From NCBI GenBank assembly GCA_001600695.1, contig BCKQ01000002.1, positions 1,199,184-1,263,183 of the forward strand: a stretch of 64,000 nt of DNA, written 5' to 3'. Made by a program: the position numbers and the translations under genes. The notes below the pieces were generated by a model. That model ran no database searches and had not been told where the DNA came from. It was given only the letters and a program-made list of their open reading frames with translations. The stretch comes from Ascoidea asiatica JCM 7603. Its lineage: Eukaryota > Fungi > Ascomycota. Below, in pieces: positions 1-64,000 of the stretch; position 1 is the first letter of the stretch; every line of letters starts with the position of its first letter.

Positions 1-500
1 CTATGTTTCAAACAACATTTAGTAATATTCCAATAAAAATTAAAAATAGATTAATTGTCAGAGGTTTTTTTAGATTAAGTAATTATTTTTGGAATATACT
101 TATTGGATCATCACAATATATAAGTGATATTGGAATTTCAAATTTTGAAATTGATTTACATTATATTGAAAATTTATTAAATGATTTAACTTTAGGTCAT
201 AAAGATAATGATGAAAATTATAAAAATATGAAAATTCAATTTGAAAAATTAAATCAATTAATTTTACTTTTAAAAACTGCAAGTTATGATGATTATAGAA
301 ATGGATTAAATACAAGATATTCATTAATTAAAAGAGATGTTGGATTTGATTTACTTAATAAATATAAAATTGGAAATAGATATTTAAGAGATATAATTTT
401 TAATCCAAGTGATGTTGAAGAATCAAATTCTCCAAGAAGTCCAACTTCTTCAATGAAATTTTCAACTAAATTTTATAATAGATTCAGAAGTAGCAAATAG
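1..500 (+). CDS. SEC15: Exocyst subunit Sec15, C-terminal part (gene starts upstream of the window)
   Basis: ISNFEIDLHYIE...FEKLNQLILLL...YDDYRN..NTRYSLIK..GFDLLNKY resembles the Sec15 C-terminal domain (NFdlDvxYle, FxeLxQlixLL, RYsrv); the ATG at 3 is probably internal. Confidence 0.7.
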   Translation, partial: MFQTTFSNIPIKIKNRLIVRGFFRLSNYFWNILIGSSQYISDIGISNFEIDLHYIENLLNDLTLGHKDNDENYKNMKIQFEKLNQLILLLKTASYDDYRNGLNTRYSLIKRDVGFDLLNKYKIGNRYLRDIIFNPSDVEESNSPRSPTSSMKFSTKFYNRFRSSK

Positions 501-1216
501 TTTTCACTTAATATAAAGAAAATTAATTTCGAAATCAATTTTAATATTGTAATTTGGTAAAATATTCTATAATATCTTTAAAACTATTCAACAGTCAAAA
601 AAATTGTCTTTTCTGAAAAAGGTATGACAGAATGCGGGAAAATGTTCAAAAGGCAGAAACTTACATATTCTGTTCTAAACCTTATTTTCCATTATAAATA
701 TGAATTCTAAATTTTAGATTCAAATTGTTTTGAAAAGCAAAAGTTTTAATAAGGATGAAAATGAGAATAGGGGATTGAATTTTTTCAATGAGCAGCAAAT
801 TTTACTTGAAAAGTAAGATTTAGTTTGAGTGTTTCTATTTGATGGTCTACAATGTTTTTGATTTTGTAATAAAAAATATGAAATGAGAAGAAAAGAAGCT
901 CGAATATTGTATATAGAGATGCTTAATTTTGTGAAAAGAGATATTCAGTATATATATTACAACTTCACTTAATCCTAATTTTGTCTTACTTTTCAATTTA
1001 TTCTGATTTCTATCAATATCCATGATACGAACTTTTGACCCAGTAATGTAGATCATGTAGTGGCCAATTCTAGAAAGCAAAAACTACAATGATGAATATG
1101 AACAAGATCCTCATGATTGTTGTAATTTGTATTTTTAATTGTAGTTTGTAATTGTAACTGCAGTTGTTGATTGATTATCTCGAGCTTCACAAAGAGAAAT
1201 AAAGGTTAAAGCCAGA

Positions 1217-1224
1217 CACGTGAT
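1217..1224. promoter_or_regulatory. Cbf1/bHLH-type site (ATCACGTG on minus strand) upstream of TCA17
   Basis: Exact RTCACRTG match about 140 bp before the ATG at 1360; the same consensus recurs at 17821, 55533 and 57554. Confidence 0.45.
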
Positions 1225-1359
1225 CATATATAGCTTTATATTTGAGTGTCCTTAAAGGTGTTAAGACGAGTGTATCGCAGGAGGATTGAAAACTATTTCT
1301 GAAGAGTTCATCAAAAGAAACAGATTCAAGCTACTCTTCTTCAAAAACATTACCAGAAA

Positions 1360-2265
1360 ATGTCTAATTTTTCAGTATATTTTGTTTCCCTAATAACCAG
1401 AGACGTACGTGCTTTACTTATTTATTCCAATTTATCGTTTGTTTTCAAGAATTGTTTCTAACTCTTTTTTTTTCATAATTTATAGAATCATCCTTTGCAT
1501 ATTCAATCTTTCTCACCTTTTGAAGAACAGGAAGAAGAAAAAGAATTGAATGTAAAGACAGAATTGGAAAAAACTGAAAAAATAGAAAAAGAACCAATAA
1601 TTTCTGAAATAATACAAAAACCAGAATCTAATGAAAAAGTGGATAATAAGGAAGTTGTGGAAAAAAAACCTGACATAAAGACTGACAGTATAAAAGAAAA
1701 TGATCAAGAAAAGGACAATGAAATAGATAAGGAAAAAGTTATAGAAAATGAGAAAGATATAGTAAAGGAAAACGTAGAAAACGTAGAAAACGTGGAAAAA
1801 GAAGAAAAAGAAGAAAAAGAAGAAAAAGAAGAAAAAGAAGAATATGATGAAGATTCAATGTTTGATAAAAGTATAACGGATTTGGTTTTTGTTCAAGGAA
1901 GTAAAGCTAATGAATTTTTAAAATATAATTTTTTATCAAATATGGCACTTGATGTATTTTTATCAACTTTTTATGAACCACCAACAAATGATCAAGTTTC
2001 AATGCTTTTATTTATTCAAGATGGAATATCTGTTTATGGTTATGAAACAAATACTGGTTTAAAAATAGTAATAGGAACTTCTGCAAATGAAAATGTAAGT
2101 ACAAAATTAGATCCTGTATTTAAAGGCGTCCATCAAGCTTATCTTAGATTAATTTGTAATCCATTTCAAAATTTAGATGATAAATCTTTAGCTACTAGTA
2201 AAAGGTTTGAAAAACTAATAAAAGATGTTGTACTCACTTGGAATTCAAACATTAAAAAAAGTTGA
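1360..2265 (+). CDS. TCA17: TRAPP complex sedlin-like subunit Tca17/TRAPPC2L; exons 1360-1404 and 1486-2265
   Basis: Exon 1 MSNFSVYFVSLITRD, donor GTACGT at 1405, branch TTCTAAC at 1456, acceptor TAG at 1483-1485, joins in frame to NHPLHIQSF; longin motifs LKYNFLSNMALDVF, VYGYETNTGLKIVI, YLRLICNPF; about 100-aa E/K-rich insert. Confidence 0.88.
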
Positions 2266-2388
2266 AAAAAGTTATTTATAATAATTATATCTTATCAATA
2301 TCTTATCAATATATAACAGTTATGTAGCTTTATAAATGATTCTACATTATTTCCACAAATTAAAATTTTTCTTTTTCATTTTATTTTA

Positions 2389-5300
2389 TTATTTTCCATC
2401 CTTTTCTTCACAAACTGACAGCTCTCCATTTTCGGAACTTCCTGAAGCATCTTCTTTACTTTTGTTAATATTACCAAATAATGATAATCTTTTCACAAGC
2501 GACTTAGTACCACGTTCTTCTCCTTTTTTAACTTTTTCAGATTTTTCTGACTTTTCAGATCTTTCTTCTGCAGTTACAATATCTTCAATTTTGGATAATT
2601 CACTATTACTATTTGTATTAGTAGAACTTGGCGTTGGAGCTGGAGTAACAGAATAAACTGTAAAACTGGTTCCTGAAGAAACTGTTCTTTGATGACTAGC
2701 TGATCTAGAAATAGAAAGATTTTTTCTCATACCCTTAGGAAATAATTTAGATGTACGAGACCCTTCAGGAGCTTCATTGATTATTTTAGTTGGTGAATTA
2801 GAAGGATTGTTACCTGTAAATAGAAATTTTTTCTTGAAAAAAGATGGTGAAGATGATTGAAAATTATCTCCATCACGGCTACCATCTAAGCTGGAAGTTG
2901 AGTCTTTTGTCTCTACTACTTTACCGTTAGTATTATTTGTATTATTTGAATTTAAAACCTTTGAAGAAAGTGAAGAAAATTTTGATAAATTAATACTTCC
3001 TTGATCAGAATTAGTTGATGCAAATCCGATACTTGGAGCATTTTCAAGAATTCTAGTGGAGTCAAAATTTGAAATATATGAAGTATCTGATATTTCTTTT
3101 CCTGGGAAAATTTCATTAGAAGATGGTTTGTTATGTATAACTGTAGAATCATAATTATTTTCTTCCGGTTCTTGATAACTTAAAGTATTTATAGGTCTAT
3201 TTGAATGATTATCTGAATTTAAATTATTATCAATGTTTGTCACACTATTCACTATGGAATTTTTAATTGGTTGATCATTAAGTTGAAAATCTGGCCATTG
3301 CATTTGAGATTCAGGCTTTATAGTTGTAATATGATTATTAAATATTGAACCTGTTTTTATTGAATAATTACTTTGTGTATCAAGTGTATTCAAGTTCAAA
3401 TTACTTGGCATTGGTGAATTATGACTATTATTATTACCCAAATTATTAAAAAAAGAATTGGCACCAGAATAATTATTTCCCCAATTATGACTTTCTAAGG
3501 CATTATTCAAATTAAATTGTTGAGTAGATTGAAGGGAAGCCGGATTACTATATGCACTTCCTACACTTCCACTTCTTTCTCTATAATATGTTGGAGGCAA
3601 CAAATTGTTATAAGAAGAAATGGTTCCATTTCTTGATCTGCTACTAGCAATTGCATTACTAATAGTTCCATTAAGATCAGCAGAATCAAGTTTTCCATCA
3701 ATTGAATCTTGTTGAGTTTTATGTTTTCTGAAAAAACGACTTCCCCTTACAACAGAATTATTAGGTTGTAAATTATTAGAAGGAGCTGGAGCTTGTTCTT
3801 CAAGTTTATTACTTTTACCAAAAGAGCCGAAAGTAAAAACATTAGATAATTTTTTAGGCGAAAAAGCCGAGGCGATAGATTGGTGATTTTGTTGTTGCTG
3901 TACTTGTTCATTGGATAAAGTACTAAATAAATTTGTAGAATTTACCGGATTTAATGAATTGAGACCTAATTCATTAGAATATACAGAAGCAGTAGCATTA
4001 TGGTTAGATAAAGCACTGCTATGAGAAAGAATTGGAGCAACACCTGTTTCTAAATTCATTGATACTCTAGGAGGAGATGCTGCTAAATCATTCGAATGCA
4101 TTCCAAAGTTTGACTGATTGTTTCTTCCACTCAATATACTTCTAACAGAAGGGGCAAAATTTATAGAAGAATTGTCGAAACTATTCAAACCTAGTAAGGA
4201 AGAATTTCCAAGCATTGGGGAAGTACTACCATAATTTTTGTTCATATTGACCCCCTGCGAATTAATTGACATTCCATTAATTAATGATAGTTTTGAGTTT
4301 TTCCTGTGTAAAGGAGTACCTCCAGTTTGATATTGAGAGTAACTATCATCAAAATTAATAGCAACATTATCATCTTTCATTGTGTTCATTCTGTATTCCT
4401 TCATATAAGAAATCATACCTTCATTCAATTCTTCTGCTTCTATAATACTTGAAGGTAAAAGCATTCTAACGTTAGGAGATTGAATTTTTTCTTCTAAGTT
4501 ATCATGAGAAAGTAAAGTTCTTGTATTTATAACTAGTTCAGGTTTTATTGTATTTTGAAGTGGTGAAGGTTTATTTGAAGAGTTGGAGCTATTACTATTG
4601 CTTTTATTCCAACCACTCAAAAGACTTAGGCTATTAACGTTAGATATTGAATCAGATGGAGCTATATACTGACCATTGAGATTATTCATATTGGAGGTTG
4701 TGCCCAAGGAAGATTGATTTTGTGAGAATTGGGGAACCATTGAATTTTGATTTGAATAATAGCTCAAAGGATGATCTGTGTTCATCGGTGTGGTTACATT
4801 AATAGATAAAGGTGTATTAAGTAATAGGTTATTGTTGAAATTAACGGTTTGCAGTGGATTAAGATTGCTGGAATTTGCCATTTGATTATTATTGAGGGAG
4901 CCCACATTGAAAATATTATTACTTATTTCTGGATTATTGTTTCCAATAACAAGGTTATTATTATTAATACTAGTATTATTGGTGCCATTGATATTGGAAT
5001 TGGGTATATCAGTATTATTGGTATCCGAAATATTAGAATATTCTCCCATTAGATAGGAGCTAGGATCATTTGAGATATTATTGCTATTATTGTTATTGAG
5101 CCCATTTAACATAATATTTTTATCATTGATATTATTTTCATCTTGAATATTATTATTGATGTTATTCAAATTATTTATGTTATTTAGATTATTGATATTG
5201 TTATTCAAACCGTTAATCATTAAGTTTGTATCGTTAGAGGCACCAGCTAAAATAATTGTATTTCCACTTGTTATAAAAGTACTACTCTTTTTACTGGTAA

Positions 5301-6876
5301 TGTTCTTTTTGTTATTTATAATATTTTGATTAATTTCGTTAACACTGATAATATTGGTATGATTAGTTATATTAAATTTTAGAAGCTCATATTCTTTTTT
5401 AGCACTATCATGCCTTGAATAAACATCTTTTAATTTTTTTACTTCTTGTTGTTCCAGTGCTCTCCATTGTCCTTCTAATCTCAAATCTTCATAGGCACTA
5501 CTGGTTATTTCATCTTTCCATTCAGAATTCATTTCTCCTAATTGTCTGATAACTTTTTCATTTAAATATCCAACTTTATCATCTTTTTCTTTTAATTTTT
5601 GAAAGATTTCAATATATTTGTCTTTATTTTGTTCCAATTTTTTTCTCTTTTGAATGAACTCTTTTGTTTCTGGTTCTAGTTTTGAAATTTCTTCTTTGTA
5701 ATCGCTCAAAGTGGTTTTTAAACTGGATACTTTGAAAGTTAAATCTTTAATTGTGGTTGGCTTATTTTCCATTAATTTTTCTTGTTTGGATTTATATTCC
5801 TCAGATTTAACTGAAAAATTTTTAATTTCACTTTTCATTTTTTCAATATGCTTTTTTTTATTAGATATTCTATCTATTAATTTATCAGCATGCATTCTTT
5901 TTTTTCTTTTAGATTCATCTAAACCATTGCATGTAGCTTTTAATTGAGCTCTTTGTTCATCTTCAAGTTTTTTTCTTTTCTTGAGACGTTCTCTATCTTC
6001 AATAGCATTTTTCTTTTTCTCTTGAAAATCTTCTATAACTTGATTTATCGAGTCATTTGTGACATTTAAAAGATCTTGTCTTGACATCCATTCTGCTTTC
6101 AATTCTTCCAAATCAGTGATATCTAAATCTTTAGAATCTCTAGATTCGAAATTTATTACAGTAGCAGCAGTATTTGATCTTGATCTTGAGCCTTGATTGA
6201 ATGTTCTTCTATGTTTAATCAATGATTCATCATTATTCGTTAAAAAATTCAAAATATTATCCGGATTTTGTAAAATAGGATTAGCCATTGAAATTGATAG
6301 AAAATTGTTATCATTAACATTCAAGTTATTATTATTATTATTATTTTGATAATTTGTATTTGCTCTTGAAGCTCTTGAATTATTATTGTTGTTGTTATTA
6401 TTGTTGGATGGATTCACATTTGAATTTCCCAGATTTAATATTGAATAAAGAGAATTAAATTTTTGATCAATATTCCCAGTATCCAGATTTTTATTTCTAG
6501 TTTTGATATAAACAGGAATACTTTTTGTTCTAAAATTAGATCCAGAAATTGCAATAACATCAATTTGATAATGAGTTTCTTGATTTAAATTAGATATTAT
6601 ACAAGAATTTTGATTTTGATCTAAAGTTGTAATTTGAATACCATTAAGATAAACAATAAAATGATGTTTCGAATTTGGAGATTTAAAAATATTTTTTTTT
6701 GACCAGTGAATTGAAACATTATCTGAGGTGATTTTATCAACAGAAACAACAGGAATCTTTGGTATGTCGATATTTAAAGATTCTATTATTTCTTTTAAAG
6801 AAATTGTAAATATTCTTGAGAATCGATAAACTAACCAAGAAAAAGCAAATATCACAGTTAAAGAGGATAAAATCAT
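2389..6876 (-). CDS. GTA1: Membrane-anchored fibronectin type III + coiled-coil protein with long Asn/Ser-rich tail (YEL043W/Gta1-like)
   Basis: N-terminal TM helix, FN3 signature (SIHW...VYLNG...ISNLNQETHYQIDVIA), long coiled coil; sits next to IES6 and TCA17 as YEL043W does in S. cerevisiae. Confidence 0.7.
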   Translation of the reverse strand: MILSSLTVIFAFSWLVYRFSRIFTISLKEIIESLNIDIPKIPVVSVDKITSDNVSIHWSKKNIFKSPNSKHHFIVYLNGIQITTLDQNQNSCIISNLNQETHYQIDVIAISGSNFRTKSIPVYIKTRNKNLDTGNIDQKFNSLYSILNLGNSNVNPSNNNNNNNNNSRASRANTNYQNNNNNNNLNVNDNNFLSISMANPILQNPDNILNFLTNNDESLIKHRRTFNQGSRSRSNTAATVINFESRDSKDLDITDLEELKAEWMSRQDLLNVTNDSINQVIEDFQEKKKNAIEDRERLKKRKKLEDEQRAQLKATCNGLDESKRKKRMHADKLIDRISNKKKHIEKMKSEIKNFSVKSEEYKSKQEKLMENKPTTIKDLTFKVSSLKTTLSDYKEEISKLEPETKEFIQKRKKLEQNKDKYIEIFQKLKEKDDKVGYLNEKVIRQLGEMNSEWKDEITSSAYEDLRLEGQWRALEQQEVKKLKDVYSRHDSAKKEYELLKFNITNHTNIISVNEINQNIINNKKNITSKKSSTFITSGNTIILAGASNDTNLMINGLNNNINNLNNINNLNNINNNIQDENNINDKNIMLNGLNNNNSNNISNDPSSYLMGEYSNISDTNNTDIPNSNINGTNNTSINNNNLVIGNNNPEISNNIFNVGSLNNNQMANSSNLNPLQTVNFNNNLLLNTPLSINVTTPMNTDHPLSYYSNQNSMVPQFSQNQSSLGTTSNMNNLNGQYIAPSDSISNVNSLSLLSGWNKSNSNSSNSSNKPSPLQNTIKPELVINTRTLLSHDNLEEKIQSPNVRMLLPSSIIEAEELNEGMISYMKEYRMNTMKDDNVAINFDDSYSQYQTGGTPLHRKNSKLSLINGMSINSQGVNMNKNYGSTSPMLGNSSLLGLNSFDNSSINFAPSVRSILSGRNNQSNFGMHSNDLAASPPRVSMNLETGVAPILSHSSALSNHNATASVYSNELGLNSLNPVNSTNLFSTLSNEQVQQQQNHQSIASAFSPKKLSNVFTFGSFGKSNKLEEQAPAPSNNLQPNNSVVRGSRFFRKHKTQQDSIDGKLDSADLNGTISNAIASSRSRNGTISSYNNLLPPTYYRERSGSVGSAYSNPASLQSTQQFNLNNALESHNWGNNYSGANSFFNNLGNNNSHNSPMPSNLNLNTLDTQSNYSIKTGSIFNNHITTIKPESQMQWPDFQLNDQPIKNSIVNSVTNIDNNLNSDNHSNRPINTLSYQEPEENNYDSTVIHNKPSSNEIFPGKEISDTSYISNFDSTRILENAPSIGFASTNSDQGSINLSKFSSLSSKVLNSNNTNNTNGKVVETKDSTSSLDGSRDGDNFQSSSPSFFKKKFLFTGNNPSNSPTKIINEAPEGSRTSKLFPKGMRKNLSISRSASHQRTVSSGTSFTVYSVTPAPTPSSTNTNSNSELSKIEDIVTAEERSEKSEKSEKVKKGEERGTKSLVKRLSLFGNINKSKEDASGSSENGELSVCEEKDGK

Positions 6877-7641
6877 TTTGAACTTTTCAGTTTATTTGAT
6901 AAAAACTGGAAAACTGAAAAATAGATTATTCTTGAGATTATAAATAAATAGTTTCTTTGGAAAATTTATTTTGAGAGTTATTTGAATACTAGAGTGTTGA
7001 AAAAAATAATTTATTGAGGTTATTCTCCATGGATTTAAACAAAAAGAAAGATACTTTCAAATTGATTAACAATAAAGTAATATTTGAAAGCGATGGAAAT
7101 TTTTTTTGAATAATTATTCTTCCTGTGTGATATTTTATCTCTTACAAAGCAGGTGAATATTTGAAATATTTATTTGAAAGAAAGTATTGTAAATTAAAGA
7201 TTTACTTGACTTATATTAGAGCTTTATTCAGTTCCTTTGAGGTAGAGAATAATGAGCCTCCAATGTTTTTGAAAAAAAAAACAAGACAAAACTTTTTCAG
7301 GAAAAGAATGCAAACTTCTTTTACTTAAAACTTATAATATTTTGATCTTAATCGTTTCAGAGATTTTGATTGAAAAGGAATTTGAATATTTCATTAAATA
7401 TACAAACAGGCAATTGCTATTGAATATATTATCCCAAAAGCGGACTCTCTGCAACTTTTACTAAGGAGGCGAAATTGTAAAGTTAAAAAACTCTTTTTCT
7501 TTTAAGTTAATTAACTGTAAAATAATTCAAGTCAATTAAGTACTAGATATGTGCTAATTTGGCTTATTATATATTCTAATTACAAACTTAGAGAAACCAA
7601 TCAAATATATTAGTTGATACACATCCAACCAGTTTATAGTA

Positions 7642-8016
7642 ATGGCTCCATCAAATGAGTTTTATAGTGCTGCGGTCCAGAGACCTGTTTGCTTCAAGAA
7701 CCCAACTTGGAAAGCTCCTTACAGAAGACACAAACCTTTGAAACAACTTGTTTCTGATGAACAGAAAAGACTTAATTCTCTACCTCCAGAAAAGAAGAAA
7801 CCAGATATGGTTACCTATTTCTCAGTCAATGCTTATCCTTCCTTGAAACCAAGAAAAAACTATTGCGATATAACTGGATTGAAAGGTAATTACAAAACTC
7901 CAAATATTGGGTTGAAGTATTACAATACTGAAGTTTATGAAGTAATTAAGAATATGGGAACTGGAATTGATCAACAATATCTTGAATTAAGAAATGCAAA
8001 TGTAATTTTACGTTAG
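7642..8016 (+). CDS. IES6: INO80 chromatin-remodelling subunit Ies6 (YL1-C domain)
   Basis: FKNPTWK..RRHKPLKQL, TYFSVNAYPSLKPRKNYCDITGL, QQYLELRNANVILR. Confidence 0.95.
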   Translation: MAPSNEFYSAAVQRPVCFKNPTWKAPYRRHKPLKQLVSDEQKRLNSLPPEKKKPDMVTYFSVNAYPSLKPRKNYCDITGLKGNYKTPNIGLKYYNTEVYEVIKNMGTGIDQQYLELRNANVILR

Positions 8017-8704
8017 TTTTATTCTTTGCCCTCATTTTTTTTTAGAAGACTACTTTTCTTTTATTAAACAGATGAATATATGAATTGAATTAAACGGATA
8101 TAAAAATATCTTTAATATATGTTAAATGAAACCAACAAAAACTCAGAATTAAATAAAATGATTGAATTGAAGAAACAATAAAGTAAACATAAACAAGATA
8201 CAAGAAAAATAACCAAAAAAACAAAAGCAAAAGCAAAAACAAATAAAAACAAGAACAAAAACAGAATAAAAACAAAAACAAAAAGCAAAATAAAATAAAA
8301 AACTCAATAAAAAAACGAAAATAGAAACTAAGCAAATAAAAATGTTGAAATGTGTGTGTTTGTGTGAAAGAAGAAAGTTATAACAAAAAATCAAATAAAA
8401 AACGAAAAAAGGTAACGAAAAAAGACAAAGATAAAGATAAAAGAATAAAAGTTTAATAAAAGTGTCAAAAATAGTTTAAAAAATGAGAAATCATTAACAA
8501 ATGATTCATGCAAAGTTTTATGATAAAGTTTTTCTTCTTTAACAATTATATAAAAATTAAATAGTCTTGATATAAATTTAAAAATAAACAGCGAATGTCA
8601 ACTATAGGAAAAATTGAAAAGTATCACTTTTTAAATTTGACTAAAAAAAAAAAAAATAACTTCCATAGATCGGAAAAATTTCTAGAGTAAATCAAGAATA
8701 AATT

Positions 8705-10465
8705 TCAGCTATCCTTATTAATATTATCAAAAATTGAATCAACATTAAGAGTTGATGAAAATGAAGAATTGAAATCATCCCCAAGTTCTAATTTAAAGTC
8801 TAATTGTTCATTAGTTAACTGGTCGATTTCCCTTTGCTGCTGAACTGTTTCTTCACTTGGATCAGTATAGTTAAAAATATAACTATAATCATCACGTTGC
8901 ACACTATTTTCATTGATAGACATAGTTTTAGATTCTTTACTTTTCTGTTTATGATCTCTTTGATTCATTAAATTTTCAATTGAATTTTGAAGTAAATTGA
9001 AACTTGGTTTTCTATGATGATAAGTTTTGGTACTTGTAGTGATAGTATTATTGCTTGATCTTCTACTATTAAAGCCAGAATTTGAATTGTTTTGATTTGA
9101 ATTAGGTGAAGTAAATGAAAAAAGTTTTGACAGTCTTTTGGAAGGGGTTGTATTTAAAGAACTAATTGAATCAGAACGATTACGAGAAGTACTTTCCTTT
9201 AGATTATTATTTTTACCATAATGATTATTATTATTATTATTATTATTATAATTTTCGGTTCGATTATTGTTCAAAAGAGTGTTACTTGAAGAATTATTTG
9301 AAGCATAATTTGATATACAATTTGAGTTTAGATTTGAATTTGAATTTAGCTTTGAAGTGGAAGTAAAACTAGAAGTATTGTTAGAAGTAAAATTAGAAAG
9401 ATGATTATTTGAACTATGATTTCCAGAAAAGGCATTCAATAAATTCGAAAAACTTTTTTTTCTTTGTCTTCCCTTTTTTATAGGAGGGTTATTTATAGTA
9501 GAGTTAGAGTTATTATTAACTGGTTGAGTTCCAAAACTTGAATTTGAGGAACTATTATATATATCTTTTGTTGATAAAATTGAGTTACTTGTAGATGTTT
9601 TACTTATCAAACTTTGACTTTCATTATTATGACCAAAATTGTTAAAAGTATTTAAATCATTATAATTATTATAATCAATTCCAGGAGATTGTTCTTTAAT
9701 AAAATTTGAAATTTGAGTTGAACTTTCATTTAAATTTTGATTGTCTTGATAATGTTCATTTTTAATGAAATTAAATTTTGGATTATTAGAATTTGAAACT
9801 GGACTTGTTGGGCTATTAAGAAAATAACTTCTTTTATGTCTATGTCTATTATCGATATCAAGATTTAAAGGAATACCAATTGAATTTGTAAAAGTAGAAT
9901 AATTTTGTTGATTTTGTTGATTTGAATTAAAAGATTTATTTTTATTTGAATTATTTTTAATTTGAGTTTTTTTATTTTTTAAAATTAATTTTAATTTTTG
10001 TTTATCTTTTTTTTTAGCTTTTTCTTTTTGTTTATTTTCATATTCATTCATTAAAATTCTTGTATTTATAATATCAGTATATGGATTTTCATAAACTAAA
10101 TTTTTAGTTTTTTCTAAATGATTAATTAATTGATTTTTATTTGAATCAATATTATTATTTGGATTTGAAATTGAATAATTATTATTATTTAAAATTGAAT
10201 CATTTTCATTATCATTATCAACAGATTTAACACTACTTGGAGTTAAATTTCTTTGATGATTGATATTTGAATTTGAATTTGAATTAATAGTATTTGTATT
10301 ATTATTATTATCATTTGAACCATATGGTTGTATAGAAGAGTTATTTAATAGCATATTTGATAAATCAAAGAACAGTTGAGATTGATTAATATGATTATAT
10401 AGACTTAAATCATTATTTGTAATATTATTATTATGATTGTTATTGTTATTGTTATTTGTATTTTG

Positions 10466-10507
<42 letters not shown>

Positions 10508-11956
10508 TATATTATTAAGATTTTGATTATTATTAATATTATAAGAATTTAAATTAATTAAATCAATAATTTCATCAATATTTCTTTCAGAATATCTTAA
10601 ACAATTTTCAGCTAAGAATTTATAATAATAATTACCATATTCTAATTTAAAAGATTTTTTTTTAATAAATATAAAAGGTCTAAAATCATTTTCATTATCA
10701 ATATCATTATCATCTCTATTTTCAATATTATTAATATAATTTAAAGAATTTTCATCTTTAATAATAATTTGATTTAATAAACCAATTTCTTTAAAAAAAT
10801 TTCCAACAGCATTTTCACTTTCTAAATAACTTGGTAAATAATCATCAAATTGAAAATTTTTTAAAGAATTATTATTATTATTATTATTATCATTATTATT
10901 ATTAATAATATTATTATTATTGTCAATAGAATCATTTGAATAAGGAGAATAATCTAAATAAGTTAAAGTATTAAAATTATTAAAAATATTATAATTAAGA
11001 GATTGTAATTTTGGATCTAAAGAATGAAAAAATAAATCATTACCAATTTCAATATTATCAATATGATTAATAGATAAATTATTTTTATTAAAAGAATTTT
11101 TATAAGAAGGTGGAGATTTTAAAGGTAAAAAATTTGCAACAGAATGAGAATATCTTATTGCACTTATTAAAGAAGCAATATTACTTATTCTTTTTTTTGA
11201 ATTTGAATTTAATTCAATTATTGCAGTTTTTATATTATAATTTGAAATTAATGGAAAAATTATTGAAACATTATAAGATAATTTTGAATTTTTTAATAAA
11301 TTATTTTTTTTATTATTATTTAAATTATTATTTAAATTATTATTTAAATTATTATTAATTGATTTTTTTAATTGAGATTGTAATTGAAATTTTTCAATAT
11401 GACATTTTTTAATTTGATTAATTGGAATTGTGAAACTATATGGAATTTTTGGTTGATTTGAATTTATATATGGAATTATAATTATACGTAAAGTTGTTAA
11501 ATATATTAAGCAAAATTGATAAGATTTTAAATTTGAATTTAAAGATATTTTAATATTAGAATTATTAGAATTATTAGAATTATTAGAATTATTAGAATTA
11601 TTATTATTATTATTATTATTGATATTACTATTGGAAAAATATTTTTCATTTTCTTTTTCATTATCGGTAATATTATCTAAATAATTATCATTATAATCAT
11701 TATTATTATCATTATTATCATTATTATCATGATAATTATCATTATCATCATCATCATCATATAAATTTAAATTATTTGAATCATCATTTGATAATTTTTG
11801 ATAAAATTTTAATAAATTAGAATGTTGAATTGATAATGAATCAATATCTAATAATATATCAAAAGTACATTTTGTTATTGGAGTTAATTTTAAAATTAAT
11901 TCATTTGGGTATAAAACAGGTTTTGGTATAATCATTTGATGATTATTTAATGACAT
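8705..11956 (-). CDS. Uncharacterised Asn-rich protein; possible split PH/GRAM-like N-terminal domain followed by PPSY and LPSY motifs
   Basis: 1083-codon ORF with ATG in AAA context; IYLTTLRIII..FTIPINQIK resembles GRAM/GLUE beta strands; PY motifs at about 11102-11113 and 10826-10837. Confidence 0.75.
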
Positions 11957-12098
11957 TTTTATTTTTTTTTTTAAAAAAAGGTAATTAAAAGTAAGTAATG
12001 AATTTGATATAAATAATAAATGAATGATTGATTTATATTTTTTAGTTAATATTTATATTAGTTATATTGATAGTTTAATGATTTTTAGCAAAGGAGTG

Positions 12099-12101
12099 AA
12101 A

Positions 12102-12176
<75 letters not shown>

Positions 12177-12178
12177 AT
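12099..12178. repeat. (TAAA)n microsatellite
   Basis: About 20 perfect tetranucleotide copies. Confidence 0.95.
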
Positions 12179-12579
12179 TAAATAAAATAGAATAAAGAAT
12201 GTAGATAATATTATTGAGAATTTATTGATTGAAGAAACTGTCAAACATTGTATTTTTAATGATTATTGTATTTTATTATATTGTTATATTGATATATTGT
12301 TATACTGATATATTAATTATTATTATAAAGTGTGTTGTATTATGAGCAGACGATAATTTGAATTTGAATAAGTAATATGTAGCTGAAGATGAGTGAATGG
12401 AAGAGAGAATCAGAGAGTCGAATCAGAGAATCAAATAAAAGAGTATTTCAATCTATTTGTCTCAACATATATAATTGAATAAATAATAATTAAACTGATA
12501 GATAAAATATCAAATATGAAATATCAAATACTAAAAATCGAATATAATAATTATTTATTTAATACTGTATTTAAACCTT

Positions 12580-12650
12580 TATTTTGAGTATTTTGAGTAT
12601 TTTCAGTATTTTCAGTATTTTCAGTATTTTCAGTATTTTCAGTATTTTCA
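12580..12650. repeat. 9-bp tandem repeat (TATTTTCAG/TATTTTGAG)
   Basis: About 8 tandem copies at the edge of a GC-rich island. Confidence 0.9.
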
Positions 12651-12659
12651 TTGTTTAGT

Positions 12660-13090
12660 CCAGCGCTGAATTAACTATTCATTCATTGTGTTGTTGAGTG
12701 TGGATTGCAATTTTTATGCTGTCGCTGGCTGCTGTCCCGTGGGCTCTCGCGGCTCCCGAAGGAGGCACGCACCAGCCATAGGCACCAGCCACATCGTAAA
12801 GCCACGCACCAGCCGTGAACCAGCCACCGCTGCTTTTCCGCTGTTGTTGCTATTGTGTATCCAAGGAAACACTTCCTGTAATAAAATGTCCATCGCGCTT
12901 TACTTTCTGCACCACCCACGCACATATACAGCAAGTCCAAAAATAGAACTACCAACTCGATGGATGCAATCAGCCACGTCTGACATAATAATATTTTAAA
13001 ACTGACTAATCGCACCATCCTCACCCTGGCCCATTATTTCCCTTTAAGGCTGCTGTTTCTGCTTGTTTTGACACTTCACCAACCTACCCA
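12660..13090. promoter_or_regulatory. GC-rich divergent promoter island with clustered ACCAGCC/CAGCCAC motifs
   Basis: ACCAGCC at 12771, 12784, 12808, 12819; CAGCCAC at 12786, 12821, 12971; lies between two divergent ATGs (11956 and 13356). Confidence 0.6.
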
Positions 13091-13355
13091 CTTTCAACTT
13101 CAACTTCCACTTCACTTTCACTTTCTTTTTCTTTTTCTTCTCTTTCTCCTTTTTCTTCTTTTTCTTCACTTTCTTCACTTTCTTCTTCTTTTGATGATTG
13201 AGGAATAAAAGAAGAATCATTAAAGATTAAAAGAACCAAGATCAAATATCAAATATCAAATATCAAAGGGTTGAATAACAGTCTTATAAACTATTCAACT
13301 TCTTTTATAAATAAACAAAATACAAAATACAATAAATGATAATATAATAATAAAA

Positions 13356-14087
13356 ATGAATTTTTTAAGTAAAAAAATTTTAAATACTTTTAATAATAAT
13401 AAAAATATTCCATATACATTTGAAGAAAAAATTTTATCAAATTTAACAATTGATAATAATTCAAATTCAATATTTAATATATATAATTCATTTAAAAAAA
13501 TTGATAATTTAAAAATTTCAAATTTTACAATTTTTGAATTTGATTTAAATAATCAATATTTAAAAAAAAATTATTATAATCAAATTAAAAATTCATTAAA
13601 AAAATTAAAATCAATAAAATTTCCTGGAATTTTACAAATTTTTGATTCTTTTGAAAATAATGATTATATTTTTATAATTACTGAAAATATTTTACCTTAT
13701 AATAATTTTACTTATAATTTATTAAATTCTTCTTCAAATGATTTAAATCCCAATAATAATAGTAATAATAATATTAATAATAATAGTAATAATAATATTA
13801 ATTCAAATATTGATATAAATTTGGAATTTTTTTATTTAAATATTTTCATATTATCAAATTCTTTAAATTTTATAAATAATCAAGTTAATTCAATTCATTC
13901 TAATTTTCTTTTAAATTCAATATATATTAATCAATCTGGTGAATTTAAATTATTTGGTTTTGATTATTTAACTAATTTAAATGATATAAATACTGAGAAT
14001 TCTTCATTTCAATTAAATTCTTCAAATTTATTAAATAATGATAATACCCAAAGACATCTTTTATCTCCAGATTTAATAAATCTATTA

Positions 14088-14126
<39 letters not shown>

Positions 14127-16331
14127 CAATTTTCTCATTTATCAAATTTAAAGATTCAATCTTTAAAAAAATTAGATTCTTTTAATTTAGCTATTTTAAT
14201 TCTTGATTATTTATCAATACTTTTAACTAATAAAAATTTATCATCATTAGATTTAAATAATATAAATTTCTCAAATTCAATTCAATTAAATAATTTTTTA
14301 AATAATATTCTTTTAAAAAAAAATAAAACTAACCAATCACTTTCATCAGATAATAAAAATAATTTATTAAAATTTATTAAAATTTTTAAAAATTTATTAT
14401 CTAAAAATTCAAATTTAAATTCAATTGAAATTTTTATAAAAAATTTTGAAAATTTAAATTTTTTTAAAAATTTATTATTAATTCAAAATTATATTTTTTT
14501 AAAAAAACAATTAACTTTATTAAATAATGATCAAATTTTAATTTTTTTATCAAATTTACCAAAAATTTTAAATTTAAATTCATTACCTTCAATTTCTAAT
14601 CCAATTATTTCAAATTATTTAACTTATAAAATTTTACCTGAATTAATTAATCTTTTTCATTTTAAATTTGATAATAATAATAATCAAATTCAAAATCAAG
14701 ACTTAAATCAATTTCCTCAATTAATTTCAACAATTTTATATTATATACTTTTATTATCAAAAGATTTAAATTTATCAAATTCAAATTTATATCAATCTTT
14801 AATAACTCCAATAATTTTATCATCTTTTAAATCAAATGATAGAACTATAAGAGTAACTTTATTAACATATTTAAATTTATATATAAAAAATTTATCAAGT
14901 TATGATATTTCAAATAAAATTTTTTTAAATTTAATTAATGGATTTCAAGATTCAAATAAAATTATAAGATTTGAAACTTTAAAATCAATTGAAATTTTTG
15001 CACCATTTTTATCTGATAGACAATTAAATAATGAATTATTAAAAAATTTAGCAAAATTACAAAATGATAATTTTAAAAAAATTAGAAAAGAAACAATATT
15101 AATTTTAGAAAAAATTTCAAAATATTTAAATAATTTAAATAAAATTAATATATTATTAATTGCTTTTAATAAAGGTTTAAAAGATGATTATATAAAAACT
15201 AAAATTCAAACATTAAATTCATTTAAAAATTTAATTGAAATTTTTAATCCAGAAATTTCAAGTAGTAAAATTTTATCATTAATTGCACCATTATTATTAG
15301 ATTCTTCAAAAAAAATTAGAAATGAAGCTGAATTAATTTTTAATTTATATTTAAATAAAATTAAAGAAGAATCTTTAAAATTATCAACTATTGATAATAA
15401 TAATAATGATATTAATAATGATAGTGAATTATCAGATAGTGATTTTGAAAATGAAATTGAAAATAATATTGAAAATGAAATTACAAATACAAATCTGAAT
15501 AATATTTTGAATAATAATAATATAAATAGTAATATGAATAATAATATGAATATAAGTTCCAATAATAATTCTAATATAAAAAGTAATATAAATATTAGTA
15601 TTAATGATAATAGTTTAACAAGTGGTATAAGTAAAATTGGATTAAATTTAGCATTAGGAGCATTTAATAAATTACTTAGTGAAGAATCACTTGATAATCA
15701 ATCAAATAATTCTATGAATACATCAATGAATAAAGCTGTAAATAATTTTAAGATTGATAATAATAATAATAATATAATAGTTAATAAATTAAGTGAAAAT
15801 TTAAATTCATTAAACATTTCTAATACTAAAGATGATATTCAAGAGGATATTCAAGAGGATAATCATGAAGACAATAAAGAAGATAAAGAAAATAATTCAT
15901 GGGATTTTGATATAAATGAAGATTTTAATAATGATTTTGATAATAATTTCAATGATTTTAATGATTTTAATGAAAAAGACAATAAAAAGGATAAGGATGA
16001 AATAAAGAGAATAAATTTTAATGATAAATGGAATTTAAGTGATAATAATAATATAATTAATAAAAAAGTGAATGTTAAACCAATAAAGGTGAATAGTAAT
16101 TTTGGAGCTAGAATTAATAGACCAATTTTAAATAAACCATCAAAGACAATGACAATATCCTCATTTGGATCAATAAAGAGTAATAAGAGTAATAAGAGTA
16201 ATAAGACAATAAATGTGAACAATAAGATTAGGAATAATAAAGTAGTACATGGATTACAATTAAAGAAGAGTAATAAGTATGAATTAAGTAATAAAGAAAG
16301 TGATTTAGATACTTGGGGAGATAATTGGTGA
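13356..16331 (+). CDS. CEX1: SCY1-like pseudokinase with HEAT repeats (Cex1)
   Basis: MNFLSK start, LKKLKSIKFPGILQ, IFIITENILP, SIYINQSGEFKLFGFD, FKSNDRTIRVTLL, LSDRQLNNELLKNLAKLQND, C-terminal W-rich acidic end (DTWGDNW). Confidence 0.88.
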
Positions 16332-16387
16332 ATTTATTTATTTAGTTTATTTAAGTTTATATAAAGTATGTAGATTGAGTATATAGG

Positions 16388-17047
16388 TTATAAAATAATA
16401 TTATCAATTAATCTAATATAATTTGAATTTGATTTATTTTTAACAAAAATTGCAACAGATAAAATTGCACCATTATTTTTATTTATTATTGTAAGATTAT
16501 TTAAATTTAATTTATCATTAAAAGAAATATAATCAATAATTAAATCTTTTGAGATTATATAAATATTTAAAAAATCTAACATTTTTTTAATTAAATCATT
16601 TGAATTTATTAAATTAAAATTTTTATCAAATTCATTAATATAAATATTTTGAATAAATTTTAAAGATTTAAAAATTATAGAAGCAAAATTTAATGAAATT
16701 TTATCAAAATATAAATTTCTTGAAGATAATGCAAGACCTGAATTTGGATCTCTTTTAATTGGAATTATAATTAAATTAATTGGATATAATAAATCTTTTA
16801 TTAAATTTTTTATTACAAAAGTTTGTTGAATATCTTTTTGACCAAAATAAACAAAATTTGGATTAATAATATTAAAAAATTTAGTTATAATAGTTGCAAC
16901 ACCTCTAAAGAAATTTGGTCTTGATTTACCTTCTAATTGTTCAGAAACTCCAATTACAGAAATAAATGAACCTTTTTGTTTATTAATTTCTAAAGGTATA
17001 CCAGATGGATACATTTCATTTACACTTGGAATAAAAATTACATCAAC

Positions 17048-17110
<63 letters not shown>

Positions 17111-17482
17111 TAAATTTATAATTTTTTTAATATCATTATTTAAAGTTTTTGGATAATTATTAAGATCTTCATTTGGAGAAAATTGAGAAGGATTTATAAA
17201 TATTGAAATTATAGTTTTATTATTATTTAATAATGAAGAATTTATTAAAGATAAATGACCATCATGTAAAGCACCCATTGTTGGTATAAAACCAACAGTT
17301 TTATTATCTAATAAACATGATAATCTCCATTTTCTAACTTCATCAATAGTTTTTAGAATTAAAGGATCATTTGAAGAATTTGAAATATTTGAAGGATTTG
17401 AAGAATCTGAAATATCTGAAATTTCGGGTATATTATTTGAAATATTATTTGAAATATCTTTTGATTCTTGTATTACAGTCAT
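16388..17482 (-). CDS. PAN6: Pantoate-beta-alanine ligase (pantothenate synthetase)
   Basis: GFIPTMGALHDGHLSL, SIFINPSQF, LEGKSRPNFFRGVAT, YFGQKDIQQ, GLALSSRN, RLIDN. Confidence 0.97.
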
Positions 17483-17897
17483 TATGAATTTTCATTTATT
17501 AAACTTATTGAATAAGAAGAAGAATATAAAAGATGAGAAAGAAGTAATTAAATGAATGGAATATCTTTAATTTATATCAAATGAAATAAAAGATTTGGGA
17601 AGTTAAAGAAATATAGAAATAGTTCAGTAATGATAACAGTGTAAACACTCGGCCGATGAGGTGAAATATTTAGAATTATCGAGTTGTTGTTTGTTCTCTT
17701 CGTCGTCGGAAGCGCGGTACGAGCAGATCACGAGCAGATCACGAACGAGCAGGACAGAAACAGAAACAGAAACAGAAACAGACAGCGAAAACAAGAAATG
17801 GTCAGGTGACACGCGCTTGTCATGTGATCAGGTAATCCGCAGCACGCGGATTACCATGGATGCAATTGGATTTGATACACTTATATCCTGGCCCGGC

Positions 17898-17931
17898 TTA
17901 CGTAATCTCCGCTGCCACGGTTGTTACGTAA
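17898..17931. promoter_or_regulatory. Two TTACGTAA bZIP (ATF/CREB/Yap-type) palindromes in the PAN6/MRPL20 divergent promoter
   Basis: TTACGTAATC at 17898 and 17924; the same 8-mer also at 46101 and 55250. Confidence 0.45.
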
Positions 17932-18011
17932 TCCTGCTGTTCCAATGAAAGTTTTGCAAACGAACAAAAAGAAGAAGAAGAAGAAGAAGAAGAAGAAGAG
18001 AAGAAGATAAT

Positions 18012-18120
18012 CCTGTTGGTTCTCCTGTTGGTGCTTTTGTTGTTTCTCTTGTTGTTTCTCTTGTTGTTTCTCTTGTTGATTCTCCTGTTGATACTCGTGT
18101 GGATGGTGTTGATGCTTCTC
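18012..18120. repeat. Degenerate 12-bp minisatellite (CTTGTTGTTTCT-like) next to a (GAA)n tract
   Basis: About 9 units with 12-nt period; (GAA)n at about 17970-18007. Confidence 0.8.
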
Positions 18121-18222
18121 TTGATTCAACTTATAAACTACTTCAATCACTCTCATATAATATAACTGAAATACCTGACAATTAAAAGTCATTAATAAAA
18201 TCATTAATAAAATCATTTAAAA

Positions 18223-18819
18223 ATGTTTTCAATTAAATTAATAAATTCAAATTTTATAAATTTAATAAATTTTAATCAAAAACGACTTTTATCAATTTCA
18301 AAAATATCATTTTCAAAACAATTTAAAATTCAATCTTTAAATCAATTTCCAAATAAATATAAAGGTAAAGCATCTAAATTTAAACCAGCAAATTTAAAAC
18401 CAGGTCTTTATAATATTAAATCTCCTTCAATATCTTCTCCAATTCAAGAAACTCCAAATGTTTTTTTACCTAAATCTGATCCACGTTATAATACAAATTT
18501 ACAATATTCAAATGATCAAATATTAAAATTTAAAACAATTGGTAATTCAAAAGAAAAAATTTATAATTTAAATAATGAACAAATTAAAGAAATTAAATTT
18601 TTAAGAAATTTAAATCCAAATAAATTTAATAGAAATTATCTCTCAAAAAAATTTAATTGTTCTTCTTTTTTTATATCTTTAATTTCAAAAAATTCTTTAA
18701 AAAGGTATAATCAAATGAAATTAAATTTAAATAAAATTAAAAATTCATGGGGTAAAAATAAATTAATTTCAAAACAAAATAAATTAAAAAGAAATAAACT
18801 TATATATCGTGATCTATAA
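18223..18819 (+). CDS. MRPL20: Mitochondrial ribosomal protein mL58 (MrpL20)
   Basis: Presequence-like N-terminus; PGLY..PS...ETPNVFLPKSDPR; YNLNNEQIKEIKFLRNLNPNKFNRNYLSKKFNCSSFFISLI. Confidence 0.88.
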   Translation: MFSIKLINSNFINLINFNQKRLLSISKISFSKQFKIQSLNQFPNKYKGKASKFKPANLKPGLYNIKSPSISSPIQETPNVFLPKSDPRYNTNLQYSNDQILKFKTIGNSKEKIYNLNNEQIKEIKFLRNLNPNKFNRNYLSKKFNCSSFFISLISKNSLKRYNQMKLNLNKIKNSWGKNKLISKQNKLKRNKLIYRDL

Positions 18820-18908
18820 TTTCAATCACTCTATATTCATTTATTATTATATAATCATTACTTGTATATATCATATAATATAATATAATATAATATAATA
18901 TTACTTGA

Positions 18909-21824
18909 TCATTTTGTAACTTCTTTATATTTTCGTTTGTTAGTATTATTATTCTTATTAATATTCTTATTAATATTATTCATTTTCAATTTACTCTTAC
19001 CTTTATTAATCTTTTTATTATCATTCTCATTAATTTCAATTTCTGATTCTTTTTTCTCTTCTTCAAAAAATTTTGGTAAATATCTAAAAATCTTTTTTTG
19101 TTCTCCAATATTCTTATATCTCACAATCATTCCATCAAATCCATATATAATCTCCATTTCATTCTCATCCTCTTTCTCTTTCTCTTTCTCTTTTTCCTGA
19201 AATAATGGTAATGGTAATTTAGGATACCTTTGACTAAAATGTGTTAAAATTAATTTCTCAATTTTCATAACTTTTCCAATATTTATAGCTTCATTAATTG
19301 TACTATGTTTTTTTTTAATTGCTTCAATTCTTAATTCATCTTCAAATGTTGATTCATGAATTAATAAATTACTTTTATATCCAATTTTTTTACTAAAATT
19401 TTTAAAATTTGGTCTTGTATCTCCTGAATAACTAAATTTTATTATAATTTTTTCAAAATTAATTAAATTTAAATTTAAATTTAAATTTTTAATCTCAATT
19501 GATATTGAATATGATGATAAACAATGAATTGCTTTACATGTTTTTATACTTTTTAAACTTAATTCTTCATATAAATCTTGTAAAATTTCAATTTTTTTAA
19601 AATTCATTAAACTTATATCCATCTCACTTACATTATCATTATCATTATCTTCTTCAATATCACTTACTTCAGAATCAAGAATATTAAATTCATTTTGTTT
19701 AATAATTGGATACTTTTTTTCATTAATTAAAAATTCATCATTATTTAAAAAAATTATTTCATTATTTAAATATTTCTCTTCATTTCTTTCAATTTCATTC
19801 CATTCTTTTAAAAAATTTTCATATTGCCATGGTCCAATTATATATAACTTATTCTTATTATAACTTTCATTATTACATAAATGCCATTCATTAATTAATG
19901 AAATTATACCAAGATGATGATCTGCATGTAAATGACTTAAAAAAATTAATTTCAATTCTTTAAATATTCTCTTAATATATTTTTTTTTATAAAAAATTCT
20001 TTTAATTGTACCAATTGTATTTTCTCCTGCATCTAAAATTATAATCTCAAATTTAATTTTATTATTTTTAATTATTGGAATTCTTAATAATGTTGAAATT
20101 ACATTTCTATGTTTTGAAGGTAATGCACTACCTGTACCTAAAGTAATAATTTGAACTTCATTACGTAATTTTAATTCAATATCTTCTTCTTGTAAATTAA
20201 TATCTTTTAATGAATTTGGAATTTTAAAAAAATCTTCTAAAATTTTTTCATCATTTAATAATATTTCATCTTTATTAATTTCCTTTTTAATATTTTCATC
20301 CATATCTTCATCCATATCTTCATTTATTTCTTTCACTATTTTTTCAATTTTTTCATCATAAAGTTTTGAAAAATAATCTTTATCTTCATTTTCAATTAAT
20401 TTTTTTTCATTATTTTCTTCAATAATATATTCTCCTGCAGAAATTAAAAAATTTTGTTGAGAAATTAATGGTATAATATTTTTATTATTATTATTATAAT
20501 CATTACTAATTAATTTATTATAATCATTATTAAAATATGGTAAACAATAATTTTCATTTGATACAGTTTTTAATTTTAAAGTTACTAATGAACCACTTTT
20601 AAAAACTAAACTATTTGGTACATAATCTTTATGAGATATAATATGTTTAACATTTTTTGAAAATTTATTATAAAATTCAATTAAATTTAAACATAATGGA
20701 TTTATATCATCACCAAGAAAATAATAAATTAAACCAATTTCTTCAATTTTTTGATTATCATTATTAATTTTATTATTAAACCATTCTTTATTATTTAAAG
20801 TATTTAATAAATAATTATTTGAAGGTATATGAATTATTAAAATTTTTTTATATTCTCTATTTTCAGAAATTACATCATTTGGATTAATAATTGTACCATC
20901 TTTTAAAGTTATTGAAATACCATTTGTAAGTTTTGCAAATAATGGACCTTTTGGTATATTTAATTCTTCTGCTTTTTTAATATTAAATCTACCTCTAATT
21001 GGATTAATTTGAATAATATATGAAGTTGAAGAATTAAAAGAATTTTTATTTAAATTTGGTAATTTTATATTTACAAAAGGTGCAAGTAATTTTGAACCAA
21101 CTTCACTTTCAGGTGTAATTGAATCATTTGATGGAAACATTTTTGAAATAATTTTTTGTAATCTAAATTTTATTTTTTTATGATCAGATTCATTATTAAT
21201 TAAAGATAATTCATTATTTTCTTTATTAGAATTTTTTAAATCAATATTTGGTAAAATTTTTATTGATTTCACAGTTATTAAATCATCTTTAAAAATTTGA
21301 TTATTATTTAAAGTATTAATTTTTAAATTTGAACCTTTTCTAAAAATAAAATATCTCCAAGTTGAACAAATATAATCTAATAAAGAATTACCATGAAATA
21401 TTTGAATATTTTGATTACCTTGATCACTTGCAGTTAATATTAAACCTGGAATACCACCAATTGATTCCCAATTTAAAATTCCTGTTAAAAATGTTGCTTT
21501 TAATTTATTACTACCAAATTTTATTTTATTTTCTGTAAATGCTCTTTGACAACCTTCAGGTATTTGACCAAATAAATATTTGTTACCTAGATTTGTAGCT
21601 GATAAAATAATTAATGGTTTAGTTGTATCACTTGTTGGATTTAAAGCAGTTGTTATTGAATACATTGTATTATTATTATTATTATTATTTGCTAATGATA
21701 TTCTTCCAGAATGAAAAAAAAATAGACCTATTTTATTTATTGCAGGAGAAGGAAAAAAACCTCCTTGGGGTTTGACTGCAGATGAAAATCGAAAGAGAAA
21801 AGACGACAATGCGAAACTTCTCAA
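18909..21824 (-). CDS. TRZ1: tRNase Z long form; first ATG at 21665, in-frame TTG-initiated 53-aa extension from 21824
   Basis: YLFGQIPEGCQR, GGIPGLILT, GP-motif exosite (IPKGPLFAKL), LGTGSALPSKHRNV, LDAGENT, SHLHADHHLG, YSGDTRP, HEST, KKHST, LTHFSQRYPK. Confidence 0.97.
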   Translation of the reverse strand: MRSFALSSFLFRFSSAVKPQGGFFPSPAINKIGLFFFHSGRISLANNNNNNNTMYSITTALNPTSDTTKPLIILSATNLGNKYLFGQIPEGCQRAFTENKIKFGSNKLKATFLTGILNWESIGGIPGLILTASDQGNQNIQIFHGNSLLDYICSTWRYFIFRKGSNLKINTLNNNQIFKDDLITVKSIKILPNIDLKNSNKENNELSLINNESDHKKIKFRLQKIISKMFPSNDSITPESEVGSKLLAPFVNIKLPNLNKNSFNSSTSYIIQINPIRGRFNIKKAEELNIPKGPLFAKLTNGISITLKDGTIINPNDVISENREYKKILIIHIPSNNYLLNTLNNKEWFNNKINNDNQKIEEIGLIYYFLGDDINPLCLNLIEFYNKFSKNVKHIISHKDYVPNSLVFKSGSLVTLKLKTVSNENYCLPYFNNDYNKLISNDYNNNNKNIIPLISQQNFLISAGEYIIEENNEKKLIENEDKDYFSKLYDEKIEKIVKEINEDMDEDMDENIKKEINKDEILLNDEKILEDFFKIPNSLKDINLQEEDIELKLRNEVQIITLGTGSALPSKHRNVISTLLRIPIIKNNKIKFEIIILDAGENTIGTIKRIFYKKKYIKRIFKELKLIFLSHLHADHHLGIISLINEWHLCNNESYNKNKLYIIGPWQYENFLKEWNEIERNEEKYLNNEIIFLNNDEFLINEKKYPIIKQNEFNILDSEVSDIEEDNDNDNVSEMDISLMNFKKIEILQDLYEELSLKSIKTCKAIHCLSSYSISIEIKNLNLNLNLINFEKIIIKFSYSGDTRPNFKNFSKKIGYKSNLLIHESTFEDELRIEAIKKKHSTINEAINIGKVMKIEKLILTHFSQRYPKLPLPLFQEKEKEKEKEDENEMEIIYGFDGMIVRYKNIGEQKKIFRYLPKFFEEEKKESEIEINENDNKKINKGKSKLKMNNINKNINKNNNTNKRKYKEVTK

Positions 21825-22309
21825 CTTGATTAATCACTCCTATCATCAGATTGATATATTGGAGTTTATATATTAATCTAATCAATCAATATTCAAATTA
21901 AGTTAAATCGATTAATTTCTCCATCTTTTCATTATTTTAATATTTTCTTCCATTTTGAAATTTTAATGGTTTTTTTTTTCGAATTTTTGAAAATGAAAAA
22001 TTGAATCCAGATCTGAGGGTCTTTTCACCGGATTGAAACTTACCGTAGCCCAGGTTGCTAGTTCCAACTGTTTAGACTCATCCACCGCTGGCCATGGATT
22101 TTAACGGACACGGACCCTCCCTCCAGTTTTACTGCACAGTGGAAAAAGAATAAAAACAACGGCAGCGAGTGAGGCTGCGACTGCGACTGCGACTGATAAA
22201 TCTGAAGGAGTCTCAAGAAGCAGAAACAGCAGAATCATCATCAAAAAGAAGGATGGTCTGAAAAACAGCACTGAGCAACACCAAATTCATCTACTTCAGT
22301 CACTTCACA

Positions 22310-24671
22310 ATGTCCTCCAAGAAGACAACGCCAGTGAATAATCTTGTATGTATGGTTTATCCCTCATTTATCTGCGCTTTTCAAGCCAGATATCTAATCT
22401 ATTCTATTCTATTATATTCTGATCTCTTTTGATAAGAAAATATTCATTGTTTACTACTTACTGGTCTAGAATACTAACTTTTTTATTTATCAATTAATTA
22501 TCCAATATGTTTTATATTATGTTAAGGAGATGACTCAAGTTTGTATGTTTATTTACTTTATTTCAATTTATTTTATCTCGTTTTTTGAAGTAGAGAATAC
22601 TAACAGTTTTTTAAATCTTTAGATCAAAATGAATTCGTTTTTTCAGATGGTGGTGGCAGAGGAACTTCTATAACATCATTTGTGAAAAATTTATCAAAAT
22701 CTGCCAGCACTAGTTATTATAAGACGAAGAAGAAAGAACCAGTAACAGCGTATGTTTAAAATATCTTTAATCTTTTTTCAATTTGTTTTTCTTTTGTCTT
22801 GGAATTTTTTCTAACTTATTTTTTTTTTTTTTTTTTTTTTTTAATTTTCATTTCTTTTAAGTGATGATCCAAAAATCATAGGCGCTTCATTTTCTCATGG
22901 ACTTTTTCCAAATAATAATAATAATGATGGAAATTTAATTTCAAATTCAAATAAATCAACAAAATCAGTTTCTCCAAAACCTTCTTTTCATAGACATTCA
23001 GATTCTTCATCAAAAATTTATTCAATTTATCATAATAGTCAAAAAAGATCTAAATATTTAGCAGAATTAGATGATGATGATTGGGATGCAAATGTTGAAA
23101 AAACTTTTTCTTCAATAAGTTTAACTGATCCTATTTTAAAAGATAATTCCCCTGATAATATCAATATAAATTATAATAATAATAGTAATAATAATATAAG
23201 AATTTCAGTTCTGAATGATAGTTATAATGATTCTGATATAAATGATATAAGTAATAATAATATTAATACTAGTATCATTAGTGATAATAATATTCATACC
23301 AATACAAATACCAATACCAATTACAATTACAATTCAAATACCGATAATAATAATAATCATAATAATAATAATATCAGTAATCTGAATATAAATGATAATA
23401 TATATAATAACAATAACAGTAAATCTCCTAAAACCGAATTATTATCAAGTTCAAATATAAATAAAGATGAAAATCAATTATATCCAGATTTAGATTTAAC
23501 TTTATCATCACCAAAAAAATATGGTATAAAATCAAATTATAAATCAATAATCTTAGATCCAAGAAGTGATTTATATTCAATGATGTATCCATCTTCTTTA
23601 ATAAATTCTTCAAGATTAATTATAAATACAACATTTCATTTACAATCTGATGCTCAAAATGAAGAAATTAAAGCAGTTTTATCAAGATTTAATAAATTTA
23701 AACAAATTTTATTAACTTCAAATTCAAATATTGATTTAATTAATTTAAAAAAATTAACTTGGAATGGTATTCCAATGGAATTTAGATCGATATCTTGGCA
23801 ATTATTACTTGGTTATTTACCAATAAATAATGATAGAAGATTATCAATATTAAAAAGAAAAAGAAAAGAATATTTAGATAGTATTAATCAATTATTTAAT
23901 AATCCAAAAAATGAAAAAGATCAAACAACTTGGCATCAAATTTCAATTGATGTACCAAGAACAAATCCTCATATAAAATTATATTCATATTCAATAATTC
24001 AAAGATCTTTAGAAAGAATACTTTATTTATGGTCTGTTAGACATCCTGCAAGTGGTTATGTACAAGGAATAAATGATTTATCAACACCTTTTTTTCAAAT
24101 TTTTTTATCAAATTATATTAATATTGATGATAATAAAAATTCTATAGAAAATTTTAATCCAACAAATTTATCAAAAGAAATTTTAGATGTTGTTGAAGCT
24201 GATACATTTTGGTGTTTAACAAAATTATTAGATTCAATTCAAGATAATTATATTCATGCACAACCTGGGATTATAAGACAAGTTAATGAATTAAAAGATT
24301 TAATTTATAGAATTGATATTGAATTAGCAAATCATTTAGAAAATGAAAATATTGAATTTTTACAATTTTCTTTTAGATGGATGAATTGTCTTTTAATGAG
24401 AGAAATTTCAATTAATAATGTTATTAGAGTGTGGGATACATATTTAACAGAAGGTACAAATGGATTTAGTGAATTTCATATATATGTTTGTGCAGCATTT
24501 TTAGTTAAATGGAGTGAACAATTAAAAATGATGGAATTTCAAGAAATTATGATGTTTTTACAAAATCCTCCAACAAAAAATTGGACAGAAGAAGATATTG
24601 GAGTTTTATTAAGTGAAGCATATGTTTGGCAAAGTTTATATAAAAATGCATCAGCACATTTAACTAGATGA
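22310..24671 (+). CDS. GYP1: TBC-domain Rab GAP Gyp1; exons 22310-22345, 22527-22542, 22623-22749, 22862-24671
   Basis: WNGIP..R...WQLLLGYLP, QISIDVPRT, HPASGYVQGINDL, QFSFRWMNCLLMRE; three GTATGT donors (22346, 22543, 22750) with TACTAAC/TACTAAC/TTCTAAC branches give one continuous frame into the 23580 ORF. Confidence 0.92.
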
Positions 24672-24795
24672 ATAATTAAATAAAAAATAAAAATTAAAAA
24701 CATAAGTAAAATTATTTAATCTTGTTGTTATTGTTGTTTTTTTTTTTTTTTTAGTTAAGGATTGATTATAATTAAAAATTATTATATGTTTATTA

Positions 24796-25843
24796 TTAAA
24801 AATTATTTTTCATAGATCTTAATTTATCCATTATTTCAGATTTTGAATTTGAATTATTTAAATTAGTTGAATCTAAAACTTCAGGATCATTTAATCTCAT
24901 AAATGGATTAAAATTTAATTCATCTTGAATTGTGAATAAACCAGTGGTGAATTCTTTATCTTCAATAGATTTTTCTAAATTTTTTAAATGAATATTTTTT
25001 TTTAAAATTGATTTTGCAAAATTTATATTATCTTTTGTATATTCATGACCTGGATAAATGATTGTATTTTTAGGTAAAACTTTTAATAATCTTTCATTTA
25101 AACAATTATTCATTTGTTCACCATTACCTTCAAAAAATTTTCCACAACCTGCGGTGAATAAAGTATCACCAGTAAAACAAACATTTTGATTTTTTTTTAA
25201 ATCTTTTGCATACCAACAAATTGAATCTTGAGTATGACAAGGAGTATGAATTGAAATAATTTGAATATTATTACCTAATTTTAAAATTTCATTATCTTTT
25301 GGAGTTAATTGAACATGAGGAGAATTAAAACCAGCAATAATTTTAGAATTTGGAAATTTTTTTAAAAAAAAATTATTACCACTTGAATGATCATAATGAT
25401 GATGAGTATTAACAATTGCTTTTAAATTTATATCAGATTCTAATAATATAGGTAAAACTTCTTTTGGTTCAGCAGGATCAATAATCCAAGAATCTTTTGT
25501 TTCATCATCTGTTAAAATATAGGCATAATTATCACCTCTATTCCATCTCATTGGTATAAATTTTACATGCATTTTTCTAATTGATTGAATAAATAAGTTT
25601 TTAAATAAGTTTGTCTATATAAAATATATTTTTAGTTTCTTGATGTTAGTTATTGCTTAAGGGTTAACTTATATATTATATTATTCAATCAGTTTATCGG
25701 AATTAGTAATCAGAAAACAATTTATTTCGTTATCTTATTTTGCCGATAAAGAAAAAGAATAATTATTTGAGAATTGAACGTACTTTATATGATTTAGTTT
25801 TTGGTAAAGAGTTATTGAAAAATAATTGCTTTGATAAGAACAT
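24796..25843 (-). CDS. GLO4: Hydroxyacylglutathione hydrolase (glyoxalase II); exons 25843-25784 and 25614-24796; internal ATG at 25572
   Basis: THHHYDHSSGN, TPCHTQDSIC, FTGDTLFTAGCGKFFEG, YPGHEYT, NPFMRL; upstream exon adds a presequence ending QSIRK-MHVK, like S. cerevisiae Glo4 (QQIRN-MHVK). Confidence 0.93.
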
Positions 25844-26390
25844 TTGCTTCTTATATTGGAAAGAGTATAAGTAATTGAAGTGAATATAGCAAATTATTTA
25901 TAATTGAATATTACTTGAAATGAGATCAAAAATAGCAAAATAAAGGTATTTTGGAGATGTTTGGCGATATTTTGGAGATGGCTTTCTTCCGATCAAAAAA
26001 TAACTGGAAAGAGGAAAAGGAGACCAGAAACACGGTACTGCTGATAACCGAATATCCGCTGTCAAATTCTGAGCGGATGTTAATATTGTGATTGGATCCG
26101 GTGTTGACAGTTGGGGACTGAGCAGAAAGAGGTTTGAGAGGTGAAAGAGGTTGGAAGACGAGAAGAAGAGAGACGAGATCAGAAGAAGAAAGAAAAGAAG
26201 GTAGAAAAGAAGAGGAAGCAGAGGAAGAAGCAGAAGAAGAAGAAGAAGAAAAAGATGATGATGAGGAAACAGCAATTCGTTTCTTATTCTACTCAATTCA
26301 ACTTAAATCAATTCAATTCCGAGTATTCTCAAGGAGATTGATTGTCAATGATCCAATGGTGTTCTGGTTCAAGACTATGAAATTGATAAT

Positions 26391-29300
26391 ATGAATAGGA
26401 ATAACTCATATGATGACTACGAATATCAGGAGTATCCAACAGGTGAAAATAATAGATATTCTGGTGATAGTTATGATGATGCAGACGCATATAAATACAG
26501 TAGTGAACCTGAATATTCTGATGGTATTGATCGAGATTATTTCGTTGTTCGTCATACTTATCATGATAATGATACTGATAATGAATATGATAACGAAATT
26601 CATAATGGTGGTAAAACTCATAATGAAAATGATAATGAAAATGATAATAAAAATGATAACAAAAATGATAATAAAAATGAAAATGAAAACAATAATCATA
26701 AGCAAAAGGTTAAGCATGGAGATTTTGAAATTGATAGGGATTACATTAATGAAGTTAATGGTACCAATAATAGAATCAATGATTATAAAACCGGTTTTCA
26801 AAAAGCTCAATATTTAAGAAATATGATGAAAATTCAAGAAAAACATCTTGAAATTTTAAATAATATTCAAAAACAACAAAAACAATTGAAACTTTTATCA
26901 AATAAAAACCTAGGATTATCCACTCTTCAAAATAATAATCAATTAAATGAATTAAATGAACTGAATGGAAATCATAATACAGAAGATGAAATAGAACAAG
27001 AAGGCTATGAACAAGACTATGAAGAAGAAGAAGAGGATAACAAAGACGAAAAATATATACAAGATGTAGAAAAAGTAAACTCTCTGGAATTAGATAATAT
27101 AGATAGTATAGATGATTCTGATACTGCTTTATCTCCAATTGAAGTATCTTTAGATGAAAATAATCGAATTGAATTAAAATCATCTTCAATTGATGGTCAT
27201 GATCAAAATTATCAAACTTTTAAAAATTATAAAGAAGAAAGAGATTATTTAGATTATTTAGATTACTTACAATATCTAGAATATCTGAAACATAATGATA
27301 ATAATAACAATAATAGTAATGTTAATAATAATGAAAAAGAATCTGACAATGAAGAATATAATCAAAGATTTATTCAAGTTTCAAATGAATCAATCAATGA
27401 AGATAATAATAATGACAATAGCAATGATAATCATAATGACAACGATAATGATTCAAGTGGCTTACTTATAGATTTTGGTAATCAATTAATCTCAAATATT
27501 AAATTGAAATTAAAATCTAAAAATTTAAATGAAAATCTTAAACTTGATTTCACCTCTGAACTCGATTGGTCTGAAGAATTTGATTCAATTGATGATTCAA
27601 GTATTAATAGTAATATTGATAACAGTATTGATAAAATTGATAACAAAATTGAAAATAAAATTGAAAATATTGAAAATATTGAAAAACCTAATTCAATTCA
27701 AAAATTAAAGGATCCTATTAAAAATATCATAAATAATGAAATTAATAAAGAAAATAATGAAAAGAATAATAATATACAAGATAATAAAAATAGTATTAAT
27801 AATCAAAAGAAAAATGACATAACCAATGTTGGCATAAAGAATATTGACTCAAAGAACAATGACATAAAGAATAGTAATACCAAGGATAATGAGATAAAGA
27901 ATAGTGATATAAAAAGTTGTGATATAAATGATTATAAAGTTTCTAAAAAGAAATCGAATAATAATTCAAATTCTGATAAATCATCTTCTAAAAAATCATC
28001 TCCTAAAAAATTATCTAATGAAAAATCATCTCCTAAAAAATCATCCAATGAAAAATTATCTAATGAAGAATTTAAAAGTTTAAGATTGAAATCAACTCAG
28101 CGTATTCAATCAAATTGGAAAAAAATAATTGAAAAATATAGTATGAATGATAAAAATATTAAAGGTGATATAATTGATATAAATACTTTTGATATTATTG
28201 AAGATAATGGTCATTTAAAATCTTTAAATCAAAATAATAATAAATTTTGGAAATTTTGGACTTTACAAGATAATAAAAAAGCTAATGAAACTTTAATTAA
28301 TGATGAACTTATTAATAATTTAGAACCAAATATAAGTTTAGATCTAGATAAAGATAAAGATAAAGATATAGATTCAAAAATAGATAGTTCAATAACAGGA
28401 ATTGATCTAAATGATTTAAATACATCTACTCCATTTGCAAAAAATCCAATTGAAATAAACTTTTCTACACCATTTGACAATAAAAAGAATAAAAATAATA
28501 ATGCTTTACCTTCCAAGCTAACAGATGTTATGGGTATTTCAACTCCATTTGATGATTTGCAAAATGGTGATCTTATAACTTCAACTAAGAAAACTTCAAC
28601 TAAAAAAAAGAAAAAAAAAATAAAACATATCAAAGATGTTAATTCGGATTATAAAGATGATCTTTCTATTCTTTCTAATGGAAAATTAAATATAATCAAA
28701 AAACGATTAATTTCAAAAAAAAGTAAGGAAAAAAATATTATACCTTCGCAAACAAGAAAACTTTCTGGAATTGATAATTCTAATCAAAAAAGAAAATTTG
28801 ATTTTAGTTCTACTTCAACTTATGACGATCCTTCTTCATTTAATTCTTATATGATTGTTTCTTCTCCTTTGAAAAATAAATCCAATAATGAATCTTCAAT
28901 AGTTACAAATAATTCTAGAACTTCATTTGATAAAAAAAAAATAATTGATTCGAATAATGGTATTGATCATACTTCTTCAAAGTTGAAATCTCAATTGAAT
29001 TTAAATATAACATCAATAAATTCGCCTCAAAATCAATCAATATTCTCAGACGATGATTATGAGCCAAATAAAATCAATTTTGTTGGAAAACCTCTGCTCA
29101 ATAATATATATGAAGATGATATTTCAAAGAAATTAGAAACTCCAGAAGATAAGATTGCTCAGACAAAATTTTCTGAAGTTAAGGATATAGAAAATTTTAA
29201 GAATAGTTTTGATTCGGAAATAGTTAATAGTTCCAAAAAAATTATAAAAACGAAACCGAAAGTATATGGAAAATCTTCTAATACTAGCATTGATTCAAAT

Positions 29301-29618
29301 AAGAAAACAATAACAAATGGAAAGTTCATGGATATTAATAATGATAATTTTGAAAACAAAATAGATAAAAATAACTATAGTGATGCCATTACTATAAGCA
29401 GTGGAGAGTCAATCAATAATCAAAGCGATAACGATAGTAATAGTGATAGTGATATTGAATTTATTGGTTCAGAAAAAAGTAAAAGAAAACGAGTAACGAA
29501 AAATAATATACCTTTTAAAAAGAAAAGAATTAGAAAAGAATCTGAAAAAGAGTCTCAAAAAAAACTGGAAACCAGTAAAAGAGATCATTCTTCATTACTG
29601 GAAGCTTTTGAGTTTTAA
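26391..29618 (+). CDS. SCM3: Centromeric histone (Cse4/CENP-A) chaperone Scm3, long form
   Basis: Central RIQSNWKKIIEKYS...GDIIDINTFDIIEDNGHLKSL (about 28065-28227) is the Scm3/HJURP domain; the rest is low-complexity with a C-terminal basic NLS. Confidence 0.85.
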   Translation: MNRNNSYDDYEYQEYPTGENNRYSGDSYDDADAYKYSSEPEYSDGIDRDYFVVRHTYHDNDTDNEYDNEIHNGGKTHNENDNENDNKNDNKNDNKNENENNNHKQKVKHGDFEIDRDYINEVNGTNNRINDYKTGFQKAQYLRNMMKIQEKHLEILNNIQKQQKQLKLLSNKNLGLSTLQNNNQLNELNELNGNHNTEDEIEQEGYEQDYEEEEEDNKDEKYIQDVEKVNSLELDNIDSIDDSDTALSPIEVSLDENNRIELKSSSIDGHDQNYQTFKNYKEERDYLDYLDYLQYLEYLKHNDNNNNNSNVNNNEKESDNEEYNQRFIQVSNESINEDNNNDNSNDNHNDNDNDSSGLLIDFGNQLISNIKLKLKSKNLNENLKLDFTSELDWSEEFDSIDDSSINSNIDNSIDKIDNKIENKIENIENIEKPNSIQKLKDPIKNIINNEINKENNEKNNNIQDNKNSINNQKKNDITNVGIKNIDSKNNDIKNSNTKDNEIKNSDIKSCDINDYKVSKKKSNNNSNSDKSSSKKSSPKKLSNEKSSPKKSSNEKLSNEEFKSLRLKSTQRIQSNWKKIIEKYSMNDKNIKGDIIDINTFDIIEDNGHLKSLNQNNNKFWKFWTLQDNKKANETLINDELINNLEPNISLDLDKDKDKDIDSKIDSSITGIDLNDLNTSTPFAKNPIEINFSTPFDNKKNKNNNALPSKLTDVMGISTPFDDLQNGDLITSTKKTSTKKKKKKIKHIKDVNSDYKDDLSILSNGKLNIIKKRLISKKSKEKNIIPSQTRKLSGIDNSNQKRKFDFSSTSTYDDPSSFNSYMIVSSPLKNKSNNESSIVTNNSRTSFDKKKIIDSNNGIDHTSSKLKSQLNLNITSINSPQNQSIFSDDDYEPNKINFVGKPLLNNIYEDDISKKLETPEDKIAQTKFSEVKDIENFKNSFDSEIVNSSKKIIKTKPKVYGKSSNTSIDSNKKTITNGKFMDINNDNFENKIDKNNYSDAITISSGESINNQSDNDSNSDSDIEFIGSEKSKRKRVTKNNIPFKKKRIRKESEKESQKKLETSKRDHSSLLEAFEF

Positions 29619-29765
29619 TCTTATTAATATAGTTTGTAAATGGAAATTAAAAATTATAATAAATAAATATTTATTTCTTTTATAAGTACATATACGTAAA
29701 ATAAAGTGAATATTTAAAAATTATATACTTTTATGAATTATATAGTTTTGATCTATTTATTTTTT

Positions 29766-31227
29766 TTAAGATTTGATTCCATTCATCATTTCTTCTTTTG
29801 TAATTAAATGACCAATTGATTCAACATGATTTAATAATTCATCAATACTTGTTGACCAATCATTTAAAATTTCATTTGAATTTTTTGGTTTTATAAAAGA
29901 AATAACTTTTGCAGGTCTATTAATTTTAGCATGTATAATACCATCATTAACTAAATCACTAATAAAAGATTCAGTTTCAAGTTCAGGTAAATCTAATAAT
30001 TGACTTAATCTATTCAATTTAATATTTGAATAATATTTTGCAATAACTCTTAAATTATGTTCAATAACTCTTTTTTTAAGATCAGACCAATGAGTATCAA
30101 TTGATTCAATTGATAATTTTGGATTTTCTTTATTAAAAATAAAAGATTTTTTTAATTCTTCACCAAAATTTTGTTCAATTATTGGCCATCTAATTAATTC
30201 TTGAGTAATAAAAGATTTAATTAATTCATATTGTAAAGATAAAAATTTTAAATTACTATCATTATAAATTTTATTAATTAAATCATTTTGATAATTATCA
30301 TAAGGTGATAAAATAATAAAATAAACAATATTTGTTAAAATTTCTTTTAATTTTAATTTATTTGAAATTACAGATTTAATTTCATAAATTGATAAAAAAT
30401 ATTTAACGATATTTGTATAATCATTTGAATTTAAACCAATTTTAATCATTAATTCATAATATTCTTTTTTAATATCACTATATTTTTCTAAATTTAAAGT
30501 TTTTGGTAAAATTTTTCTTGATAAAATTTTAGCTTGTTCAAAATCACCTTTTTTAATTGATAAATTAATTTGTTCTAAAATAAAATTCATTTTTTCTTTA
30601 ATATCCATTGAACCATAAGTTTCAACTTGTAATTCACACATTAAATCAGTTGCAGAATCAATATCATTAAAATTATCTAATTTTATATGAGCTAAAGTTC
30701 TTGTAACTCTTGCTCTTTCAACTTCCACATAAATTTTATTTTCAGTTACATTTCTAATTGTTTCAATAGTTTCAATTTTTATATTAATATTTAAAATTTT
30801 ATCTAAATTTGAAATAATTTTTTGAACCATTGATTGAATTGCCATTTTTAATTGACCATGTTTTTTTGATAATAAAGTTAATTGTTCATTTAATAAATTC
30901 CAATCATCATTTGAAGTTAATAAATCTACAATATAATTAAGTACTCTTTTTGAAGAGGCAAGATCAGATGATTGTCTTGTTTGTTTTTCCAATAATAATA
31001 GTTTTTCTAAAGCTGCTTTATAATCAGTCTAAAAATATTAAATGTTAGAATATAAATCATTTTATTTTATTTATCTCATTTTATCACTTAATCATTTCAA
31101 AGAAATTGTGCCACCCATGAAACTTAAGAAATTGATAACATACCTTTGCAAGAAGCTCTATTTGGGGGAATTGCTCATCAAGAGTAACAGAAAAATCCTT
31201 TTCCGGTTTAAATACAGGATCAGACAT
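29766..31227 (-). CDS. RPN5: 26S proteasome lid subunit Rpn5; exons 31227-31144 and 31028-29766
   Basis: Exon 1 MSDPVFKPEKDFSVTLDEQFPQIELLAK, GTATGT donor, TTCTAAC branch, TAG acceptor; LEKQTRQSSDL, LSKKHGQLK, VEVERARVT, LQVETYGSM, PCI domain RVIEHNLRVI, AKINRP. Confidence 0.97.
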
Positions 31228-31358
31228 CGTTGAATCTATAGGAATAAGTTTTAATACTTTAGAATGATATTAATTATTCTAATTGAAATAAAAAATATCA
31301 ATTGATACATAAATAATCATTAATCATTAAAGGCAATATCAACAGTTTTGAATCGAGA

Positions 31359-31367
31359 TTTGCCTTC
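31359..31367 (-). promoter_or_regulatory. Rpn4-type site GAAGGCAAA upstream of RPN5
   Basis: About 130 bp upstream of the RPN5 ATG; matches the variant Rpn4 element known from Candida proteasome promoters. Confidence 0.55.
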
Positions 31368-31824
31368 TGGAAATTAAAAGAGGCGGAACCAGCTAGAAAA
31401 AAAGTATATCCGTGAGCATGGATTTACTTTCCATAAACTCAATCCTCTGTCCTGATTTACTTCAATTAGGACACATGTTGACCAATATTTTGCTTATATG
31501 TGCCCTATGCATTTAGATGCTTTATCCGTTTCCGCGTACGGAATGTTATTTTTTACCCCGGATGATTTTCCGCGAATCAAAACTCGAATTAGAAATTTTT
31601 GAAGTTTTCAAAGCGCTTAAAACATTTAAAGCTTTTTTTTGATTTATTTTCTTTTATTTCTGGTAATTCAACAATCAATTCCTTAATCAATTCATCAAAA
31701 AATTTAAGAAATAGCTTATGAAATAACTAGTAGGACTTAGATTCAAGTAGTTTATTTTCAACTAAATATATTTCACTTTAGAGTCAATGTCCTTATCAGT
31801 TTTCTTTGCTGTAATTAGTCTTCT

Positions 31825-34800
31825 ATGTCAATCTCCTTGCTTCTTAAATACAGCTTGAAGCAAAATCAGATTTTAAACGCTTGCTTCTCAAGATCATATT
31901 CTTCTTTGGTTCAATTCAAACATAATCACAATAATAATAATTGTGATCCATCTATTAATTCATCTGATTCTCCTTCTTTAGGGAATTATTTTGATACACT
32001 ACAAGAAAGGTTTAAAAATGGTGCTTCGAAATTAGAAAATCCAAAAATTATCGAAAAAAGTACTAATAATGAATTATCTTTAATAAATACTAAAACCTAT
32101 AAAACTCATGAACAAAATTTGAGAGACAGATTTGTTTTAATTAATGAGCAGTTTTCTAAAGAGCTTCAATATAAAATAAGTTCAATGCCATTATTTGATT
32201 TCCATCCTTTATATATTAGAAAATATGAATTATTTCAATATACTAACATTTGGAATAAATTTATAAATGAAGTTTTGGAATTAATGTTTTCTGGAGATTA
32301 TAAAGACTTATTAACTATCAATGATAAAAAAGATTTAAATTATTATAGAACTCAAAATAATTCAAATTTATTCAAAAGTAATCAATTATCAGATATTTTA
32401 TTTTCAATTTATAAAGAAAATTTACTTCAAAATTCAAATTTACTAATTAATTTTCATAATGAATTAATAACAATTTCAAAAAAATTTAAAGCTAATTTAA
32501 CTTTTAATTTTGTTGATTTAAATAATAAATTCAAAAAAAAATCAAATATTTCAAAAGAGACTTCAATCTCTCTAAATAATTTAATTAATTTAACTTTATT
32601 CAATAATCTAGTTTATCTTGATAATGATTATACAAATGACTTAACTCAATTAACAATCCATGAAATTTTAGTGAAAAAATTTAAAAATTTTCTTGAGGTT
32701 GAAAAAAATATCAATAATAATTTGAAAGATAAAAAATTGAAAAATGAAATGAAGAATCAATTAGAGGATCAAATAGATAATCAATTAGATAATGAAGCAA
32801 ATAATGATTTATATATTGAAAATGAATTCAGAGCAATTGAAAATCAAGAAATTAAAAAACAAATTTCTGAAATTGAAATTGAAAATGAAAATATACATAA
32901 TTTAACTGATTTTTATAAATTTTTAGATGTATTGTCAATTTATAAAAATTTAAGATTTGAAAATTTTTTAAAGAAAAAAAAATTTTTAAATATTAATAAT
33001 CTTAAAGTTTTCTATAAAACTCATTTAATTAATATAAATCCAAAAATTTTAAAACTTTTATTCAAAATTATACCAAAAGTTGATTATGATATATTATTAA
33101 TTAAATTTGTTAATAATGATTTCAGTTTCAATCAAAATCAATCTGTAACAAATAGATTTTTTTCAGTTATTAAACAATCAAATTATGATTTATTTTCAAA
33201 TTTAAATAGTGAAAATTATACTTCACCAAAAATTGTTTTTGATAAAGAAACTTGTGAATTAACTGCAGAAGAAATTAGAAATTATATTTTTTTAAATTTA
33301 AAATTATTAAATTTATTTCCATTAACTCAAGTATTTGTGATTATTAGAAGTGAATGTAAATCAATTGTTAAAAAATATAAAGATGAAGAAGATTTTTTCA
33401 AAGCATTTAATAAAAATATTTCAATTTCAAATAATTTTTTAAAAAATTATGATTTTGAAAATGATTTTTTATCAAAAGAAATAATTGATCAAAAAGAATA
33501 TATTGAAAAACTAGTAAATTTATCATCATTTAAATTAAATAAATTATTATCTTCATCATTATCAACTGTTAAAAACACTAGTTTTTCAAATAAAAAAAGT
33601 TTGAAAAAAAAAAATAAAAAAATAAATGAAGTAAAAACTTTTAAGAATATAATATTAAGACAATTTTTTTTCACAATTTTTTTTCAAACTTTATCATTTT
33701 CAAAATTTAATAATTATTCATTAGATTCAATAAATGTAATTTTTAAAAGGATGAAAGAACTTGTACCATTTGAAACTCAAAAAATTTTAGGATATAATAA
33801 ATTTTTAACATTATTGGTTTCAAGTATTAGAAAAGAAGAAAAAGCTTTAAATGAAGATAATTTTGAAATTATTATAAAATTAATGCCATATATTATTGAA
33901 AATGTAAATTATAATCCAAATTTTAAAAAATATTTATATTTAGATAAAGGTAATGATAGATTTTTAATAACTGAAATAATTTTATTAGTTGAATATTTAA
34001 ATAAAGTTGAAAATGAAAAGAAATTAATTGAAATTGGAAACGAAAATGGAAATGGAAATGAAAATGAAATTGAAAGTGATATTACAAATATAGATATGAA
34101 ATTTAAAGATAATTTTTTAATTAAGATAATTGAATTATTTGATTGGAAAGTATTAAATCATTTTAGTTATAATAAATATAATTATCAAGAAATTTATGAA
34201 TTATCAACTTCAATAAAATTATTTAATGAACTTGGATTATTAAGATTTATTAAAAATATTAGTAATAATAGAGAAAATATTAATTTAAATAATAGAAAAC
34301 TTTCAAATTATGAACTTGAAATGTTTATGAAAGAAATAAGATTAAATAATAAAAGAGATGAAGAGAAAAAAGAAAAGATATTATTAAATTTAGAAAATTA
34401 TTATGAAATTGATAAAGAAATTGAATTTTTTTCAAAAATTGGAATTGATTTAAAATATTTAAAATTTGATAAAGAAATAAAATATGAACATTTAACATTG
34501 ATTTATTTAAATATTTTTAAAGAAAATTTTAATAATAATAATCAACGTATGTTAGATGATAATGAAAAACTTAAATTAATTGAATATTTATTTAGAAATT
34601 TTATAAAATTTATTAAATTTCAAAATTTATATTCTAAAATTACATTTAAATTATTTTATGGACCATTAAATGTAATGACTAAAGAATTATTTAAAATTAG
34701 AGATAATATACAAAATAGAGAAAATTTAATTGAAGAAATTATTAATGAAACATTTGAATTCAATAAATTTAATAAATTAGGAATTGATGAAAAATTTATT

Positions 34801-35325
34801 GAAATTATAATTATTGGTAAAATTAAAAATTTTTTAAGATTTTTTAAAAGCAATAATACTAAAAGTAATTATAGCAATAGTGATAATAATAATAATAATA
34901 ATTATAGAAGTAATTATAAAAATGAATTTATGAAAGTAGATTATGGATTTAAAGTTTTAAATTATTGTGAAGAATTAATTTATAAATTACTTACAGAAAA
35001 TATTTTTAAATTTCATGAAAATTTTAAAAATTCTAAACATTTTAAAAATTTTAAAATTCCAAAAGATCCAGAAACTTCTTCTGAAAATTTTAAAAATATT
35101 CCAAGTTCAATTAAAATTTGGATGATTCAAGGATATTTTGAAATTTCAAATGATAAAAAATTAAAATTTTGGTATAATTTATTAAATGATATTGAAATTA
35201 AAAGATATTTTGAAATTTTAAATAATTTAAAAATTTCAATAAAAAATGAGAATATTTTAAATGATATTAAGAAATTTAAAGAAATTGAAGAAATTAATTA
35301 TTTCAAAGATTCTGGAGAAGTTTGA
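31825..35325 (+). CDS. Uncharacterised helical protein with presequence-like N-terminus; paralogue A of a tandem pair
   Basis: 1166-codon ORF; N-terminus lacks acidic residues and has FSRSYSS (R-3-like); collinear blocks shared with the 36332 ORF. Confidence 0.8.
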   Translation: MSISLLLKYSLKQNQILNACFSRSYSSLVQFKHNHNNNNCDPSINSSDSPSLGNYFDTLQERFKNGASKLENPKIIEKSTNNELSLINTKTYKTHEQNLRDRFVLINEQFSKELQYKISSMPLFDFHPLYIRKYELFQYTNIWNKFINEVLELMFSGDYKDLLTINDKKDLNYYRTQNNSNLFKSNQLSDILFSIYKENLLQNSNLLINFHNELITISKKFKANLTFNFVDLNNKFKKKSNISKETSISLNNLINLTLFNNLVYLDNDYTNDLTQLTIHEILVKKFKNFLEVEKNINNNLKDKKLKNEMKNQLEDQIDNQLDNEANNDLYIENEFRAIENQEIKKQISEIEIENENIHNLTDFYKFLDVLSIYKNLRFENFLKKKKFLNINNLKVFYKTHLININPKILKLLFKIIPKVDYDILLIKFVNNDFSFNQNQSVTNRFFSVIKQSNYDLFSNLNSENYTSPKIVFDKETCELTAEEIRNYIFLNLKLLNLFPLTQVFVIIRSECKSIVKKYKDEEDFFKAFNKNISISNNFLKNYDFENDFLSKEIIDQKEYIEKLVNLSSFKLNKLLSSSLSTVKNTSFSNKKSLKKKNKKINEVKTFKNIILRQFFFTIFFQTLSFSKFNNYSLDSINVIFKRMKELVPFETQKILGYNKFLTLLVSSIRKEEKALNEDNFEIIIKLMPYIIENVNYNPNFKKYLYLDKGNDRFLITEIILLVEYLNKVENEKKLIEIGNENGNGNENEIESDITNIDMKFKDNFLIKIIELFDWKVLNHFSYNKYNYQEIYELSTSIKLFNELGLLRFIKNISNNRENINLNNRKLSNYELEMFMKEIRLNNKRDEEKKEKILLNLENYYEIDKEIEFFSKIGIDLKYLKFDKEIKYEHLTLIYLNIFKENFNNNNQRMLDDNEKLKLIEYLFRNFIKFIKFQNLYSKITFKLFYGPLNVMTKELFKIRDNIQNRENLIEEIINETFEFNKFNKLGIDEKFIEIIIIGKIKNFLRFFKSNNTKSNYSNSDNNNNNNYRSNYKNEFMKVDYGFKVLNYCEELIYKLLTENIFKFHENFKNSKHFKNFKIPKDPETSSENFKNIPSSIKIWMIQGYFEISNDKKLKFWYNLLNDIEIKRYFEILNNLKISIKNENILNDIKKFKEIEEINYFKDSGEV

Positions 35326-36331
35326 AATTATTAAAAATGTTAAATGTTATGGTATGTTATGTTATGAGTTTTGTTTATATTTTGTTTCTTTTTCAATAAT
35401 TTTGTTTTATTTATTTATTTATTTATTTATTCTTTTCTTTTTGTTCATATTATATATATTTCTTTAGTAGATTTGCATTATATTGTATCTAGTTCTTAAA
35501 ATTGCATTAACATTTTTGGATATTTTTTATGTTTTCATTCTCTTTTACACCATTTGCACCATCTTTAAATGATCTTTTAATGATTTTTTAATGATCTTTT
35601 AATGATCTTCGGCATCTTTTGCACCATCTTTTCGAGTACGGAAATGAGAATATCCGTATTGTATTTAGTTCTGTCCACATCACGGATTTAATATCCGTCT
35701 GATGTCAATTTCAAGCCACAAAAACAAACAAAAACAAAAACAAAAACAAAAAACATCAAAACTCGAGTTACAAGAAACAAATAAACAAAATCAATTGAAG
35801 CAATTGAAGCAATTGAAGCAATTGAATCAGATAAATCAAAAGCATTAACTGGGTAATAATAACAAATGAAATCAGATGGCAAACAAAGAAAGAATTAAAA
35901 GCTGGCATGGAAATTGGTATCTTCAAGAGCAAATCCAGTATCTTTTAGAAATTATTATTCAATCAAACTAACCGCTGATAAAAGATGAATCGACTTTATG
36001 ATCAAACATTCAATTTCTGCTGGTGATTGTTTTATTTATTGAATATTTTAAATTTAACGCCAGCACTTTTCTTTGGTCTTTTCTTTGGTGCTTTTGGTAA
36101 TTTTGGTGAATAGAAAGTTGAGACCAGTAATGTGGTTTATAGGTGGTATTTAACCCCGGATTCTCTGTTTCCTGTCCTTCCTCGGATACGTTTGGATTTA
36201 AGATCAAAAATGAAATGAAAAATCAACAGTGAAAAGAAAAAGAAGAATAAAGAATATACAGTAGAACATAAAGAATATAAAGAAGATAAGGAGATAAGAT
36301 TAAGCATTATCAATGAGAAGAATATTATTAC

Positions 36332-38792
36332 ATGGCAATTTCATTGTTTCTACATTCTACTTCGAATTTTAAGTTGACAGTATTCTCTTCTTTTCTTAGA
36401 TTCACCTCATCCAATCTTGAACCTTCAATTCAATCAATTCCAGATGTTTCTCTGAATCAAAATCTAAAAGAATCATTTCCAAAAGAATTAAATTCAATTA
36501 CTCATAAAACTACAATTTTGAAAAAAAATAGTGTTGGTAATAGTAAAAACGTTGTTAATTCATCTTTTACAAAAGTAAAGGGAAGAACTTTTTTAGATCT
36601 TAGAAAAATAGCTTTAGATCAATCTCATTTACAAAATTTTGATAATATAAATATAATTAAAGAAAAAAAAAATTGGGAAAATTTTACAAATAAAGCTTTA
36701 GAATTAATTTATTCTGAAAAATATAAAGATTTATTACTAAATTTAAATAAAAATGATTCAAATGATTTAAATGATTTAAATAATTTGAATATTTTGAATC
36801 AATTAAATAACTTAAATATTAATCATTTATTTGATATTTTATTTGTAATTTATCATGAGAATTTAATTGAAAATTCAAATTTATTAATAAATTTTAATGA
36901 TGATTTAAATAAAATTTCTTCAAATTTTGAAATTAATTCAAATTTAATTTATTTTAATTTAAATTTTAGATTTAAAAAAAATTCTTATTATTCTTTAATT
37001 CATTTATCTTTATTTAATATCCTATCAAATTCAGATTTAAAATATTCAAGTAATTTAATTAAATTAACAATTATTGAAATTTTTATAATTAAAAATAATA
37101 ATAATCTTCAAAAATCTAAAAATATTCTCTTATATTTAAATTTATTATCAATTTATAGAATTCATAAATTTAAGAACCTTTTTTTAAATTTTGATTCAAA
37201 TAATCCAAATATTTTCAATTATGATTTACTTATTTTTAATTATAAATCACTTTTAATAAAATTACCATCAAGGTTTCTAAGAACTTTTCTAAAAATTTTT
37301 CAAAAAGAAAATTATATTGATTTATATATTCAATTAATAAATTGTGATATAACTTTTTCTGAGAGTAAAAATAAAAAAAATAAAAGTGAAAATTTAGAGT
37401 TTTTGAATTTAGAATTATTAAATAATAATAAAATTAAATTACCTTTTAATCAAAATGATTCAAAAATTCAAAATTTCATTAAATTTGATTTAAAATTATC
37501 TCATTTATATCCTTTACAACAATTATTAAATATTATCAATAATGAGATTAAATCTTTTGATTATAATTCAAATATTAAACTTGGCTTTCAAGAAAATAAT
37601 AAATTTTTATTAAAATTAATCAATAAATCTTTTTCAAAAATTACTCAACTTTTATTATATTCAAGTTTTAAAAAAGAATATGGAATTAAAAATTATTATA
37701 TATATTCTTTTTTTTATAGTATTTTAAATTATAATTTAACTTTTTCAATAATTGAAAATAATAAAGTTCCATTAGCATCAAAATCAATTATATTACAAAA
37801 AATTGAAGATATTGAAAATACTAAATTTGAAAAAAATAATTTAATTGTCAGAGATAGTTCTTCTATAAATTATAAAAATTTAATAAAAAATATCATTTTA
37901 CATTTAACTAATAGTAATAATAGTAATTATATTTCAAAACTTCAAAATAAGCGTGTAAGAATAAATAAATTAATTCCATTTATTACTTATAATTTTAGGT
38001 TAGTTCAAAATGAAAGAGAGAGATTAAATTATGAGAATTATTTAAATTATGAAATTATTTCATTAATTCATTTTAATACTAAAATTAATAAGTTAAAAGA
38101 TTATTCAAAAAATAATTTAAACAATAATTTAAACAATAATTTAGAAAATAATTTTTTAATAAGAATTATTGAATTTTTTGATTGGAATTTATTGAATAAT
38201 GATAATAATAAAAATCTTTCAAATTCAATGATTTATAAATTATCAAATTGTATTAAATTACTCAATGAATCTGGTTTATTAAAGTTTTTTAATAAAGGTT
38301 TAAATACTAAAGAATTTAATAGAAATCTTAATGAAGAACTTAATAAAAAAGAAATTGAATTATTTTTGAATAATCTAAGATTTTCTGCTTTCAATAGTAA
38401 TAATAATAATAATAATAAAAATAAAAATAAGAATACTGTATATGAAATTTCTAGAAAGGTAAAATTTTTTGAAAAATTTTAAGTTACCTTTTTTAAAAAT
38501 GGAAAGAAAATTTGAAATTCAGAATTTTGTTTTTATTTATTTAATATCTATTCAAGAAATTTTTAATAATTTCAAAAACTTAAATGATTGTAAGAAATTG
38601 ATAATAATTGAAAAATTATTCAAGAAATATATTAAAATTATTGAAAGTTTCAAAGAAAATAAAAAATTTGATAATTCATTAATTACTAATGAACCAGTAA
38701 ACTTATTCTTAAAAATATTAAATGAAATGAATGTTGTCAATAAAACTAAAAAAAAATTAACTTATGAGATTAAATTGTATTTACAGAACTAA
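36332..38792 (+). pseudogene. Paralogue B of the tandem pair, interrupted by a +1 frameshift at about 38480 (pseudogene, assembly error or recoding)
   Basis: ORF 36332-38482 and ORF 38469-38792 align with consecutive parts of paralogue A; junction AAA TTT TAA G. Confidence 0.6.
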
Positions 38793-39898
38793 TATAATAA
38801 AAATTGCTTAATATTATTATTGAATTAATTATATAAATTTGTATTTTAATTTATCTCAAATATTTCCACACCTTATTCAAAATTTTAAAATGTTTGTTAA
38901 AGGTCCCTTTAAATCAGAGAAAATAATTACGTTACAAGAATTCAAATTTAAATAGAAAAAGTTTTGGAAAATAAAGGAAAATCGATTAAATTTATATGAT
39001 TTTTTTTCTCTAACTCATTGAAATTTCATCAATGAAAATACTGAAATGTGAAGATAATTCGCTTAAATAATGGAATATTCAATAATGGAATCATGGAAAT
39101 TATAGAAATAATTCAATGAGTGGTAAGAAATGGGTATTGACTTATGGATTGAAATTATTTATGTAAATAGAATATTTCTTCAAGTAATATTATGATATTA
39201 TTGTACTTGTAAAGATCCTACGAGTAATTCAAAAATACGAGAGAACCCAATTGAATCCAAACAAGCTTGTTACTTTCTTCTATTTCTGTTATCCACGCTG
39301 TAAAAGTCTATAGATTAGAAAGTACAGTTCTACTAAAAACAGAAACTTGATTGAAAGAAAAAAAGAGAAAAAACAAAAAACAAAAATAAAAAAAGATGGA
39401 ATTTTTCAACCTTTTTATACTCAAGGAGATTCGAATAAAGAATCTGTATTGCGCCACTGGATATTTCTATTTCGAGACTTTATAAAAAATTTGTTTTAGG
39501 GCTTTTAAAAAATAAGGCGGTGCTTGTGGCTTGAATATAGTCAGCCTTCACTCGCCTTTTAAATGGGGTCTGTATCCATTTATAGATTATTGCCACGGCT
39601 GGTGTATTAAACTAGCCACATTCCCTTTCTTTCAATTACACAGCCCCACAAACACTCCAGCCACTACTCCCACACATTTTTATTATTTTACCAGTGCTTT
39701 GTTTGATAGCAGAGCTGAGCTTTTACTTATCTGTCAGATTCAAATAAATTAATCATTTAATGACCATTTGATGACCTTTTATAATCAATAGCAAAGTAAT
39801 AAATATCCTTTTAATTTGAACATAAATCACCTTATAAAGTTATTTAACTGATTTGATTATAGTATATTTAATCTCCAATTCATTATAATTATATCTCA

Positions 39899-41359
39899 AT
39901 GTCTGAAAAAGAAGTAAAATCTGAATCTTTAGTTGCTTCCCCTGAGGAAACTGATAAAGTTAAAGTGGAAGAATCTAAAAATTCAAAAAATGAAATTATA
40001 AATGAGGATTCAAAAATTGAATTAAAAGAAGAAATTGATAATAATTCAAAAGAATCAATTCCATCATCTGTTTTAAAATCAAGTATTTCTTCAAATAATA
40101 AACAAAATTCTCCAATATTATCTGAAAATTCAGATAATTTAGATAATTCAGAAAAATTTGAAAAATTAAAGAAAAAAGTTACATTTAATGAAAATGATTT
40201 AAATTTAAAACCAAAACCAAAACCAATTTTAAAATCAAAACCAATTTCAAGAAAAGATCAAATTAAAAATTATTTGAAAGAAGCTTTTCCAAAAATTGAT
40301 CAAATTTATATAAATTCAATTTTAATTGCAAGTAAAGGTAATTTAGATCCTGCTTTTAATGCTTTATTATATTTATCAAATAATTTAAATAAAAATTCAA
40401 ATAATTCTACAGATTTAGATTTTGATTTAGATTATAATTCTTCTCCAAATAGTGATATAGATCAATTTAAAACATTTAATCAATTAGAACAAGATGAAAA
40501 AATTGCAAAAAAATTACAAAAACAATTTGAATTAGAATCAATTAATAATCCTTCAAATAATAAATATTCAAAAACCCCAAAAATTCCTCCAAAGAGTGAT
40601 AAATTCAAAAGACAACAACATTTAAATAGAAATAAATATAATAGTAATAATCATAATCATAATAGCAATAATGTAAATTATCATAAAGATTCTGATTCTG
40701 ATGATCCATTAGCTCAATTTTTAGATGAAGATTTACCTCAAATTAAAAAAGAATTAACTAAAAATTTTGAAGAAACAAAAACTAAAGTATCTTCTTGGGT
40801 TTCAAATATTGCTAAAAAATTTCAAGATGATGATAGTAATAGTAGTAGTAGTAATAATAATAATAATAATAATTCTCCTCAATTATTTAGTGCCTTTGGT
40901 TCAACTCAAAAAAATAAATCAAATAATAATTATAATAATCAAAAATATAAAAATTATGATCCAAATTATAATTATATCAATAACAAAGACAATAAGAACA
41001 ATGATAATGAATTCGATGATGATTTCACCATCTCAATGACAAATAATGATCAAGAAAATGATCTTAATGCTTTAATGAATACTGATGATACTCCACCTCC
41101 AATGCCACCAAGACGTAAAAATAATAATATAAATTCAGTTCCAAAAACAATGATAACTCCAAGTTCACCACAAATTAATAATAAGAGTACCATTAATACT
41201 ATCACTAAAACCAATAATTCAAAATGGGAACCAATTCAACATTCTTCAATTTCAACAACTGCTTCAAATGATGCTTTCTTAGTAACTGATAGTGAAGATG
41301 ATGAAGATGATAAAAAAAATTCAAATTCAAGTACAACTAGTATTGATCTCAAGAATTAA
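39899..41359 (+). CDS. CUE5: CUE-domain ubiquitin-Atg8 adaptor Cue5
   Basis: CUE domain LKEAFPKID..INSILIASKGNLDPAFNALLYLS; QLEQDEKIAKKL; FLDEDLPQIKK..FEETKTKVSSWV; C-terminal WEPI AIM/LIR motif. Confidence 0.9.
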   Translation: MSEKEVKSESLVASPEETDKVKVEESKNSKNEIINEDSKIELKEEIDNNSKESIPSSVLKSSISSNNKQNSPILSENSDNLDNSEKFEKLKKKVTFNENDLNLKPKPKPILKSKPISRKDQIKNYLKEAFPKIDQIYINSILIASKGNLDPAFNALLYLSNNLNKNSNNSTDLDFDLDYNSSPNSDIDQFKTFNQLEQDEKIAKKLQKQFELESINNPSNNKYSKTPKIPPKSDKFKRQQHLNRNKYNSNNHNHNSNNVNYHKDSDSDDPLAQFLDEDLPQIKKELTKNFEETKTKVSSWVSNIAKKFQDDDSNSSSSNNNNNNNSPQLFSAFGSTQKNKSNNNYNNQKYKNYDPNYNYINNKDNKNNDNEFDDDFTISMTNNDQENDLNALMNTDDTPPPMPPRRKNNNINSVPKTMITPSSPQINNKSTINTITKTNNSKWEPIQHSSISTTASNDAFLVTDSEDDEDDKKNSNSSTTSIDLKN

Positions 41360-41428
41360 TTACCTCATTGATTAGTTTCAATAGTTTTATTCCATATCGT
41401 TTCTTATTCCTCTTTCTCTTTATTTTTC

Positions 41429-41460
<32 letters not shown>

Positions 41461-42005
41461 TTTATATTGACATCTTTATATTGATATTTACAATTTTACT
41501 CTTATTTTATCTATTCTCTTCAAACTGAACTCTTTTATTCTGATATTCTCTTTTCTTTCACTGTTCTTCATCATTCCAATCAATCAACAAGTAAATAAAT
41601 AAGTAACTGATTAATTGAATATATCAATAAATAATTAAATAATTAAATAAATAAGTATTAGTATCTTTCTCCATTTCTCCATATATCTTTGTGACAATAA
41701 TTATTAAATTGCTGGCTTTTGCACTGTCAGCGGTTAATTCGTTGTTATTTTTTTGTTTACTTCTCGACTCTGCAATTCTTATCTTTTTTTACATCGGCCA
41801 CAATCGTAATACATATATTAAATAAACATACTAGATAAACATAGTAGATAAAGATAGCAAAAATAATAAATATAATAAATACAATAGATATAATAATGAG
41901 ATATAAATAATAATATATTCTTCTTTATTTATATTCTTATTCTATTTTTTTATTACTAATGATCAACATTTCTTTATCCATAAACTTCTAATCAATTACA
42001 AAGAA

Positions 42006-44242
42006 ATGCCACTATTAAGAATAATATTCGAAAATATTGATCTATATTTGTCAATACCAACTTTAATTTTAAGATTTTTTTTATTACCTTTATGTTTTAT
42101 TCAATTATTATCAAATTGGTTAATTCAAGATATTAATAGATTTTCATTAGCTATATTATGGATATTAAAAGAAATTAAACATATATTTCCATGTGTTTTA
42201 GGTCAAATTGGAATATTAAATAATGAATTCTCTAAAAAACCAGAACCAAAAGATGAAAAAACAAATGATGATAATAATAATAATAATAATAGAAATTTTA
42301 TAATTAAATTTTATTTAAGAATTTCGGAAAAATATAGAAAAAGTTTTAATATTTTTGAAAATGATTCAATTTCAATTGTGAATTTAATTTTAAATGAATT
42401 TAAAATTATTAATTTAAGATTTAATCAATTTTTAAATATTTGGTATAATACTTCAATTATTGAAAAAAAATTAACTTATTATCCAAAATTTTATTTGAAA
42501 TCTTTCTTTATTCAAACTTCAAATACAAAAGTAAATCCAAAAGCAAATCCAAAAGGAAAAGTAAATGCTAAAGAAAAAATAAATTTAAAAGAAAAAGAAA
42601 AAGAAAAAGAAAAATCTAAAATAAATCAAAATTTAAGTAAATTAGAAAAATTAGATACAAATAATGATGAATTTCAATTAAAACCAATTGATAGAACTTT
42701 AAAACTTTATCAAGGTTCTCCAAAAAGACAAAGAATTTCAGGTTTTAGAACTTTTAGAGCTTCTGAAGTAATACCTAATTTAAATGATAATAATTTTGAT
42801 GTTGATGATCAAATTATTAAAGTATCTTCAATTTCTTCAGAAAATAATTTCTTGCCTTATTCAGATTTTGAGAATAATGAAAATTCAGATGAAATTGTAA
42901 ACAAAAATTTAAATGAAACTTTGAAAAATATTACTTTAAGAAATACTACAAGAAATTCAACAAAAAATATTATAAATAATACCATTAATACTACTAATAA
43001 TGAATTTACTGAATTTAATGAACCTTTAACTCCTTTATCAAGTAATAATCAAATTAATTTCAATAATTCTTCAATTAAAGAGAATTTAAAAGGTTTTAAA
43101 TTACAATTTCATAATCATAGAAAATCAAAATCCTCAAGTTCTTCAATAAAATCTCCAATAAAAACTACTGAAATTTTATTTGCTTCGAAAACTTTTCAAT
43201 TAGATGAATTACAAAATTTAAGTAACAATAATAATAATAATATTAATACCCAAAAAATTAAAAAAGATTATACTGAAGTTAAAAACGAAATCAAAAATGT
43301 TTTAAAAAATCCAAATTTCGATGATGGTTCTTATGCTCCAAATGTCCTTCGTCTGGCTTGGCATTCATGTGCAACTTTTGATAAAAATAATGGTACTGGT
43401 GGTTCTAATGGTGCAACTATGAGGTAATTAAATACTTACTTTTTTCTTCTTCCTGTTTTTATTTTTTTTTTATTTTTTTTTTTATTATTTGTTATTCTAT
43501 TCAATTTTTATTAAAATAAAATATATAAATATGAAGTTTAATGGGTTCTAACTAATTATTTTTTACTATTATTATTATTATTAGATTTCCACCAGAATTA
43601 ACTGATCCTGGGAATACTGGTTTACATGTCGCTTTATCATTATTAGAATCAATTCATCATAAATTTCCTTGGATAACTTATGCTGATCTTTGGATTCTTG
43701 CTGGTATAACTGCAATTGAAGAAATGGGTGGTCCTTCAATTGAATTTAAACCTGGAAGAGTAGATTGTTTAGATGCTAGCTATGTTCCTCCAAATGGCAG
43801 ATTACCTTCTGGAATGAAAGATCAAAGCCATATACGTGAAGTTTTTGGAAAATTAAATATGAATGATCAAGAAACAGTTGCACTTATAGGCGCTCATGGG
43901 TTAGGTAGAACTCATGCAAAATATTCTGGTTGGGATGGCAAATGGACTAAAAATCCAATAACTTTTGATAATGAATTTTATAAACTTCTTCTTGAAGATA
44001 ATTGGATTTTTGATAAAGTTAAGTCTACTGGAATGATGCAATATTTTTATAATGATGATAGAGAAATTATGATGCTTCCATCTGATATGGAATTAGCCAA
44101 AGATCCTGAATTTAGAAAATATGTTGAGATTTATGCTAAAGATCAAGAAAAATTCTTTAAGGATTTTGCTTCAGCTTTTTCAAAACTAACTGAATTGGGT
44201 GTTGAAAGAAATTCAGAAGGAATTGCTTTAAAAACAAAATAA
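42006..44242 (+). CDS. Class I heme peroxidase (cytochrome c peroxidase family, CCP2-like) with about 420-aa N-terminal extension; exons 42006-43423 and 43585-44242
   Basis: [26 protein letters not shown]|[13 protein letters not shown] across the intron (GTAATT donor, TTCTAAC branch, TAG acceptor), [38 protein letters not shown]. Confidence 0.9.
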
Positions 44243-44421
44243 TTTAATTAGTCTTTTTCATATAATGAATATAATATACAATAATTCTCAATTTTGCATG
44301 TAAAAAAAGGAAGTAAAAAAAAAAAAATTATATTACATTCGTAAAGTTGAAAATTTAATGAAATATGTATGGTAAAAGACTAAAAATAAATTATATAAAA
44401 ATGAATTAACAAAAAGTTAAA

Positions 44422-45879
44422 CTAATCATGCTTCTTTTTCTTTTTCTTTTTTTCAGGAGATTCATCATCTGCTTTTCTTTTTTTTGATTTATCTTTTTTA
44501 TCTTTCTTATCTTTTTTATCCTTTTTGTCTTTCTTTTCTTTTTTATCCTTTTTATCTTTCTTCTCTTTTTTGACAGATACTGGAGTTTCTACTTTAATAT
44601 CCATTGGTTCATCCTTAGATGGTGTTTCAGGAATAATTGGAGCTGAAACTGGAGCAGATGCTGGTACAGAAACTGGTTTTGAAGAAACAACAGGTTCAAA
44701 ATTTTCAAGATTAACATAATCTTTTTTCCAGGTTTCAGGGGTATTATCATTTATACGACCAAATTGATCTAATTTTCCTTCTTTTTTTAATTGTTTCTTT
44801 TTTGAAGCAATTGGACCTAAACCCCATTTTCTTGGATAAGTATCACGTTCCATAATACATCTTTTAACTTTAGCTATAACACCATGATCACAAGTTGCAA
44901 TATCAACAGTTGACATTTGAGCAATAGCAATTGCAATACCTTCACCTTTAGTTGTAATTAATACAACTTCATCAAATAATTCAATACCATCTTCATATCT
45001 TAAAACACCTGGAGTCATTAATTTTGCACCATAACAAATTGAATTAACAGCAGAATCTTTCACCACAATTCTTTTATAGCCTAATAATAAAGTTTCTAAA
45101 GGTTGAATAACTCTTCTTAAATAAGATTCATCACGAGTATTATCAAAAACCCATTGAGCATCAAGTACATCATGTAAAGTAACTAAATTATCATTTTCAG
45201 ATAAAGCACCACTTCTAACTCTTCTTAATTCTTGCATATGACCACCAACACCTAATAACATACCAAGATGTACACAAAGTGTTCTCATATAAGTACCAGC
45301 TTCACATGAAGCCCAAAATACAGCTAAATTTCTTTTATTATCAAATTCAATTAACTTTGAATCATAAATAGTTCTAACTCTTAATTGTCTTTTAACAGCA
45401 GAAATTAAAGGTGGTCTTTGAAATAAAGCTCCAGTTAAATTTTCTAAAGATTTTGACATATTTTTTTCATCTTTTAAAGATTCATGTAATCTTGCAACAC
45501 AAACATATTCTTTACCTGCACCTTGTTGAGATTTAACTAATCTTGTTGCTCTATCTATACAAACAATTAAACATCCAGTAACTTTTGGATCTAAAGTACC
45601 AGAATGACCAGTTTTTTGACATCTTAAAATACGTTTAACCCAAGCAACAACTTCATGAGAAGATGGATTTGAAGGTTTATCTAAATTTATGACACCTGAG
45701 GATATATAAGATTTAATATCTCTTTTCAATGGAGAACAACCAAATGGTATTGGAGTATAATGACCACATCTAACATTTAATTTTTCATAATTTTTCAATA
45801 ATAAAGGCCAATTTGCAGAATCATTAGTAGCCTTTTGATTAGTTGGCTTTATCATATGCTCTTCTTCTATTGAAGCCAT
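44422..45879 (-). CDS. CBF5: H/ACA snoRNP pseudouridine synthase Cbf5 (dyskerin)
   Basis: [48 protein letters not shown] domain, KKD/KKE tail. Confidence 0.99.
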
Positions 45880-46053
45880 TTTAATATTCTTTATATCAAG
45901 ATTCTCGAAATACAGATCAATATATACTTAAAACTTGAAATGAATATCTTTTTATTTCTTCAATTCTTTCTCTTCCAAATCAAATCTTTCAAGATCTGAA
46001 TTTCACCTTCCATTCAAATGCAAAAAATAAAACTAAAACTGAAAATTAAAAAT

Positions 46054-46108
46054 AAAAATTTCAAAAGAGAAAAAAAATTAATTCCGGATGAGGTAATTAA
46101 TTACGTAA
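46054..46108. promoter_or_regulatory. RRPE-like and PAC-core elements upstream of CBF5
   Basis: AAAAATTTCA at 46054 and GATGAG at 46087, the expected pair for a ribosome-biogenesis gene; TTACGTAA at 46101. Confidence 0.55.
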
Positions 46109-46521
46109 TATTTTCCTGAGCACGGCTTAGCCTCCGCTGTGTTTTAAAAAAACGGTTCGTGTGGCGAATAAGTGGCAAAAGATAAACAAAAATATTGAAT
46201 ACAAAACAAAATAAACAATAAAATTTGAGAATGTTTTGATTAATCAGTTTTTGAGGTGGATTTATTGAGTTACTGATAGTTTTGATATTGAGTTATTGAT
46301 TGATTTATATTTATTGATTCATCATATTTCCTTCAAATTTACAAGATTTGAAGCAATACAGTCAGAGGAATAAAACAATAATCTTCTTTATCTGGAATAG
46401 AATCTTATTTTTAACTCAAACCTGTTTTTTTTTTTTTCGTTTTATCTCAAATAGTCAAATCAAAATCAACAAAAAAAAAATTAAAAAAGGTAAATAAATC
46501 ATTTCTCAAATTAAATTCAAT

Positions 46522-48216
46522 ATGAATAAATATAAACCTCGTAATAATAATATTAAAAGTAAAATAGGAATTTACGAAGAAGAAGATCAATCTTCAAATT
46601 TATCAAATTCAAAAATTCAATCAAAAAATTATAATAATGTTTCAAATATATTAAGAGAAGCAGCTTCATATTGGGAAAATGGTGCAAAATCAATAGAAGA
46701 ATTAATTTATCAAAATAATTCTTTTCAAAATGAAATTCAAGATCTTAATGAGAGATTAGATAATTTAAATGAAAAAAATAACTCTTTGAATGAAAAAAAT
46801 AATTTTTTAAATGAGGAAAATTTATTATTAAAAAAAAAATTAAATGAATTACAAAATTTTAAAAATAAATTTAATGAATTGAATTTTAAAAATGACTCAA
46901 ATTTAAAACAAATTGAATCTTTAAAAAAACAAAACAATGAATTTTGTAAAAATTTCAATATATCTGAATCAAATTATCAAAAATTAAGATTACAATTATT
47001 TAATTTATCTAAAGAACATAATGATATCAATAAAAAAATTTACCATCTTGATGAAAAAGATTCAAATTCAATGAATAATAATGAGAAGAAAATTTTAATT
47101 AATAACAATTGGCTATTCATAAAAGATATTGATATAAAGCATCATACTCCAAATAATAGTTTATCCAATTTATCTTCAATATTATCAAATTCCTCTAACT
47201 CCAATACAATTTCTAACAATGCCGCCAACTCTCCTCTTCAATCCAAAATTAATCTAAACAACTCTAGTAATAATATTGATAGAATAGATAATATTGATAA
47301 GAAAAACTTCAAGTTTAATGAAAGCACCAATTTCAATGATGAAATTGATATTGATAATGATATGAGTAATGCTAATAATGACAATATCAGTGACAAGAAT
47401 AATAATATCAATCAAAGATTTAAAAATTCTATAGATATTAATAATGAAGATTTGAATTTTGATGAAAATGAATTTAATCAAAATCCGATTTCACAAAAAA
47501 AAATACTTAATAATCTAATATCTCTGCCAAATTCAACTTATACAAAATTAGATTCTCCAAAAATTGCAAAAAATATATTATTATCTTCCAATGAAAAATT
47601 TCCAACTTCAACTCCATTTAATAAATTATCTATAAACAAAGATAAACTAGTCATTAACAATAATAATAATACTAATAAAAATTTGTCAAATAATTTATCT
47701 AAAAATTCAAGAAATAATTCTTTTAGGTCTCCTTTAAATGAAAATCGTACATATTCTTCAACCTCAAATTTAACTTCTTCAACAGTAGCCGCTACAAATA
47801 ATTCTATTTTTTCAAATCATCTAGATTCAATTAATTCTTCTAATTCATTTTCTAGTCTTCATTCAAATTTACATTCTCCAATATCAAATCCAATGACTCC
47901 ATCAAATTCAAATAATAAATTTATCACTGCAAATAATTTAGTTTCTGTTAAAATTGTACCAAATAGTAAATTAAAATTCAAAAATATTACAAATACTTTA
48001 TTAACTAACTTTGTTAGTAGTTTCAATAAAAATGATACTTTATATGATGTAATTCGATTATATGAATCAAATGTTTCTGACATCAGTTATAAATTTGAAT
48101 ATTATTTTAATGATCATCCAATAGAAAATTTAGATATTACACTTTCTGAATTAGATCAATATAATAAAAATAAAGGTTTTATAACCTTAGTTATTAGAGA
48201 TATTAGAGATTATTAA
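46522..48216 (+). CDS. Coiled-coil protein with disordered middle and putative C-terminal ubiquitin/SUMO-like domain
   Basis: Heptad region at about aa 55-180; last 90 aa VSVKIV...NDTLYDVIRLYE...FEYYFNDHPIENLDITLSELD...ITLVI follows the beta-grasp pattern; no diglycine. Confidence 0.75.
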   Translation: MNKYKPRNNNIKSKIGIYEEEDQSSNLSNSKIQSKNYNNVSNILREAASYWENGAKSIEELIYQNNSFQNEIQDLNERLDNLNEKNNSLNEKNNFLNEENLLLKKKLNELQNFKNKFNELNFKNDSNLKQIESLKKQNNEFCKNFNISESNYQKLRLQLFNLSKEHNDINKKIYHLDEKDSNSMNNNEKKILINNNWLFIKDIDIKHHTPNNSLSNLSSILSNSSNSNTISNNAANSPLQSKINLNNSSNNIDRIDNIDKKNFKFNESTNFNDEIDIDNDMSNANNDNISDKNNNINQRFKNSIDINNEDLNFDENEFNQNPISQKKILNNLISLPNSTYTKLDSPKIAKNILLSSNEKFPTSTPFNKLSINKDKLVINNNNNTNKNLSNNLSKNSRNNSFRSPLNENRTYSSTSNLTSSTVAATNNSIFSNHLDSINSSNSFSSLHSNLHSPISNPMTPSNSNNKFITANNLVSVKIVPNSKLKFKNITNTLLTNFVSSFNKNDTLYDVIRLYESNVSDISYKFEYYFNDHPIENLDITLSELDQYNKNKGFITLVIRDIRDY

Positions 48217-48848
48217 TTATATATTGGAATGTTAATTTTCACTTCACTTTCCTTCTTTTTCTTTTTCTTTTTCTTTTTTTTTCAAAAAAACTCTTTTTTC
48301 CGTTATTCTTTGGTTTGGTTTAATATTTATTGTGTTTCCTTTTTTATTCTCTCTTTTAACCATATGTGTTTTCAAATTCATTTCATTCTACAAATCTTAA
48401 TTAAGTCATTATTTTTAATTATCATTATTCTTTTTGCTAGTTATATCATTTTCATTATTGCTTCATATATTTTTTTTATTTATTTTTCTATTTATTTCAA
48501 TATCATTATTAAATTTTGGTTATATTATCTTTTTAACTAAATAATGGATATGAATTAATCCTGATTTTCAATAATCAAAATCTATTTTTAATTCATTCAC
48601 TTTTTCTTTTTGAAATTTCATAATCTTTGTGATATATACAGTACTAATCCACTTTTATTTACGTCTTAATTCTTTCATATTCAATAATGTAGTTAAATTC
48701 AACTCGGAGTTTAGTTATTAGTTATCTATAAAAAAAAAAGCATTCAAAAAGCATTTTAAAAAAAATTTAAAAAAATTTATAAAAAAAAATAAAAACAAAA
48801 TTTTAAAGAGACATTCAAAAGACATTTCACAAGGAATTAAAAAAAAAA

Positions 48849-50297
48849 TTATAATTGAAGTTCTTCAGTTTCACAAGTTTTAAGAGTAAGATGATTACTT
48901 ACCCAATTACTATCTCTAAGTAAAGCTCTTGGATCATTTGAACCAAATACATTACAATATTGTTTTGCTTTTTCATGAACAATATTATAATTATCTTCTA
49001 ATTCTTTAAATTCTCTTAAAATTAAATTTTCAGAAAATTCAATAAAAACTCTTGTATCTTTAATTTTAAATATCACATTATCAACTCTTAAAAAAAATCT
49101 TGATAATAATAATAATCTATCTTTCATAACTCTAATTTTAAGTTGAAGTACAGAAATTCCATTATCGGCTAATTCATCTTCATATAAAATCATTTCATCA
49201 AAAAATAATATTGGATCTTTTTTTTTTAATAATGAAAATGGAATTTTTTTATCAGACTTTTTGAAATGAAGATTATTTGAAATACTTTCATTATTTTCTT
49301 CAGTAAGTTCTTTGTTTTTTTTATTTTCAGTATCTTTAGTATCTTTAGTATCTTTAGTATCTTTAGTATCTTTAGTATCTTTAGTATTTTCATTATTATT
49401 TTCAATTGAGTCTTTGATAATTTTCAAAGTACCTTTATAATTAGTTGAATAAGTCCAATCATATGGTTTTAAAACTTTATTTATACCATTATCATTATTA
49501 TTATTATTATTATTATTAGTTGCAAAATTTGAACTTTTTAATTTTTTTTTTGAAGACCAATGATCAGCGTGACAAACTTTTAATAAACTTGATTCATCAC
49601 AACCATATTTTAAAACTAAATCAAGAGCATCAATAGTATTAAAATTTAATTCAAATTTTTTAAAATTATTTATAATTTTTATAAAATTATTACCAAAAAT
49701 CATTTCAGGTAATGGAATATTTAATATTTTCTCAAAATGATTAATTTCAATAGCATTTAAAATTGGTTTTCTAGTTGTGAAAATTTCCCAATTATTTATT
49801 GAAATTGATGGAGAATCATTAAAAGGATATGAAGATGATGGAGCTGGTATTATTACACTACCACAACATGAACATTTTGGATTTTTACAAAGTTTATGAT
49901 CAGAAATTGCAGGTATCATAATATCTGGATTAAATTTTGATTCGTTGATTGAATTACTATTCGAATCATTATTTAATTCATTATTTGATTCAATATTTGA
50001 TTCATTAGTTATTTGGTTATTATTAGTTATTGAAATTGGTGGAGTAGATGTAATCGGAGTGGGATTGATTGAATTTAAATTACCAATTTTATTAATTGAA
50101 GAATTAATATAATTTGGATTTCTTGATCTTGTTGAAATTAAGAATAAATCTTTTGCATTATTAATTTGAATTGCATTTATACCATTTTTTGGTAAATAAA
50201 AATTTGACTTAGAATTTGAATTTAAATTTCTATTTCTATTTTGAGTAACTTTTGAAGGTTTATTATTAATGGAAGATGTTTTATCATTCAAAGACAT
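48849..50297 (-). CDS. TIP41: PP2A/Tap42-interacting protein Tip41
   Basis: HKLCKNPKCSCCG, IPLPEMIFGNN, KPYDWTYSTNYKGT, DPILFFDEMILYEDELADNGIS, KIRVM, RFFLRVDNV; (KDT)n repeat insert. Confidence 0.97.
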   Translation of the reverse strand: MSLNDKTSSINNKPSKVTQNRNRNLNSNSKSNFYLPKNGINAIQINNAKDLFLISTRSRNPNYINSSINKIGNLNSINPTPITSTPPISITNNNQITNESNIESNNELNNDSNSNSINESKFNPDIMIPAISDHKLCKNPKCSCCGSVIIPAPSSSYPFNDSPSISINNWEIFTTRKPILNAIEINHFEKILNIPLPEMIFGNNFIKIINNFKKFELNFNTIDALDLVLKYGCDESSLLKVCHADHWSSKKKLKSSNFATNNNNNNNNDNGINKVLKPYDWTYSTNYKGTLKIIKDSIENNNENTKDTKDTKDTKDTKDTKDTENKKNKELTEENNESISNNLHFKKSDKKIPFSLLKKKDPILFFDEMILYEDELADNGISVLQLKIRVMKDRLLLLSRFFLRVDNVIFKIKDTRVFIEFSENLILREFKELEDNYNIVHEKAKQYCNVFGSNDPRALLRDSNWVSNHLTLKTCETEELQL

Positions 50298-50943
50298 TTT
50301 TATAACTTGATAACTTGATATATTGATATATTGATATATTGATATATTGATTATTTTAGATTCTTGTTAACTGGCAATTGATTATTGATTATTGATTGAT
50401 GATTGATGATTGATGATTAATTGATTATTTATTATTGATTATTTATAAATGATTGAATATGATAAAATAAACGAAATAAAATACAATTCACATAGTTAAC
50501 AAGATTAGTTACTTAGTTAATTAGTTAGTTAGTGATATTAACCGTTAGCGGTGCGTATTAAATAACGCTAGGTGAAGAAGAAAGGTTTTACATTGCTCAG
50601 TTTCAGGGTACAGTAAAAATAGTAAAATAGAATCAAACTTACAATTACAATTACAATTTACAATTTACAATTTACAATTTACAAGTTAAAAGAAAGAAAG
50701 AAGGATTTAAGATTTAATATAATTTTTATTGTTACATAGTACAAAATAGATAATTGTAAAATATTTTAAGATATATTATATAATAATATACCGATTAGAT
50801 AATAGATATAATTGATAATAGATAATAGATAATAGATAATTGATAATTAATAGTTGTAAGTTGAAAATTGGATAATTTGATAATTGATAAAGATAGGAGG
50901 GAAAGGGATAGAGACAAGAAAGACATTAATAAGATAAATAATA

Positions 50944-51273
50944 TTAGTAACCACCACCATTTTGAAAACGAACAACTTCAATAACATCACCATCAATCAT
51001 TTCAAATTTCTGTGGATTATCATTTGGAGCAACTCTTGTACCATCGAACATAAATCTAACAGAATTTGAATCTAATTCATTTTTTGAACAATAATTATCA
51101 AATAATTTTTTAAATTTAGTATGCATTTTAATTTGATAAATTAATTCTAAAGAATTATCTTGCATTCTTAATTTAATTTTAATTTTTTCACTTGATCTTC
51201 TTGCTGAACTTCTATCAGATTGATTAACTTCTGGAGATTGTTCACGACTTGGAGCTGTTGAAGTTGTATTCAT
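50944..51273 (-). CDS. Divergent SUMO (Smt3-like) modifier with C-terminal QNGG-GY
   Basis: IKLRMQD..ELIYQIKMHTKFKKLFDNYC..SVRFMFDGTRV..NDNPQKFEMIDGDVIEV.RFQNGG aligns with the SUMO core but is far more divergent than normal yeast Smt3. Confidence 0.88.
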   Translation of the reverse strand: MNTTSTAPSREQSPEVNQSDRSSARRSSEKIKIKLRMQDNSLELIYQIKMHTKFKKLFDNYCSKNELDSNSVRFMFDGTRVAPNDNPQKFEMIDGDVIEVVRFQNGGGY

Positions 51274-51828
51274 TTTTAATGTAATGTAATTTAATTTAAT
51301 TTAATTTTAAATTTTTAGTTATTTTATATTTTATTATAGATTGAAATTAAAAACCAATAAGGAATATTAATTAGGAATATTGATAATGAATATTAATAAT
51401 GAAAATATAAAGATCAAAAATTAAATATTAAAGGATTGATATAAAAGATTAAAGGATAGAAATAGAATGAAACAATTGTAAAACAGAAATAAAAGAAGAA
51501 ATGAATATATGAATATATGAATAATTGAGTAAATTGGTAAATAACTTATTTAATAATTATATTATTGAATATAATAAAAATCGATAATAAATAAATAAAT
51601 AAATAAACAAATAAACAAGTAAATAAAAGAGATAGAAAAGAAAGAAGAAAAGAAATAAAAGCAGAGGAAATAATCAAATAAAATAAACAAAACGCGTTGA
51701 AGAAAGTAAACAATGAAAAGAGGAAACAAAAGAGAGAAGAAAGAGAGCAGAGCAGAAGAGAGCAGAGCAGAAGAGACGACGGAAAAGAGACGACGGAAAA
51801 GAGACAAAGCAGCGAAAGAGACGCCAGG

Positions 51829-51862
51829 CAGCCACCACACTCGCCACTGAGAATGGTGGCTG
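51829..51862. promoter_or_regulatory. Inverted repeat CAGCCACCA...TGGTGGCTG (two opposed Crz1/CDRE-like cores, or a hairpin)
   Basis: Perfect 9-bp arms at 51829-51837 and 51854-51862 with additional inner CTC/GAG pairing. Confidence 0.5.
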
Positions 51863-52212
51863 ATCAGAGTGCGTGATCAAAGGGTGTCGTGTTAAAGTGA
51901 GTGTCAAAGTGCGTTTTACTAGTCGGATTGAGTTGTTTTCGAGGTTGCCCAATTTGGATCTGCCCTTTTTGTGACCATTTCACTCTAATCTACCAATATT
52001 TTCACTTGAGTTGCAAAAGCAGCAGTTTTTGATGCTTGTGAATTGCAATTGCAACTGGAGAGAAGAATGAAATAAAGCAGTAAAGAATATATTAATGGTC
52101 TATAAAAGTGTAAAAAATGACAAAAACAGAAACGTAAGAAACAAAACAAAGATCTAAGAAAATAATGCACAAAATATACAGAAATTAAAGAAGTAAATAA
52201 GATAATCAGGCC

Positions 52213-52260
52213 TATGATTATGATTATGATTATGATTATGATTATGATTATGATTATGAT
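52213..52260. repeat. (TATGAT)n microsatellite overlapping the stop codon of the 52254 gene
   Basis: About 8 hexamer copies. Confidence 0.9.
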
Positions 52261-53414
52261 TTGAAATAAGCATAAAGAATTTCACCATGTTGAACATTAT
52301 ATCCTTTATCAGGATCAATAATTTGTCCTTTATAATTTTTAAAATTTAATAATGATAAATTACTATCATTTTTTAAACTATATTTTATAAATATTTTTCT
52401 TAATAATTTTGTATTTCTTTGACTTTTATCAAATTCTTTCATTGGAATTTTAAAATAACATGGTTTTAAAACTTGTTGTTTACCACGAATTTGAATTTGA
52501 ATTAATTCATTCTTAGGTCTTGAATTTTTTAAAATTGATTTTCTTCTTATAATTTTTATACCTCCTCCATCATTACCATTAATATTATCTAATTCATTAT
52601 TATTATGATTATGATTATGATTACCATGATTATGATTAATATTATGATGATATTCAAATTCTTTTTTAACAAATTTATCTCTTTCATTTTCAATAACATT
52701 CTCAATATAATCTTCTTTAAATTTATTTTCATTTATTTCTAATCCTACTTCTAATTCATTATTTAATTCTTTTAAATTTTTATAATTTTTATTATATGGA
52801 AATTTATTTTCATTTTTATTAAAATCTTTAAAATTAAAATAACTTTTATTTACTTTTTTATTATCAATTTGATTATAATTATAAATTTGTTTTTTTAATA
52901 ATTCATTCTCAATTAAAATTTTTTCAAAATTTAAATTATTCTCATTTAATTTTTTTCTTAATTCTTCTTTTTCTTTATTAATTATTTCTAATTTTATTTC
53001 ACATTCATTCATATCCATATTTTCATTTTCATTTTCATTTATATTTATATTTTCATTTCCATGATAATTAAAATCTTTTTCTTTTAATTGAATTCTTAAA
53101 TTTGTAATTTCAGTAATTTTATTAAAATTATCATTCTTTAGTTCTTCATATTTAAATTTCATAATTTCTTTTTCTTTTATTAATTTTTGAATTTTAATTT
53201 TTAATGATTTTGAATTATCATCTCCTGAATTTAAATTTCTTTCATGATTTTTTTCATAATTTTCAATTTTAATTTTTAATTCTTTAATTTGATAATTTAA
53301 TAAATCTTTTTCATTTTTTTCAATTTGATTATAATTTTTTAATTGTTTTATAATTTCATCAAATTTTAATTCATCTAAATCTTTTATATCTTCATAACTT
53401 TTATCATAATTCAT
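52254..53414 (-). CDS. Coiled-coil protein with degenerate C-terminal SUMO-like domain (probable ATG at 53414)
   Basis: Long heptad region; C-terminal LIQIQIRG..CYFKI...TKLLRKIFIKYSLKN..LNFKNYKGQIIDP...HGEILYAY follows the SUMO beta-grasp pattern; no diglycine. Confidence 0.75.
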   Translation of the reverse strand: MNYDKSYEDIKDLDELKFDEIIKQLKNYNQIEKNEKDLLNYQIKELKIKIENYEKNHERNLNSGDDNSKSLKIKIQKLIKEKEIMKFKYEELKNDNFNKITEITNLRIQLKEKDFNYHGNENININENENENMDMNECEIKLEIINKEKEELRKKLNENNLNFEKILIENELLKKQIYNYNQIDNKKVNKSYFNFKDFNKNENKFPYNKNYKNLKELNNELEVGLEINENKFKEDYIENVIENERDKFVKKEFEYHHNINHNHGNHNHNHNNNELDNINGNDGGGIKIIRRKSILKNSRPKNELIQIQIRGKQQVLKPCYFKIPMKEFDKSQRNTKLLRKIFIKYSLKNDSNLSLLNFKNYKGQIIDPDKGYNVQHGEILYAYFKS

Positions 53415-54534
53415 TTTTAAAAAAATATCATAGATAATAATATTTATAATTATAAAGTATATAAATAAGTACACAAATAACTTGAAATGGAAAATAAATA
53501 AATTGAATGAAAGTAAAATAACTGAAGGTGATTTAATTCCTTATAAGTTATATCAGTTCAAATATCTTGAATCTTTTATACTCAATATTAAATACTTAAA
53601 TGACTTAAATTGATTTAAATCAATTTGAATTGAGATGACCTGAAATGAATTAATTGAATTGAAATTGAATTGAGGTAAAGTTAAGTTAAGTTAAATGACA
53701 TCAAACCAATTTCAAGGATCATATATTATTATTATATAAATATATGATTATGATTAAAAAGGAATGAAAGGTAAATCATATTGAAACTTGTTGATTGAAT
53801 TGATTATATCCAGCAATAAATTTATCCAAATTCGATTATTATCATTAATTATTTCTGCAATCCCATTATTTATTATTATAATTATTTACAATTAATAGGC
53901 CTTATTGACTTTAATTACGAGAAATAGAATATATTAAAATGAAATTCGAAACTGAATCCAATTATATTTCATAAAATTCTAAAGTTAATTGTTACTGTTT
54001 CTCATTATTTCTCATTCATTATTATCTTTTTATCATAGTTTTATAATAGTTTTAATATATTACATTTTTTGTTGTGTTGATTTAGACGAGAAAGAAAAAA
54101 ATAGAAATTAGACGATATAAAAAAAATAAAGCCAAAATCACGGGTCTCATTAAAAATACATTTTTGCAGTTTAAAGTATAATATACATATTAGTACATAG
54201 TAATACTTAGTACCGTATTTGTGGTTTTTTTGTGATTAAATTTATTGAATTTTAATAAAAAAGATCATAAATTTAAATTAAAATCTAAATTGAAATATTG
54301 AAGATAATGTGATTGGGAGTGTGATTGTAATTATAATTATAATTGTACTTGTGATTGAAATAAAAAAATGCTAGGAGAAGGAGGAGGAAGACAAGAAGAA
54401 AATAAAAGAAAAAAAGAAGTAGAAATTGAAGACATTACAAAAGTAATTAAACAAAAAAAAAGTATAAGAAAACGAAAAACGAAAATGAAAAATAACAAAG
54501 TAATAATAAAAATAAAAAAAAAGATTAAAGTAAA

Positions 54535-55059
54535 TTAAAATGAATTTATAGTTAAAGAACTTGCAACTTCAGTATGTTCAACAGCTTTTTTAAATTCTTC
54601 AAAATCAAGTTTACCATCACCATCAGTATCATTTTCCATAATTGTTTTATCAACAATTTGTTGTAATTGTTGATCTTCTAAATTTTTACCAACCATTGCT
54701 TTTAAAACAATAAATAATTCACCATTTGATATATAATTATCTCTATCAATATCATAAACTTTAAAAGCAAATTTTAATTTATCATCTTTTGAAGTTTTAT
54801 TTGAAAAAATTGATAAAGCATTAATAAATTCTTGAAAATCAATTTCATCACTACCATCTTCATCAAAAACTTCCATTAATCTTGAAGCTAAAGGATTTGA
54901 TTGAACTCCAGGTATTGCTAAAAATTCATCTTTTTCAATTAATCCACTACCATTTGTATCTAATTTCATAAATCTTTTTCTTAAACGATCCATATCATCA
55001 TGATCGAAACTTGTACCTTCTATAAGATCATCAATAAGTTTTGAAGATGTTGCACCCAT
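54535..55059 (-). CDS. CNB1: Calcineurin regulatory subunit B
   Basis: MGATSS myristoylation start, [10 protein letters not shown], four EF-hands, [38 protein letters not shown]. Confidence 0.98.
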
Positions 55060-55932
55060 TTTTATATTTTATTATGTTCTATATTTATTAAAGCTTTAAA
55101 AATTTAAAGATCTGAATTGTATTTAGTTATTTAGTTATTATTCAATTGTTTTTATATAAACATTTACTTTCCCGTTGTTAATATAATTAATATTATACTA
55201 TTTGATATTTTGTATGTTATATTAAAGGTTAATTGAATTCAATTTTTAATTACGTAAAGTGAATATGAATATAAATATATATATAAAAATTCTTATTCCA
55301 ATTGTTATTCCTATTCTTCTTATACTTTTTATTGTATTTTTGTTTCTATTTTTGTTTCTATTTCTATTTCTATTTCTATTTCTTTTTCTAACTTCAGATT
55401 CTATTGCCATAATTAAGTATTTTCATTTTGTTCAGCTGACATTCATCTTTTGTGGGAGTGGAAAAGTTCTTAATTTCTTCAGTTCTTAACTTCGGTTGCA
55501 ATGAACAGCGTTGGTAATTAAAACTAATCGGTCATGTGATATAACTTGCCACAATTAAATCTAATTTAGAAAATAGTGGCGAGTGCTAAATTTTAGAATC
55601 AAAAAATGTATTTAAGCTAACGTACAAGATAATAATAAATATGAAATAAAAATTATTAAATAAATATAAAACTTTTTATTAATTGATTTATTTTAAACAA
55701 ATACACATGCCATTATTAAAAGTAAAAGTAAAAGTAAAAGTAAAAGTAAGAATAAAACTAAAATTAAAGATACGAATAGAATAAAATAAAATAAAATAAA
55801 GTAAATATAAAGTAGGATAGAAAAAGAACATTTGAAATTTGAATTAAATTTTGAAATTATAAAAAACATTAAGATAATGAATATGATAATAAACATGATT
55901 AAGATAATAAATAAAATATGAAAAAAGATTAA

Positions 55933-56913
55933 TCATGAAGAATTAAAAAAAGGATGAAGTAAAGCTTCTTTTGCAGTTAATCTTTCTTGATGATCATATC
56001 TTAATAAATGATCAATTAAATCAATCGCCACTGGAGTTGCAAATTTTTTATTTGAATCATTAATAAAACTTTCCCATGATTTTGAATTACAATCAGTTAT
56101 AATATCAAAATATTCTTGACCTAATTCAATACCATATTTTTCAAGATATTTAAATAATTTATTTGTACCTAAAACTTTTGTAATTTTAACTAATTGATCA
56201 GGATTTGAATTACCTCTAAAAAAAGGTTCAATTTTAAAAATTATTGCAGCTAACATTGCACCAACAGACCATAAATCTAATGAATAATCATATTGTTGTA
56301 AATTAATTAATAATTCAGGACCTTTATGATATCTTGAAGCAACTCTAACATTATAATCAGTACCAGGATGATAAAATTCTGCAAGACCCCAATCAATTAA
56401 TCTTAAATTTTTTTTAATTGGATCAATCATAATATTTTGTGGTTTAACATCTCTATGTATGATACCCATAGAATGAGAATAATTTAAAGCAATTAATAAT
56501 TGAGTAAAATAATATTGTATATCAATTAATTTAAATTTTGGATATAAAATTCTAAAATCAATGTTATTAATATGTTCAAAAATTAAAGCAGGAATTTTAC
56601 TATTTGAATCATGAACAATATCTAATAATGAAATTATATTTGGACCACCAGTTAAATTTTGTAAAATTTTAACTTCTCTAAAAATTTTTTTTAATTTAAC
56701 TGGTTTTAAAACTTTTATTGCACATGGTTGTTGATTTAAAATATTTATACCATTAAAAACTTCAGAATATTTACCACGACCAATTTTACTTATAATTTCA
56801 TAATTTGAAATATTACTCCAAAATAGTCTATGATTTTCATAATCCCAATAATCTTTTGGCCTTCTTTCATTTGCATCTGCATAAATTTTTGCAACTGAAT
56901 AAACTCTTGACAT
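55933..56913 (-). CDS. CKA2: Casein kinase II catalytic subunit alpha'
   Basis: [62 protein letters not shown] (PQN and RYHK are Cka2-type). Confidence 0.95.
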
Positions 56914-57802
56914 TTTAATAGTTATTAGTTATTATTATTGATAAAATAAGATAATTTAAACGCGACTAGACTAAAAAAAAAAGAATATAAAATAAAACTA
57001 AAGGAATATAAACCAATATATAAATGAAAAGAAATAAATACTATCTATAAAACTTTATGCTATTCGAATCAATTAAATTCAACTCAACTCAGCTCAATTA
57101 AATTTAATTCAATCTAGTTAAGTCAATTCAATTAGGAGACAGTGAATGATATTGTGATTAGATTATGAATTTAGATAGATAATAGTAGATAAGTTACTTA
57201 CAGAATAGCAGATATATTATTGATAGAATAATACAGTTATCGCAATAGACTTTACCCAGTGCAGAATCAGAATCTGTTTTGAAGCAGAGTGATAATAGCA
57301 CGGTTGTAGCCGGTAGTGGTAGTATTAGTGTTAGTATTAGTGTTAGTGTTAGTGTTAGTGTTTGACACTCGTCTCCTATTTTTATTATTATTATCACTAT
57401 GGAGTTGGCTAAAAGTGGAACAGAACCGAAAGTGAACTGGGAGTGGAACTGGAACTTGAACTGGCTGGAGCAGAGACAGGGGAAAAGACAGGGGAAATAG
57501 AAATAGTGCAGAAGAGACCCCCAGTACTGGTGTCGGATGGAATTCAGCCACATCATGTGACAGAACAAGGAACAAGAAAATTGAAAAAGAAGACCCGTTG
57601 TATTGGATTCACAACACCACTCAGGGCTCTAACGTCAGGGTTCTTATATTCTATTTACTATTTACTATTTATTATTTATTGTTTATCATCGACGAAAACA
57701 TTCAAATTCACCAGACTCAATTTCAAATTCAATTTCACATTCATCAGAAGCAGTGGCAAATCCATCTTTTGAAAATCAAAAAAAAAAATTACCGCCCAGA
57801 AA

Positions 57803-58331
57803 TCACCATTCTTCAGTTGGATTCTTCTTAAATTCTTCATATTCCTCTAAATTGAAATAAGACAATTCAGTCTCATTCTCAATATCATAATCAATTAATT
57901 TTTTATTTAAATCATTTAAAATCCATTTATCATCTTTATCAAAATTTATTACAAGATTCATACTTTTAGAATAATGAGCTTTTGTATAAATTTTAATTGT
58001 ATTAAATTTTGAAATATTATTCTTAACTGTTCGAAATGTTTTATTATTTAAAATTTCTTTATTAATAATTTCTTCTAATTCAATCACTGTGATTTCATTT
58101 AAATTAATATTATGTAATATTAAATTCTTAATATTTCTATATGGAAATGATTTAATTATTCTTATAGTTAATGTTGCCTGTGTCACTTTATATATAAATA
58201 TTGTTAGTATTGTCTCCCTTATATTTTATATTCCATTCATATTTTATATAAAATAACTTACATGGACGAACCGTTGATGTCAATGGCTCTTCAATATCAA
58301 AATCATTAATTACAAACTTATCACTACTCAT
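57803..58331 (-). CDS. AIM29: UPF0538/C2orf76-family protein (Aim29); exons 58331-58262 and 58185-57803
   Basis: EEPLTSTVRP|LTQATLTIRIIKSFPYRNIKN, KIYTKAHYSKSMNLVINF, ENETELSYFN..YEEFKKNP; GTAAGT donor, TACTAAC branch, AAG acceptor. Confidence 0.92.
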
Positions 58332-58976
58332 CTTCACTATTATTTATTTATTATTATTATCCTCTATTATTTTCTAGTATTATATCTATTATATTCTTAT
58401 TACTGATTATATTCGCCTTCAATCAATCAATCATTCTATAAATTATTTCAATTAAATTAAATTAAATCAAATTAATTTTAAAAGAACCACAAAATTGGTC
58501 TGAAACCGAAATTGCATGCAGATGCATTTATATACATAATTACACATGCTATTCCAAACTCTATTTATCCTTATTGATGATTTAAAATTTATGATTTATT
58601 ACAATTCTATTTATTTATCAAAACCACAAAATATTGACCCTCTTCATTTGAATGCTATAATTAATCACTTTCTAATCATTCATCAAAGTTTTTTCAACTT
58701 TTAATGATATTTCTTTTATTTCTATTTTTTTTGAAACATTTTTAATCAAATTTGAAATAAGTTAAAATTATTGAAAATAATTAAAAAATGATTTGAATTG
58801 AGATTAAATACAAATTAAATAAATACTTATTATTCTCTTCAATTCTTTTTCTTTGTCCTTTTTAAATTCTTTTTTTTCGCTTCTTTTACTAAATAATGTT
58901 TTATTATTCAATAATTATCTCCTAAATTTCATATTAATCCTATATCAATAATAATAAGAATAATATTATTTTAATA

Positions 58977-59431
58977 ATGTCAATAAATTCAAATGATATT
59001 TCAATTAAAAAAATTAATTTATCTTCAATTTTAAATTCTTCTTGGATTAATACTCAACAAAAAGTATTTATTCGTTGGATTAATAATCAATTTTTATCAA
59101 CAAATGATACTTTAATTAAATCTCAATTTATTAATAATAATTCAAATTCTTTTTTAATTAAAGATTTATCAAAAGATTTATCAAATGGTACTAAATTAAT
59201 TTACCTTTTAAGAATTTTATATTCAAATAAATTTAATGATTATTTAATTCCAATTTATAAAATTCCAAAATTTAGAATTCAATATATTGAAAATTTAAAT
59301 TTTTTTTTAGATTTTTTAAAATTTAATGAAAATTTAATTTTTTATAATATTGGGGCTGAAGATATACTTGATGGTAATTTAAAATTAATTTTAGGTTTAA
59401 TTTGGACTTTATTCTTAAATTTCACATTCAA

Positions 59432-59475
<44 letters not shown>

Positions 59476-61112
59476 TTAATAATATAGTTAAAAATGATAC
59501 TTCAATTCAATTTAATCAAAAAAAACAAATATTATTAAATTGGTGTCAAAATATAATTTTAAATAATAAAAATTATAATAATATAAAAGTTTTAAATAAT
59601 TTTTCAAATCATTGGAATAATGGTTTACCATTTTGTGCAATTTTAAATCATTTTAAACCAAATTTAATAAATTATTCAATTTTAAATCCAATTGAAATTA
59701 ATAAAAATATAAATTTAGCTTTAAATATTTCAAAAAATTCTTTAAATTTACCAAATTTAATTGATTTAGAAGATATTAATATTAAAAATCCTGATGAAAA
59801 ATCTTTAATTCTTTTTATTTCAACTTGGTATAATTATTTTAATTCAAATAATTACAAAAATAACTCACAAATTGAAATTAAAAATAAATCTCAAATTGAT
59901 ATTCAATCTGATAGTGAATATTCTGATTATAATAATAGTTTTGAAAGTGATAATGATGATGATAAAAAAAGTATTAAAAGTTTGAGAAGCATACAAAGTA
60001 ATGAAACAACTTTTTACGAAGAAACTGAAATTGAAAATGAAATGAAACCTAACTTAACTATTGAAGAACCAAATATTATTTATTTGAATAATTTCTTAAA
60101 AACTTCATCAGAATTATTTAATAATATCAAAATCTTTAAATTTATTTCAAAAAGATTAATTTCAAATTTAAATACTCAAATTTTAAAATGGAATAATACC
60201 ATTTTAAGTTTTAATAATTATAAAGAGAATGTTAATTATTCAATTGAAGAAATTTTAAATAATTTTGAAGAAATTAAATTTATTAAAGATTCCAATTATA
60301 ACAAATTTTATAAATTGAATTTAAAACCAAAATTTCTTAAACAAAAACAAGAAATTGAAATTTATTATAATAAATTATTTAATATTAATAATGATAATAA
60401 TAATAAGTTTATAAATTTTCCAAAATTAATCAATTTTAAAAAATCATTAAATATAATTATTAAAAATATTAATATCAAATGGAATGAATTTAATTTAAAT
60501 GAAATTAATTATGAAAATAAATTATATCTAAAAGAAAAAAATTTAAAAAAAATTTTAGATTTTGTATTTTTAAAAGATTTAAAACAAATGAATGAAAAAT
60601 TCAATAATATTATTAATGATATAAATTTTTTCAATTTGAATAAATTTGAAAATAATAGGTTAAAAATTTTAGAAGATTTAAAAAATTTTCAAATTGAATT
60701 AAAAGATAAAATGATTATTAATAATCCATATACAGAAATTCATAGATCAATTTTAACTTATGATTGTTTATTTGAATATAGTTTAATTATGAAAGATTAT
60801 GTTGAGAAAAATTTTATTGAAAATTCAAATAATAATGAATTTTCTTTTGAGTTAACTGAAAAAAATTTCAAATTAATTCAATTAAATAGTAATGATGGTA
60901 TTGTTAATATTGATAAGAGTGGTCAAAATGATGACAATATCGGTTTGAATGAATGTAAAGATACAATAGAGATGAAAAAATTATCAACAATAATCGATAA
61001 AGAAACAATAGATAAGTTGATTACTATAACAGGAAATGACCAAATTTTTAATTTTGTCAAATATTTAGATGATTTATTTGAAATTTCCAATGAAATCTCT
61101 GAGGAAATTTAA
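58977..61112 (+). CDS. Alpha-actinin-like protein (tandem CH domains, helical rod, degenerate EF-like end)
   Basis: WINTQQKVFIRWIN, DLSNGTKLIYLL, IENLN..LDFL, NIGAEDILDGNLKLILGLIWTL, LLNWCQ, NFSNHWNNGLPFCAIL, PDEKSLI. Confidence 0.9.
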
Positions 61113-61344
61113 GTTTTTTATTTCTTTTCAATTTTTTCAAGTTTTTACAATTTTTATTCTTTTTTTCAAACAGTTGTACTTTAATTTTTTTTTTATAGGG
61201 AAGGGAATACTTTCATTTCAACTAGGTACTTTCATAATGGATGTTTAGGATAATTTTACTTTATTTACTTAAATTGAGATCTTCTTTTTGAATCTTGAGT
61301 CGTAGAAATGTCTTACATCAGTTTGATCAATTCACCATCTTCTT

Positions 61345-61354
61345 ATTTGTGACC
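61345..61354 (-). promoter_or_regulatory. MSE/Ndt80-like element (GGTCACAAAT) upstream of the 61632 gene
   Basis: Matches GNCRCAAAW; the same TTTGTGACC occurs at about 51968 upstream of the free SUMO-like gene. Confidence 0.4.
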
Positions 61355-61631
61355 GAGACCAGAACTGCGGGCCGGCTGGGCCTAATCTTGGGGAAAGATT
61401 AAAAATAAAGCGTAAAGCTAAATGAAAAGCATCAACAGAGCACGGGAAGAAGAAACACGAAATATTTCATGACAATTGAAATTATTCAGGATATAATCAG
61501 TGTTTATTATTATTATTATTATTATGATAATATTCAGACAGAAATCTTGAAAGAAGAAAGAATAATACAAAGGATATATCTTAATTGAGTGGAATAGACT
61601 AATTGAATAATCAAGAGTCATATATATTACA

Positions 61632-63170
61632 ATGGAAAAAGAACTAGATCAATGGATTGACTTCACCCTTGAGTCAAGTAATAAGTTCATGAAAGAACTT
61701 TTAAAAGAACAAGCAATAATTTTAACAGCAGAATTACAAGAAAAATTAGAAAATATTCAAAGGAAAGATGAGGATTTAGAACAACAAGTAAAATATTTAG
61801 GTGAAGAAATTGATAATATGGGAGTTGAATTAAATAAAAAAGATAATGAAATAAATTTTTTAAAAGAAAATAATTTTGAAAATAATGAAAAAGATAAAAT
61901 AATTATTGAAAAAAATGAAATAATTGAAAAAAATGATAAAGAAATTTATGAATTGAATTGTAAACTTAATTCACTTAAAAGAAAGATATTTTCAATATTT
62001 TCTGAAACTACTGGTGATATATTGACTTCTAATGATAATGATGAATATATACAAAAATCTTCTCCAAATTTAAATTCAAATACTGAAATTCAGCAAAATA
62101 TAGAAAATGAAGAAAGTATAGAAAATGAAAAGAGGAATCAAGAATTAGAAAATGAAGAAAATGAAGAAAATGAAGTAAATCAAGAACATCAAGAATCTCC
62201 GAAGACTCCTACGGCTCCAGATACTTCTGAAGATCAAATAAATCAAAAAATTCTAGAAAATAAAGAGAGCCAAGAAAATCAAGAACCCTTAGAAATCCAA
62301 AAGGATCAAGAAGATCAAGAAATGACTGATGTAAATAATGAAGAATTTAATAATAATAATAATTCTAAATCAAATTCAAAAAAAACTTTATTTCCCTCAA
62401 AATCTTTAGAAGAAACTGTTTTAAATTTAGTTAAAACTTTTGAACCAAAAAGAAAATCAGTAAGTTTGAAAATAAATGATAATGAAAATGAAAATGAAAA
62501 TATAAATGAAAACTCAAAAGAAAATAATACTTTAATAGTAAGTGATATTATTGATAATACATTAAATTCTTCATTTAAAAGAAAATTCTCGGATACCGAA
62601 GAAAATAATGAAAAAATTGATAATAATATTGATAATGAGAATGGAAATACTACTATTAATGAAAATGACAATGGTAATGATGGCGAAAATGAAACTATTA
62701 ATCAAACTATTTTAGAAAGTAATAATGATTCAAATGAACAAGATTATGATAATGACAATAATAATAATAACGATGACAATCAAGATGATAGTATAGATGA
62801 TAATAATAAAAATAAAATGAGAAAAATATCTAAAACAACTGTTAAAAAAGAGAAAAAAGATAAAAAAATTAAATTAGTTAAAGAAAAAATAGGTACAATT
62901 GATGTTAGAGTTTCTGATGGTACAAAACAACTTTTATTTAGAGTTAAAGCAAATACAAAATTTAAAAAATTATTTGGTCATTATTGTAATAGATCAAATA
63001 AAGATATTAATGAAATTTTATTTTATTTCAATGATAATATTATTAATGAACAAGATACTCCTGCAGAAACAAAAATGATTGTTGGTAAAAATTATATCAT
63101 TACTTGTGTTCCAAATATTAAAAAATTGAATGATGAAATTATAGATGAAAATGCTGAAACTAAAACTTAG
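61632..63170 (+). CDS. Coiled-coil + acidic disordered linker + single C-terminal SUMO-like domain
   Basis: IDVRVSDGTKQLLFRVKANTKFKKLFGHYCNR..ILFYFNDNIINEQDTPAETKM (about 62895-63115) aligns with Smt3 INLKVSDGSSEIFFKIK...DQTPEDLDM; no diglycine. Confidence 0.85.
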   Translation: MEKELDQWIDFTLESSNKFMKELLKEQAIILTAELQEKLENIQRKDEDLEQQVKYLGEEIDNMGVELNKKDNEINFLKENNFENNEKDKIIIEKNEIIEKNDKEIYELNCKLNSLKRKIFSIFSETTGDILTSNDNDEYIQKSSPNLNSNTEIQQNIENEESIENEKRNQELENEENEENEVNQEHQESPKTPTAPDTSEDQINQKILENKESQENQEPLEIQKDQEDQEMTDVNNEEFNNNNNSKSNSKKTLFPSKSLEETVLNLVKTFEPKRKSVSLKINDNENENENINENSKENNTLIVSDIIDNTLNSSFKRKFSDTEENNEKIDNNIDNENGNTTINENDNGNDGENETINQTILESNNDSNEQDYDNDNNNNNDDNQDDSIDDNNKNKMRKISKTTVKKEKKDKKIKLVKEKIGTIDVRVSDGTKQLLFRVKANTKFKKLFGHYCNRSNKDINEILFYFNDNIINEQDTPAETKMIVGKNYIITCVPNIKKLNDEIIDENAETKT

Positions 63171-63509
63171 TTAGTAATATTTACATATATTCAATATACA
63201 TACAATATAACACAATATAGCGCGATATAGCCATATAATATAATATAATATAATATATATATATTGGCCAGGATTGCTCGTCCAATCAAAAGCAGCCCCA
63301 GAGGTATATTTTTGTTCCTTTGTTTTCGGTATAAAAAGTACCAATACAAAGGGAAAGCTCTGCTTAAATATGAAAACCAGATTAGAATTGTAGTGGTAAG
63401 ATTCATTTATAATTCTTATAACCTTCATAATTTTCATATAATATTTTCAATAATCATTCAATTTTAATTTAATTTTTATTATTCTAACATACAAATCTTT
63501 GTTTATTAG

Positions 63510-64000
63510 CATTGTTGGTGGTGGCAAAAATAGAAGAAATACTAAAAAATAGAATACTTATATTAATATTATTACATATAATAATTTTGCATTCATATGC
63601 TAAATTTAATCCAGCTTTTTGGACTTATACTAATAGAATTGGTACAACTCTTACCATGTTTGACACTGCTAATGGTGGAGATGCATTAAGAAGTTGTATG
63701 AAATTATTTCCTTTTCCTGGGTTTAGTTTTTTCTTATTGCACAATCAATTAGGTGCTATTTTTGCAGATATGATAATACTGCTTCTTCTTTATTTAGCAT
63801 CATTTAGCTGGGTAGGTGATAATCTTTATCAAAAATCAAAGAATGAGACTTTTAATATAATTTTAAGAGGTACCCGAGAAAGAGAACCGAATAGTTATAC
63901 TGATGTTTTAGAAATGGGTCCTTTCATTTATACAATTCAAAATAACAAATATGTTTTTATTCTTCCATTATTCACCCATCAATTGTTTATACTATTGGTA
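63510..64000 (+). CDS. Possible partial gene or exon running off the window end, product unknown
   Basis: Stop-free frame from 63488 to 64000 (hand-translated, with hydrophobic stretches), preceded by TTCTAAC at 63482 and TAG at 63507-63509; in-frame ATG at 63656. Confidence 0.35.

What the first reader, a model, noticed from the sequence alone, without database searches (positions are those of the whole stretch)
46522..63170. Clustered second SUMO system: a divergent free SUMO plus three coiled-coil proteins ending in SUMO/ubiquitin-like domains
Seen in sequence: within 17 kb, between housekeeping genes, lie one free SUMO-like ORF with diglycine (50944-51273) and three orphan proteins with the same architecture of N-terminal coiled coil, low-complexity linker and one C-terminal beta-grasp-like domain lacking GG (46522, 52254, 61632). 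The free modifier and 61632 share TKFKKLFxxYC where Smt3 has TPLRRLMEAFA; 52254 has TKLLRKIFIKYS; 61632 and 46522 share F/Y-YFND..I. Established: budding yeasts normally have one highly conserved SMT3, and the known integral SUMO-like-domain proteins (Esc2/Rad60/NIP45) carry two tandem domains. Inference: a local, fast-evolving expansion in which SUMO copies fused to coiled-coil rods act as permanently SUMO-tagged scaffolds or as decoys for SIM proteins, Ubc9 or Ulp proteases, alongside a specialised conjugatable paralogue. The domain call is strong for 50944 and 61632 and weaker for 52254 and 46522.
Basis: partly seen in the sequence, partly recalled or inferred. Interest (0 to 1): 0.85.

Follow-up and report, generated by a model that had tools for sequence, protein, structure and literature searches.

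The report
Second SUMO gene cluster in yeast
This Ascoidea-type budding yeast keeps, beside its normal SUMO gene, a conserved neighbourhood encoding a second SUMO that looks attachable to targets plus two elongated proteins ending in a built-in, non-removable SUMO-like domain, which is unexpected because fungi are said to have only one SUMO.

Summary
Mostly real. 50944-51273(-) is a SUMO by Pfam (63.7 bits) ending in GGG+Tyr. It is a second SUMO: a canonical SMT3 lies on contig C3 and an ESC2-like gene on C4. 61632-63170(+) ends in one SUMO-like domain (SLD) without GG (Pfam 36.7 bits). The tail of 52254-53414(-) has no Pfam hit, but a 7-species profile of it matches a SUMO profile (hhalign 92.5%, E 5e-7; 0 of 300 column shuffles reach the score), so it is a very divergent SLD. 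The tail of 46522-48216(+) is conserved, but a beta-grasp fold is not supported (hhalign 0.7%; low-confidence model).

The cluster is old, not a recent expansion. All four genes lie in the same order in Ascoidea rubescens. The pair 52254-type gene + second SUMO recurs in two more distant yeasts, and 61632-type genes lie near CNB1 in two others. The second SUMO evolves slowly (dN 0.08, below CK2alpha). Elsewhere the genome has a third free GGG-ending SUMO, an N-terminal-SLD rod protein, four Ulp2-like proteases and one UBC9.

Function is inferred: a processed, conjugatable paralogue plus SUMO-mimicking scaffolds. No RNA data exist. Earlier scan notes cover only this same stretch or other pieces of this genome, not other genomes. 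New variant of a known kind.

The parts
50944..51273 (-). SUMOb: second free SUMO paralogue, 109 aa. SUMO core at aa 31-101. C-terminus QNGGG-Y (GGG = aa 106-108, bases 50950-50958). No lysine in the flexible N-terminal 29 residues.
   Evidence: Pfam Rad60-SLD 63.7 bits. 38-40% identical to the genome's canonical SMT3. Orthologues at 79-86% identity (P0001, A. rubescens), 58% (P0002) and in L031 all keep GGG + aromatic + a tail of variable length. dN 0.079 against A. rubescens.
52254..53414 (-). Rod protein of 386 aa, immediately upstream of SUMOb on the same strand. It has a conserved N-terminal motif, a helical/coiled region and a low-complexity linker. Its C-terminal 85 aa (bases 52257-52511) form a very divergent SUMO-like domain that ends right after strand 5, with no GG.
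   Evidence: Family of 6 further cluster representatives, all with the domain at the extreme C-terminus. hhalign against SUMO: 92.5%, E 4.9e-7, 0/300 shuffles. PDB hits are SUMO1, SUMO2 and fly SUMO. Adjacent to SUMOb in this genome, A. rubescens, L019 and L031.
61632..63170 (+). Rod protein of 512 aa. It has an N-terminal helical/coiled region (about aa 1-125), a long acidic low-complexity linker and one SUMO-like domain (aa about 420-492, bases 62889-63107). About 20 further residues follow, with no GG.
   Evidence: Pfam Rad60-SLD 36.7-41 bits. 36.5% identical to SUMOb and 40% to the third SUMO on C1. Syntenic A. rubescens orthologue with Rad60-SLD 24.3 bits ending ...AFPK. The same architecture occurs in L030 (421 aa, 33.2 bits) and L029 (298 aa, local HMM E 2e-8), both near CNB1.
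46522..48216 (+). Orphan protein of 564 aa with a conserved N-terminal region that includes a heptad segment (aa 55-92), an Asn/Ser-rich linker and a conserved C-terminal domain of about 98 aa (bases 47920-48213). The fold of that domain is unknown. It belongs to the syntenic block but is not shown to belong to the SUMO family.
   Evidence: A. rubescens orthologue: N-terminus 52% identical (E 6e-39), tail 48%. No homologues elsewhere. No similarity to SUMO profiles. Model pLDDT 63 with noise-level fold matches.
48849..50297 (-). TIP41, a housekeeping gene interleaved in the block. It is not part of the SUMO set and is listed for anatomy only.
   Evidence: Pfam TIP41 200 bits. Same position in A. 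rubescens, where the public gene model merges it with SUMOb.
54535..61112 (.). Interleaved conserved genes: calcineurin B (54535-55059 -), CK2 alpha (55933-56913 -), DUF2340 (57803-58186 -) and a CH-domain protein (58977-61112 +). They serve as synteny anchors for the block in other yeasts.
   Evidence: ORFs, Pfam. The same neighbours occur in L025, L026, L029 and L030.

Best explanation
Shown: the window holds an old, conserved gene neighbourhood of an Ascoidea-type budding yeast. It adds three things to the canonical SMT3/ESC2 set. (i) SUMOb, a slowly evolving second SUMO. Its orthologues all keep a GGG followed by an aromatic residue and a tail of variable length, which is the signature of a precursor trimmed by a Ulp protease. 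(ii) A 52254-type rod protein, encoded directly upstream of SUMOb. (iii) A 61632-type rod protein. Each rod ends in one SUMO-like domain that lacks the di-glycine and so cannot be released or conjugated.

Inferred mechanism: SUMOb is processed and attached to targets through the single Aos1/Uba2-Ubc9 route. Because its N-terminal tail has no lysine, it acts as a mono-modifier or chain terminator. One or more of the four Ulp2-like proteases may handle it. The rod proteins probably dimerise through their helical regions and so display two fixed SUMO-like domains. That would make them constitutive SUMO mimics that dock SIM-containing partners or Ubc9, as the SLDs of Esc2/Rad60/NIP45 do. 46522 is a co-conserved neighbour whose C-terminal domain has an unknown fold.

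The confidence of 0.6 is for the whole statement: about 0.85 for the shown part (anatomy, family assignments, conservation) and about 0.35 for the inferred mechanism.
For: - SUMO identity of 50944 and 61632: Pfam.
- Canonical SMT3 and ESC2-like genes lie elsewhere.
- 52254 tail is an SLD.
- Conserved GGG + aromatic + variable tail in five SUMOb orthologues.
- Purifying selection: dN of the SUMOb core is 0.079, against CK2alpha 0.126 and TIP41 0.21, with synonymous sites saturated.
- Synteny in A. rubescens GCA_001661345.1. The pair 52254-type + SUMOb recurs in L019 and L031. 61632-type genes lie near CNB1 in L029 and L030.
- The tree separates the SUMO-type clade (SMT3, SUMOb, SUMOc, 61632-type SLDs) from Esc2 SLD2 and ubiquitin, support 90/91.
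- Genome context: five intact C48 proteases, one Ulp1-like and four Ulp2-like, and one UBC9.
- The roles of SLDs in Esc2/Rad60/NIP45 and the Smt3 chain lysines K11/K15/K19 are established knowledge, not tested here.
Against: - There is no expression or protein evidence. No RNA runs exist for this organism.
- Conjugation, processing and any binding are untested.
- The 52254 tail fails Pfam thresholds, and its single-sequence model was useless (pLDDT 44.6).
- The acidic loop residue that contacts the Ubc9 backside in SUMO (my recollection) is not kept in all 61632-type SLDs (alignment).
- Coiled-coil evidence is modest.
- The rods of the three proteins are unrelated in sequence.
- The tree does not resolve which SUMO gave rise to the SLDs.
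Confidence: 0.6

Rival explanations
1. SUMOb is a non-conjugated SUMO-like protein that acts only by non-covalent binding, or is a little-used relic like human SUMO4/5 or the non-expressed Arabidopsis SUM genes. The neighbouring SLD proteins are unrelated to it functionally.
For: There is no expression data. The residues before the GGG differ from the canonical ...REQIGG. Only one UBC9 is present to share.
Against: GGG + aromatic + variable tail is conserved in five orthologues. dN is lower than for CK2alpha. The adjacency to the 52254-type gene is conserved across distant species.
Confidence: 0.2
2. The rod proteins are structural or organelle-specific proteins (for example of the spindle pole body, septum or nuclear envelope). 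Their beta-grasp tail is then just a generic protein-protein interaction module of SUMO ancestry with no remaining link to the SUMO pathway. The linkage to SUMOb only reflects the ancestral tandem duplication that created the domains.
For: The 52254-type SLD has diverged beyond Pfam recognition and has its own invariant motif NYKG...GDIIYV. The 61632-type SLD evolves fast (dN 0.64). The rods are unrelated in sequence.
Against: The gene pair 52254-type + SUMOb has stayed adjacent and co-oriented in at least four species. The genome also expands Ulp2-like proteases and further SUMO-type genes, which points to a pathway-level change.
Confidence: 0.3
4. All three rod tails, including 46522, are beta-grasp domains. 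On this reading 46522 has simply diverged beyond what sequence methods can detect.
For: The weak Foldseek rows for the model are mostly LC3, UBL, UBX, PB1 and SUMO entries (E 0.13-1.5). Atlas feature and shape rows include ubiquitin-like families at noise level. hhalign places F-x-Y-x-F-N-x-x-P-I in register with SUMO strand 3 (E 0.079). The gene is co-conserved in the block.
Confidence: 0.25

Closest known systems
Smt3/SUMO (single essential SUMO of budding yeasts); SUMO paralogue sets of vertebrates, plants and some insects
   Same: SUMOb has the SUMO fold signature (PF11976, 63.7 bits), 38-40% identity to the genome's own SMT3, and a C-terminal Gly-Gly followed by a short removable tail. 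Like SUMO1 relative to SUMO2/3, it lacks an N-terminal chain-forming lysine.
   Different: It is a second (and, with the C1 gene, a third) paralogue in a fungus, where reviews state there is a single SUMO (PMC11986368). It ends GGG + aromatic rather than QIGG + ATY. It is genetically linked to SLD-bearing proteins. Conjugation has not been shown.
RENi family: Esc2 (S. cerevisiae), Rad60 (S. pombe), NIP45 (mammals)
   Same: Both carry integral, non-cleavable SUMO-like domains at the C-terminus of a larger protein. That suggests docking to Ubc9 or SIM proteins without conjugation.
   Different: RENi proteins carry two tandem SLDs after a disordered, SIM-bearing N-terminus. The 61632- and 52254-type proteins have one SLD after a helical, heptad-bearing region. 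A separate two-SLD ESC2-like gene exists on C4. In the tree the 61632-type SLD groups with true SUMOs, not with Esc2 SLD2 (90/91).
UBL-adaptor proteins with an integral ubiquitin-like domain (Dsk2, Rad23, UBX proteins)
   Same: They follow the same principle: a fixed modifier-like domain serves as a docking handle on a larger adaptor.
   Different: Those domains are of ubiquitin type, are mostly N-terminal and dock to the proteasome or Cdc48. Here the domains are of SUMO type, C-terminal and sit on rod-like proteins.
Ulp2/Smt4 SUMO-chain protease
   Same: Four paralogues elsewhere in this genome carry the C48 domain with the His, Asp, Gln and Cys positions present.
   Different: S. cerevisiae has one Ulp2. 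Here there are four, two of them in tandem on C23. A link to SUMOb is only inferred.

Membership tests
SUMO (PF11976 Rad60-SLD; free modifier) | Sequence match to the SUMO/SLD profile above the curated threshold | tested here: met
   50944: 63.7 bits against a cut-off of 23.8. The ubiquitin profile scores only 21.5 bits, below its cut-off.
SUMO (PF11976 Rad60-SLD; free modifier) | C-terminal di-glycine followed by a short removable extension | tested here: met
   The protein ends ...QNGGGY. The feature is conserved as GGG + F/Y + 0-6 residues in five orthologues.
SUMO (PF11976 Rad60-SLD; free modifier) | Processing by Ulp, activation by Aos1/Uba2 and conjugation by Ubc9 to substrate lysines | not testable with these tools
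   This needs biochemistry or proteomics. Only the presence of one UBC9 and five C48 proteases in the genome was shown.
SUMO (canonical SMT3 orthologue) | Being the genome's only or closest copy of SMT3 | tested here: not met
   A far more canonical SMT3 (...THINLKVSDGSSEIYFKIK...REQIGG) lies at C3:1370489-1370812. SUMOb is only 38-40% identical to it.
RENi (Esc2/Rad60/NIP45) | Two tandem C-terminal SUMO-like domains | tested here: not met
   61632 and 52254 each show a single SLD. The genome's ESC2-like gene is a different locus on C4.
RENi (Esc2/Rad60/NIP45) | SLD lacks the di-glycine, so it is not cleavable or conjugatable | tested here: met
   61632 continues ...ITCVPNIKK... with no GG. 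52254 ends ...YAYFKS, and its orthologues end ...YVNYK.
RENi (Esc2/Rad60/NIP45) | SLD binds the backside of Ubc9 | not testable with these tools
   This requires a binding assay or a confident complex structure.
SUMO-like domain (52254 tail) | Recognisable homology to SUMO | tested here: met
   Pfam gives no hit. Profile-profile comparison gives prob 92.5%, E 4.9e-7 in the register helix 1 to strand 5, with 0/300 shuffles reaching the score. HMM hits are reciprocal, and 4 of 5 PDB hits are SUMOs. The fold itself has not been confirmed by a confident model.
Beta-grasp / SUMO-like domain (46522 tail) | Beta-grasp fold or homology to SUMO/ubiquitin | tested here: inconclusive

The most novel reading that the evidence does not exclude
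Ascoidea-type yeasts and their relatives run a parallel, partly dedicated SUMO pathway. It would consist of extra conjugatable SUMOs (SUMOb, and SUMOc on C1), an expanded set of Ulp2-like proteases that discriminate between them, and dimeric rod proteins whose fixed SUMO-like tails mimic a SUMO pair. Those rods would recruit or titrate SIM proteins, STUbLs or Ubc9 at a specific cellular structure. This would be a fungal counterpart of the SUMO1 versus SUMO2/3 division of labour, with a new class of genetically linked single-SLD scaffolds.
Probability: 0.2. Interest if true: 0.8.

Novelty: new variant of a known kind. Interest (0 to 1): 0.62.

Why it matters
Reviews state that fungi have a single SUMO (PMC11986368), and budding yeast is the reference system for SUMO biology. 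A yeast lineage with two or three GG-ending SUMOs offers a natural experiment on how SUMO paralogues specialise in a small, intron-poor genome. This lineage also has one Ubc9, four Ulp2-like proteases and two previously undescribed families of rod proteins with a single built-in SUMO-like domain. One of those families is always encoded next to the extra SUMO. The single-SLD rods extend the known repertoire of SUMO mimics beyond the two-SLD Esc2/Rad60/NIP45 family. The conserved gene pair also gives a concrete, testable hypothesis for a functional partnership.

Tried and rejected
- Homologue searches by word index found nothing for the 46522 tail or the 61632 SLD region. Orthologues were only recovered through synteny.
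- The single-sequence AF2 model of the 52254 tail was unusable (pLDDT 44.6).
- The 46522 tail model matched nothing significantly in Foldseek pdb, VIA wide or the Atlas shape search. The language-model feature searches of both tails scored 0.82-0.86, which is noise level.
- Complex prediction of UBC9 (exon 2 only, because the spliced model was deliberately not joined) with the 61632 SLD returned 'no answer' (score 0.00). That is no evidence either way.
- The MSE/Ndt80 idea failed: counts equal chance and the sites are not conserved.
- The tree of SUMO-type domains is unresolved inside the SUMO clade, so the donor of the SLDs cannot be named.
- dN/dS could not be computed for SUMOb and 52254 because synonymous sites are saturated. 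Only dN is compared.
- No RNA runs were found.
- The accession JXWR01 that holds P0002 could not be traced to a species. The species behind L019, L026 and L029-L031 remain unnamed.
- BLAST found no similarity between the N-terminal rods of 46522, 52254 and 61632.
- The flanks of the third SUMO on C1 hold no SLD-rod gene.
Full report
**Organism and setting**

The window is G000:C2:1199184-1263183 of a 20.3-Mb, 71-contig genome with about 22% G+C. A 21-kb stretch of NCBI assembly GCA_001661345.1 carries the same genes in the same, inverted order. A preprint names that assembly as Ascoidea rubescens DSM 1968 (10.1101/2022.06.08.495308). CK2alpha is 83% identical between the two. I therefore take the window's organism to be an Ascoidea relative (Ascoideaceae, Saccharomycotina); this is an inference.

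**The observation**

The four ORFs and the quoted motifs are present at the stated coordinates. Between them lie Cbf5, TIP41, calcineurin B, CK2alpha, a DUF2340 protein and a CH-domain protein. The ORF list starts the 52254 gene at a GTG at 53474. The orthologues begin near the ATG at 53414, so I take 52254-53414 (386 aa) as the gene.

**Is 50944 a second SUMO?**

Yes.
- Pfam gives Rad60-SLD at 63.7 bits.
- A six-frame search of the whole genome with PF11976, followed by reading the ORFs, finds a canonical SMT3 at C3:1370489-1370812 (...THINLKVSDGSSEIYFKIK...REQIGG). SUMOb is only 38-40% identical to it.
- The same search finds a 486-aa ESC2-like protein on C4, with an SLD2 of 56 bits and a recognisable SLD1 region. 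So 61632 is not ESC2.

**SUMOb is conserved and constrained**

Close homologues are P0001 (79%) and P0002 (58%). The A. rubescens gene and a 108-aa gene in Logan contig L031 are further orthologues. All five keep GGG followed by Phe or Tyr and then 0-6 variable residues. This is what one expects of a precursor trimmed at the glycines.

Against A. rubescens the SUMOb core has dN 0.079. That is lower than CK2alpha (0.126) and TIP41 (0.21), while synonymous sites are saturated. So SUMOb is under strong purifying selection and is not fast-evolving.

The N-terminal 29 residues contain no lysine in either Ascoidea-type sequence. Smt3 builds chains through lysines K11, K15 and K19 in that tail (established knowledge). 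SUMOb would therefore not build chains in that way.

**61632**

Pfam places one Rad60-SLD at aa 430-482 (36.7 bits for the whole protein, 41 bits for the tail alone). Strand 5 (NYIITCV) is followed by about 20 residues with no GG.

The syntenic A. rubescens protein (601 aa) is barely alignable outside the tail. It does end in an SLD with the same TKFKKLF helix (24.3 bits).

The same architecture (helical N-terminus, acidic linker, one C-terminal SLD) is found near CNB1 in two other yeasts. These are L030 (421 aa, 33.2 bits) and L029 (298 aa, local HMM E 2e-8).

**52254**

Pfam sees nothing in the tail, and a single-sequence AF2 model was useless (pLDDT 44.6). Other evidence is strong.
- The gene next to P0002 in L019 is its orthologue. 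The last 82 aa are 35% identical (E 1e-15), and the N-terminal region is also conserved.
- An exhaustive HMMER search of 1.84 billion representatives with that two-sequence tail profile found five more proteins of 297-431 aa. All carry the domain at the very C-terminus.
- The seven-sequence profile matches my SUMO alignment at hhalign prob 92.5%, E 4.9e-7, in the expected register from helix 1 to strand 5.
- Column-shuffled versions score 10.8 +/- 2.2 (max 19.8) against 40.9 observed, so 0 of 300 reach it. The reversed profile scores 10.5.
- Four of the five weak PDB hits of the profile are SUMO1, SUMO2, fly SUMO and another SUMO-like chain.
- In a local ORF set, the tail HMM hits SUMOb of four species (E 2e-4 to 4e-3). 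A SUMO HMM hits three 52254-type tails (E 0.03-0.06).

I conclude that the tail is a very divergent SUMO-like domain. It has its own invariant motif (F-x-N-Y-K-G ... G-D-I-I-Y-V), and the protein ends one to three residues after strand 5.

**46522**

The A. rubescens orthologue (679 aa) shares a 52%-identical N-terminal region (E 6e-39) and a 48%-identical C-terminal domain of about 98 aa. The tail is therefore a real, constrained domain (dN 0.44). Nothing, however, ties it to SUMO.
- hhalign gives 0.3% (single sequence) and 0.7% (two sequences, E 0.079), and 20 of 300 shuffles do as well.
- It shows no similarity to the 52254-type tail and has no PDB sequence hit.

The beta-grasp call is unproven, and I put it at about 25%.

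**Coiled coils**

A crude heptad test gives partial support.
- It exceeds 95% of shuffles for 46522 aa 55-92 and for its orthologue at aa 57-169.
- It does so for two 52254-type orthologues (P0011 and P0012, about aa 110-200).
- It does so for two 61632-type proteins (A. rubescens aa 8-48, L030 aa 81-119).
- It does not do so for the window's own 52254 and 61632 proteins.

The weak Pfam and PDB hits are all to coiled-coil segments. 'Rod' is therefore plausible but only modestly supported. The three N-terminal regions share no sequence similarity.

**Clustering and age**

Profile searches of the whole genome find seven SUMO-type genes:
- SMT3;
- SUMOb;
- a third free SUMO on C1 (SUMOc, ...QKDGGG + tail, Pfam 42.7 bits);
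- 61632;
- a 1087-aa protein on C2 with an N-terminal SLD (30 bits) and a long rod;
- ESC2;
- the divergent 52254.

Three of these seven lie within 12.2 kb, which a rough calculation puts at P about 4e-5.

The arrangement is ancient. The whole block is syntenic in A. rubescens. The co-oriented pair 52254-type gene then SUMOb recurs in L019 and in L031, which holds the most divergent family member. In L026, L029 and L030 the 52254-type gene sits with CNB1, DUF2340 and the CH gene.

The tree of 13 SUMO-type domains separates true SUMOs plus the 61632-type SLDs from Esc2 SLD2 and ubiquitin (90/91). It resolves nothing inside that clade.

**Pathway context elsewhere in the genome**

PF02902 finds five intact C48 proteases. 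One is Ulp1-like (C11). Four are Ulp2-like (C13, C14 and a tandem pair on C23). All have the His, Asp, Gln and Cys positions present. There is also a fragment on C37. S. cerevisiae has one Ulp1 and one Ulp2 (established knowledge).

Among 15 E2 matches only one is UBC9. It has a 5' intron with GTAAGT and TACTAAC signals.

**Mechanism**

What is shown is the anatomy, the family assignments, the conservation and the linkage. The rest is inferred:
- SUMOb is processed at GGG and conjugated through the single Ubc9, as a non-chain-forming modifier.
- The two rod families display fixed SUMO-like tails that dock SIM proteins or Ubc9, by analogy with Esc2/Rad60/NIP45.

No RNA runs exist for this organism, so even expression rests on purifying selection alone. 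The Ndt80/MSE lead of note s1-627732 is not supported. The window has 4 matches against 4.5 expected, and although two lie upstream of 50944 and 61632, they are not conserved in A. rubescens.

**Comparison with what is known, and novelty**

[quoted passage not shown] Full-text searches for SUMO together with Ascoidea or Saccharomycopsis, for fungal SUMO duplications, and for SUMO-like domains with coiled coils in fungi found no description of this system.

The parts are of known kinds: a SUMO paralogue and integral SLDs. Three things appear undescribed:
- a second and a third SUMO in a budding yeast;
- the two single-SLD rod families;
- their conserved linkage.

I rate the finding as a new variant of a known kind, with interest 0.62.

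The spliced UBC9 model was handled exon by exon and never joined.

Noticed in passing
G000:C1:719205-719552 (L011 406-750 +; L051 8206-8553): A third free SUMO-type gene (SUMOc, 115 aa) with the TKFKKIF helix, ending ...QKDGGG plus a 9-residue tail (Pfam Rad60-SLD 42.7 bits). It is 40% identical to the 61632 SLD. It lies in a gene-poor region with no SLD-rod neighbour.
   Followed up: partly
G000:C11:238778, C23:84018 and C23:88287 (tandem), C14:308945, C13:337104, C37:1885 (L032-L036): The SUMO-protease family is expanded: one Ulp1-like and four Ulp2-like C48 proteases with catalytic positions present, plus a fragment. S. cerevisiae has one of each. The genome has a single UBC9.
   Followed up: partly
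G000:C2:1596162 onward (L015 3178-5001 +) and the divergent gene at L015 2-2452 (-): A 1087-aa protein has an N-terminal SUMO-like domain (Pfam 30 bits) followed by a long rod. It is transcribed divergently from a SNF2-family gene that resembles Uls1/Ris1, a SUMO-targeted ligase.
   Followed up: partly
G000:C3:402896-403024 (L014 2397-4001 -) and G000:C3:1081869-1082036 (L016 540-788 -): Two further ubiquitin-type genes. One is a 725-aa Asn-rich protein ending in a ubiquitin-like domain. The other is an 83-aa divergent ubiquitin-like protein ending ...SGGRKVK (Pfam ubiquitin 55.6 bits).
   Followed up: no
L025 11608-14256 (A. rubescens KV454483.1): The public gene model merges the SUMOb orthologue and TIP41 into one 634-aa product (Rad60-SLD + TIP41). 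The ORFs are separate, with a stop after GGGF. In the window, GTAAGT (about 50641) and a CACTAAC-like branch site (about 50530) lie in the spacer between SUMOb and TIP41. That may mark a 5'-UTR intron of TIP41 rather than a fusion.
   Followed up: partly
window 51967-51975 and 61345-61353: Two GTCACAAA(A/T) middle-sporulation-like elements lie upstream of SUMOb and of 61632. Window-wide counts equal chance, and the sites are absent from the A. rubescens promoters.
   Followed up: yes
window 57803-58186 (-) and 58977-61112 (+): A DUF2340 protein and a two-CH-domain, alpha-actinin-like protein are retained as conserved neighbours of the block in several of these yeasts (L025, L026, L029).
   Followed up: no
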